NCBI GenBank assembly: GCA_951406725.2 | Contig: OX597818.1 | Coordinates: 48,794,001 to 48,858,000 of the forward strand | Length of the DNA: 64,000 nt | Source: Octopus vulgaris | Taxonomy: Eukaryota | Direction of reading: 5' to 3' | Shown: positions 1 through 64,000 of the stretch, one piece after another | How positions within the stretch are numbered: position 1 is the stretch's first letter | Layout of the letters: each line of letters starts with the position of its first letter | Made by a program: the position numbers and the translations under genes | The notes under the pieces: model-generated | The model's database searches: none | Told to the model about the DNA's origin: nothing | What the model saw: only the letters and a program-made list of their open reading frames with translations

Positions 1-92
1 TAAATGATAGTAGTATTCTGTAGATTTGGTAGAAATAACGTATTTAATAACAGTTGGACTCTACATCAAAGTTTCGTGGACGTAAGGCAAAA

Positions 93-94
93 TG

Positions 95-130
<36 letters not shown>

Positions 131-398
131 TATACACACACACATATATATACACACACACACACATATATACATACATACACACACACACATATATACA
201 TACACACACACATATATATACATACACACACACATATATACATACATACACACACACATATATACATACATACACACACACACATATATACATACATACA
301 CACACACATATATACATACATACACACACACATATACTTACATACACACACACATATATACTTATATATACATGCATACACACACATATATATGCATG

Positions 399-440
<42 letters not shown>

Positions 441-462
441 CATGCATACACACACATATATC
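93..462. repeat. Compound (TA)n/(CA)n/TACA microsatellite
   Basis: Visible directly; source of the spurious HT/YI/CV ORFs. Confidence 0.95.
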
Positions 463-3400
463 CACTCATATATGGTTCAACACTAGAACAATTGGTTATG
501 TTTTATTACAGAAAAAATCATGACTTTATGAAAAATAAGCACATCTTATATATTGTAAATTAAGAAAATCTGTGAAGATATATTTTCGAGGTCTTATGAT
601 ATTTAGCAGTAATACAATACATGGTTGGTTCGCTTCCAATATAAACTTTCACTTTTAATATCTGCGCAGAAATAATGTTTTAAAATGTAAATACATATTA
701 AGTGTTTAGTGCTAGATTCTTGTTACTAAAATAAATTAAGGAAGTTAAATTATTTTTTTTGCTTTTACGTAAATTTGAATTTTCATCAATGGACGTAATT
801 AGGTGAATCAAGATGATTTGAGATGATGACTACATCAGGTACAAAGAAATATCTAAAGATATATAGTTGCAGTGCTAAGTTGTATAACCGAATGTAAGTG
901 CCAGCTTTCAAAGCAAATATTAAATTCGAAATCGGAACTTTTTAATAATGTTTCCGTGTAATTGTTGTTTCAATAATTTTTCCAAGATGTGAACTCGGAT
1001 CACAAACAGGTGTTTTTTCTCTGTTGATCAAATAAGATCTTGGAAGCTAGGATAACCATAACAATAAATGATGGATGGGACGCATTCGTTCACTCATCCA
1101 TTCTCTCTCTCTGACACACTTACGCGCACACACACACTGTTATTTAGCTGAGAATAAGATCTATAAGCATCAGTAATTGCACTAGTATCACCTTCATCGG
1201 AATGCGTTTGATTTAGAAGTAGGTTGATGTAAAGGAAAAGCGAAAAAGGTTTGGGAGGGGATAGCCAAAATCCGATCACACCATTAATGATGTTCACTGA
1301 ATAGAGTAGGAGAGACATAGTAATAGAAAAAGGGGCATGGAATTTGCGGGTGAGAAGGAGACAAAAATGTATTTAATTAAAGTTTTGGGACAAATAGTTT
1401 TTTTTTACAGTAATTAACAACCACCTAATTCCTTGCTCCGTTTCTTTCTCCAAAGTTCGCCGATCAGAAATTACACTTGTCTTGTGAGACAGGTGTAATA
1501 ATGAAAGTTTAGCACGTTCATTCTTACAGATGAATTGTGTGGAACCCATAGGCGTGCAGTTATATAGATGAAAGAATCGTCTGTGCTTGGACAATAACGG
1601 TGACCATAATAAATTAGAAGGTGGGTTGAGATGAAGATGATATACTACGGCTAGTTTACAGATATTAAAAGCGTTGTTGTTAAATTTCAGATTAACTCTG
1701 AACTGATCTATGGCTAAAGATTATTCCTGCTCTATCCAGCACGCAATTTTTACATTATATAATGCCCTTAGTATATTTGGGATGGTAGAGGTGCTAATTG
1801 AAAGTTAGGTGCTATTTCTATCAGCATCCATGTAGAAGCTCCTTAATTAAAAACTATTTTTGTTGGTTATGATTGAAGCAGAAGGTGGTTTCAAGCCAGT
1901 AGTGGATACACATGTTGAAATTATCGGTAAATGACGTGGATAACCTTTGTGTCAAGTTCATATTTGCGCAAATGTGGTGTGGGGTACATCGTGTCAAATG
2001 TATGAGCAGCCGTCTAGTTTAAATTATACTTGTAACTTATATAATAACATCACTAACTATTTCAGTATTTCCTGATCCTGTTAAGCAAACCAAGTTTTTG
2101 TTTGCAATGTGGAAAACTGAAAGACGTTTACATTATGTAAGAGGAAGAACGGTTTTAGCAAGGAGTTATTTATAAGTAATTATTGTAGTATTGTTGATAT
2201 TTTCTTGAATTCTGTATTTTGCTAGCGTTGTCAAGACTCTCAATCACTACGAGGATGTTTTCAGTGATGTTATATCGATACAGAAAAGGAGTGAAGCGAT
2301 AGAAATCATGTTAGCTCAAAAGTGCTCAACTTGTCATACAAGTTTAGATTCATTTTAAGTAGATGATATTGTTTTTTTGTTTTTTATGGTATATTCAGTT
2401 ACTTTGGTTACTGACCTCGTTTTATGTGCACATAATGTACAAATAACACACTTTCTTTTTCAACAGAAAGAAAATTGATTTATTATTAAAATCCATCTAC
2501 ATTATCTTTCACCAGCTTCACAGCTAAAAACCAATAAGTTTTCCTAAGTAGCGAAACATCTGATCAGTTGATGTCCTTTCTTCTTGAGCTGCTTGTCCTG
2601 TCGCTAAACAGAGCACGTGATACAATTAAACTGTTGGTTGTCTCCTTTCAGTTTGGGCTCTTCCTACACTTCTCCAACATAACCATTTCTTTGACACTGT
2701 TGACTTTTGACAAACCCTATAGAAATAACTTAACTATCAATGTGATCACTATTACTTTTTTTTTGTTTTTACCAGAACTTGTTTTTCCTAACTTGAGACT
2801 TATTCATTACCTCTTGCCTTGAATTTGTTTTGAGCCCAGTAATTTTCATTCAAATACCACCCACTCAGTTGAGAAGGCTTTTTCCTTTTCCTTTCTTCCT
2901 TTTATTTGGCAAATTACTTAGCTACTTCACTAATACTGGTGTCATGAAAAAGGCACTGAATACATACTGTAATGTGGTTGATGTTAGGAAGAGCGTCCAG
3001 CTGACATTGGAACCCGATGATGATGTTAATGTCAAGGACTGGGATAAAGAGAGGGCTTAGAATCACCATCTTGAACTCCTCTTTGAACCCATGGTCACAA
3101 TTGACGCTGCTTTTAGTTTCTCTACATAACATCAAGATTTGTTACAAGCTGTTAATTAATGTGTAGCTATTTCCTTAACCTCCTTACACATCATGATAAG
3201 AGATGTTGGCCTCATATCAAAAGTCTTTTCTAGGTCAGCAGATGTAAGTTAGGACTGGTGATTCTGTATCAGCCTATCATGTAATGCTTGGCTCACATGA
3301 AATACACCATGTGATTTCTACATTCTGGCAGTATTCATCTCAATGGTACACCTAACAAAAAAAATTACCTTGAATTTTTTTTTTGGTAGTATGGCCCTCT

Positions 3401-3544
3401 TGAATAATGAGCCCTGCCTCATGCAGCCCACTTCTTGAAAAGCATTACTCATGCCTGCTCTAAGTGGTTACTTGACTGGCAACAAAATCTCTCATAGTAG
3501 ATTGTCTTAAAAAAGGAAGATCACAAGATGTAGTTTTAGATGCA

Positions 3545-3866
3545 TACCTGTGCCGGTGGCACGTAAAAAGCACCATTCGAACGTGGCCAATGCCAGCGCT
3601 GCCTTGACTGGCTTCTGTGCCGGTGGCACGTAAAAAGCACCAACCGATCGTGGCCGCTGGCAGCCTCCCCTGGCACCTGTGCCGGTGGCATGTAAAAAGC
3701 ACCCGCTACACTCATGGAGCAGTTGGCGTTAGGAAGGGCATCCAGCTGTAGAAACACTGCCAGATCAGACTGGAGTCTGGTGCAGCCTCTTGGCTTCCCA
3801 GACACCGGTCGAACCGTCCAACCCGTGCTAGCACGGAAAACAGACATTAAATGATGATGATGATGA
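3545..3866 (+). mobile_element. SINE family A (3' part, (ATG)n tail)
   Basis: Recurrent motif ttggcgttaggaagggcatccagctgtagaaac...catgctagcatggaaa..acgttaaa(tga)n with internal gtgccggtggcacgtaaaaagcacc repeats; more than 12 copies in the window. Confidence 0.8.
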
Positions 3867-5031
3867 CACTTAAATAGGTATACTACACTCAAAATAGAAG
3901 ACTAGACAGTCGTAGCTGGAATGACATTGATCTTTGATCTGCTCTGTTTGTGTTAACCTTAAACCAGACAAGATTATCTATAAATTCCATCCTACATTAT
4001 TTTGTATATTAGCTTGAAACTTTTATGATTTCTCTTATCTTAGTTTCTACTTCTCAACCATTGAGTGGTATAATATCAGTTATTTTGTCTTGACTTCACT
4101 AAGGATAAACCCTTGAAGGATTTAGCCGAAAAAAAAATCAACCTCAGTGATTTTTTGGTCCACTGGTCTCTTTCGCCAAACCACTAAGTTACAGGAATGT
4201 AAATGAACCAATTCTGGTTGTCAAGTGGTGGGATGGACAAACACAAATATACACACACTCACATACATACACGTGCAACAAGCTTCAGCACAGTTTCCAT
4301 ATACCAAATTTACTCACAAGGCATTGGTCAGTCTGGGGCTATAGTAAAAGGTACTTTGCTCCAGGTGCCACACGATGTGTTTGAACCTAAAACCACATTG
4401 TTGCAAAGTGAACTTCTTAACCACATTTTCTTTTAATAATTAAGTCAGAAAAGAAATAGCAGTACCCACTTTCTGTTTCAAGGCCTCTATGGCTTGTAGG
4501 AGGACATTATTCTTAGTAGTTGAATGCCTGCAACAGAGGCACCTCAGGACCAGCTAGGGCAGTGGATTAGGGTTAGTACTAATGAATAATGAATCTATTT
4601 AATAAGCTACCACACGGGGTTATAATCAATTACGGTCAGTAATAGTAATTAGTCAGGATTTATTGAATTAGGTTAAACCTTTTATTCTTATTAAGGATAT
4701 TCTTTAGACCTTTTGCTACCATATTTCTGCTAAAATTTACACCCTTTTTATTTCAATTAATTTTTTTTTTAATACTGAAAACTAACTTTGTCATTATTAA
4801 GCTGGTGTATGGAAAATGAAATTTTGATGGGAAAATTTTAATGTAGATCTCTTTAAAAGAATGAATTTGTACTATAGGACCAAGGGTAATCTCCAACCAG
4901 TTGGTATAAAAAAAGTGAAGAATTGCTGTACACACACAAAAAAAAAATTATACAGTTCTATATTTAAGAGATGAGGAATTATGTACATTATTTACATTTG
5001 ACGGATACTTGTCCTTATCTTGTTTGTTATT

Positions 5032-5077
5032 AACACAACATTTCGGCTGATATACCCTCCAGCCTTCATCAGGTGTC
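5032..5077 (-). ncRNA. Minimal type I hammerhead ribozyme motif
   Basis: Minus strand gacac CTGATGA a ggctg gagggtatat cagcc GAAA tgt t gtgtt; stem I gacac/gtgtt, stem II ggctg/cagcc. Confidence 0.7.
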
Positions 5078-5345
5078 TTGGGGAAATTTAAAACCTGGAG
5101 TCTCATCCTAAGGTATCATTATTATTATTATTATTCAGGTCACTGCCTGGAATCGAACTCGGAATCTTGGGGTTAGTAGCCCGCGCTCTTAACCACTACG
5201 CCACGGGCTTATGGCGTAGTGGTTAAGAGCACGGGCTACTAATCCCAAGATTCTGAGTTTGATTCCAGGCAGTGACCTGAATAATAATAGTAATAACATC
5301 GAAAAATACCTTAGGAATGAGAACCCAGGTTTGAAATTTTCCCAA

Positions 5346-5391
5346 GACACCTGAAGAAGGCTGAGGGGTATATCAGCCGAAACATTGTGTT
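5346..5391 (+). ncRNA. Minimal type I hammerhead ribozyme motif
   Basis: gacac CTGAAGA a ggctg aggggtatat cagcc GAAA cat t gtgtt. Confidence 0.65.
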
Positions 5392-5832
5392 AACAACAAA
5401 CAAGATGAGGACAAATATCCGTCAGATGTAAATAATGAAGAATGATTTTGTTAAGTTTTATATGACATAAACCTTTTGTAACTATTTTAGTTTCACACAC
5501 ACACACACACACACACATGTGCACACGTGTCATTTATCATTAACTTGTTTCAGTCATTGGACTACAGCCATGCTGAGGCACTGCCTTGAGGAGTTTTAGT
5601 CAAACAAATTAACTTCAGTGCTTATTTTAAGTGACCTGAATAATAATAATAATAAAAATACCTTAGGATGAGACTCCAGGTTTGAATTTTCCCCAAGTCA
5701 CCTAATGAAGGCTGGAGGGTATATCAGCCGAAATGTTGTGTTAACAAACAAGTATCCGTCAAATGTAAATAATGTAAAAAAAAAATTATAAAAGCAAAAC
5801 TGATTTATAATCATTTTTATGTTCTGTTACAG

Positions 5833-6033
5833 GTATCCGTTTTAGTATGGATGTCAACCTGGATGAGGTAAAAGCTTTGGCTGCTCTTATGACCTACAAA
5901 TGTGCATGTGTTGATGTGCCATTTGGTGGTGCAAAAGCTGGTGTTCGCATTGATCCAAGTAAATACAGTGAAAATGAACTTGAAAAAATCACTCGTAGAT
6001 TGGCTGTAGAATTGTCTAAAAAAGGTTTCATAG
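5833..6033 (+). CDS. GLUD1: Glutamate dehydrogenase (mitochondrial, animal type), first exon in window (gene is 5'-partial)
   Basis: ttacag acceptor; (G)[68 protein letters not shown] contains the catalytic Lys motif PFGGAK; donor G|gtaagt. Confidence 0.96.
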
Positions 6034-6134
6034 GTAAGTAAAATGATGGATAATTAAATTTCATTAAAATCTAAACTGTACAAATGTTGTTTCATTGCAA
6101 AGCAGCCTTGATGAAGGATGTCCTACACATTTAG

Positions 6135-6451
6135 TTTATTTATTTATGCACCCTTTTCAAGCCTAGCCAGGCTCTTGGGCCCAGTTTCCCGGTTTCTGTG
6201 ATGTATGTGTTCCCTGCCAGCTGGACAGGATGCCAGTCCATTGCAGCATTACTCAAGAAACAAGAAGAAAGAGTGAGAAAAAGTTGGGGCAAAAGAGTAC
6301 AACAGGGATCGCCACCACCCCCTGCCGGAGCCTCGAGGAGCTTTAGGTGTTTTTGCTCAATAAACACACACAACGTCCAGTCCGGGAATCGAAACCGCGA
6401 TCCTCAGACCGCGAGTCTGCTGCCCTAACCACTGGGCCATTGCGCCTCCAC
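6135..6451 (-). mobile_element. tRNA(Arg)-derived SINE (family D)
   Basis: Minus-strand head gtggaggcgcaatggcccagtggttagggcagcagactcgcgg..ggtttcgattcc (A/B boxes, TCG loop); relatives at 7510-7813 and 47640-48023. Confidence 0.75.
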
Positions 6452-7509
6452 GTCCTAGACATTACCATCCCATATTTTCTTTCTTTAGATCATGTACCTT
6501 GATTGCATATGTAATATCATTTTCAAGATGGAAGGGCAATACTTTCCAGCCTTTGAAAGATTGTGATAAATTTTGTGATATTATTCTGTTTCATTAAAAT
6601 ATGAGACAACATGCAATAGCTTTGAATTTTTTTTTTTTTTTTTTTTGTCATTGGACTGCAAGCATGTTGTCTGAAGAGTTTTAGTTGATCAATTTGGACT
6701 AAGAACTTAAAGTGTGGCATTCATTTTCTCTGTTTCTCCCTCTTTGTTTTTCTTTGTTGAACCACTAAATAACAGGGATGTAAACAAATCCAAACTAGGT
6801 TTGTCAAGTGGTGAGACACATACACACACACACACACACACATACACATGCATGCAAGCAACTACCTGTGTCTGTACCTATGAATTTACCTTCTTAAAAT
6901 TAAACAACATATAACCATTAGATAGAATATGTTTGAACTCTCATGCAAGAACAGTTGTGCATGGTGAAAATAGGTCATTAATATTTAAATTTTAATATGT
7001 AAATGCGAAAAATCGTTTAAAATATTCTGACTTCGGACAGTTTTACAACGAACAAGTTGAAAAGCACTGTGGTAGGATATGGTTTGAGGGAGATTTAGCT
7101 ACTATTTATAGCAAGTGGAATGGCCAGGTAGAGTTTTTTTTTTGTGGTGATCACTAACTATTATTTTTGTTGTTGCTGCTCCAGACATGGATTTTAATGG
7201 ATTCTCTTTTATTTAATTGTGGCTCCTCTAATTGATAATAGAGAGATAATGAATCATTAATGTATTAGTTTATTGCTTCATACAATATAGGTTGAAAGCC
7301 TCTTCTCTAACTTGCTGGGGGGTAAAAAAAAATTTCCTTTTCTAGTTCATGTATATGATGAACAGCTAGTTATGAAATCTGATTCGTTTAAATATGATTT
7401 TAAGACAAATCAGGAAAAAGGATGTAAAATTTAATAAAACTCACAAGGAAATTTTGATTTTATTGACCAGAATAATATATTTTCTTTTAATTTGATATTC
7501 AATATCTTC

Positions 7510-7813
7510 TGTTGTTGTTGTTTGTTCCTTGTTGAGCCATGCCTGGCTCATAAGGGCCAGCTCCCCTGTTTCAATGGTGTATAGGTTCCCCACTTGGACA
7601 GGACACTGGGCTGTCACAGGTGAGCTGCTAGATGCCGGAGGAAAGAGTGAGAGAAAGTTGTAGCGAAAGAGTCAGCAGAAGTTTGCCATTACCTTCTGCC
7701 GGAGCCGCATGAAGCTTAGGTGTTTTGCTCATAAACACACACGTCATCCGGTCTGAGATTTGAACCCATGACCATGAGTCTGCTGCTCTAACCACTAGGC
7801 CATATGCCTCCAC
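7510..7813 (-). mobile_element. tRNA-derived SINE (family D relative)
   Basis: Similar head and ggcagaaggt/ctttctctcactctttc body; (caa)n-like tail. Confidence 0.7.
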
Positions 7814-9150
7814 TTAATATCTTATACCTCTCTTATATAACTAGTCATCATTTTGTTTCACTTGACAGCTATTCAGCCAGTTAGTCTGTTTAGTCTGCAA
7901 ATTTGATATGATTGAATAATTATGATTAGATTTTAAAGACTTTTAGTGTTGAGTATCCTCTTCAGTTTCTGTTGTTATAATGTACTCTAATATATTAATA
8001 TATAAGTTTTAATATAAATTAGCAAACTAAAGATCAACTTTAAATTCTGAATGAAAGCATCTTATCATTTATAAATCTAAAGTGTTCTCCAAAAGATATG
8101 AAAGGTCATGACAATACCGTGTAGTTTCTAAATTACTTTCACATTGTATAAAGTTCAATAATTTTTTGTCATTCATCATCATCATCATTTAACATCCACC
8201 TTCCATGCTGGCATAGGTGGGGCGGTTTGAGAGCTAGCCAGCCAGGCAGAAGCCTGCACCAGACTTCTGTGACTGTTTTTGTAGGATTTTTACAGCTGGA
8301 TGCCCTTCCTAACACCAGCCACTCAGCAGAGTGAAAACAAGTTGACAGAATTGTTATCACATTGAACAAAATGTTTAGGGATATTTCTTACAGCGTTTTA
8401 TGTTCTGAGCTCAAATCCTGCTGAGGTCAACTTTGCCTTTGATTTTTTCAGTAAAATAAAGTACCAGTCAAGTCCTGGGGTCGATGTAATCTACTGCCTC
8501 TCCCACCCCTCACAAAATTGCTGGCATTGTTTCAAAATAGAATGGATTGTTTAATATAGGTCTTATACCATTGTCAATATTTTGATCGAATTCTAATGGT
8601 TGGCATTAGGAAGGGCATCTAGCCCTTGAAACCATGCCAGAACAGGCATGGAGCCTGGGCAGATTTTCGGCTGACCAGCTCCTGTCAAACTGTCCAACAC
8701 ATGCCTGCATGAAAAACAGACATTAAATGATGGTGATGTTTACAACTAGATGAAGAAGCACATAACCTTAGCTATATTGGCGTATTGGCACTAAACATAA
8801 AAATAATGAGTCAAAACTATATTATAGTTTTATGCTTGCATGGGTTAGAGGTCCGTATCTCACTCATAAGTTTATTGTTACTTTGTTTAATACAGCTGGA
8901 GGCCCTTCCTAACACCAACTCTTTACAGAGTGTACTAAGTGCATTTTTTTCATGGCTACCAACTTTAGGGACATTGTCATCTCTTCAACAAAATTTAAGG
9001 GGACTGTTTGATCCCATACTTAAAAGTTCACTGGGTGCATTTTACAGTGACATCAGTATCAGAAAGTGATGGATAGTAAAAGCTGGATGAATGGAATTGA
9101 ATATGTGGTCTCCCTCTTTGTTTTTTTTAATTACTTCTTAATGACTAAAT

Positions 9151-9620
9151 CATCATCATCATCGTTTAACGTCCGCTTTCCATGCTAGCATGGGTTGGAC
9201 AATTTGACTGAGGACTGGCGAACCAGATGGCTGTACCAGACTCCAATCTGATCTGGCAGAGTTTCTACAGCTGGATGCCCTTCTTAACACCAACCACTCC
9301 AAGAGTTTAGTGGGTGCTTTTACGTGTCACCAGCACGAGGGCCAGTCAGGCGGTACTGGCAATGGCTATGCTCAGATGGTGTTGTTTACGTGCCACCTTG
9401 CACAGGAGCCAGTCCAGCGGAAATGGCAATGACCTCGCTCGAATGTTTTTTCACGTGCCACCAGCACAAGTGCCAGTAAGATGATGCTGGTATCAATCAC
9501 GATCAAATGGTGCTTTTTATGTGCCACCGGCACGGAAGCCAGTTAGCTGCTCTGGCAACGATCACACTCGGATGGTGCTCTTAGCACTCCACTAACACGG
9601 ATGCCAGTCATCGAATTTGT
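9151..9620 (-). mobile_element. SINE family A
   Basis: (cat)n then cgtttaacgtccgctttccatgctagcatggg... Confidence 0.8.
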
Positions 9621-10420
9621 CTCGTATGTTCCTTTATATTAAATCCTTCAACCAAATTATTTTGAATTGATCATTCATTATCTTGTAGCTTTGAGATTTT
9701 GATGTTGTAATTGTTTGTTTTTAGAATGACATTGTAAGGTAAGTATGAGAAGTTGGATCTGATCAGCTTGAACATAAAAATAGATACAATATTTGGGCTG
9801 GATATGGCCAGTTTTAAATGTCAAAGAGATAAACTCACAAGTATGGTGATAAATTCATATGGACTTGTTTATCAATTTGAATTATCACATGACAGTAAAT
9901 ATACATTTTAAAGTCTAGCTTTCTCCTTGACCAGAAAATACTTCAGCTTTAATCACCTGCTGACTCTCAGCAAAACTGGAGTGGGACCTGTCTGCCTCTC
10001 TACGTATGCAAACATGTTAGACTGGATCCAAAAGTGGCCATACCACTGATTGGTAAAGATTCACTCCATAATTCCCTATCTGGCCTATTTGTTTTCACCT
10101 TGCTTATTCTATCCCTACTATGCTGAAGTAGTGGAAGTGCATGGCTCAATGGTTAGTGTTGGAGTCATGGTAATAAGTTTGTGATTTTGATTCCTGGACC
10201 AGGCTATGCATTGTTCTTGAGCAAAACACTTCATTTCATGTTACTCCAGTCTGTTCAAATGGAGAAATACTGTATTTTAACATATATAAGGAACCCTTTT
10301 TTGTCAAAAATTAGACTAAAAAATATGGGGGTTTCTTATACATAGATAGTATTATAACCCCTTACAAAACCTTTTGTCCAAATTTTAAGCCCCCAAAATT
10401 AGGGGATTCCTTATACACAT

Positions 10421-10760
10421 TGTGAAGGCATATGGCTCAGTGGTTAGAGCATCGAGCTTACGATCATGAGGTTGTGAGTTCGAATCCTGGACCAGGCTGC
10501 GTGTTGTGTTCTTGAGCAAGACACTTTATTTCATGTTGCTTTAGTTCACTCAGCTGTAGAAATGAGTTGCGATGTCCCTGGTGCCAAGCTGTATCGGCCG
10601 TTGCCTTTCCCTTGGATAACATTGGTGGCGTGGAGAGGGGAGGCCGGTATGTATGGGCGACTGCTGGGCTTCCATAAAAACAACCTTGCCTGGAATTGTG
10701 CCTGGGAGGGTAACTTTCTATGTGCAACCCCACGCTCAGTCATGACTGAAGGGGGTCTCA
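10421..10760 (+). mobile_element. tRNA-derived SINE
   Basis: tgtgaaggcatatggctcagtggttagagc..ttacgat..gagttcgaatcctgg (A and B boxes); degenerate relatives at 10131-10265 and 50845-51140. Confidence 0.75.
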
Positions 10761-11471
10761 GCATATACACATTAAAATATGGTATATACACCAGAGAAAC
10801 CAGAAGCTAGTCCTGTACTCCTTAGGGCGTAATGTGAACTAACCATGCTGAACTAGCTAAATGCAGACCACCTCCATCAGTGCATCTGTTTCTTTTCCTT
10901 TCAATGCCTTCAGTGTCTCATTGAAGCTTCAGACTATCTGTAATACTTAAAGTTTCCTCTCTGTCAATTCACTGGAATTTATTTCTTGCAAATATTGATT
11001 CCTCCGGTTAACAACTGAATATCAACTGTGCTCCGTCTCACCAATCTCAATTATAAATGAGCAAATTTTAGTGCCTTGTCACGTATCTCTGTCATTATAA
11101 TGTTACAAAAAAAATTTGCTTTTATCTGATGTCCTGGTTAATGATAAAACTGGTATGTAATACTTGAAACTAATATATGTATGACATAGGAAATTTGAAC
11201 TCTGTTATAAAATCTTTATAAATTAATGTTAATCTTAGATTTTTGTTTTAAGTTCTGTTTTCCCTATTTTTTATTTTTTTAGTGTCATTTTGTTCTGATA
11301 TTAATTTCAAAGTATGTAAGTGTATGTGTGTGAGTGCGCATCATGAGAAAAATTCATTGAAATATATAAAGAACCACATGTTTTAATTGCTAAACAGGTT
11401 TTGATAATATTCTGAGGTTTGTGATTTTCTGTTTGTGACATATTTTAAGTTGGTTTTTATTTTCTTCACAG

Positions 11472-11558
11472 GTCCTGGTATTGATGTACCAGCTCCAGAC
11501 ATGGGAACTGGTGAGAGAGAGATGAGTTGGATTGCTGATACTTTTGCACAGACATTAG
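11472..11558 (+). CDS. GLUD1: Glutamate dehydrogenase exon
   Basis: ttcacag|GT; [29 protein letters not shown]; G|gtaaag; phase matches neighbours. Confidence 0.96.
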
Positions 11559-11785
11559 GTAAAGTTTTAGCAAATTACTGTCATTTTCTCTTTCACTTTG
11601 CTCTTCTCAAGTGTCAGTATTATTACAATTGGTTGGATTTATTGTCAAAATCTTACTATTACAATGATTTTATAAAGTCACTTAATATTTTCTGTTAAAA
11701 TGATATCAGTATAACTATTTTTAAAATGAGGCACAATGCATTGAAATGCTAAATAAATGACATTAATATTTATAAGGCAGAATTG

Positions 11786-12381
11786 GATCTTTACCTTTTG
11801 ACCTACAGATTTAAAAAATAATTTTTTGTAACTAAACACTTTCAAACTTCGGACACTGGTAGAATGTGTCATATAAAACATCTTTTACTCTTAGCATTTT
11901 TGAGAAAAACTTATATTTACGAAGTTATTTCATGTTAAAGTTGTCCTATTTCAATAATTTCAACCAATCAATGACGTGTATTTAGCTGAATAAAATTACT
12001 ACTGTTGTTTGTCAACAAGAACTTCCAGCGGTGTATATTTTGTTTGTCACTGTTATTTATTACAACCCTAAAACCTTAAAACCAGTACAAACACATGAAC
12101 GATATCATAAATAACAGTAACAAATGAAATATACACCACTGGAAGTTCTTGTTGACAAACCACGGCAGTAATTTTATTCAGCTGAATACACGTCATTGAT
12201 TGGTTGAAATTACCGAAACACGAGAACTTTAACCTGAACTAACTTCGTAAATATAATTTTTTCTCATAAATACTAAGAGTAAAACATGTTTTATATGACA
12301 CATTCTACCAGTGTCTGAAGTTTGAAAGTGTTTAGTTACAAAAAATTATTTTTTAAATCTGTATGTCAAAAGGTAAAGATC
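11786..12381. mobile_element. About 600-bp fold-back/MITE-like element with telomere-like centre
   Basis: About 275-bp inverted arms (gatctttaccttttgac...gtcaaaaggtaaagatc) around aaccctaaaaccttaaaacc; a related single arm lies at about 37170-37408. Confidence 0.8.
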
Positions 12382-12810
12382 TGCAAAATTATTTATAATG
12401 GCCATCTTTAGCAAGGCTAACTTACTAGTTGCTATTAACTTCCTGCTAGACAATATGAATTCCAAGCCAACCAAGTTTACAACACTTTTGAAACAGAGTA
12501 TGAAGTAATAATAGTCTTGTCTAGAAACACACTTTTTACAAATTATTGATGTCATAAATGTCAGTTGTTCCAAGCATTGTAATATTATATAATAGACAAG
12601 ATGAAAGGACCTTTATGTAGCTTATGCTGTTTTGTATTTTACCTTTTTTGATATTTTGATAGAGAGTAAAACTCAATGAAAGAGTATTATACTCTGCTGA
12701 GACACTAAAATCAGTCATTGCTGTAATTTTTATAAAATTTGGTCTAAATATAATATACTTCAGAAGACCTTTTAAATGTATGTCTATAATATAGAAAATT
12801 TGTGTTATAA

Positions 12811-13140
12811 TCATCATCATCATTTAACGTCCGCTTTCCATGCTAGCATGGGTTGGATGATTTGACTGAGGACTAGCAAACCAGATGGCTGTTCCAGGCT
12901 CCAATCTGATCTGGCAGAGTTTCTACAGCTGGATGCCCTTCCTAACGCCAACCACTCTGAGCGTGTGTAGTGGGTGCTTTTACGTGCCACTGGTACAAGG
13001 GCCAGTCTGGCAGTACTGGCAACGGCCACGTTCGAAATGGTGTTTTTTATGTGCCACCTGTACAGGAATCAGTCCAGCAGCATTGGCAATGACCTCGCTG
13101 AAATGTTTTTTCACATCTCAGTAAGCCGACGCTGGTGTTA
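12811..13140 (-). mobile_element. SINE family A
   Basis: Same consensus as 9151. Confidence 0.8.
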
Positions 13141-13240
13141 TAATAACTACCAATGAAAATTTCACTTATTTGTAAGCATATCTGTGCATAATAATTGATT
13201 TAATCTAACTGCATGTTTCGTTTTTTTTTTCTGTTGGTAG

Positions 13241-13329
13241 GTCATTATGATATCAATGCTAATGCATGTGTTACTGGAAAACCAATTACACAGGGCGGTA
13301 TCCATGGCAGAACATCTGCTACAGGACGT
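13241..13329 (+). CDS. GLUD1: Glutamate dehydrogenase exon
   Basis: poly-T..ggtag acceptor; [30 protein letters not shown]; |gtaagt. Confidence 0.96.
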
Positions 13330-13380
13330 GTAAGTAGAAATTGACTGCCTTTATTATTTTTTGTGTGTGAAACCAATATA

Positions 13381-13778
13381 TCATCATCATCGTTTAACGT
13401 CCGTTTTCCATGCTAGCATGGGTTGGAAAGTTTGACTGGGGTCTGGGAAGCCCGAAGGCTGCATCAGGCTCCAGTCTGATCTGGCAGTGTTTCTACAGCT
13501 CGATGCCCTTCCTAACACCAACCACTCCGTGAGTGTAGTGGGTACTTTTTACGTGCCACTGGCACAGGGGCCAGAGGAGGCTGGCAAACGGCCACGATCG
13601 GTTGATGCTTTTACATGTCACCAAAACGGATGCCAGTCAGGCGGCACTGGCATCTGCCACATTCGGACGGTGCTTTTTACATGTCACTGGCATCTTAACT
13701 ACAATTTCCATTTGATTTTTATTTTGATGTTGGTGTTGACGTACTTGACTCAATAGGTCTCCTCAAGAACAGCGGGTC
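13381..13778 (-). mobile_element. SINE family A
   Basis: Same consensus; starts about 50 bp after the exon donor. Confidence 0.8.
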
Positions 13779-15239
13779 ATATATATGTATATAGAACAAG
13801 TAGAAAGATAAATTTTATTCAATGCATAGATACTGAACAGTATATATATAAGGGATAAAATCCTTCTTTCTTTTCAAAAGCAGAAAAATCTGTCAGTGAC
13901 AGCCATATATATATATATTTATATTGGTTTGTCTTGGTGGCACGTAAAAAGCACCATTTTAGTGTGGTTGATGCCAGTGCTGCCTGACTGGCTCTCGTGC
14001 TGGTGGCACATAAAAAACATCCACTACATAGATATATGATCATTTAATTCTGTATTCCATGCTGGCATGGGTTGGATGGTTTGACAGGAACTGGCAAGTC
14101 AGAAGGTTGCACCTAGCTCTACTGTCTGCTTTGACATGGTTTCTATGGCTGGATGCCCTTCCTCACACCAACCACTTTACAGAGTGTACTAGGTGCTTTT
14201 AACATGGCACTAGCATGGGTGCTTTTACATGGCACAGGCATGGGCACTTTTATGTGGAACCGGCACAAGCTTTTGTGTGGCACCAGTACAGGAGCTTTTG
14301 CGGGGCATGGGTGCTTTTGCATGGCACCAGAACCTATGAGCTTACAAAAATTAGGACCTCTCAGCTGAGAGAGGGATGTAGAGGACATGCCTGTGTCTTT
14401 GGACAATTGTGATTTTTTTTGGTTGATTATATAAACCCCTAATGCTGAACTGGTACTTATTTTATTGACCCGAAAGGATGAAAAACATAGTCCATCATGG
14501 CAGAATTTGAACTCAGAAACTGGCATGAATTGGATGGTTTGACTGGAGCTGGCCTGCCAGAGAGCTGTTCAGGCTCCATTTGTTTGGTTTGGCATGGTTT
14601 CTATGGCTAGATACCCTCTTCCTAAGGTCAACCACTTTGTATGTGGCTCTGACATGGATGTTTTATACATGGAACCAGCATGATCCTATCAATGTATTAC
14701 ACTGTGTATGAAGTGTGAGTGTATGCATTTGCTTTCCCCACTCTCACATCCCAACACCCTCACCACACACCACTACACCTTACACCACCATACCACACAC
14801 CACTACACCTTACACCACCATACCACACAACACACCACCATGCACACATCAGCACTGACCACTTCCTAGACCCATATTTTCACACCTACACACACACACA
14901 TCAAAATCACCAGCCCTCTTCCACATACACATACAAACTCTCTTATAGACACGCACGCGCATCTTCGTTTTGGGATCACCACTACTCTATTATCTCCCCT
15001 TCTCCCTAGCTCTCCTGTGTGACCCTTCTGTCCAGCATTTGTCATGATGGATTGCTAGCCACTATACATTCTTTATTTTCTCTCCTTGTTTCTTTCTGTG
15101 TTCCTTTCTGTGGAAGAGTGTAGGCTCGAAATGTTATAGACTTTTTCACTTCCCGAACGTTATACTAATACATCTGTTTGTTGTCTACACCACCTGCCTT
15201 CATCTTTTGTTTTGTTGTGAATTCTCCCTGTATATATAT

Positions 15240-15484
15240 ATGTACCGGAGTAAACACATAAATGTGAAACAAGGTGGAAAAAAAAGTACTCAAATACCAG
15301 AGGTAGAGTAATATGCTTTATTTAAAGCAGCAGAAAATTCAACAAAACCTGTTACTCTGAGTTTCCCGTTGCCATTCATCGGACAGTTTTTGCTAGATTC
15401 TAGCCAAAACTGTCCGATGAACGGCAACGGGAAACTCAGAGTAACAAGTTTTGTTGAATTTTCTGCTGCTTTAAATAAAGTATA
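15240..15484. mobile_element. Palindromic PLE-like element with unpaired tail, in (TA)n
   Basis: Arms about 15312-15396 / 15400-15484; arm contains CCGATGA a cggcaacg g GAAAC; flanked by (TA)n. Confidence 0.7.
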
Positions 15485-16114
15485 TATATATATACATACA
15501 TACACACACACACACACATGTATATACACATATACTCAAACATGCACAGTTTTACTCTGTTTCCCTTAGCTAATTTGATCTAGCTTTCTCATTTCTTATA
15601 AATTTGATAATGCTATTAATTTTAAATCTGACTCCATCCAGTTCTTTGGTCTTAGCTAAAGTTTATTTTTTCTTCTCTTAAATTATGCTATTCTAGCCAA
15701 GCATGAACTTGTTTAATCTAGTACAAATTTGTGAAGTAACTAAATTTAGTTTTCACCTCTGACTGCCCCTCTTTCTAATCTGATTCTACTACCTTACAGT
15801 GATACTCCTCTCCTCTTTCTCCACAAATCATAGGTCAGCTTAAAATACTACTTACCAATTCACCCAAACATGGCACTGAAACTTTTTCCTTGTTTCTCCA
15901 TTTTATTTTTTCTTTGTATTTCAACTTTATGGATATCTTTCCTTTTTTGGTTCCCAAGCTAACTTGTCCAACTTTTACCTATTTTCCCCTCCATTATCTA
16001 TCAGCCTGTTTATCAGTCTTGCTTATTCAAAATTTTCTCTCTTTTTTTTTTGTTCTTTATTTCTCTTCTCTTTCTTTTTGAGCTTTTTCACTCCCTCTCC
16101 ATCTTTTTTCTTTT

Positions 16115-16153
<39 letters not shown>

Positions 16154-16508
16154 GTGCAGCCATCCATCCATCCATTCTCCCTCTCTTTCTCTCTCAGTTG
16201 GCTCCAATACTATCTCCTTTATATTTTTCCCTTTCCTCACTCTCCTATCTTCTTTCTCTTTTCTCTCCTTATTAACTTTTCATACTTCTCATATTACCTG
16301 TAAATTCTAAACCCGCATTCAATCACTCTCACAACTAACACTTTTGGTCACACTCCAAATCTCCCAGATAAATTGAGAACAAGTCTTGTAAGAGGAATTC
16401 ATTTCATAAATAAATCTTCTCTATTGGATGTATTGAGTACTTGTTTTTTTTTTTAATAATTTCAAACTGAACTATAACAAAACGTGTGTGTCTGTATTAA
16501 TATTAAAT

Positions 16509-17049
16509 ATGTGTATATGTATGTATATATATGTATGTATGCGTATATATATGTATATGTGTGTGTATGTATGTATGTATATATATATATATGTGTGTGT
16601 GTGTGTATGTATGTATGTGTATATATATATATATATGTGTGTGTGTATGTATGTATGTGTATATATATATATGTGTGTGTGTGTATGTATGTATGTGTAT
16701 ATATATATATGTGTGTGTGTGTATGTATGTATGTGTATATATATGTGTATATGTATTTATGTATATATGTATGTATATATATGTGTATTTATGTATATAT
16801 GTATGTATATATATGTGTATTTATGTATATATGTATGTATATATATGTATTTATGTATATATGTATGTATATATATGTGTATTTATGTATATATGTATGT
16901 ATATATGTGTATATATGTATTTATGTGTGTATTTATGTATATATGTGTATATATGTATTTATGTGTGTATATATGTATTTATGTATATATGTATGTATTT
17001 ATATATATATGTATGTATATATATGTGTGTGTGTGTGTATGTATGTGTG
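16509..17049. repeat. Compound (TA)/(TG)/TATG microsatellite
   Basis: Visible directly. Confidence 0.95.
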
Positions 17050-17534
17050 ATCTTGGCATAAGCGAAAAACTTGGAGAGTGGTTGCACAACTTCCTAAAAG
17101 ATAGATGGCAGGCAGTGATGGCCAATGGAGCCACCTCCAAGGGATCACAAATAACAAGTGGTGTTCCACAGGGCACTGTCATGGGGCCACTGCTGTTCAT
17201 AGTGGCCCTTTCAGACATGTCCTCAGTTGCTAAGATGGCCACCCTTGCTAGCTATGCAGATGACACAAAAGTCTCTCAGACAATACAAAACCCTGGAAAT
17301 ATTGCACATCTGCAACGGGATTTGGATACAAGATACAGGTGGGCTGAGGACAACAACAAACAGTTTAATGCAGGGAAGTTCCAAGCCCTGTGCTACCGGA
17401 ACACAAAGCTGAATGACATGCAGACTGGATACACTGGTCCGGGTAGAATTGCAATTCCTGAGTCAAAATCAGTGTGTGTCCTGGGCATTGACATGAGCAA
17501 TGATGCATCTTTCCAAGTGCATATTGCCAATTTG
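17046..17534 (+). mobile_element. CR1/L2-group LINE reverse-transcriptase fragment
   Basis: WLHNFLKDRWQAV..ITSGVPQGTVMGPLLFIVALSDM..SYADDTKV..LQRDLD..W..FNAGKFQ. Confidence 0.85.
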
Positions 17535-17804
17535 TGAGAAAATGTCTCCGAAAGTCATGGGTGCTGTTCTTTTTTCTGATATAACTTAATGTACACAATT
17601 ACAAAAGAACTAGTAATGGTTTCATGGATTTAAGATTGGTTAGAGATAGATGGCATGCTGTATAAATCTACCAATCTTAAAGCATGAAACTCTTAGTAGT
17701 GCTTTTATAATTGCATATAAATAATATTACTCTTACTGGATGGAGCACATTTTTATTGAGCTTACCTATAATAGGACTGTAAAGTGTATATATATATATA
17801 TATT

Positions 17805-18129
17805 GGCACTTGTGCTGGTGGCATGTGAAAAAACATTTAATCGAGGTTGTTGGCAGTGCCGCTGGACTGGCTCTTGTGCAGATGGCATGTAAAAAACACC
17901 ATTTGAGTGTAGCCGTTGCCAGTACCGCCTGACTGGCCATTGTGCCAGTGGCACATAAAAGCACCCACTACACTTTCAGAGTGGTTGGCGTTAGGAAGGG
18001 CATCCAACTGTAGAAACTCTGCCCGATCAAGATTGGAGCCTGGTGCAGCCATCTGGTTCGTCAATCCTCAGTCAAATTGTCCAACCCATGCTAGCATGGA
18101 AAGTGGACGTTAAACGATGATGATGATGA
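17805..18129 (+). mobile_element. SINE family A
   Basis: Consensus body and (atg)n tail. Confidence 0.8.
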
Positions 18130-18616
18130 ATGAAATTAAAAATGTAAAATTGTATACATATAAGAATTTTACTGTAAAAATAGTGGAAATTTACATAAAG
18201 AAAAATAAATATATTACTGCAAAGTTTTCATATAAAAAAAGATTTACTGAATGAATTATTCAATGCATATTTTAACCTTTCCCTGTAAAATTTTGTTGGT
18301 TAAAACATGCATTAAAATCTATTTAGTAAAATGTTTTTTTATATGCACTAAAATTTATTCATGAAAACATTTTTTTTATACATAAACTTTAAAGTAAGAT
18401 GTGATTCTCTTTTTGTAAAATGCACTTTGTGACAGTGTAGACTAATATTTTCGTAGTAAAACTTTTATATGAAAACACTTTTTATATACAAAACTGAATT
18501 TTATGTCTTTCTTTTCATATGTATGTGTGTGTGTAGATAGAAAGATAATAGGAATGTTGACTTCCTATATTAAAAAATAAACATTCTTTTTATTTTTCCT
18601 GTATGTGTGTGTTATG

Positions 18617-18661
<45 letters not shown>

Positions 18662-18773
18662 ATGTGTGTGTTATGTATGTATATATATATATATATATTT
18701 GTATGTGTGTGTATATATATCATCATCATCATCATCATCATTGTTTAACGTCCGCCTTCCATGCTAGCGTGTA

Positions 18774-19021
18774 TAGTGGGGTGCAAAAGTAGGTATACAG
18801 TGAGTATCACATCAATGTTATGATACTTAATTCATTAAAATTATTAGCACATTAAATTATTTAACCTCATTTTTTATATTTTCAGTGTCATTAATCATAA
18901 GACATTTGTCATAACTATGATACTAATACTTTTATCGTAAACTTAAAATTTTTTTGATAAAAATGAGTATCATACATGTTTTCTTTTTTCATAACTGTAT
19001 ACCTACTTTTGTACCATCCTG
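18774..19021. mobile_element. Tc1/mariner-type MITE
   Basis: TIRs tagtggggtgcaaaagtaggtatacag / ctgtatacctacttttgtaccatcctg flanked by TA. Confidence 0.7.
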
Positions 19022-19239
19022 TATATATACATATATAGTGGCTTGGAGTTTAACTGCTCTTTCTAGTGAGTCAGATATCCTATTCTTTGGGTATCTCTTT
19101 TGTGTTTGAATGTACACTGTATTCTTCTCTGAATAATATATAGTCTATTAACTAATTTTTCCTTCTCACTAGACCACTGGTAACTAAGAATTTTTTCAAT
19201 AAATATTCTTGCTACCCTAAGATTTTAATTAATTATAAT

Positions 19240-19288
<49 letters not shown>

Positions 19289-20535
19289 CATACATGCATG
19301 CATGCATGCATGCATGCATGCATGCAGACACTGAGAAGTGATAAATTGCACAGGAAGAGGAGACCCCCTTCGGTCATGAATGACCATGGGATTGCACCTA
19401 GAAAGTTACCCTCTGAGGCACAAGTCTGGGCAAATTGCACAACTCTACACATAAATGTAGAGTGTTCTTTAATACATTAAAACTGAGAAGGTCAGACTTT
19501 TTAGTACTTCGAGTCTCATATTTCCAATCTTTCAATTGATAATCTAAGCCTGTTTTCTTGTTGAATTATCTGTTGTTTGAATATATTTTGAAATCTTATA
19601 TGTAAGTTATCAAGTAAATCTTTATCTCTTATGTTCTTTTCAAAACTTTGTGTCAGCGATACATGTAAAAATAGCTGTTTTAAGCTCATACTATGCCTTT
19701 CATTGCTGGCTCTCATGGAAATATTCTCTCCTTCTCATATGTGTGTTTTTGTAAACATTCATGTGTGTGTATGTATTTGTATTAGTAAACATTCGTGTAT
19801 GAATTTGTATATTTAAACATTCACATGTGTGTATGTGTTTGTTTTCTTTTGATTGTTAAGTTTTTGTAGGATTCAATTCAGTCACTAACAGTGACAAGGG
19901 TTCTTTATTTTTTTGGTTTGAAGTGGGGGCAGTTTTGAGGATTTGTAATTATGGCTCGAACATGGTTGTGTGGTAAGAAGTTTGTTTCCCATCCACATGG
20001 TTCTGGGTTCAATCTCAATGCATGGTACTTTGGGCAAGTGCCTTCTACTGTAACCTCAGGCTGACCAAAACCAAATGAGTGGATTTGATGTGTTAATGTG
20101 CATCAGTGTTTGTCTCCCACCACCATTTGACAACTGGTATTGATGTGTTTACATCTCTGTGAGTAAGTAGTTCAGTAAAAGAGACTGATAGAATAAGTAC
20201 CAGGCTTAAGAAAATATGTACTGGGGTCAATTCATTCAGAAAAACTCCAAGACTGCATTCAGAAAAAACTCTACATGGCTGTGGTCTTATGACTGAAACC
20301 AGTAAAATATAAAAGAATGTGGGTCCATGTATGCATACATTTAGGTGTATTGGTGGATATGCTTGCACTTACTTAACAGGTGTTTCATGTGGTATGTCCC
20401 CTCCAGCAGATTTGTTACATGTATGCCATATGGATGTACAGGATTGTGTGTTTCACGAAACTCAATGGAAGAATATTTTTAATATTTTACAGATCTTTAT
20501 TTTTCCACTACATCTATCTTTCACTGTCTATTTAG

Positions 20536-20932
20536 TTTACTCTTTACTCTCTTTACTCTTCAGTCATTTGACTGTGGCCATGCTTGAGCACCGCCTTTAG
20601 TCGAGCAAATCGACCCCAGGACTTATTCTTTGTAAGCCTAGTACTTATTCTATCGGTCTCTTTTGCTGAACCACTAAGTTATGGGGACGTAAACACACCA
20701 ACATTGGTTGTCAAGTGATGTTGGTGGGGACAAACACACACACACACACACATATATATGCATATATATGACAGGCTTCTTTCAGTTTCCGTCTACCAAA
20801 TCCACTCACAAGGCTTTGGTTGGCCTGAGGCTATAGTAGAAGATACTTGCCCAAGGTGGTACGCAGTGGGACTGAACCCGGAACCATGTGGTTGGTAAGC
20901 AAGCTACTTACCACACAGCCACTCCTACGCCG
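20536..20932 (-). mobile_element. tRNA-derived SINE family B
   Basis: Minus-strand head ggcgtaggagtggctgtgtggtaagtagcttgct..gggttcagtccc, internal (TG)n, tail aagagtaaagag. Confidence 0.8.
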
Positions 20933-21792
20933 CCTTCATTTTATTTTAATATCATGGACAAGGCCATGCTGGAGCGTCTCTTTTGTTGTTGAATGTTCTG
21001 TATCTTTTATGTATTTGGGTGTATGCATATCATCATCATCGTTTAACATCTGCTTTCCATGCTGGCATGGGTTGGATGGTTTAACGGGCTAGCCAAGCAG
21101 AAAAATGCACCAGACTTCTGTGTTTGTTTTGGTATGGTTTTTATGGCTGGATACCCTTCCTAACACCAACCACCCCACAGAGTGGACTGAGTGTTTTTTA
21201 TATGACTCCAGCACAGGCAAGGTCAGTTTTGACATGATTTTTACAGCTGGATGTCCTTCCAAATGCCAATGTTTATAGAAACACAACTAAATTATGTTGG
21301 ACTTCAATGCAAATTATACTTAAATGGGTAAAATTCATTTGTTCTTTAACATACATGTGTATAGACATGTGTACATATATACAACAAGTTTATCAAACCA
21401 AGTGCGTTTATCAAGAACACCATGACTAGAGAAAATCTCTTTTTAGATCAAGATTTACTCTAATCCAGTACAGGTGAGATAAAACAGCAGTTGAAGTATT
21501 ATAATCAATCAAAAATAAGCTCTAGTTACCGAAAAAATACATAGCGAGCATTCTGCATTAGTTATTGGTGCATTAAGTGTTTTGTTCAAAGCTGCATCAA
21601 ATTACTAAATACGTCAGTGAATTTTTTAGCCACCAGAAATGTGCTAAGCATATAAAGTAGTCTACTTAATCCCTTATAAGGAATGTTTCCATTTGACAAT
21701 GAAAGTTTGACTGTGAAAGAGAATACATGGTCATTGATGAAATCCCAATACAGGATTGTAACAAGATAGGCTTTCCTGTTTTCATCTATACT

Positions 21793-22186
21793 CTTACTCT
21801 TTTACCTGTTTCAGTCATTTGACTGCGGCCATGCTGGAGCACCGCCTTTAATCGAGCAACTCGACCCCGGGACTTATTCTTTTTGTAAGCCCAGTACTTA
21901 TTCTATCAGTCTCTTTTGCCGAACCGCTAAGTAACGGGGACATAAACACACCAGCATCAGTTGTCAAGCAATGCTAGGGGGACAAACACACACACATACA
22001 TATATATATATATACATATATACAACAGGCTTCTTTCAATTTCCGTCTACCAAATCCACTCACAAGGCATTGGTCGGCCCAGGGCTATAGCAGAAGACAC
22101 TTGCCCAAGATGCCACGCAGTGGGACTGAACCTGGAACCATGTGGTTGGTTAGCAAGTTACTTACCACACAGCCACTCCTGCGCCT
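21793..22186 (-). mobile_element. SINE family B
   Basis: Full-length match to 20536 copy. Confidence 0.8.
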
Positions 22187-22978
22187 ATAATATCTATGAA
22201 GATATTATATATAAGAACATGATGTTTATCTCTGTCTCTACATACAGTGTTGGTTGAAAATCATTATACCCTGTAGTACAACAGGATAGCATTGAAACAA
22301 ACCATTGTTAATGCAGCAGTAATTTATTAATTACTTAGCTACCTAAAATATGTGAATTGGTCTGTCTGATTTTACTTGAAGCATTAGTAATAGCAGGTTT
22401 ATGAGCACCAGTACAGCTATGGCTGTGTGGTAAGAAGTTTGCTTCTCACTCATAAGGTTTTGCATTCAGTCCCACTGCATTACACATTGAGCAAGTATCT
22501 CCTATTATAGCCTGAAGCCAACCAAAACATTGTGAGTGGATTTGGTGGACAGAAATTGAAAGAAGCTGTGTGTGCATGTGTGTGTTACTGTCTCCTTGCC
22601 TTGATATCATGTGATAGTTGTAAAGGAGTGTCACTGTTGTGCAAGTCGTGTCCTTTATCAAATTTTTGTGAAAACATGTCTGGTCATAAGGAAATATTAG
22701 CTTACTTGGAAATAGGTGGATGTTTGTTACAGAAAGAACATCTGCTGTAGAAAATCTGCCTCAACAATTTCTGTCTGACCCATGTGAGCATCAGAAAGTA
22801 GATGTTAAAACAATGATGTTTCCCTGGGCAGTTACAGAGGATAGTTGGTTGCCAATGAAATCCCAACACAAGGTTGAAACAATCTGATCAGCTGGTTTGT
22901 CTTTTTCGTCCATAAAGATATTGTGTATAAAGACAAGGTGTTTACTTCTATTTAAGCATACAATTTTGAGTAAAACAA

Positions 22979-23237
22979 TCATCATCGTTCGTTTAACGTC
23001 CACTTTCCATGCTAGCATGGGTTGGACGGTTCGACTGGGGTCTGGGAAGCCAGGAGGCTGCACCAGGCCCAGTCTGATCTGATAGTGTTTCTACAGCTGG
23101 ATGCCCTTCCTAACACCAACCACTCCGTGAGTGTAGTGGGTGCTTTTTACGTGCCACCGGCACAGGTGCCAGGCGGGCTGGCAATGGCCATGATCGGTTG
23201 GTGCTTTTTATGTGCCCCCAGCACGGAGGCCAGTCTA
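22979..23237 (-). mobile_element. SINE family A
   Basis: Consensus body. Confidence 0.75.
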
Positions 23238-23514
23238 GAGGTATATTCTGTACTTCAGTATAACATTGTACAAAGCATAGATTTTCTTTTACTTCATGTT
23301 GGCCAATCTCTTTAGATAGAAATGATGAGAGAGAAAAAAGGAAGAACTGTTTATTTCTGAAGATTGCATAATAGCTTGCTTAAAGTGCTCTGCAAGCTGA
23401 GTACTTTTAAGATCATTATACTCATAGTTGAAAGAGCATTATACTATTGTGTGTGTGTGTATCCCTACAAGTATAGAGCAGTGAATGTTAAATGCCGATG
23501 ATGATGATGGTATA

Positions 23515-23745
23515 GCGGCGAGCTGGCAGAAACGTTAGCACACTGCGAAATGCGTAGCTGTATTTCGTCTGCTGTTGCGTTCTGAGTTCAAATTCCGCCA
23601 AGGTCAACTTTGTCTTTCATCCTTTCGGAGTCGATAAATCAAGTACCAGTTACGCACTGGGTCAATATAATTGACTTAATCCCTTTGTCTGTCCTTGTTT
23701 GTCTCCTCTGTGTTTAGCCCCTTGTGGGTAGTAAAGAAATAGGTA
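23515..23745 (+). mobile_element. SINE family C (Meta-domain-like core)
   Basis: gcggcgagctggcagaaacgttagc..gagttcaaattcc..ggtcaactttgtctttcatcctttcggagtcgataaa. Confidence 0.7.
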
Positions 23746-23921
23746 TAGCTGAAAGAGTATTATACCACTGTGTGTGTAACACACACATACACTCTCTCTT
23801 TGTATTTTTCTTAAAGAAGGAACATTTCTCTCCATGAAAAACACTACTTTAACTACTGTGATGACTATTGATATAATAAAATATGGTATAATTCATGTCT
23901 TATTTAATTTTTTTTCTTCAG

Positions 23922-24020
23922 GGTGTCTTTCATGGAATCCAGAATTTTACAGAAGAAGCTTCATATATGAGTATGATTGGATGCACTCCTGGCCTTGGGG
24001 ACAAAACCTTCATTATCCAG
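23922..24020 (+). CDS. GLUD1: Glutamate dehydrogenase exon
   Basis: ttcttcag acceptor; [33 protein letters not shown]; CAG|gttact. Confidence 0.95.
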
Positions 24021-25399
24021 GTTACTTCTTGATTATTTTTGTTTATTGATCTTTGTGATGCATATTTCTTTGAATTTGCCAGAAGTATATAAACAGTGTA
24101 AAATGTCCATGCAACAAAACTTGCCTAAGCTAGAAGCCCCAAAATAAATATTATCCTAACCATAATTAGAATCCTAGTGAAGGATAATCACCGTAACCTA
24201 AGAAACTAAGAACCCTTCAACAAGTTCAAACTTGCAAAAATAAAGGACAACTTAAAACTATGAGATTATACAATGTAAAACATTCCACAGGTAACAAGCA
24301 TGTCAAATATATTCCCATCATCAGCTGCCTTGTGGATATCATTATGGTTTTTGAACCTGGGCAGTACCATTCAATCCAGCAGTTTCAACAGTGCTAAAAA
24401 TGCTGCCTGGGAAGTAATAGGCAAGAAGCAGGAGCATTAGTATATATCCATTACATCTACATCATCATCATTTAACGTCCGATTTCCATGCTAGAGAATG
24501 TGTTTCTGTCTGTCTGTGTGAATCCCTAAAACTTCAGAACTACACAACCAACTTCATTCAAATTTTACATATGCCTTACTTAGGGTCCATGCAGTGTCAT
24601 GGGCCCAAAAAGTTTCAACTTCTTGCCTAATGTGAGCCCAGAGCAATCTCTTATCTCTTACACTATTTCAGTATTTCAGTCTCTATTGTAATGTGAGATA
24701 AAATACTTTCAGTTTGAAAGAAGTCTGTCCTTTATATATATATATATTCCTATTTCTTATGTATTCCAAAACCGAGTTACCAATTTTAACGTATGGGGTA
24801 TCAAAAGATTCAGTGCTACTTTCGCTACAAACTAAACTTAATTTTCATTCACATACAAACAACAATTTTAAATATATATTGTTTTATACTTAAAGCTACA
24901 AAGCATAATCAGAACAATCTTAAGCTAAGAACATTACTTAATGTTCCAGTAAATCTGACTCAAAACAGTTTGATTTATTTGATTACTGATTGATTAGTTA
25001 GTGTGATAAAAGCTACTCAATGATGAAACATTTATTCCACCCAGTCCTATGCAAATATCTGAATATTTAGAAATGTTTACTTATACTACCATTGATGTTT
25101 AAAAAACAAAAATAAGCAAAACAGCTCTATTGCATTTATGTAATATTTTTTTAATATTTACTATATTTCTAAATTTTTCCTAAGTTTTTTTTTTTGTTGG
25201 AAAATTCCAGACATTTTCGAGTAATTTTTGTACATTAATAAATAACCTATATTAAAATCATTTGTCTATTATTGTTAAGAAAATAATTGTTTTACATTGT
25301 ATGTGGGTGTTTTCCAAATTTAGTTTAGTTAATTCTATTTTTATTATGTCAAAAGAAGACTATTATTTATATCATATTCACCTCATTGTATCATTTAGA

Positions 25400-25740
25400 A
25401 TGTGTCGCTTTTTTTATATTGTCATTGTTTCTTGGGTTTCTGAGTTCAACAAACATCTGTCCTCATTTATCACAGAGGTTTAGTTTCAAAAAGAAAAAAA
25501 AAACAAAAAACAGTGATAAATGAATAATCTCCATTCACTTTATAAATAGAATGAAGGATAGATTCAGTGGCTCATAGCCTGCAGCAGTGAAACTTCCACC
25601 ATCGTGTATTTTCTTGATCATCACAACCTTCTCTGGTAGTGAATACGTTCATCTGTATTGTTTGTTAGAATCAGGCATCTTCATATTTCTTCTGTCCGTT
25701 GGTGGCATGTTGTTGGGCATTAGTACATGAATCTATAAAA
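25400..25740 (-). pseudogene. Degenerate pogo/Tigger-like transposase N-terminal HTH remnant
   Basis: Minus strand KQYR*TYSLPEKVVMIKKIHDGGSFTAAGYE then ESILHSIYK in another frame; resembles the CENP-B/psq HTH. Confidence 0.45.
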
Positions 25741-26037
25741 AAAATATGCAGCCTTACAATATGGTGATGTAAACACAAGCAATTGTTAGTGCATTCTTTG
25801 CAGCTGAGCATTGTGGATGGTTACTGCATTTTTTGCTGTACAAGCAGAATATTCAACTGACCACTGACCCATGTTTTTACAGGTCAATCTGTGAGAAGTG
25901 TGACATAGGTTACAATTGAGTGTACTTTGTTATCTTGGATCAGTGATAAACGAGACTGCATTACATTTTATTTCAAACTTTCTTGTCAGAATATTGGCAC
26001 TTGATCTATGTTTTATTTAAAATACATTAAGCATATA

Positions 26038-26598
26038 CAGGCACAGGAGTGGCTGTTTGGTCCAAAGAAATTGTATTTTTTGTAAGAGGGTTATTACCTC
26101 AATTTATGTATTTTGGAGGGAAAAAATGTTTTAGAGAAGCAGAGAGTCGGTGGGTGCCTTCTGCCTTCTCCCATCTTTATCATTTTTCATCATAATCATC
26201 CGCTTCATTAATGTTTATGTCTAGCCCGCAATCTACTCTGTGTAATGCCTTTATGGCAAATTTCTATGAAATGAAATAAAGTAGCTTGCTAACCAACCAC
26301 AAGTTTCTGGGTTTAGTCCCACTGCATGGCACCTTGGACAAGTGTCTTCTACAATAGCCTCGGGCTATATATATTTATATATATATATATATATATATTT
26401 GTGTGTCCATGTTTGTCCCCCAACATCGCTTGACAATCGATGCTGGTGTGCTCACGTCCCCATAACTTAGCGGTTTGGCAAAAGAGACCGATAGAATAAG
26501 TACTAGGCTTACAAAGATTAAGCCTTGGGGTTGATTTGTTCGACTAAAGGCGGTGCTCCAGCATGGCCACAGTCAAGATGAATGAAACAAGTAAAAGA
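26038..26598 (+). mobile_element. SINE family B interrupted by an insert of about 220 bp (26061-26280)
   Basis: Head gcacaggagtggctgtttgg resumes at aagtagcttgct; insert ends tgtaatgcctttatggcaaattt..aataaa (LINE-like 3' end). Confidence 0.7.
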
Positions 26599-27526
26599 AA
26601 GTTTCATTGACTTATTCAAACTTTGCTTGCAAATATTGTTTACAAATGATCATCATCATCCTCATTTAATGTCCCTCTTCCATGCTGGCATGGGTTGGAC
26701 AATTTCACAGGAGCTGGTAAGCCAGAGGACAGTACCAGGCTCCACTGCTTTGGCATGGCTTTTATGGCTGGGTGTTCTTCCGAATGCCAACAGAGTGCAA
26801 TGGGTGCTTGGTGACTCGCAAGACAAGAATCCTTTGAGGTGTAGGGGTGAGGGTATTGAAACAGGTCTGTTTTAAGAGGTTAGAGTATGAGTAGAGGGAC
26901 AAACAAGCGTCTTGCTGTAGAGGAAATACATGGTTACTCCAATCAGAGGGAGGGAAGGAGAGAGAGAGAAAGGGGGTGATAGATGAATAAAGAAGGAAGG
27001 GGTGATGGTAAACTGGTAGTGGGAGCATTTCAACTCTGTGTGAGTGTATGTGTATGTAAAAGGGAGGTATGCGAATGTTTGTGTGTGTGTGCAATGGAAG
27101 TAGGATGGTGAACATTCAACGCTGAAAAGAAAAATCAAACAGCGTTTCAACTCTGTGAGTATATGTGTGTATGTGTACAAGGGAAATATGTGAATGTAAG
27201 TGTGAACCAGCATTTTTTTCAGTAACAAACGATGATCGATGTCACATCTCAAAAGACAACCACTAGATAACATTGACAAGTGTATTAATTTGATTTACCA
27301 TCCATATTTATATATAAAATACTACAACTAGCTGTCATTTTTGACAGCATGGGGCCAGCTTGTTCAAAATAAAGTGAAAAAATAAGCATTACATTTTACA
27401 GTGTAATCTGAATGCTAAAGGGTTAAAAAAAACTGTCCAGAGATATTTTACAGCGAGTTAAAAGCATGCTCACCAAAGGATGTCAAAGACACCACCATTG
27501 TACTTAGATTTCATTTGTTTTAAAGA

Positions 27527-27936
27527 TTTCTTATTTCTTTATTGCCCACAAGGAGCTAAACATAGAAGGGGCAAACAAGGACAGACAGAGGGATTAAGTC
27601 AATTATATCAACCTCAGAGCACAACTGGTACTTAATTTATCGGACCCGAATGGATGAAAGGCAAAGTTGACCTCGGCGGAATTTGAACTCAGAACATACT
27701 GGCAGACAAAATACCTATTTCTTTACTACCCACAAGAGGCTAAACACAGAGAGGACAGACAAAGGGATTAAGTCAATTATATTGACTCCAGTGTGTAACG
27801 GGTACTTATTTAATCGACCCCGAAAGGATGAAAGGCAAAGTGGACCTCGGCGGAATTGAACTCAGAACGTAGCGGCAGATGAAATACCTCTAAGCATTTT
27901 GCCCGACATGCTAATGATTCTGCTAGCTCGCCACCT
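27527..27936 (-). mobile_element. SINE family C, internally duplicated
   Basis: Two tandem bodies with one head. Confidence 0.75.
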
Positions 27937-29246
27937 TATTCATTTTAAAGATTTCTATTACATGCACTTCAAGTTGTAAATCAGACTATCTGATTCAATC
28001 TAAAATAGATAATCTATTTTACCTTGACCTAATTGAATGATCAGCTATGTTGATAAATATTTGTTAATACATATCATTTTACATGTTGGTGCACATCTTT
28101 GAAGGGATTACTTGAACAAATCAATCCTAGTTCTTTTTTTTTTTATGTCTGATACATACTCTATTGGTCTTTCTTTTTTTTTTTGCCAAATCGTCTAGCT
28201 ACTGGGACATCAACAAACCAACACTGGTTGTTATGTGATGGGGGTACAAACACACATGCGCGCGCACACACACACACAATGAGCTTTCACACAATTCCAT
28301 CAATCAAATTCACTCACAAGACATTAGTTGGTCTGGGGCTTATAATGCAAGACATTGGCCCAAGGTGCCACGCAGTGAGACTGAACCTGAAACCACATGA
28401 TTACAAAGTGAGCTTCTTAATAACATACACATTTAAGTTTGCTTTCCATGTGAGTCCTCATGCTCCTAGTAAATTGTTATTTAGAGTAACTGCCCTCTTA
28501 GGCAATTAGAAGACCCCGTCTCGTTCATTTGTTCCTTTTTGGCATGGTTTCTACAGTTGGATGTCCTTCCTAACACCAATCACTTTAGAGAGCATATTGG
28601 GTGCATTTTATTGTGGCACCAGCACCAGAGAGGTTGTCTTGTCTCCTTTCTCCTCTGCATAACCTTCGAAGCAAAGGTGACCACTAGTGTGAATAGAAGG
28701 TGAGTTGTAACCTAAATTGAGAAAGAGGAGAGGGTATTAGTATGAATGTAATGGAGTAGCAGGAGAGAGGGTGAAGGAAGAGAGCTATATATAATGATTG
28801 TTGGTAGCTAGTTGCTGGTTAAATAGAAAAACCTACAATCAGCTTGATGAGGGATAGCTATAAAATTGTGTCAGAATGAGTGAAGGACAGCATCAAATAT
28901 GTTGCTGAAGATGTCACCTAAGAGACCCATAGGGAGTGGAGAAAGATGAATGCCATATCTGGTTACATGGACATCATGAAAGGAGTGGAGTGATGATTGG
29001 ATGGTGAGTGATAGTTCAGGGATAAAGTACAAGTAGATGAGATGGCCTCCTTTGCAGAGAAGCTTATGTTTTGTCAGGCAGGAAATAAGTTAACTAATGT
29101 TCTGCTTTTAGTTGCTCTTTTAGCCCCAGTTCAGCTCGTATTGGGCAGGTTTATGATCAACCATTTCATCTTATTTTCTAATAAATGTTTACTGAAATAT
29201 ATTCAATGTCACCTTCCATTTTGGAGTTGGTGCAGGCTCTAATAAT

Positions 29247-29618
29247 CTTTTACTTGTTTCAGTCATTTGACTGTGGCCATGCTGGAGCACTGCCTTTAGT
29301 TGAGCAAATAGACCCCAGGACTCATTCTTTATAAGCCTAGTACTTATTCTATTGGTCTCTTTTGCCGAACTGCTAAGTTATGGGGACGTAAACACACCAG
29401 TATCAGTTGTCAAGCGATGTTGGGGGGACAAACACAGACACACAAACATATATACAACGGGCTTCTTTCAGTTTCTGTCTACTAAATCCACTCACAAGGC
29501 TTTGGTTGGCCTGAGGCTATAGTAGAAGACACTTGCCTAAGGTGCCACGCAGTGGGACTGAACATGGAAACATGTGATTGGTAAGCAAGCTACTTACCAC
29601 ACAGCCACTCCTGCACCC
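29247..29618 (-). mobile_element. SINE family B
   Basis: Full-length match. Confidence 0.8.
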
Positions 29619-29838
29619 TACTGCTATTTCTAGCAGGGTGAGTAAACACATAGGATCATGCATTGGCTCGTTCTGTTTCATTTGTATAGTGCTGTTGTTA
29701 TAGGTAGAACATTCTTGGTACTAATAAATAAAATTAGTAGCAGAGTGTAAGCCCCTTTCTGTTTGCTCCAATCTCTCCTGATCAACTAATTTGAAAATTA
29801 TTGAACTGCTGATTAGTAACTAATTTCTTTCTATTTAG

Positions 29839-29976
29839 GGCTTTGGTAATGTCGGTCTCCACACAATGAGATATCTACACAGAGCTGGTGCAAAATGTAT
29901 TGGAATCATGGAAATTGATGGTGCTATCCATAATCCAAATGGAATTGATCCCCGAAAACTTGAAGATTATAAACTA
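29839..29976 (+). CDS. GLUD1: Glutamate dehydrogenase exon (NAD(P)-binding GxGxxG)
   Basis: ctatttag acceptor; [46 protein letters not shown]; |gtaagt. Confidence 0.96.
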
Positions 29977-30407
29977 GTAAGTTATTGACCTTCAGTCATT
30001 TTAATATACCTCTCGTTATAGATATTAATATTTTAGGAATTTATTGATATTGATTTTTGTATTAAATGTTGAAATGTCTGCCTATGTGTTGGTGTCCTAG
30101 TAGATAAGAAGATTTTTATCTTTAGTTTAGAAATAAAGATTCCTAGTTCAATTTCAGTATGGTATTATGTACACACAGTTCTATATTATGTACACACCCT
30201 GATGCTAATTGGAGTTCAAACTGATAGAAACATAGTTTAGATGTAAATGTTGAAACATTTTCCATCTCTTAAGAAAATTTTGTTATTTGTTGTAATTAAT
30301 ATCTAAAATTTAAGTACGGTCCTTTCTTTTTTTTTTTTTTTTTTCTTATTTAATATTTGAAGGGATTTTTCTTTGCTAATTCTGTTCTGTACTATTCATT
30401 ATTTCAG

Positions 30408-30548
30408 GAACATGGAACTATTGTTGGCTTCCCTGAAGCTGAACCATATGTTGGAGAAAGTATTTTATACGAACAGTGTGACATTCTCGTACCAGCTGCT
30501 GGTGAGAAACAATTAACCTTGGAAAATGCTCACAAAGTTAAAGCTAAA
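30408..30548 (+). CDS. GLUD1: Glutamate dehydrogenase exon
   Basis: atttcag acceptor; [47 protein letters not shown]; |gtgaat. Confidence 0.95.
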
Positions 30549-30936
30549 GTGAATATACTATTTCTTTTTCACTTAATATTTTATGTTCTTAATAAAAAGG
30601 AGATTGACCTCAGTGATTTCAAGATAGAAATATTGAATGCATATCTTGTGTTGAAATGAATCTTATTGTTTAGTGATTGATAGTGAATCAGCAGAAAATT
30701 TGGCTGACAGTTCAACTAGTCATGATAATGTGCAATAATGCCTCCTGTCTTCTTCTGTTAATTTTCCTCTTGTAGATTTCATTGATAATTATTAATAATC
30801 TCACTGATTGTATAATTAACTTAAGAGAGATAGGAGAATTATTAAACACATCATTTAAGTGATGTATTTTATTTATATTTTAAATATATTCTTGTGGTCT
30901 TAATTATTGTCAACCAAATCCTAAAAAAATGTCCCT

Positions 30937-31490
30937 ATCATCATCATCATCATCATCATTACTGTTTAATGTCCATTTTCCATGCTAGCATGGGTTAGAC
31001 GGTTCAACCAGTGTCTGGGAAGCCAGGAGGCTGCACCAGGCTACAGTCTGATCTGGCAGTGTTTCTACAGCTGGATGCCCTTCCTAACGCCAACCACTCC
31101 GTGAGTGTAGTGGGTACTTTTTACGTGCCACTGGCACAGGGGCCACAGGAGGCTGGCAAATGGCCACGTTCAGTTGGTGCTTTTTGTGTCACCAGCATGG
31201 ACGCCAGTCAAGGCGGCGCTGGCATTAGCCATGTTTGAATGGTGCTTTTTATGTGCCACCGGCACGGGTACCACAACTACAATTTCCATTTGATTTTTAT
31301 TTTGATGTTGATGTACTTGACTTGATAGGTCCCCACAAGCACAGCAGGCCATCCTGCGAGCCATGAACTCACTTCATTTGTCGGGTCTTCACAGTCACAG
31401 CATATCTCAGACGTCTTGGTCTTTCATCATTGCCTCTGTGAGGCCCAACGTGCCACCGGCACGGGTATCGCAACTACAATATCCATTTGA
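30937..31490 (-). mobile_element. SINE family A (long copy)
   Basis: (cat)n tail plus extended body. Confidence 0.8.
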
Positions 31491-31953
31491 TTTTTATTAG
31501 ACATGACCTAGTCACTGCTGAGAGTGAATAATTTAGGGTTTTGATACTTAATACTTGTTTTCAAAAATTATTTTTAAAAATTATCTTACATTTATCAGCC
31601 TTAAAGTTTATCACTTAACTGCTTCTGATTATCAACTTGCTTTAATATATGTAATATATTCGTATCCAGTGTAATGATTGGGAATGTGAAATTCAAGTAA
31701 CTGGATGTGAAGTGCCAGATGCATTAACGACACATGCACACAGAAACATATTTATAGCCTTTCTTTTATTGAAACTGAAAATTTGTCGCACAATCTTCAG
31801 GTGAGAAGATCACAGTGCTGTGAGGCTTAAGTCACGAGACAAACATTTAGTGTCAATAAAAAAATACCCATATCCTGTACATGTATTGAGCACACATCTC
31901 TCATTCAACCGACATAAGCCAACACACACCCCCACACACCACACACACACATA

Positions 31954-32246
31954 TATATATATTATTATTATATGTAGAAAAATACAAACTGGGACAAGAA
32001 CGTAAATCATTTAGAAGACGATACAAAAAACACGGACGGGACATTCGAAGCCTTCAATCTTCAGTCAAGAACCGGATCATCGTAGCAATTTCGGCTGATT
32101 AATCAGCCGAAATTGCTACGATGATCCGGTTCTTGACTGAAGATTGAAGGCTTCGAATGTCCCGTCCGTGTTTTTGTATCGTCTTCTAAATGATTTACGT
32201 TCTTGTCCCAGTTTGTATTTTTCTACATATAATAATAATATATATA
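31954..32246. repeat. Near-perfect spacerless palindrome (arms about 146 bp)
   Basis: Symmetry axis at 32100/32101 (ggctgatt|aatcagcc); only a 1-nt homopolymer difference seen. Confidence 0.92.
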
Positions 32247-32329
32247 GCGGCGTCCGTACCCTCGTTGGCACTTATGTAAGTACATATTCCTATATATATA
32301 TATCGTTAAACGACAACGATATATATATA

Positions 32330-32950
32330 TATAAAATAAGAAAATGGAGGAATACACTTTAATCAATAATCAACTACCAGATAGTACACATTCACATAAT
32401 TTATTAACCAACTACATAGGAACATCAAGATCAAACACAATAATACAGAACAAAACAGTGCACAGGGAATATAATTCCAAAACTTACAGGGAAAAATTCA
32501 ATTTAACAATTTTAAATCAAATTTCACAATATATAATATATGTATATACTTTAGAGAAAAACCTCTATTAAACAATTCAATAATGAAAGATGTTATTCAC
32601 ACCATATAGAAAACATATTTATAAAAACCTTATTCTTTAGTATAAGTTAAGATAAGTACATTTATCCTATTATTATTTTTTTTATTATTTATTATTTTAG
32701 ACCTGATGAGTGACTTTATTTTTAAATAGAATTTTTAGATCGATTTAATTTTAAATCAAATTGATTTTATCATTATTATCTATTTAAAAATATAGCCACG
32801 GAATGCACATAGTATTTTTACTACTATTTACTATTTATTGTACTTTATTGATTTTTCGAATAAGGTTTTTATAGTATATGTTTTCTATATGGTGTGAATA
32901 ACATCTTTCATTATTGAATTATTTAATAGAAGTTTTTCTCTAAATTATAT
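32330..32950. mobile_element. Inverted-repeat PLE-like element with internal long-stem hammerhead-like motif
   Basis: IRs about 32546-32635 / 32858-32950; CTGATGA at 32703 followed by a long hairpin closing at 32799. Confidence 0.6.
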
Positions 32951-33057
32951 ATATATAAAAGTGTGTAGTTCATCCTATCTTAAATTACGTTGCCATGTGA
33001 AGAAGTGCTTTGAAGAAACCACAAAATTTTTTTTCTATTTTCAATTTTTCTTTCTAG

Positions 33058-33138
33058 ATCATTGCTGAAGCTGCTAATGGACCTACTACACTTGGTGCTT
33101 ATGAACACTTTTTAGAAGCTAAGAAACTTGTTATTCCG
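33058..33138 (+). CDS. GLUD1: Glutamate dehydrogenase exon
   Basis: tttctag acceptor; IIAEAANGPTTLGAYEHFLEAKKLVIP (E-x-ANGP motif); |gtatct. Confidence 0.94.
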
Positions 33139-33420
33139 GTATCTAACTTTGAATCTTCTACATTTTAAATAACTGTATTATTTGTAACCTTGCATGGTAG
33201 GTGATTAATATAAAATGAGTTAGTAAGATGTAACAAAGATAGCACTCTGCTACTTGTGTTGTATTGTATTCTATTACACAAGACCCTAATCAAAGGCAGT
33301 CAGCTTCACAAATTGAATTAAAGGATCAATCATATTTATTCATTAGTCATTAATAAAGCTCTTTATACAAAAACTGTGGTGTGATCCAATCTAGATTAAG
33401 ATTTTGCAAGATTTTTTTAA

Positions 33421-33626
33421 CCCTTTCGTTACTGTATTTATTTTGAGATGCTCTGTGTTTCTTTCAGTTACTTTAAATATAACAAAAGAATTTAGTAAAA
33501 TAATTTAGTTATCATTAAGCTAGTGTTAGGAACCTAAATTGGGACTAAGGTTTGGTGGAAGATTTTAAACAAGACATTTGTATTACAGAGCCACAGCCGG
33601 TTTCAGCCGGGTTGGTAACGAAATGG
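33421..33626 (+). mobile_element. piggyBac-type MITE
   Basis: TTAA-ccctttcgttac ... gtaacgaaatgg-TTAA. Confidence 0.8.
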
Positions 33627-33825
33627 TTAATGAATTATCTTAAACCTTAATTGTTAATCAATAAATATGAGCCCAGCAAAGTTCTAATTAGGCTCAGTGA
33701 TATTTTAAATAATGACTCTTGGTCTACAGTTGTACCAAGGTGTCTTTCATTGTCTAACTTTTTCTTACAGAAAAAAAAATTCAAACAGAACAATAGTAAA
33801 AATACTTTTCTTCTTTATTTTACAG

Positions 33826-33949
33826 GATATGTATGTTAACGCTGGTGGTGTAACTGTTTCTTATTTTGAGTGGTTGAAAAACCTTAACCATGTAAGCTAT
33901 GGCAGATTGACATTTAAGTATGAAAAAGATTCAAATTATCATCTTCTTG
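33826..33949 (+). CDS. GLUD1: Glutamate dehydrogenase exon
   Basis: tttacag acceptor; [41 protein letters not shown]; G|gtaaga. Confidence 0.96.
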
Positions 33950-34043
33950 GTAAGAATAATTTTACAGTTCTATATTTAAAAGATGAGGAATTATGTACAT
34001 TATTTACATTCGGCAGATATTTGTCCTCATCTTGTTTGTTGTT

Positions 34044-34089
34044 AACACAATGTTTCGGCTGATATACCCTCCAGCCTTCATCAGGTGTC
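34044..34089 (-). ncRNA. Minimal hammerhead ribozyme motif
   Basis: Minus strand gacac CTGATGA a ggctg gagggtatat cagcc GAAA cat t gtgtt. Confidence 0.7.
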
Positions 34090-34352
34090 TTGGGGAAATT
34101 TCGAACCTGGATTCTCATCCTAAGGTATTGTCATTATTATTATTCAGGTCACTGCCTGGAATTGAACTTGGAATCTTTGTTGTTAGCAGCCCGCTCTCTC
34201 AACCACTATGCCATATGCCTGTGGCGAAGTGGTTAAGAGTACGGGCTATTAACCCCAAGATTCCGAGTTTGATTCCAGGCTGTGACCTGAATAATAATAA
34301 TAATATCGAAAAATACCTTAGGAATGAGAACCCAGATTTGAAATTTCCCTAA

Positions 34353-34398
34353 GACACCTGATGAAGGCTGGATGGTATATCAGCTGAAATATTGTGTT
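34353..34398 (+). ncRNA. Minimal hammerhead ribozyme motif
   Basis: gacac CTGATGA a ggctg gatggtatat cagct GAAA tat t gtgtt; stem III ATAT is palindromic. Confidence 0.7.
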
Positions 34399-34723
34399 AA
34401 CAACAAACAAGATGAGGACAAATATCCGTCAAATGTAAATAATGAAGAATGATTTTGTTAAGTTTTATATGACATAAACTTTTTGTAACTGTTTTAGTTT
34501 CACACACACACGTGTCATTTATCATTAACTTGTTTCAGTCATTGGACTACAGCCATGCTGAGGCACTGCCTTGAGGAGTTTTAGTCAAACAAATGAACTG
34601 CAGTACTTATTCTATTCACCTTTTCTGCTGAATGTCTAAGTGGCAGGGACATAAACAACCCATCATCGGTTGTCAAGTGATTAGATGGATCGTGATAAGA
34701 ACAGGCATAAAGATATTCACACA

Positions 34724-34754
<31 letters not shown>

Positions 34755-35099
34755 GATGGGCTTCCATATAGTTTCTCTCTACTAAAATCACTTACAAAAG
34801 GCATATGTCAGCTGAAGGCTTTATTAGAAGACACTTGCTCAAGGTGCCTTACAATGGGACTAAATCCATAACCATGTGGCTCTTAACCACACAGCCAAAT
34901 ATATATATAATCTTTTGTTTGTATTTGCATCCATTTTTCCATGCTAGCCCAGATTAAACAACTATATTATTGAGGCTTTGTTTTATAGCTAGATGCCCTC
35001 CTTGTCACTAATCCTTACCTGTTTTTCAAATGAGGGATATCACATTTCAGATGTTGAAAAGGGAAATCACTGAAACATCACCTTGTAACTGAACAATTT

Positions 35100-35466
35100 T
35101 TGGCAAAAAAATCAAATGGAAATTGTAGTTGTGGTACCTGTGCCAGTGGCATGTAAAATGTACCATCCGAACGTCGCCGATGCCAGCGCCACCTCGACTG
35201 GCTTCCGTGCCGGTGGCACATAAAAAGCACCAACCAGTCGTGGCCGTTGCCAGCCTCGCCTGGAACCTGTGCCGGTGGCACGTAAAAAGCACCCACTACA
35301 CTTACAGAGTGGTTGGTGTTAGGAATGCATCCAGCTATAGAAACACTGCCAGATCAGACTGGAGCCTGGTGCAGCTTCCTGGCTTCCCAGACCCCGGTCG
35401 AACCATCCAACCCATGCTAGCATGGAAAACGGACGTTAATGATGATGATGATGATGATGATGGTGA
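35100..35466 (+). mobile_element. SINE family A
   Basis: Consensus body and (gat)n tail. Confidence 0.8.
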
Positions 35467-35925
35467 TGCAAATGTAAAGAAGCACACGGTCACATGCATG
35501 GGCAAGAACACATGCACACACTTATATATGATGGGCTTCTTCCAGTTTGTAGCTTTCGGCTGGTCCAAGGCTGCTATAAAAGACACTTGACCAAGATGCT
35601 GTGCAGCAGGACGAAACCTAAACCCACATGGCTGAGAATTGAAATCCATAACCATGTTGCACTTCTGTTGATACTATAGTAATACTCCTTTCTACTATAG
35701 GCACAAGGCCTGAAATCTGGAGGAGGTGGGGATAGTTGATTACATCGACCCCAGTACTCAGCTGGTACTTATTTTATCAACCCCCGAAAGGATGATAGGC
35801 AAAGTCGACCTTGGCAGAATTTGAACTCAGAACATAAGTACAGATGAAATACCACTAAGCATCTTGCGGGGTGTGCTAACAATTCTGTCAGCTCGCTGCC
35901 TAAATAATAATAATAATAATAATAA

Positions 35926-36383
35926 ACTACCAATACACACAGATAGAGAAATTAAGGCCAATAGGCCAGATATAGTTGTCAGAGATCATGAAGGTAAAAA
36001 TGCTTTCTAATTGATGTATCAGTACCAGCAGACAACAATGTTTCTCTAAAAGAAATGGAGAAACTTTCAAAATACAAAGACCTGGAAATAGAGGTAACTC
36101 AAATGGAGAATCTAAAAACAAACAATTCCTATCATAGTAGGCGCATTAGGTATAAAAAATATTCAGACAAATACGTAACAAAAACACCAGGACTTACAAA
36201 TATATATATAACATACAGAAAATTGCACTACTGGGCACTGCACACATCCTACACAAAACACTTCCAATACAGTAACCATAAGAGCATCACAGCAAACCAC
36301 AGCACATATCCAAGGTGCATACCGCTGCACTCGGTAATGAAGTGAAAGCAGGCTATAAAAATAAAACTACTGAATAATAATAA
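35926..36383 (+). mobile_element. R4/Dong-like non-LTR retrotransposon 3' fragment (restriction-like endonuclease)
   Basis: PIHTDREIKANRPDIVVRD..CFLIDVSVPADNNVSLKEMEKLSKYKDL (frameshifted); flanked by (TAA)n on both sides. Confidence 0.75.
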
Positions 36384-36465
36384 TTCTTTCCCTTATAGCA
36401 GTGATTCTCAATCATTTTCTATCTATGGACCCCTTGGAGTTTTTTCAGAAATGCACCTCTCCACT

Positions 36466-37135
36466 TAAATGAAATGCAATGAAGAAAAAGTTATGAAAAT
36501 GGAAAATATTTACAAAATAAATGATGTATGCAAAAAAAATTAGAAAGATTCATCCATTTTTAAATCATCATCATCATCATCGTCGTTTAACGGCCGATTT
36601 CCATGCTGGCATGGGTTGGACGGTGAGTCAGAAGGCTGGACCAGGCTCAATCTGATCTGGCACAAGGGCCAGTTAGGCAATACTGGCAACAGCCATGCTC
36701 AAATAGTGTTTTTTACATGCCACCTACACAGGAACCAGTCCAGCAGCACTGGCAACGACATCGCTCGAATGTTGTTTTTCACGTGCCACCGGCACAAGTG
36801 CCAGTAAAGCAACGCTGGTAATGATCATGCTTGAATGGTGCCTTTTACGTGCCACCAGCATGGGAGCCAGTAAGCAGCCTATACTAAAAAAACAGAAACA
36901 GGAAATGGTTGAGGTTATGGTTAGGGTTTCATTAATACCTGATTGGTAAAAGTAGATTACCACCCCTTGTATCATCTGACATGTTTGTTCATATTCCACA
37001 AGTTCCTATTTCGGTTTTATTTTTTAGTATAAAATATTTAAAAATGGATGCATATTTCTAATTTTTTGCATACATAATTTATTTTGCATATTTTTTCCAT
37101 TTTCATAACTTTTTTCTCCATTGCATTTGATTTAA
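36466..37135. mobile_element. MITE-like element with about 100-bp TIRs, interrupted by SINE A (36565-36875)
   Basis: aaatgcaatgaagaaaaagttatgaaaatggaaaa..catccatttttaaat vs atttaaaaatggatg..ttttccattttcataacttttttctccattgcattt. Confidence 0.65.
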
Positions 37136-37569
37136 TTTACTCTTTACTCTATTTTACTTGCTTCAGTAAATAAATGTTGTTGACACACTAAAGCAGAAAT
37201 TGAATTCATCTTAATAGATGTCATTGATTGGTTGAAATTGCTGAAATGCAAGAAATTAAAGAACAAATAGCTTATAAACTACAGAATTTTCTCAAGAAAG
37301 CCAAGAGAAAAAGATGTTTTATAAACACATTCTACCAGTATACAAAGTTTAAGTGTTTAGTTAAAAAGAAATTATTTTAAAAATCTGCCAGTCAAAGCGA
37401 AAAGATCCATAATAATGATAGATGATAATATAATTTATTTCTTTGTTTATTCCAGTTAATTACATTTTGTATGACTTGTTTAGAAAAAGAAAAAAAATTG
37501 TAATACATTTTTACACTCTATTGTTAAAATTTCTTTGTTACTTTATCCATTTTTTCTAATCTTTTATAG

Positions 37570-37661
37570 AGAGTGTCCAGAATTCATTGGAATCGAAATT
37601 TGGTAAAAATGGAGGCAAAATTCCTATTATGCCATCTAGTGCTTTTGAAGCTAGGATTCAT
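37570..37661 (+). CDS. GLUD1: Glutamate dehydrogenase exon (antenna region)
   Basis: ttttatag acceptor; ESVQNSLESKFGKNGGKIPIMPSSAFEARIH aligns with the animal GDH antenna; |gtatgt. Confidence 0.94.
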
Positions 37662-38199
37662 GTATGTATCTTTTAAATTGTTTTATCTTTTACCTGTTTC
37701 AGGTGTGTAGATGGGATGGTCAGTGGAAGGGTATTCAACAGGCAGTCTGAAGGGTGTGTGTGTGGGTCAGGGGTTGTGTGGAGGTATATGTGTTCCTGTG
37801 TGTGGGGGTATATGTGCGTTCCTCTGTGTGTGTGTGTGTGTGTGTGTGGGAGGTATGTGCATTCATGTCTGCGTGTGTGTATATAAAAATAAAATAAGGT
37901 GAGAAAAAATACAAGATGAAAAAATAAAATTAATAAATAAAAAATAACAGATACAAGATAAAAAATAAACATTAAAAGGATAAATTAGAAATTAATACAA
38001 TTATTAAAAAGAAAGGTAAAAGGAGATAAGGAATAAAATAAAAGGATCAAAATAAACAATTACAATGCTAAAAAAAAACGATAAAAAATCGATTAAAAAA
38101 ATAAGTAAAAAAGTGAGTGAATATTAGATAGCATAAAAAATTATTTTTTAAGGAGGGCGTAGAGACAGTGATTGAGAGGAGGGGTTTGAGTTGAGTTCG

Positions 38200-39100
38200 A
38201 ATGGTGTTTGTGTTTGTAGACTGAAAATGTGATGCTGTTCCAGGTGGAGTTGAGAGTGTGGATCTGTGATGCAGGGCAAGGCTGAAGATGGAGATATATG
38301 AGGTGGAGTGGTTGGCCAAGCAGAACTGACAGGCGATTGGGGTGTTCAAACGTAGGTGAATGTCTCGTAGATGTTTGGTGTAGAGTTTGTTGCAGAGATT
38401 ACATCTAATGCAATAGATAAGGCTGGAAGACGTGCAGGGGAAGGAGTTTCTAATGTGGAGGGTGTGCTGGTTGGATCCAGTGAGGTAGGGTGGTGTTGGT
38501 GATGAAAGGACAGGTATGGCAGCAGGATCTAGAGCAAGGGAAGGATCCGGATTGGGTTGGGATGGAAGAGGGGAAGGTGCTATGAACCAGTAGATCGCGT
38601 AGGTTATGGGTTAAAGGTGTGCAAGGGTAGGATAGGGAAAATGGAGCGGGTGGTGGGATCTAGCTGGAAATGACAGAAGGCTCGTAGGATCCTCCAATGA
38701 AGGAGTAGGGTGGAGGGGAAAGGAGAGAGGTTGGTGGTGCAATCGATTAGATGAGCATGAGTAAGGGCAGTTTGGACAAGGGTGGATAGGTATACTTGAT
38801 GCATGAACAGGTGGGCAAGGTACTGGGACTAGGTCTTGAAATCCTAGTTCCAGCTGTACAAGCGTCAGAGGAGGAGGAACTGAGAGTAGGGGATGGCCCA
38901 TTTGGTGTGGGAGGGATGGGAAGAAGAAAAGTTGAGGTAGAGGTGGAAGTCCATGGGTTTGAAGAAAGAGGTGGTGAGAGATATCTAGAAAGTTTACAGA
39001 GGTATCAGAGATGGTAGAGGTAAATTGGAGAGTTGTTCGTGGGAGAGAGCGGTGGCACCTATACAGTCGTCTATGTAGCAGCTGTATAGTTCTAGGGTAA
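38200..39100 (-). mobile_element. Penelope-like element (RT + GIY-YIG) degenerate remnant
   Basis: Minus strand CYIDDCIGATAL..FTSTISDTSVNFLDIS (RT catalytic YIDD, 39063-39080) and PCTSSSLIYCIRCNLCNKLY..HLRDI..TPIA..F..NHS (GIY-YIG with Cys motif). Confidence 0.8.
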
Positions 39101-39586
39101 ATCCAGCTGCTTCCTCTTGAAGCACATCTGCTTATTCCATTATTACAATCAAACGATGATGAATATGTATCCATAATTACTGTTGTGTGTTAATCGAAGT
39201 GCATATTAAAATTGAGAATTATGGAAATATTATTTGCAGATTATTGCACACCAAAACAGGAAAATAGAAATTTTTCGGTATTATTTATTCTCCTTACATG
39301 CCTATATAATATGTAAATCTTTGTAGTTCCTATTAGCAAATGAAACACATGTAATGGAAAATAAATAATACCAAAAAATTTTCATTTTCCTGTTTTGTTA
39401 TGTGTGTGTATGTTATATGTATGTTATGTTTGTGTTTATATATATGTGTGTGTGTGTGTATGTATGTATGTAAGTGTAAATGAAGCACTTTTTGGAAACA
39501 TTTAAGGCATTTCTGTTTTATTCTCACTGAGCATAAATCTGAAATGATTGAAAGATTAACAAGCAATTGCTTACTTTCTATTGCAG

Positions 39587-39649
39587 GGTGCATCTGAAAA
39601 AGACATTGTTCACTCAGGCCTTGAATATACCATGGAAAGGTCAGCTAGA
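39587..39649 (+). CDS. GLUD1: Glutamate dehydrogenase exon (pivot helix)
   Basis: ttgcag acceptor; [21 protein letters not shown]; |gtgagt. Confidence 0.96.
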
Positions 39650-39885
39650 GTGAGTAATCCTTCAATTATTTTAATACACTGTAAATTATAAAGTATTAGG
39701 TTATCAAATAACACTTGTAAATTTATTTCTCATTTTGATCATTTTTCTACCTTGACATAACTTAACTGCTTGTGTTTTCCCTGAACATATTTCTATGATT
39801 GATTAGGGTAGGCTGTTAAGGCATTAATTTAATGGTTTAGTGTATTTGTCAATATTGAATATTGTCAATTAATCATAGCATTTTC

Positions 39886-40277
39886 TCAAAAACAGTCTTC
39901 AACTCTGAGCAACTTTTCAAACTCCATCTGTCTAACACCCATGGACATGTTTACAAAGTCAAAAAACAGCACAGCTCCCATGACTTTCAGAAACATTTTT
40001 TTCACACTAAGAGTTGCTGAAGCATGGAACAAACTGCCAGCATCAGTTGTTAGTTGTCGGAGCACTGCATCCTTCAAAACTTCCATGCTTCCTGAGATTC
40101 GCCAACACTACACCTGATTTTCCCCCCTCCATACACATGCAAGCGTGTATCTGACTCATACACTGTTCACTTCCCAGACATTTGTACATTACTGCATATT
40201 CTTTATATGCACTTTTTGACAAGTTGTGGTGCACCTGAGCACTGTATACAATAATTTCATTATTATTATTATTATTA
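39886..40277 (+). mobile_element. CR1-type LINE 3' end with (TTA)n tail
   Basis: GHVYKVKKQHSSHDFQKHFFTLRVAEAWNKLPASVV..SFK; same 3' end at about 51841-51946 on minus strand. Confidence 0.75.
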
Positions 40278-40320
40278 TTTTAAGGTTATTTAAAACAAGT
40301 ATTTTCTTTTTTTTCGTTTT

Positions 40321-40860
40321 GTAGTAGTCTTCTTTCTTTAGACGCCACATCCAGAATGTTGGACAAGGTGATCATGTCCTGTCACAACTCTCTGTTCTTT
40401 GTTTTCTGTAACAGTTCCACCTTCTGATATTTAATGCCTCTTTCTTCCAGCCTGTTCATCAAGCTTCGTATCTATATCATCCTTCTCCTTCCTCTGATTT
40501 TTTTCCCTTCAATCTTTCTGTCCATTGCTAAATTCTCCAGGCCCTCTTTCCTCATCACATGATCAAGAAATCTCAGTTGCTTGGCCCTTATCTCATGAAG
40601 CAGTTTCCTCTATATTGCAGTCCAGGTCATCACTTTTTCATTAGACATTTTGTCCATGCTATCCTCAATATTCTCCTTAAGAACCACATTTCACAGCTCT
40701 ACCCCTTCGATTCTGATGTTATAGACCATGCCTCACTTCCATACATTAACATAGGGTAGACATAGCAGTACAATGTACAGATCTTGGTCTTGAATTTCAA
40801 GAGTATGATTTCTCAAGATGTTATATAATTTTGAAAATGCAGATTTTTCTTGTACTATTC
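40321..40860 (-). mobile_element. Degenerate RTE-type LINE 3' fragment
   Basis: Minus strand YGSEAWS motif (about 40725-40745) followed by typical RTE C-terminal region. Confidence 0.6.
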
Positions 40861-41124
40861 TTTTGCATCTAAGAGTAAAAACTCAAAATAAAACAAAAGT
40901 GGTTAGAAAACAAGTTTGTGTGATTTTTAAATGTCTTTAATGATTACAGTTTCAACTTATGATCTGTCAAATAGTGTAAGTCTCAAATACCTAAGGTTAT
41001 TTTATAGTCTTGTCCAGTACACTCTGTTGTACAATATGCCATTATTGGTAAACTCTGCCAATATTGAACTTTCATTTACTATGGTTAGTATCTTGTTTCC
41101 TAGTTAAGTTGATACTGCCTAGAA

Positions 41125-41343
41125 CAGTGGTTTTCAACCAGGGTTCCGCGGAACCTTAGGGTTCCGTCAGTACAGTCTAGGGGTTCCGCAAGAAGTTACA
41201 AAACTGCTAAAATTGGCAGTAATTTTAAATTCTCCTGTGCAGATATGTGTGCATAAGACTATTAAATTATTGCACAGGGGTTCCTCGAGCCAGTGGAATG
41301 TTTCCTTGGGGTTCCGCTCCAGCAAAAAGTTTGAAAAGCACTG
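41125..41343. mobile_element. hAT (Charlie-like) MITE
   Basis: TIRs cagtggttttcaa / ttgaaaagcactg, subterminal ggttcc repeats, 8-bp TSD-like gcctagaa/ccctagat. Confidence 0.75.
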
Positions 41344-41545
41344 CCCTAGATGAAAGACACAAGACGGAAGGTGTTTTACCAAAGAACACAAAATAGTTGT
41401 TACAGCCTTAATAAAACAACTGATGCAATTTTACACAGAATTTCATTTACTTATTTGTATTCAAACATAATTTTTTTTTCTATTTTTATTTTTTATCATG
41501 TAATTGTTTTTTGCTTATTTTTGCATATATTTGTTTGCATTTCAG

Positions 41546-41665
41546 AATATCATGAGGACTGCCATGAAGTACAATCTTGGCTTAGACTTACGGACAGCAG
41601 CTTACATAACTTCAGTAGAGAAAATCTTCAGAGTATACGAAGATGCTGGATTGACATTTTTATGA
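41546..41665 (+). CDS. GLUD1: Glutamate dehydrogenase last coding exon
   Basis: tttcag acceptor; [42 protein letters not shown]. Confidence 0.96.
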
Positions 41666-43290
41666 ATTTTTAAATTATTCAACATTAGGGGTCTAAAAAA
41701 GAGAAGCAAAAAAAATTACTTAGAAATATTTGAGAAAAGGTATAGTGTTTTATACTCTGATATTACATACGACAAAAGCAATATTTCTGTATAAGTTAGA
41801 TAATTAATCTTGTGTAATTATTTGTAACAATTTAAGTTCATATTTGATAGACCTTTCAACCAGTAAACCCTTTATTTGTAGTTGCCATTGTGTAGTTTTT
41901 TTTCACAGTTGATAATCCAATCCAAGCAATAAAACTGGCTTTTTATTTTGTTTTCCTTTGCAGTTGATCTTCAGTCCTATTAACATACAAAAGTTGCAGA
42001 CACGTCTGCTTAGTGGGGTTCTTTCTTATCTTCTTTCTTTCTTATCTTAATCTTTTATTTTACTTTACTTAATGAGAGTATTTTTAAAAAATATTTTTTT
42101 ATTTTCCACACATACCAACCATCTTTCAAATCACTGTCTGTCACACCACTGTCTATTAACATTGCAACATGTTAATTCTCATTGTTAATTTAAATTGTAA
42201 CCTTTGGGCAGGTATTAATCTTCTGTCTTTGTCCTGAATTTCCATTATTTTTTTTTTTTCTAAGAGTGAATTAACTCTGAACAGTACAAACCATATCAAA
42301 AGAAATCCATATTTCTTTTTGTAATACTCTCATTCTCAGAAGTACAATTAATGTGGTGCATCTATACAAACATTTCAGTTGGTCTTTGAATAGATTCACC
42401 ATTTTAACATTTATTTGCCTTTAGTTTGAAAATTCCTGTGCAACGTGTGCTATGGAATTTTGGAACTTAATGAAATTAAAATTGGTTTATTTGCATCAGG
42501 TTTCTATGAAAATCTGTAACTCTGTTCAGATATTTTATATTTTCTAAATCTTAAGCACTTAAATTTTTCTTTTTCTCTCTTTTTTTTTTTAAATATTTCT
42601 CTCTTATTTTTTAAATATTTAATTTTTGCAAAGACATCTTAGAACTGGGTGCTTTATTGGATCAGATGAATATTTTCGTAGCTCAATTAATTTTTACATA
42701 TGAAAAACAATCATGTTTTAGGAAATTTGAAACAGCACCTTGTTATTGTGATACTGATGAAATGAATAAAATCACCAGTGTCTTTTCACTGGTTTAATTA
42801 ATTTGTTTACTATTGAGTTAATAAAACTGGTATTGATTACTAATTTTAATCCTAAGAAATATGCTTTTTGTAGGGATTGGAAACAACAATTTTTTATTAT
42901 TTTTTTTTTTTTTTTTTGTTATCCATAACTGTTAGAGTATTCCATCAAGATTTTGACCAAACGTAGTTCAAGTTTTTATTTTTATTATTTTTTTTTTCAT
43001 TCCACTTGTTTTTATCACAGCCGAAATAGCTTTTTTTTATGTAATTTTTGGAAGTTTTCAATCTCTGTTGATTATTAAATGATCAAAATATTTTGATGTA
43101 ATTGTATTAACTTATGAATGTAATGTTGAAAGATAATTACTGAGTATATGCACACTTTCTTTAACAATCTTTATTTGATTATGGGGGGTGGGGTTTCAGG
43201 GGGCACTGCAGAGAAGGGTGTTGCTGCAAAATTACAGTTCAATCATCTCTGATATACTATTTATCAAAAATAAAACAATATTAGTAAAAT
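41666..43290 (+). promoter_or_regulatory. Probable 3' UTR with candidate polyadenylation signals
   Basis: T-rich, TE-free stretch after the stop codon; AATAAA at 41928, 42765, 42820 and 43269; the site actually used cannot be determined from sequence. Confidence 0.5.
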
Positions 43291-43524
43291 GTTGTTTGTG
43301 TCTTTATGTATATTGAATGGGAATATTTTGCCTTTAAATTTCAGCAATGAGCTGGTAAAATGCTTAGCGGCATTTTTTCTGGCTCTTTATGTTCTGAGGT
43401 CAGATCCTGCCATGGTCAGCATTGCAATTCATCCTTTTGGATTTGATAAAATAAATTACCAGTCAGTGTAATTAACTAAACTCCTTCCCTTGAAATTCTT
43501 GACCTTGAGCAAAAATTAAGAAGA

Positions 43525-44411
43525 CCTGTTGAGGCAAGTGAAATCAAAATCCAAATCAAATTCGATGACTGGCATCCGTGCTAGCTGGGTGCAAAGAGCA
43601 CCATACGAGTGTGATCATTGTCAGAGTGGCTAACCGGCTCCCATGCCAGTGGCACATAAAAGGCACCATTTGAGTATGATCGTTACCGGCATCGCCTTAC
43701 TGGCACTTGGGCCCGTGCTAGTAGAGTGTTAAGAGCACCATCCGAGCGTGATCATTGCCAGAGCGGCTAACTGGCTTCTGTGTCGGTGGCATGTAAAAGG
43801 CACCATTCGAGCGTGATCGTTACCAGCGTCGCCTTACTGGCACCAGTGCTTGTGGCATGTGTAAAAAGATTTGAGCAAGATCATTGCCAGTACTGCCTGA
43901 CTGGCCCCCGTGCCAGTGGCACATAAAAGCACCCACTACACTCTCAGAGTAGTTGGCGTTAGGAAGGGCATCCAGCTGTAGAAACTCTGCCAGATCAAGA
44001 TTGGAGCCTGATGCAGCCATCTGGTTCGCCAGCCCTCAATCAAATCGTCCAACCCATGCTAGCATGGAAAGTGGGCATTAAACAATGATGATGATGATGT
44101 TGAAGGTGCATAGACTAACGGCTAGGGTATTGGTCTTATGATTATTATTTCATGTGATACCCGTGCCAGTGGCATATAAAAAGCACCACCGATTGTGGCT
44201 GTTGGCCAGCCTCCCCTGGCACCTGTGCTGGTGGCACATAAAAAGCACCCACTACATTCAACAGAGTGGTTGGTATTAGGTAGGGCATCCAGCTATAGAA
44301 GCACTGCCAGATCAGACTGGAGCCTGGTGCAGCCTCCTGGCTTCCCAGACCCCAGTTGAACCGTCCAACCGATGCTAGCATGGAAAATGGACGTTAAATG
44401 ATGATGATGAT
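43525..44411 (+). mobile_element. Two tandem SINE family A copies (43525-44099, 44158-44411)
   Basis: Consensus bodies, each with an (atg)n tail. Confidence 0.8.
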
Positions 44412-44548
44412 GGGTTCAATTCATGGAATGGGTTGTACATTGTGTCCTCAATTAAGACACATCATTTCACATTGCTCCAGTTTACTCAGCTGAAATTAGT
44501 ATCAACCAAGTGCTTGTATAGCACACTTGAAACTCCAGCTGTTACATT

Positions 44549-45440
44549 CTCATCATTATTGTTCGACCGTGGTCGAGACAATGGAATTTACCATGCTACG
44601 CCAGACTTCACGGTCCATCATGGCATTACGGAGGTCCTGTTGCTGGATGCCTGTATCCCTGGAGATTACATCAGGGTAGGAGAGTGTGCACCCTCTGGTA
44701 TTGCGAGTAGATGGCTTCCAGAGGAGAAGAGTAGAAATTACTTCTTTTTCAGCTCTACAACAATGTCCAGCAAACTGGACTCTTCTACCTTTCACAAGAG
44801 ATGATACAGGTGGTAGTTTCCCATGTATTTGCATTTTGGTTGGATGGTGCTTCCACGAGAGATTTTGAGCTCTCATAAGGAGGCGAGTGTAGGTTCCATC
44901 CAACCGCCTCTCAAGCTTCTTTGATAATGTCCAGGTTTCTGAGCCATATAATAGAATTGGTTCGACTGTGGCTTTGAAGATTTCAAGTTTGAAGTCTCTA
45001 CTTAGATTTGATGACCAGATCTTATGCATGTCATTACAGGCTGACCAGGCCATACCCTTTCTAGTTAGAAAGTCTTTTCCAGATGATGATATGTATGACC
45101 CAAGATATTTATAATCAGAAACCATATTTAAGGACGCATTGTTGAGAGTATGGATGATGCAATCACTGTTGGACAGGCACTTGTTTATGTATTCAGTTTT
45201 GGCCTCATTGAGGTAAAGACCTACACAATTTGAGGCTTGTTCAAGAGATTGTAAAAGAGACTGGGCATTGGAGAGAGAATCACTGATAAGAGCGATGTCG
45301 TCAGCAAAGTCAGTGTCTATCAAGTACTCAGCTGGGTGTCTGGAACTTCTTCTTGGTTTTATTTGAAAGCCCTTGCCAGAGATGGTATCAACTGACATAC
45401 GTAGCACATAATCAACAACAATGATTATGTTGTTACATTC
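44549..45440 (-). mobile_element. RTE-type LINE, 5'-truncated, with open RT C-terminal frame
   Basis: ORF 44556-45503: DTDFADDIALIS..GLYLNEAKTEY..YKYLGS..PILLYGSETWTL..WRSMV; short taatgatga tail. Confidence 0.88.
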
Positions 45441-46904
45441 TAGATGTTCCCCTGGATCATAGGGGATAGAGCCAAGAGGGTATCGATGTCTGCTCACAAC
45501 CACATAAGCACCTAAGACAATTTACAAGGCATGAAAGCTAAGTCATTTTCAGTTCAAAGTGACAGCTGTAGTAAAACAGCTAATTTTAATTTATCATTAA
45601 ATTCTTGTCTCTAAATTATTTAACAGTGAAAAATAGATTTTATTAAAAATTTGAATTGAATGGCAAATGTGAAAATTTATTGACAATCTTTTTTAACTGG
45701 AACAAAGTCCTAAAGAGAGACACAACACACCAACTGTTACATATGGTGGAAAAATAAAAGAAACCTGTTATATAGGGTGCTCTTACTTTTCCTCTGTGTG
45801 GTTCAGAAGTTCACATCACAGCTGTGAGTTTTCAGGTTCTATTCCAAGGTGGAGCATCTTGGGCAAGTGTCTTCATTTATAACCCCAGGTCAGCCAATGA
45901 TTTGTAAGTGAATTTGGTTGACAGAAACTGTGTGGAAGCCTGTCATATATGTATCATCATTGTTTCAGCATCCATTTTTCCATCCTAGCATGGATTGGAT
46001 AGAATTCATTGAGGCAGATTTTTCATGGATGGATGCCTTTCTTTTTACTAACTATAGCATAATGTCAGGGAGTGTCTTGCTCAAGACCACAATGCTGTGC
46101 TTGGCACACAAATCAAAATCACCACATGCACACACACACACACACACATAAAGGAGGTAGTCAGAATTTTGGATAATCATTTATTTAGCACTTTCATCTC
46201 ATTTCAGAGATTCATTAGGATTGATATTTTTAGAGAAACTACACCTTTTATATATATGCAGGTTAGTTGAAAAAATTATGGTGTTGAATTGGGAAGAGAA
46301 TGTTCTTTGTTATTTTGAGTCTATACAGAGAGATGAGGACAGCAGGAAAAGTTGTAACATCATCTGTTGGATTTAAACATTGTATCTGCTGCAAACTTTA
46401 GAACTGTACAAGCCACTACATCAACAACAACAACCTTTGACTGCCTAAATTAACACACTTAAATTAAGTAGCCACAATAACATATTAGTGACCAGTCTAT
46501 GAGGATCTCAGTCCACACAGTATTCAAGGTATAATATTGATGAAAAAAACCCCTGATATACTAAGTATCAAACTTTAAGAACCAATAAGTACTGAAGTCA
46601 ATTTGGACTCATGGTAGTATCCCTGTTTGGTTGCAGTCCAATGATTGAAATTATTGTAATGACTTTCATCATAGAGGAAATACTTCTATTGCTAATTGTT
46701 GGTGTTTTTGTTATAATTCAATATATTGGTATCCCAACTACAAATTTGTAGCTGTATAGGCTTAGGTGTGGCTGCATGACAATAAGTTTGCTTCCCAACC
46801 TCATAGTTTCAGGTTCAATACCACTCCATGGCACCTTAGGTGAATGTCTTGTATAACCCTGGGCTGACCAAAACCTTTGGTCGACAGAAACTGAAAGAAG
46901 TTAA

Positions 46905-47307
46905 GACAATGAGCTTGCAGAAATGTTAGCATGCCGGATGAAATGCTTAGCGGTATTTTGAGTTCAAATTCCACTGAGGTTGATTTTGCCTTTCATCCTT
47001 TCAGGGTCGATAAATTAAGTACCAATTACGCACTGGGGTCAATATAATCGACTTAATCCGTTTGTCTGTCCTTGTTTGTCTCTTCGGTGTTTAGCTCCTT
47101 GTGGGTAGTAAAGAAATAGGTATTATTTCGTCTGTCATTACGTTCTGAGTTCAAATTCCGCTGCAGTCGACTTTGCCTTTCATCCTTTCAGGGTCGGTAA
47201 ATTAAGTACCAGTTACACACTGGGGTCGATGTAATTGACTTAATCCCTTTGTCTTTCCTTGTTTGTCCCCTCTATGTTTAGCCCATTGTGGGCAATAAAG
47301 AGATAAG
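46905..47307 (+). mobile_element. SINE family C, internally duplicated, nested in a family B relic
   Basis: Two tandem bodies; agaaactgaaagaag on both sides (46886-46900 and 47306-47320) looks like a TSD. Confidence 0.7.
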
Positions 47308-47639
47308 AAACTGAAAGAAGTCTGTTGTATGTATTTATATATGTGTATATGTATGAATGTGTATTTGTGTCATCTCCTTGTCATGACATGATATGATAGT
47401 TGTAAACAAGTGTCAGTAATGCAAATGATGTCCTTCATTTCCAGTCTTCTGTGAAATGAGCCTGGTGTTTGGGGAAATATTACCTTACTGGAAACAGGTG
47501 AGGGTTGGTGATAGGAAGGACATTTGGTCATAGAAAATCTTCAACAAATTCCACACAACTTATGTGAGTAAGGAAAAGTGGACATTAAATGATGGTGGCA
47601 TTATGTCAAAGTACCCATGCCGGCACCACATAAACATGC

Positions 47640-48023
47640 CATTGCTGTTGCTGTTGAGCGAACGGTTTTCATCCCAGAACTTGCAAGATGGGAGAAGTCC
47701 GAAACGTGGTCCTTTGCTATTTGTAAGACCCGCAGAAGAGGAAGCAGGTCAACCCCTGACACCGAGAGCATCGACGGATGGATGAATGCGCATCCAGGCT
47801 CAGCAGTTGCGTAGGAAGTTGGGGACAAGAAACAGGAAGAAAGAGTGAGAGAAAGTTGTAGTGAAAGAGTACAACAGGGGTTGCCACCACCCCCTGCTGG
47901 AGCCTCGAGGAGCTTTAGGTGTTTTCGCTCAATAAACACACACAACGCCCAGTCTGGGAATCGAAACTGTGATCCTCCAACTGCGAGTCCACTGCCCTAA
48001 CCATTGGGCCATTGCGCCTCCAC
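47640..48023 (-). mobile_element. tRNA(Arg)-derived SINE family D
   Basis: Head as in 6135-6451 copy, different 3' part. Confidence 0.7.
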
Positions 48024-48432
48024 TTGCCACTGCAGTGTAAAAGTACCCAGCACACTCTAAAACAGCTGGTGTTAGAAAGGGTGCCCAGCTGTAGAAACCA
48101 GGCCAAAAGAGACATGGAGCCTGGCCAGCTTCTGTCAAACTGTCCAACCCATGCTAGCATTGAGAACAGGCATTAAATGATGATATGATTGATTAAAATT
48201 GACTGAAGTACAGGTCTCTTGATTATAAGTGTATAAGCTTAATTCTAAGTGCATTGTATCCTTGGGTAAGGCACTTTTCGTTTCCTGTTAAGCAAAGTGC
48301 TATTGCAGTCATGGCCAAGGCCAGTGTCCTGTAACTGGCACATAAAAAGCAGCCTTCGAATATTGGATGATATGCTGTGATTGAGAAGACCCATCAAGAC
48401 AAGTGAAATTGTAGTCGAGGCTGATGCCAGTA

Positions 48433-48840
48433 TCTATTTCTTTACTACCCACAAGGGGCTAAACATAGAGGACAAACAAGGACAGAAAAATGGATTAAGT
48501 CGATTACATCGACCTCAGTACACAACTGGTACTTAATTTATCGATCTCGAAAGGATGAAAGGCAAAGTCAACCTCGGCGGAATTTGAACTGAGAACGTAA
48601 AGACAGATGAAATACCTATTTCTTTACTACCCACAAGGGGCTAAACACAGAGAGGACAGACAAACAGATTAAGTCGATTACATCGACCCCAGTGCGCAAC
48701 TGGTACTTAATTTATTGACCCCCAAAAGGATGAAAGGCAAAGTCGACCTCGGCAGAATTTGAACTCAGAACATAACGGCAGACGAAATATGGCTACGCAC
48801 TTCACCCAGCGTGCTAACATTTCTGCCAGCTCGCCGCCTT
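48433..48840 (-). mobile_element. SINE family C duplicated, nested in SINE A
   Basis: TSD ctgatgccagtat at 48421-48433 and 48841-48853. Confidence 0.78.
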
Positions 48841-49663
48841 CTGATGCCAGTATTGCATACGTGGAACCTGTGCCCATGGCACATAAAATGCACCCTTTGA
48901 ACTTCTTTGGGCCTCATAGAAGCAGTGACAAGTGACTGAGACATTTGTCAATGTACCATGTGAGAGAAGACCTGTCAAACCAAGTGAGATTATAGTCATG
49001 GCATGCATGAGGCACCCACTACACTCTTGCAGTGGTTGGTGTTAGGAAAGGCATCCAGCTCTAGAAACCATGCCAAATCAGATTGAAACCTGGTGCAGCT
49101 TGCCAGTTTTCAGTCAAACCGTCCAACTCATGCCAGCATAGAAAATGGACATTAAATGATGATGATGATTATGAATGTATAACAGCATAAATTATTGTCT
49201 GATGTCATCGCATTTCCACTACTTCACTATCTTTACGCCTTGAGCATTTAAACCAGCCATATAAGGCCCAAAGATCCTACCTGTTTTATGTTCAAACTGG
49301 CCAGATCCAGTCACACCTGCCCTTCAATGTCATTGTAAAAATTAACAAACATATCAATATCTCAAAGCGATGAGCTAATGCACGATTAATTTTTTTTTTA
49401 ATGTAAATAAATAGATCTTACATTTGATAATCTGAATGCTAAATAGGTTAATTCAATAAATGTTAATATTTAAGATGAACAGGTGTTCTGCATATTTAAT
49501 TAGTTTAAATTTTAGTTTTTACAATTTTGTTATTGCCTCCTGGCTTTACAGCAAAATCTTGTTTTTATTTGTTGTTGTAGTGACAGTATATCTAGCAGAC
49601 ACATATCTGTTAGAGTTCATTGATCCATAAGAAATAATTTAAATATATATCCAGCATGTTTAA

Positions 49664-50111
49664 CCCTTTTGTTCTGGCTCTGAGTACAAATGTCTTGTTT
49701 TCATAAGTTTTGAATTAAAATCTTCCATCAAATCTTAGTCACAATTTATGTGCCTAACACTAGTTGAATGATAACTAAGTTATTTTACTAAATTCTTTAC
49801 TATATTTAAAATTCATTGAAAGAAACACAGAGCATCTCAACAGAAATATGGTCAAAAAAGGGTTAAAATATATAATAGAGAAACAATTCTTAACCCTTTC
49901 GTTATCAACCCAGCTGAAACCGGCTCTGACTCCGTAGTACAAAGGTCTTGTTTTTATAAGTTTTGAATTAAAATCTTCCACCAAACCTTAGTCACAATTT
50001 ATGTTCCTAACATTAGCTTAATAACTAAGTTATTGTACTAAATTTTTTGTTATATTTAAAGTAATTGAAAGAATTACAGAGCATCTCAAAATAAATACAA
50101 TAACGGAAGGG
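49664..50111 (-). mobile_element. Two adjacent piggyBac-type MITEs (49664-49862, 49894-50111)
   Basis: TTAA-ccctt..aaggg-TTAA termini; reverse complement of the 33421 element. Confidence 0.75.
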
Positions 50112-50253
50112 TTCAAATGTACAACACTGCATTTCACTCTTTGGAGATGACAGCCAATCTATCAGCCAAAAAGTCGAATGATGAAGATTGCATTCTTTCA
50201 ATCAATTTCCTGCAAGAATATATATATAGTTTTGTATATGTAAAGTAATTACT

Positions 50254-50566
50254 CTTGCTCTTTTACTTGTTTCAGTCATTTGACTGTGGCCATGCTGGAG
50301 CACCGCTTTTAGTCAAGCAGATTGACCCCAGGACTTATTCTTTGTAAGCTTAGTACTTATTCTATCGGTCTCTTTTTGCCAAACCACTAAGTTACGGGGA
50401 CGTAAATACACCAGCATCGGTTGTCAAGTGATGTTGGGGGGACAAACACAGACACACAAACACACACACATATATACGATGGGCTTCTTTCAGTTTCCGT
50501 CTACCAAATCCACTCACAAGGCTTTGGTTGGCCCGAGGCTATAGTAGAAGACACTTGCCCAAGGCT
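50254..50566 (-). mobile_element. SINE family B (5'-truncated)
   Basis: Consensus match. Confidence 0.75.
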
Positions 50567-51334
50567 CCACCTTACTTTTTAGAATTTGTTTGAAAAATAA
50601 GTGCATGCCCTCTGTAGGGCTTGTGAAAAGGGCTCCATCTTCTTGGCACTGAAGCTCCATCTCCAAAGGGTTAATCATACACAGCTCAACTAGAGTCCTC
50701 ACAATCACTCAAATTGTTGGTTATCACTATTATCAAGTTCTTCAGGGTCAGAAGATACTTCAGCCTCCAGCAGTTATTAATACTCTACAAAGCTTATGTG
50801 AGGTCCACCATAGAGTATTACTCTCACATCTACAACAGCACTTTGTGAAGGTGTGGGACATAATGGCCAGAGTATTTGTTTCACAATCATAAGGTCCTGA
50901 GTTTGGTTCCCATCAATGCATTGTGTCCTTGTGCAGGACACTTTATTTCATGTGGCCCCAGTTCATTCAGCTGTCAAAAATGAGTAGTACATGTATTTCA
51001 AAGAGCCATCATCCATGTCACATTCTGTGTCATACTGAATCTCCATGAGAACTACGTTAAGGGTACATGTTAATTTCACAAGCAGGCTGTTCCGCTGATT
51101 GGATCAAGTAGAACCCTCATTGTCGTAACTGATGGAGAGCCACTTTTAGGGCACATAAGCATTATTGACTGCATTCAGAAAAAGGCAACCTGATTGATCA
51201 GTGTAAAATCAAATACAAGCGCACTGTAGCTTCTGGCCCACCAGCATGCTATCTTTTTTCTCTAACTTTTCTGACTGAAGTGTTATACTGCAGGAAGGAA
51301 GCTTCTTAACCACTCGGCTAACCTGGCATGAATG

Positions 51335-51567
51335 TATTTCTTTACTACCCACAAGGGGCTAAACACAGAGGGGACAAACAAGGACAGACAAACGGATTAA
51401 GTCGATTATATCGACCCCAGTGCGTAACTGGTACTTATTTAATCGACCCCGAAAGCATGAAAGGCAAAGTCGACCTCGGTGGAATTTGAACTCAGAACGT
51501 ACCGGCAGACAAAATACCGCTAAGCATCTCGCCCGGCATGCTAACGTTTCTGCCAACTAGCCGCCTC
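51335..51567 (-). mobile_element. SINE family C
   Basis: Consensus match; TSD-like cctggcatgaa on both sides. Confidence 0.78.
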
Positions 51568-52195
51568 CTGGCATGAAAGTATCTTTAAGATAGTGTTACT
51601 GGAGTTGACAGAAGCCATAGAATGCTAAACTAAATGCCTTGAACTATTTTGATATAACCCTCGATATTTGAAGATCTAATCTTGCCAGTGTCAGCTGTGT
51701 TTTCCATTCTTTCTTTAGGATTCTTAATCTTTTTAACCCTATGGCACACTGGAGATAAAAAAAATCACAAGTGTGCTTTGCATGGAAAGTTTGAAGAAGA
51801 AAAGAATGAGATAAACCCTCCCCAAAGCTGTTGCTTGTTTTATTAATAATAATAATAATAATAATAATAATGAAACTATTGTATACAGTGCTCAGGTGCA
51901 CCACAACTTGTCAAAAGTGCGTATAAAGCATATGCAGTAATGTACATGTTTGTGTATAAGAAAATTATGAATAGCAGGTTTTTCATGAGACTTAAGCATT
52001 AGCATGGTTCTTCTAAAAGGCTTTCAATAATATTTTTAAAAAGTTCATGGCATCCTGAAATGTTCCCTCATCACTGTTTGAGAAATACTTTAATAATAAT
52101 ACTTCAGGTCTTTATTTTCACTGAAATTGAACAAGTCCTGTTGTAAGTTTCTTTTAATTTACAACTAAAGCGACAAGACCTTGAAAAAGTTCTTG

Positions 52196-52582
52196 GTGGC
52201 TGTGTGGTAAGTAGCTTGCTTACCAACCACATGGTTCCGGGTTCAGTCCCACTGCGTGGCACCTTGGGCAAGTGTCTTCTGCTATAGCCTCGGGCTGACC
52301 AAAACCTTGTGAGTGGATTTGGTATACAGAAACTGAAAGAAGCCCATCGTATATATATTTATATATATATGTGTGTTTGTGTCTGTGTTTTTGTCCCCCC
52401 ACCCAACATCGCTTGACAACTGATGCTGGTGTGTTTATGTCCCTGTAACTTAGCAGTTTGGCAAAAGAGAACGATAGAATAAGTACTAGGCTTACAAAAA
52501 AATAAGTCCTGGGGTCGATTTCCTCGGCTAAAGACGGTGCTTCAGCATGGCCGCAGTCAGATGATTGAAACAAGTAAAAGAG
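52196..52582 (+). mobile_element. SINE family B
   Basis: Consensus match. Confidence 0.8.
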
Positions 52583-52945
52583 GAGAAGGATAAATATCTG
52601 AAATCGTTTTTCTTTTCAAGCCAACTGTCGCTTGAATTTATCAAACTTCTGATCCACAGAATATTGAACTTCCAAGAACATTACAATATGTTGTCACACC
52701 TAGTTTTCTCCCCTTGATTATATTTATTTCGACTTGAATGTTATCGATTGCTTTTTTTCCTAATGTCACTATGGTCTTTGCAAATTAATTAAGTCTTTTT
52801 AAAAAAGAAGAAATTTATGTAGCGCACGTGAACTGTATTCCTACAACTGTATTCCTCTAAAAATTTTCTTTCGCTTCGGTCGACCGGGATCTAAGCCCAG
52901 GTTAATTAGCTAGATCCTTCTCGAGTTCTACCGAGGTATGCGAAT

Positions 52946-53350
52946 ACCTATTTCTTTACTGCCCACAAGGGGCTAAACACAGATAGGACAGACAAACGGA
53001 TTAAGTCAATTATATCGACCCCAGTGCGTAACTGGTACTTAATTTATCGACCCCGAAAGGATGAAAGGCAAAGTCGACCTCGGCGGAATTTGAACTCAGA
53101 ACGTAACGGCAGACGAAATACGTTTCTTTATTACTCACAAGGGGCTAAACATAGAGGGGACAAACAAGGACAGACACACGGATTAAGTAGATTACATCGA
53201 CCCCAGTGCGTAACTGGTACTTAATTTATTGACTCCGAAAGGATGACAGGCAAAGTCGACCTCGGCGGAATTTTAACTCAGAACGTAGCGGCAGACGAAA
53301 TACGGCTACGCATTTCGCCCGTGCTAACGTTTCTGCCAGCTCGCCGCCTT
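52946..53350 (-). mobile_element. SINE family C, internally duplicated
   Basis: Two bodies; TSD-like aggtatgcgaatacc / aggtatgcgtatacc. Confidence 0.78.
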
Positions 53351-53639
53351 GCAGGTATGCGTATACCGATAAGGCTAGGTTTGAAAATCGAATCGTTTCT
53401 CGAATTAGTCCTGGTTTATTTCCCAACATAGCGCAATACTACATATTATAGTTTCTTTGAATCGTGATATTTAGCTTACATGGTGGTGGACAGATATAGA
53501 AAATTTGTCAAATCTAAAGAAACCCGGGAAAGAGCTGGTCTGAGGATATCGAATCAACAAAGGGAAGCAATGAAAAAGCCCGGGGAAACTGGAAGTAAAA
53601 AAAAAAAAAACGATGCCATCCTCTATGAATCACGATAGA

Positions 53640-55745
53640 CTACAAATTACTGTTTTTAAATACCTGCAGTTTACCCAACAAGGTCCACTTCTTTTATTCT
53701 TACGTTAAAAATTACGGGATCTCGCATGCCTGGCTACAACTTGTTTCTCAAAAGCTACTTTCATTGCCAATGAGCTACTTTCATTGCCATGGTGTGATGG
53801 TCCTCTGTCTGCTCAAGCATTTCAGGCAGTTGTGTGTGGAGATTAGAAGCGGTCGCAACAAGAGGTATTTCTTTGTGACATTCGGGTAAGCACATGAACG
53901 CTTGTACTTGGCGCTATTTACTCTACCCTAAGCTTCTCATCGAGACACAGCTTTATCTAGTAAAATAGCCTGAGAGCTGCTTCTAGGAAAATAGTCACCT
54001 ATGTTTTAATCAATGGTGATTTCAATTATCTAATGATAGGGAAATTTTTCACTGGCCACAAAATTGCGTATGATTTCTTTGATTTTAGTACTGGATTTAA
54101 ATCCCTACAAGAGACAACGGCACTTTGAATCTGCTATTTACAACTACCTCTTAGACTGCTATCGGTGTTACAACTGAGGTACCTTTAGGCAACTCTGATT
54201 ACACTGTGATCATTGCCAATTTGTCTTTTTTGTTTTTAGCTGAGAGAAAAGCTTTCACAGCCACCAACCTGCTTACTTTGACTGGAACTCTTATAGTACG
54301 GAGTTACAGCAGACAAACTGGCTTGCTTTCAATGTCATTACCAGTGGCGGCTCGTAGATAAAATTACTTGGGGAGCTGCTTCAGAAAATTTTCAGCCGTT
54401 GTTTAATATTGTGTAAAAGGAAATAAACATATAAAAAGACTATTTATACATAAACTCGATCGATTCACGTTTTAGCCACTGCCGGGTAGTGTGTTTAATT
54501 TGTTCACTGAACACCGCTGCGAATCCCCCATTGTTTTTTAAAAATACCCGTTAAATCACAAAATGAGGCGGGGGGGGGCTGCCCTATTTTTCAAATTCTG
54601 GCAGCAACATTGAAGCTGGAAGCAGGATAATAATCTAATTCTACACTTTATCACATTTAAGAATATAAACATTTTAAAGCACAACACGGAGTCAAAAAGA
54701 AACTACCTTTCACTGGCACTGCATGAACGACAGTACTCTCTCTCTCTCTCTCTCCCTAGCGTGAAGCTTCCTATCTCGGACATGTGAAGATGCGCACAAC
54801 AGCTAAACACCGCGTCGCTGGAACTGTAAAGTGCACAGTTCTATACAAGGATTTTTGTGTGTTTTTTCATAAACTAGGGGATGGCTACTGACATTTAGCT
54901 TAAGGATTATATAACGTACAAGTATAAAGAAAGAATTAAAGAAAAAAAGACTCATTATATTGAATGTTATTGACAATATCGAGTGGAAACAGGGAGTGTG
55001 CAGTTCCGCAGTGCCTATACACGAGCTGTCACTGGTCATTACTATCCTTCAGCATTTGCTCAATTCAATCTGGATCGTACAAAACATCAGCATTACGTAA
55101 ACGCATTAGATACCAAAAGCGCAATTTGGGAGACTGAATCAATTTGCTTTGTCAAATGAGAACGAGATGCTGAGCGTTAATACAAACTACATTGAGCAGA
55201 GGATAGTAGAAAGGGCAAAGGAGCATCAAACCATTATGAAGTAGGTGACTAAAAAGCAGTACTTAATTAGAACAACGAATCGGAACCAACCCGAAAAATG
55301 CGAAAGTGTTCTGGAAACACGTGCGTTCGAAACAGAGGTCTAACTTTGCACTCGGCCTTTTCTGAAATCCCCATTCAGATCAAATTACTGGTGATCTCAA
55401 ATAGTGTGTAGAACTTATTGCTGAATGCTATGCTGGCACTTTTACTGTTGAAAATACCAACGGATTATCTTTACCGTTCCTGATAACAAATTCCAAACAT
55501 ATATATATGTGTGTGTGTGTGTCTGTGTTTGTTCCCCCAGCATCGCTTGATAACCGAAGTTGGTGTGTTTGCGTCCCCGAAAATTTAGCGGTTCAGCATA
55601 AAAAAATACTGATAGAGCATTTTTTCGACTAAAACCCTTGAAAGCGATGTTCCAGCATGGCCGCAGTCAAATGACTGAAACAAGTAAAAGAATATCTGGG
55701 TCAATCTAACTAGCTGTATTGTCCCATTGATAGAGTCCTGTGTTA

Positions 55746-55799
<54 letters not shown>

Positions 55800-56750
55800 C
55801 TGGAACTTTAATAACCTTATTCAATCCTAACAATTTAGGTTTATCCCTAACTCAAACTACTGTGGCCAATACGTCAAATTTCTTGAAGACATCACTTGAA
55901 TCACGGATAGCGACTCTTGAGTGGAAGCTATTTATCTTGACTTACTCACCACTGAAACTCTCTGCAATATGTGTAAGGGCTAACCTTTGTAGTTGGTTGA
56001 AGTCCTTCATTCACAGTCGAGAACATTCTGCACTCTGCGCGGTGATATCAGGATTTTCGCTCTGATCTTTTCTTGGTTTCCTGTTGTTTGTTGCATATGT
56101 TAACGAAATAGACGCCAATTTGAAGCATGTTACTACGTTAGAAAGCCCAGACGACTTTAAGCAGTACTTCGAGAGAGAGAGAGAGAAAAAAAACGGATCC
56201 TATACGCTCGCTATAGATCTTTCCCGCAATCTAAGTTGAGCACAATGCAGCAATGAATTGCTAACTAACAATTCAAGCTGGCTGTAGACCTGTGCACCCT
56301 TATACATTTTGGTGGGAAACCTTATAATTCACCTCTCCCTCCACAACACCGACCTTATGAAATCTGTGTTGAATATGACCTTGACAGTATTGTCAATAAT
56401 GTTCTGCATTGAACAAACTACATTTCCAAAATCGTCAGAAGGGCCGAAGGTGTCTTTGCATCACTCAATAAGACCTTCGTCAAATGGCCACTGGCTATTT
56501 ATTTAACCTTTTTAGAATTCAATACCTCTATTACTCGTGGACAGGCGTATAAAATCAAAGCTCAGCACAACACCCTTGACTTTTGGAAACCCGTTTTCAT
56601 TCTCAGTATTGCCGAATCATAGAATAAACTACCCACATCGGTTATTAGCTGTCAGGATATTGTATCTTTGAAAAATTCACCAATATTATTTTGAAGTACT
56701 AATTCCAGTTTATGGCCTTTTCACTGTCCATATTTCTGCTTTTTTACGTT
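53640..56750 (+). mobile_element. Possible very old, interrupted LINE (APE and RT traces)
   Basis: GDFNY (about 54015) and LGNSD (about 54186) APE-like motifs; LGFLLFVAYVNE RT-like motif (about 56072); heavily degenerate. Confidence 0.35.
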
Positions 56751-58794
56751 TTATCCCATCTTCTTTGCACTTTTGCCGTTCATTGCTTTCTACACTTGAC
56801 TTACTACTGCTTTCTGTCCCATTTTACCTTTTCCGATTAGTTGTAGCGCACCTGTGCAATTTATATAATGTTTCATAATTATTATATCAAACATATGTGG
56901 CAAACTGATCTGCTCTAATAAATGTATGCCGTATATTATAATCCGAAAGGCATATTAGACAACAACCTAATGTTAATTCAACCTTCCTCCCTTGAGTTTT
57001 CAATTCATGATGGGGGTCTTAGAGAGACCGTAATGACACACCGTTTCCCCCATCTGCATCAGTCCCCGAGCCATCGCTAATTATTTCACTGTTCATTTAT
57101 TGATGTTGATCGTCCATCTTCTCTTCCCCCACTACAGTTCCTTGAAGAACAGGCCTCTGCAAAGCCATTGGATCTTCTTACATGGCACATGGCCATATAG
57201 TCTCAGCTTATTTTCATATCCGTTGTGAGAAAGTCTTCGTGGGTTCAGTGTAGTTCAGGATGGTTTCACAGACTTGTTCATTTATGACATGGTCCAAATA
57301 GATGATAATCCATGTTTGTAAATGAAAAATTGGAACCTACAGCATGTCAAATATTTGAGTTCATGGAAGCATATCAATCTTGATTCATATTTTTGTAAAC
57401 AAAATACATATTGGACGACGAATCTTTTAATTTCAAAATTTTTTGGGGAAAAAAATTCCATTTATTTATTTTAAGGGGAGAAAGAATAAATCCTTTCTAT
57501 TTATGAAGAAACAGCATTATATATATATTATACATCATTGCAGTACTTCTTTTGCTTAAAATATAAACCATATCTATAGAATCAAGTTAGTTTTGCGACA
57601 GATTTTCTGTTTACATAAAATCAATTGTATTAGAGAAAGCGTGAAAGGGAAAGAAAGAACTGCAGGGTTATATATATCGCTACTAAGTCGCGTTTGGCTC
57701 ATTCTTCTTCAGAGAAACTGTTCAGCATAGTGGAAGACAAATAGAAATAGAAAAATCTTTGGACGATATCTCTGACTGAATGGACGACAAAGAAGCTTAG
57801 ATTCTTTTTATTGGCAAAATGCAATGTAGAGACGCTTTTAATCACACACATTAAGGATTATATATCGACGACAGAATTACCAAAAGAAGAAAGAAACATT
57901 TCGTTTTTTTCTTTTTTGCTTCAAATGAAAGTTTTAAGCATACTATAAATTTTATAAATGCTTATTTATTATGTGAAATAAACCAAATATCCCGTTTAAA
58001 AACATTAAAATGGTGGTACAATCATCCCTCGTCAAATTTAACTTCGGTTTGACAAAGATCGATCTCCCCTGTATACGCTGAACTGCTTACTCCTGAACAT
58101 AAGAATAAAATCGATCTCTCCTTCTGTATACACTGAACTTACCTACTTCTGAACAGGAGAAGCATATTTCACTCTTTTCTGGCTTTATTTACATTTATTT
58201 CAACTTCACTACGACAGTCATAAAAAAAATGTTTCCTGAGTGCAAAACCAGAAAATGGAAACACCATTATGTGAACAAGGCCGGGTAGAATATTAGAAGA
58301 AAGATCTATTAATATACTTTGGTGTCTTTTTCAGTTTAGGCGAAAGGAAGGTCTTTTTTTTCTTTCATATATCGATTAGGTTTCTTTGTTACTTACATAC
58401 AAACACACACACATATATAATAATAACTATCAAATCTATAATTGAGAGTGGTGTTAATTTTCAATTCATTTTTGTGGTAATAAAGAGACGTGTTTTGCAT
58501 GTGTATTTATTTATACATATGCTAAATATTCAGGAGTCTTATGAAATGCCTTTAATCTGAACCCTTCCTCGCTGCTAAATAAGTAGACACTTCAAATTGT
58601 AAACAGCTGATTGCATTTCTTTTTGAATATATACATTCATACATATATATATATATATGCATGAATGTATGTATATTTCTGACTTATTTATTTGGCATGA
58701 TTTACTATTTAAACCATCTGTTTTGTTGACAATCTCGCAATAACTTGCTCTGCTCGTAGGTACGATCCCACGCAGCTCTCTCTCTCTTTCTCTT

Positions 58795-59270
58795 TCTCTC
58801 TCCCTTCCCTACCTTTCGCTCTCACTCTGATTCACTCTGTCTCTATCTACACATCTCTCTCTCTCTCCCTTTCCTACCTTTCGCTCTCACTGACTCACTC
58901 AGTCTCTATCTACACATCTCCCTCTCTCACTTTCTTTCTCCCTTCCCTACCTTTTGCTCTCACTCTGATTCACTCTGTCTCTATCTACACATCTCCCTCT
59001 CTACTCTCTCTTTCTCTCTCCCTTCCCTACCTTTCGCTCTCACTCTGTCTCTATCTACACATCTCACTCTTACTCTTTCTCCCTTCCCTACCTTTCGCTC
59101 TCACTCTGTCTCTATCTACACATCTCTCTCCCTTCCCTACCTTTTGCTCTCACTGACTCACTCTGTCTCTATCTACACGTCTCTTTCTCTTTCTTTCTCC
59201 CTTCCCTACCTTTCGCTCTCACTCTGACTCACTCTGTCTCTATCTACACACCTCTCCGCTTCTCTCTCTC
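58795..59270. repeat. Pyrimidine-rich minisatellite, about 7 units of 50-73 bp
   Basis: Unit tcccttccctacctttcgctctcactctgattcactctgtctctatctacacatct(ct)n. Confidence 0.9.
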
Positions 59271-60843
59271 TCTTGTCTGGCTAACAACGTTCATGTCTGT
59301 CAAATGCCAGACCAGCAAACCTCAGTAGCACCACACAATAACAAAGGGGGAAATGATTCAAGCATGAAGAAAGACCCGAAAGAGAAGCCCGTGGCTAACA
59401 AAAGGAAGGAAAGCAACAAGGTAATTAAAAACAAAATGTGTTTCATTGTCTTTTTTTATTTACCCTAAACTCATTTTCATTAAATCTGGAAACAAAAGAA
59501 GAAAAAAAAAAACACCTTTACTTGAAAAGCAAAAACAAAAGAAAAGACAGAAATCTTAGTAAATTAAAAACATTTTATTTTGCAATGCGATGAGGAAATA
59601 ATTACAAGAAAAATGTTTCCGGAATCATTCAGTTGCATTTTTCACAAGAAATATCTTGGTATGTTGTTATTTAAACTAAATATTGACAATTTAGTGTATT
59701 TTGGATGTCTAAGATGGGGGAATTTCCAGGGTTTTAATTAATTTTCTCAGAGACATATTTACATTGTTTTCCCGTATTTTCTTCCTTAATCGCTTTAAAG
59801 AAATATAAAATAATCCTTTTAGTGATCGGGATTTTGTGTAATAAGCTGCAGTTGTTTTTGTTTATGAACGTGAAATTATTGAAAATTATCGACGACGACT
59901 ACTAATTTAATTCAATATAATAAAACCTTTAGCTTCGTTGCTCGAAGTAAATATAAACATTTAAAACAAAAATATGACAGTTGCAGCGAGATAAGATCGA
60001 AGGAAGGAACCCGTCTGTTTACTTCTGAGGTTTCGGTAACCTTTGCTAAGATTTGATTTTCAAAAGCTCAAGGAACAAGAATCAGAAAGCACAAAGTGTG
60101 CAGCTGTTTGGTAATATTTATTCTGAACTGATGACTTATATATCAACCTCTATGACGACCGTGTTGGCTGAAAATTCCCTCCTTCCGAATTACAGATGTT
60201 GTACTGGCAGTATTTAATACTTAATTTCCGAAATATTTAGGTTAGAATTAACAAAGAGGCACGAAAATAATATTTGAGCTATGTAAATATTCTCTTTTAT
60301 GTACTAGATGGGTTATTTTATGCCGGAAATGACTAAAACCCCTCCAAAGAATGTCGGAATAAATTTGTATTTGATCCCTCAACGTTGCTTCAGAAATTCA
60401 TTTAGCAAGTCAATAGAAAGTCAAATACATGTTTGGTCCATACTAGGCTGCGTGGTTAACCATATAAATGCGCATTGGTTGTTTATTTTAACAGAAAACT
60501 CAAACATTTCGGCCATTTTAGTAGCTTTAATAACATAAACCCCACCACCAGAAGAAAAAGAAAAAAGAAAACCTGAATAAATATTTCAATTAAATAACTA
60601 AACCTGTTTGAATTTCAAGGGCGGTATCAATAACTCACAAATTTCTATCGTTTTTACTTTATGTCATTGTAACCTTGATTCGATTTGAACTACTTTTTAT
60701 TTTATAAAATTCTTTTTTTGAGAAATGCAGCGTTAAATAATCAGAAATTATATATATTTGTGTGCGTGTATCTTAAAATATGTATGTTGTGTACCTATAC
60801 CTATTCATGTGCCAAAAGTTTGAAATCATTAATATGTTTGTTG

Positions 60844-60844
<1 letters not shown>

Positions 60845-60874
<30 letters not shown>

Positions 60875-61152
60875 TCATTCATTTGACTGTGGCCATGCTG
60901 GAGCACCATATATACATACATACATATATATACATATATATATATATATGTATGTATGTATATATGGTGCTCCAGCATGGCCACAGTCAAATGAATGAAA
61001 CAACTAAAAGAGTATGTGTGTGAATATACATGCATGTATATATGTATATACATATTTATTCATATGTAAATTCATGTATGTATATATATATGGGTGAGTA
61101 TATAAATGTGTAGATATGTGTGGGTACACGCGTATACATATTTGTGTGTGTG

Positions 61153-61195
<43 letters not shown>

Positions 61196-61410
61196 TGCTC
61201 CAGCATGGCCACAGTCAAATGAATGAAACAAGTAAAAGAGTATATGTGTGTATGTGAATATACATGCATGTATATATGTAGACATACATATTTATTCATA
61301 TGTAAATTCACGTATGTATATATATGTTGGTGAGTATATAAATGTGTAGATATGTGTGGGTACACGCGTATACATATTTGTGTGTGTGTGTCTCTCTCTC
61401 TCTATATATA
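60845..61410. repeat. Microsatellite-embedded hairpin plus direct duplication of a SINE B 3' end
   Basis: IR 60871-61002; direct repeat about 60961-61170 / 61191-61390. Confidence 0.8.
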
Positions 61411-62277
61411 TATGGATATGACTATTATTTAATCTCTGCTCTCCATACTAGCATGGTTTGGCTGGTTTTACAGGAACTGACAATTAAGAACACGTTGTAC
61501 TCCAGCGTTTGTTTTGGCGTTGTTTCTACACCTGGATACCTTTCCTAACACCAACCACTTTACAGAGAGTACTGGCTGTTTTTTCTTATTGCACCCATTA
61601 CTTGGGAGGTCACCTTGCAAGCTGCAAAATTAATGGGCGTAGTGGAATGGGGGTCCTCATAATTGAAGGAGAATGGGAGAGAGGGGTTGTGTGAGGTTTT
61701 TAGGGAAGATGATGAGAGGAACAGATTTATTGTTGAGAAAGTATGGTTGTGGTGAGAGTAAGAGTAGACATTATTGGGGAAGAGAGTATGGCAGGTAGAG
61801 GGAGAGGTAAGTGGTTAGTGAGAAAGGAAGGGACAAAGTGGTAAGGATTGGTGCAATGGATTGTGTAGATAGGTTTTGTGGGGTCAATGAAAGAGAAAAA
61901 GAAAATTTAGGATGGTGAGGATCTAGAGAGCCATTGAAGGTAACAGAGATGTTGGGATCATAGAGGGTAAGCAAGAGAAGGAGAGATGAGAGTGTATTGA
62001 GGCAGGATAGATGTTGGGAGGAGGGGACAGTGAAAAGAAAAGAGGTGAGAGGCAGTAGAGGATAACAGTGAGCAAGCAAGCAAGCTTCACAGGTGGTGAG
62101 AGACATGGCTGATAAGGTCATGACCGAAGTAATTTGGGTGTGGGTGGAGGATAGAAAGTGGACAAAGGGAGACTGACCAGGGTTGATCAAAACAAGTCTT
62201 TTGCATAGGCCTAGTGAAGAAGGAGGGAAGTAGAGTGATGGGTTGTGTGTGTGTATATATATTATAGCTATTTATAT

Positions 62278-62312
<35 letters not shown>

Positions 62313-62331
62313 TTATATATATATATATATA

Positions 62332-62690
62332 AACTCTGTCTGTTTTTTTATGTTTTATATATATTCTTTATAATATTAATGTAGAATATAGAATATATAG
62401 TAAAATGAAATGAAGTATTGATTGTCTTAAGGTCCCAAGTTGTGACAGGAGTGTTTCAACCATATATATATATATAGAACCACTCCTGTCACAACTTGGG
62501 ACCTTAAGACAATCAATACTTCATTTCATTTTACTATATATTCTATATTCTACATTAATATTATAAAGAATATACATAAAACATAAAAAACAGACAGAGT
62601 TGGAATTCCTTTGAATAACATATATCCCTCTATACACAATCATACAAACTCTTTTGTATGATTGAGTCCAACATAGGTCATATATTAGCA
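62332..62690. mobile_element. Palindromic element (arms about 125 bp, (TA)n spacer) with unpaired tail
   Basis: aactctgtctgttttt..aggagtg / cactcct..aaaaacagacagagtt. Confidence 0.8.
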
Positions 62691-62901
62691 TGCATATATA
62701 TATAAAAAATTAGCAGAATGAGATAAAAAAAAATCCAAACGGTTCAAAGTCTCCCTTGACCACAAGTGGCCTGAACTCTTTACATGAACACCACCCTGTA
62801 CATAACTCCATGTCCCCCTACATGGCCTTGCTTTTTTGCTTTTTGAGCCCAAAAATTAACTAACTAACTAACTAACATTTCAGAACATTTATAAAGAGAA
62901 G

Positions 62902-62948
62902 GTCTTACAGCTGTTTTGGGATATTTTATATATCCCTTCATCAGAGAC
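62902..62948 (-). ncRNA. Minimal hammerhead ribozyme motif
   Basis: Minus strand gtct CTGATGA a gggatat ataaa atatccc aAAA CAGCTG TA agac; stem I gtct/agac; G12 mutated. Confidence 0.6.
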
Positions 62949-63181
62949 GGTGCAAGAAAATGGTTAAGCCATAGTTATTACAGAGAAGATATGTTTCCTG
63001 TACCTTGTGTGTGGAACTCACACACAAGGTACAGGAAACTTATGTATATACCATTCTGCTTAAATAATGGAACTGCAGATACAATATCCTTACTTATCTC
63101 ACGTCTGTTTTCATTCCTCCACTTCACTCTGTATTTCATATTTTCTCTGTAATAACTATTGTTTAACCATTTTCTCGCACT

Positions 63182-63229
63182 GTTTCTGATGAAGGGATAT
63201 CTAAAATATCCTGGAAACACCTGTAAGAC
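63182..63229 (+). ncRNA. Minimal hammerhead ribozyme motif
   Basis: gttt CTGATGA a gggatat ctaaa atatcct g GAAA cacctg TA agac. Confidence 0.65.
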
Positions 63230-63332
63230 CTTCTCTTTATAAAGGTTCCGAAAATCTTTCGCAGCCTTGGATTTCTTATCTCATTCTATTAATTTTATAT
63301 ATACATACATATTTATATATATATATATATAT

Positions 63333-63953
63333 AAGTTAGGGGTTGTGGATCCAACCCACTAAGGGATAATACTTATCCAATATACTTTTGGTATAATACC
63401 CAAATTATTAATACAAAAGTGTTTTTAATTTCAATGCAATAAACTTACTTATTGTATTAAATGGGTGAAGGTAAAGAAATATTTTACCATTAATTTATAT
63501 TACAGATAAGAAAATGGAGAAACACATTAGTTGGTTCATCAGCTTTAGGATATTAGAATGTTGCCTTATTTAATTAACAAAACTACAACCATAATAACAT
63601 ACATATATACAGTATAAAATTCAATGCATATAAGATAAGAATACAAGTAGTTATTAAAAAAAACATTAATATAAATTATTAAAATCTTTAAAATCACAGC
63701 TGTTTCAGTCTATGGAAAAAAGTAACTTGTTGTGCCTTTCCATAGGCCGAAACAGCTGTAAGTAATTTTAATAATTCATATTAATGTTTTTTTGATAACT
63801 ACTTGTATTCTTATCTTATATGCATTGAATTTTATACCATTTTATATGTATGTTATATTGGTTGTCGTTTTGATAAATAAATAAGTCAACATTCTAATAT
63901 CTTAAAGCTGATAAACTAACTAATGTGTTTCTCCATTTTCTTATTTGTAATAT
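63333..63953. mobile_element. Palindromic PLE-like element folded at a hammerhead stem II, with unpaired tail
   Basis: Arms about 63497-63718 / 63737-63953; GAAACAGCTGT present on both strands next to the centre. Confidence 0.75.
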
Positions 63954-64000
63954 ATATATATATATATAAGAGAACAAGATGTACGTTACGCCGCAATAAT

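Follow-up and report, generated by a model that had tools for sequence, protein, structure and literature searches.

The window analysed here, a 64,000-nt stretch of the Octopus vulgaris genome, contains a fold-back at 33952-34456 (the 33952 locus) whose two arms, at 33964-34224 on the minus strand and 34222-34444 on the plus strand, are 84% complementary over 456 nt. Sequence comparison places the fold-back within a 12-bp target-site duplication (TSD) with one mismatch, at 33952-33963 on the left and 34445-34456 on the right. A sequence-only reading of this DNA had proposed both the fold-back and the TSD, along with hammerhead motifs, (TAA)n tracts and a pair of tRNA-like heads that face outwards, and all of these are present. 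In the numbering of the repeat described below, the left arm is an inverted copy running from -4 to +269. It comprises a tRNA-derived head (34144-34220, minus strand; A box 34203-34213, B box 34159-34167, the latter mutated), a minimal type I hammerhead motif (34044-34089, minus strand) in which CTGATGA is intact and GAAACAT is a decayed form, and a tail at 33964-33998 (minus strand) consisting of N-terminal coding sequence of an open reading frame (ORF) of a Penelope-like element (PLE). This one-sided unpaired extension is real and measures approximately 35 nt (+235 to +269). The right arm, a direct copy (+8 to +234) without the tail, is joined to the left by a 3-nt overlap. It begins with a head at 34222-34290 (plus strand; A box 34222-34232, CpG-decayed B box 34267-34275), and a (TAA)n tract at 34291-34306 (plus strand) separates this head from the PLE ORF start at 34324-34444 (plus strand), which opens with an ATG at 34324, holds one stop in this copy and overlaps a second minimal type I hammerhead motif (34353-34398, plus strand; CTGATGA intact, GAAATAT decayed). 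With mutations in both B boxes and GAAACGT lost from both hammerheads, the 33952 locus is probably inert.

The five arms in the window represent, on sequence comparison, one original insertion and one re-copying. The second copy at 4953 is not an independent insertion. Approximately 170-190 bp of its right flank are shared with the 33952 locus; the two loci match from the left TSD to approximately 170 bp beyond the right TSD, and the host flank taken along corresponds to 34445-34614. The derived block at 4952-5775 consists, in order, of a left-arm copy (4952-5203, minus strand, +8 to +269) with five derived differences in common with the arm at 33964-34224, a right-arm copy (5201-5437, plus strand, -4 to +234), the copied right TSD and host flank (5438-5629), and a fifth arm in the opposite sense (5631-5775, plus strand, approximately +67 to +235). 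This last arm is an inverted partner that has three derived differences in common with the left arm at 4952-5203, and the whole block is bounded by its own 14-bp TSD (4938-4951 and 5776-5789). The simplest reading, we infer, is that the same machinery re-inserted, 29 kb away, a minus-strand RNA spanning the 33952 locus. As the block took approximately 170 bp of host flank, its template did not begin at the centre of the palindrome. The 33952 locus lies just downstream of a glutamate-dehydrogenase-family exon and the 4952 locus upstream of another such exon on the same strand (Pfam; Glu/Leu/Phe/Val dehydrogenase gene exons, PF02812 and PF00208, at 33829-33948 and 5838-5999, plus strand), and both insertions appear to be intronic. 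Capture of host DNA by PLEs has been described (PMC3846280), and 4938-5789 appears to be a dated example of it in apparently the same gene.

Origin of the arms

Each arm is almost certainly the 269-nt pseudo-LTR (pLTR) of an autonomous PLE. We searched the host genome (2.8 Gb, 227 contigs) with one arm, scored 40 of 4,442 candidates and fetched 30 loci, in one of which (L008) the end of a PLE ORF lies directly upstream of the arm. When the ORF end was used as the query, arm sequence was found directly 3' of the ORF C-terminus in 30/30 loci (L008 included), with at least part of the head present downstream in 29 of them. With an N-terminal ORF piece as the query, arm and tail were continuous into the ORF in 13 of 30 loci, and one locus of this set (L072) starts at the head. 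The ORF-head junction is also crossed by sequence pieces in each of three further organisms, among the matches listed for five organisms. On the majority pLTR map the A box lies at +8, the B box at +53, (TAA)n at approximately +78 to +92, an ATG at +114 and the hammerhead at +143 to +188; the last 156 nt (+114 to +269) are the first 52 codons of the ORF. Read from +114 across the hammerhead, the frame aligns with the N-terminal part of the intact 847-aa PLE protein P0005 (45% identity, 237 aa, E 3e-62), and the remainder of the ORF matches the same protein with 58% identity over 700 aa. Together with the locus searches, these matches identify the arm as a pLTR whose 3' 156 nt are coding. The arms had been described as non-coding, which is refuted by the PLE ORF opening within them; the suggestion that an autonomous PLE might share the arm and tail was borne out by the N-terminal (13/30) and ORF-end (30/30) loci.

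The complete unit is 2.6 kb long and reads tRNA-like head, (TAA)n, ATG, hammerhead in the first codons, reverse transcriptase (RT), GIY-YIG-type C-terminus, stop, a few dozen nucleotides and the next head. The RT is a Pfam RVT_1 match. Pfam detected no GIY-YIG domain in this family's own pieces and matched one only on the distant homologue P0045, and the endonuclease (EN) call is based on that homologue and on GIY-YIG motifs aligned in the family ORF. No CxxC (zinc finger) was seen in the RT-EN linker. The 30 best protein matches in the host genome all belong to this one PLE family, with 78-93% DNA identity and no intact ORF among them; copies diverge from the majority by a median of 5.4% (78 pieces), and the close protein relatives P0001-P0005 show 53-66% identity. 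The Penelope-type architecture that had been proposed is confirmed in that pLTR, tail, inverted arms and hammerhead are all tied to a PLE ORF. The family has the features tested of EN+ PLEs, namely an ORF with RT and C-terminal endonuclease, a pLTR overlapping the ORF start, an inverted 5'-truncated copy, a one-sided tail and a minimal hammerhead motif, and to judge from these sequence features the element would work like a Penelope/Poseidon PLE. Expansion of the pLTR's (TAA)n tract, or its invasion by other repeats, is frequent (L043, L216, L054). At three further loci (L025:1150-1500, L069 and L089), N-terminal ORF pieces are fused directly to a pLTR beginning at -5 or -6, junctions that suggest template jumps from the 5' end of a short RNA.

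The window arms read GAAAcat (two), GAAAtgt (two) and GAAAtat (one), which had been explained as CpG decay of a common ancestor. This explanation holds because the commonest form, present in 52/137 family copies, is GAAACGTT. Both CTGATGA and GAAACGT are kept in 39/137 copies, and stems I and II fold; family copies in this way carry the predicted minimal type I hammerhead motif with a palindromic ACGT stem III. Rfam and ARAGORN, including relaxed ARAGORN runs, returned no credible tRNA or hammerhead at the arms, and the tRNA and hammerhead assignments draw on motifs, on folding and on how the heads compare with host tRNAs. Elsewhere in the window there is a weak Rfam Hammerhead_3 match at 46186-46226 (minus strand; 24.5 bits, E 0.85, below the cut-off) and a further CTGATGA...GAAA motif at 63186-63230 (plus strand), outside the PLE family. 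Near-perfect hairpins at 60878-60995 and 62406-62528 matched several Rfam miRNA models below their cut-offs, the first being a repeat end folded about a simple repeat.

The tRNA-derived head and its candidate promoter

Aligned with host tRNA-Arg(TCG), the head matches without gaps over 52 nt with a score of 40, compared with 14 +/- 2.4 for shuffled sequences (maximum 23 among 200 shuffles). Against the 27 distinct host tRNA sequences available, which represent few isotypes, tRNA-Thr scored equally, with gaps. The A and B boxes are 34 bp apart and intact in the majority head, where the cloverleaf keeps 9/21 pairs. These boxes fit the Pol III consensus, and the proposal of a tRNA-derived head with A and B boxes stands on the gapless tRNA-Arg match and the intact majority boxes. 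In a donor-SINE search of 1.29 Mb, other SINE heads scored 8-14 bits against the head and tRNA-Arg scored 13 bits, so that the head could have come from either a tRNA or a SINE. The head of a different tRNA-derived SINE family, at 10427-10491 (plus strand) in the window, bears a weak likeness to the PLE head (13.9 bits).

We evaluated the 5' ends of 67 head-reaching segments from a set not chosen by ORF. Fourteen end at +5 to +20, 47 at -12 to +4 and six further upstream; at the rate of truncation seen within the head, 10.6 ends would be expected at -12 to +4 (P 9e-27). The same boundary was found in 19/27 of the subset not chosen by head (P 3e-11), and the outermost peak of 5' ends falls at -7/-6. 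An A/B-box tRNA-derived head and a defined 5' end at that head are features of SINE2-type elements. RNase P processing was considered as the origin of the boundary and rejected, given that the acceptor stem keeps only 2/7 pairs.

Judged from sequence, Pol III transcription from the head would likely yield SINE-like RNAs and might possibly yield coding RNA. A TATAA at -34 to -30 lies 24-28 nt upstream of a G at -6. This position suits the TATA-like box that lies at -31/-24 in type 2 Pol III promoters (PMC7279448), and a Pol II TATA as well. An Inr-like TCACT, too, lies upstream of the head. In an ordinary PLE, Adineta Pen2a, a palindrome, a TATA and an Inr-like TCACT accompany the sharp 5' end of the pLTR (PMC3846280), so that with both motifs present here Pol II transcription is possible. 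The sense strand of the 2,572-nt majority unit contains no TTTT, and GGGG is absent too. The probability of lacking TTTT was 0.045 under synonymous shuffling of the 2,169-nt coding part and 0.09 or 0.25 under Markov models of order 1 or 2, a weak signal for Pol III; natural copies have 0.53 TTTT per kb, below 22 of 23 distant PLE ORFs. An A/B pair follows the ORF in 5/23 family copies and in 0/33 distant PLEs by the same strict test, for which the control is insensitive (only 2/33 showed a hammerhead within the stretch scanned). In two RNA runs depth was equal on both strands, 80% of reads continued into unlike sequence and no pile-ups of read starts or ends were seen, in a library unsuited to showing cleavage or circular RNA. 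The equal strands, run-on reads and lack of pile-ups indicate mostly passive transcription of embedded copies. Reads show a threefold step at the head, which genomic copy structure would also give.

Taken as a whole, the best explanation is probably a PLE with a tRNA-type promoter in its pLTR from which Pol III makes SINE-like copies, and it seems reasonably probable, on sequence grounds, that the short copies derive from Pol III transcripts. It is a tentative possibility that Pol III reads the entire 2.6-kb terminator-free unit to supply the RT/endonuclease message, with the downstream repeat as a built-in SINE. The strongest rival, which we consider unlikely, accepts the same PLE pLTR and treats the head as a passenger, either a tRNA fragment or a SINE head with (TAA)n in the UTR of a master copy, the 5' boundary being set by Pol II from the upstream TATA or by self-priming at the -7 to +5 hairpin. 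The pairing of TATAA and TCACT upstream, as in Adineta Pen2a, would fit this, palindromes at pLTR 5' ends have been ascribed to self-priming (PMC3846280), and several copies (L014, L139, L142) contain short fold-backs centred on the hairpin. The RNA reads included no Pol III-type product. The family is moreover a single near-uniform burst, with 2.5% of variants shared between loci, so that selection on the boxes cannot be shown. Set against this rival, the boundary falls 13 nt upstream of a perfect A box, both boxes survive though the stems have decayed, and a hairpin of 4-5 bp is unlikely, we infer, to halt approximately 90% of cDNAs if the RNA continued. The lack of TTTT in the unit argues weakly in the same direction.

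Copy structure and mobilisation

Outward-facing inverted pairs occur in 40/66 loci with arm matches, and we analysed 39 arm pairs after leaving out one ORF-level inversion, the locus sets having been chosen in part for full arms. Exactly one arm is tailed in 34/39 pairs, the tailed arm ending close to +269 and its partner at around +226 to +249, and a rough automatic call gave TSD candidates of 9-17 bp in 21/39. The length of the inverted arm varies from approximately 40 nt to full, and both arms reach the head in 10/39 pairs, or in 12 if two split by microsatellite growth are counted. With so few twin-headed pairs, the palindrome is not the unit of the element, contrary to what had been supposed; it is a known PLE insertion footprint, and the divergent transcription proposed from its centre would be a by-product of head-to-head insertion. 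Inverted truncated copies with a one-sided 30-40-nt tail are stated to be general for PLEs (PMC8557442). Variants are shared at 5% between arms of one insertion compared with 2.5% between loci, figures compatible with both fold-back and two-primer joining.

Sampling of sixty 10-kb stretches at round coordinates (600 kb) yielded seven insertions, which scale to approximately 13,000-67,000 in the genome. All seven lack the ORF body, and this excess of short over ORF-bearing copies would suit a separate non-coding SINE or retrozyme whose unit is the palindrome, divergently transcribed from its centre and mobilised by a PLE in trans, the form in which the element had been proposed. So would the one occasion on which the 33952 palindrome was re-copied whole, and the slightly lower divergence of short copies (0.041 versus 0.066), though these were picked for likeness to the arm. 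The majority base is however the same at 239/240 positions in short copies and ORF-linked pLTRs (54 and 59 segments), with no diagnostic positions between them, so that the sample contains no separate SINE lineage. The head lies within the autonomous element, the inverted arm ranges from approximately 40 nt to full length, and the re-copied block includes approximately 170 bp of host flank. We regard a separate family as very improbable, and its palindromic part is largely refuted; mobilisation by PLE enzymes, the other part of the proposal, is supported. The short copies also differ from a SINE2 family, which apart from a shared 3' end is distinct from its driver, in that the whole short element is its partner's pLTR. 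The long inverted repeat within a TSD would speak for a DNA MITE, or for a fold-back element that has terminal inverted repeats. Such an element can be dismissed, in agreement with the sequence-only reading on the MITE, because TSD length and inner junction vary, the ends are asymmetric rather than symmetric terminal inverted repeats, single-arm copies exist and the arm is continuous with an RT ORF.

Under the favoured model of a Pol III-type promoter within the pLTR, transcription would start approximately 6 nt before the head. From a downstream pLTR it would give a short RNA running into the flank, and from an upstream pLTR an RNA across the whole TTTT-free ORF. Both strands of the target would be nicked by the PLE protein, at sites 9-17 bp apart, with reverse transcription beginning at two internal sites, near +234 and +269; such a pair of start sites was measured in vitro for the Anolis PLE. 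The Anolis protein cuts and extends both strands, and its RT starts at two internal sites bounding the tail (PMC11167929). Microhomology would then join the two cDNAs, or a single cDNA that folds back; where both cDNAs reached the 5' end of the RNA, at which there is a short self-complementary stretch, a twin-headed palindrome with a one-sided tail would result. The hammerhead may cut weakly, as a dimer or with help from the protein, and the ends of the copies would not be set by it. In the Anolis PLE the hammerhead overlaps the ORF start, cuts only with protein and is dispensable for insertion (PMC11167929).

The usual account makes SINEs parasites of LINEs and confines small-RNA promoters to short non-coding elements. 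Here the terminal repeat of a protein-coding Penelope element holds a putative tRNA-type promoter, and with this likely promoter head a single element would be able to supply its own enzyme as well as short SINE-like copies by the tens of thousands. If Pol III does transcribe from the head, a SINE would have a direct route of origin from its own driver, tRNA-plus-hammerhead elements of the Sm-alpha kind would gain a named enzyme partner, and how a 2.6-kb Pol III RNA is translated would become a question. If the full unit were also read by Pol III, SINE and driver would be combined in one element, whose message would be a natural, uncapped product of Pol III. Annotation is affected as well: PLE end-repeats are probably catalogued as SINEs or MITEs in tens of thousands of copies, and head-to-head pLTR pairs in introns can form long double-stranded RNA.

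Comparison with known elements

The closest known counterparts are Penelope/Poseidon-type EN+ PLEs (Anolis PAc, PMC11167929; Adineta Pen2a, PMC3846280; PMC8557442), which have one ORF with RT and C-terminal endonuclease, a pLTR that overlaps the ORF start with a hammerhead in the first codons, an inverted 5'-truncated copy, a 30-40-nt tail at one end arising from two RT start sites, TSDs of approximately 9-10 bp, solo pLTRs and host-DNA capture. In contrast, the octopus pLTR begins with an A/B-box tRNA-derived head and (TAA)n, and solo pLTRs that start at the head dominate the family; the portions of these three accounts used here describe TATA/Inr-type pLTR promoters and do not mention a tRNA head. 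Minimal hammerheads of PLEs (PMC4209133) likewise have a conserved core, almost no stem III, a palindromic ACGU, a short stem I and an extra base before stem II, whereas the predicted cleavage triplet in the octopus family is GUU. A 2014 study described such hammerheads in opposite-strand pairs, with 100-700 bp between the two motifs (PMC4209133).

Among shorter elements, a tRNA-SINE with a hammerhead is by itself already known in Schistosoma Sm-alpha, which is short, related to tRNA, present in high copy number and equipped with a type I hammerhead. The Sm-alpha descriptions drawn on here name no autonomous partner, whereas the octopus short element is the end-repeat of an autonomous element and has a minimal hammerhead. 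The TRIMp3 elements Cassandra, Helenus and Ajax also have a Pol III promoter derived from a small RNA within a terminal repeat (PMC10886601); they are non-autonomous LTR elements, whose autonomous partners are argued to need Pol II, and the octopus repeat is instead carried by a coding PLE. Animal non-LTR retrozymes are short hammerhead-bearing derivatives of PLE pLTRs (10.64898/2026.07.22.740005, PMC7229834). They form head-to-tail arrays, whereas octopus copies are mostly single or head-to-head, as in the window, and have a tRNA head; the word tRNA does not occur in the available text of the preprint (10.64898/2026.07.22.740005). One array was seen among 30 loci chosen by the 3' half (L134:490-1762, minus strand), where a full pLTR is followed by five head-to-tail units of approximately 190-210 nt (approximately +81 to +269) with a hammerhead motif in each. 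This six-unit array is similar to retrozymes and, on its sequence, may be a retrozyme-like derivative born from this PLE.

Octopus is also reported to have the tRNA-derived SINEs OK, OR1 and OR2 (reportedly Ohshima and Okada, 1994), of which OR2 is a CORE SINE. By description alone, which is the basis of this comparison, they resemble the short form of the PLE as tRNA-derived, high-copy short retroposons. A repeat-annotation paper for octopus (PMC13282606) gives no family descriptions in the text consulted, and its repeat library may include this PLE. Literature searches, as distinct from a comparison with Repbase, Dfam, SINEBase or the 1994 octopus SINE paper, listed no PLE whose pLTR derives from a tRNA. 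The inverted arms, the tail and the hammerhead are published traits of PLEs, and the tRNA-derived head of the pLTR is the part that looks new.
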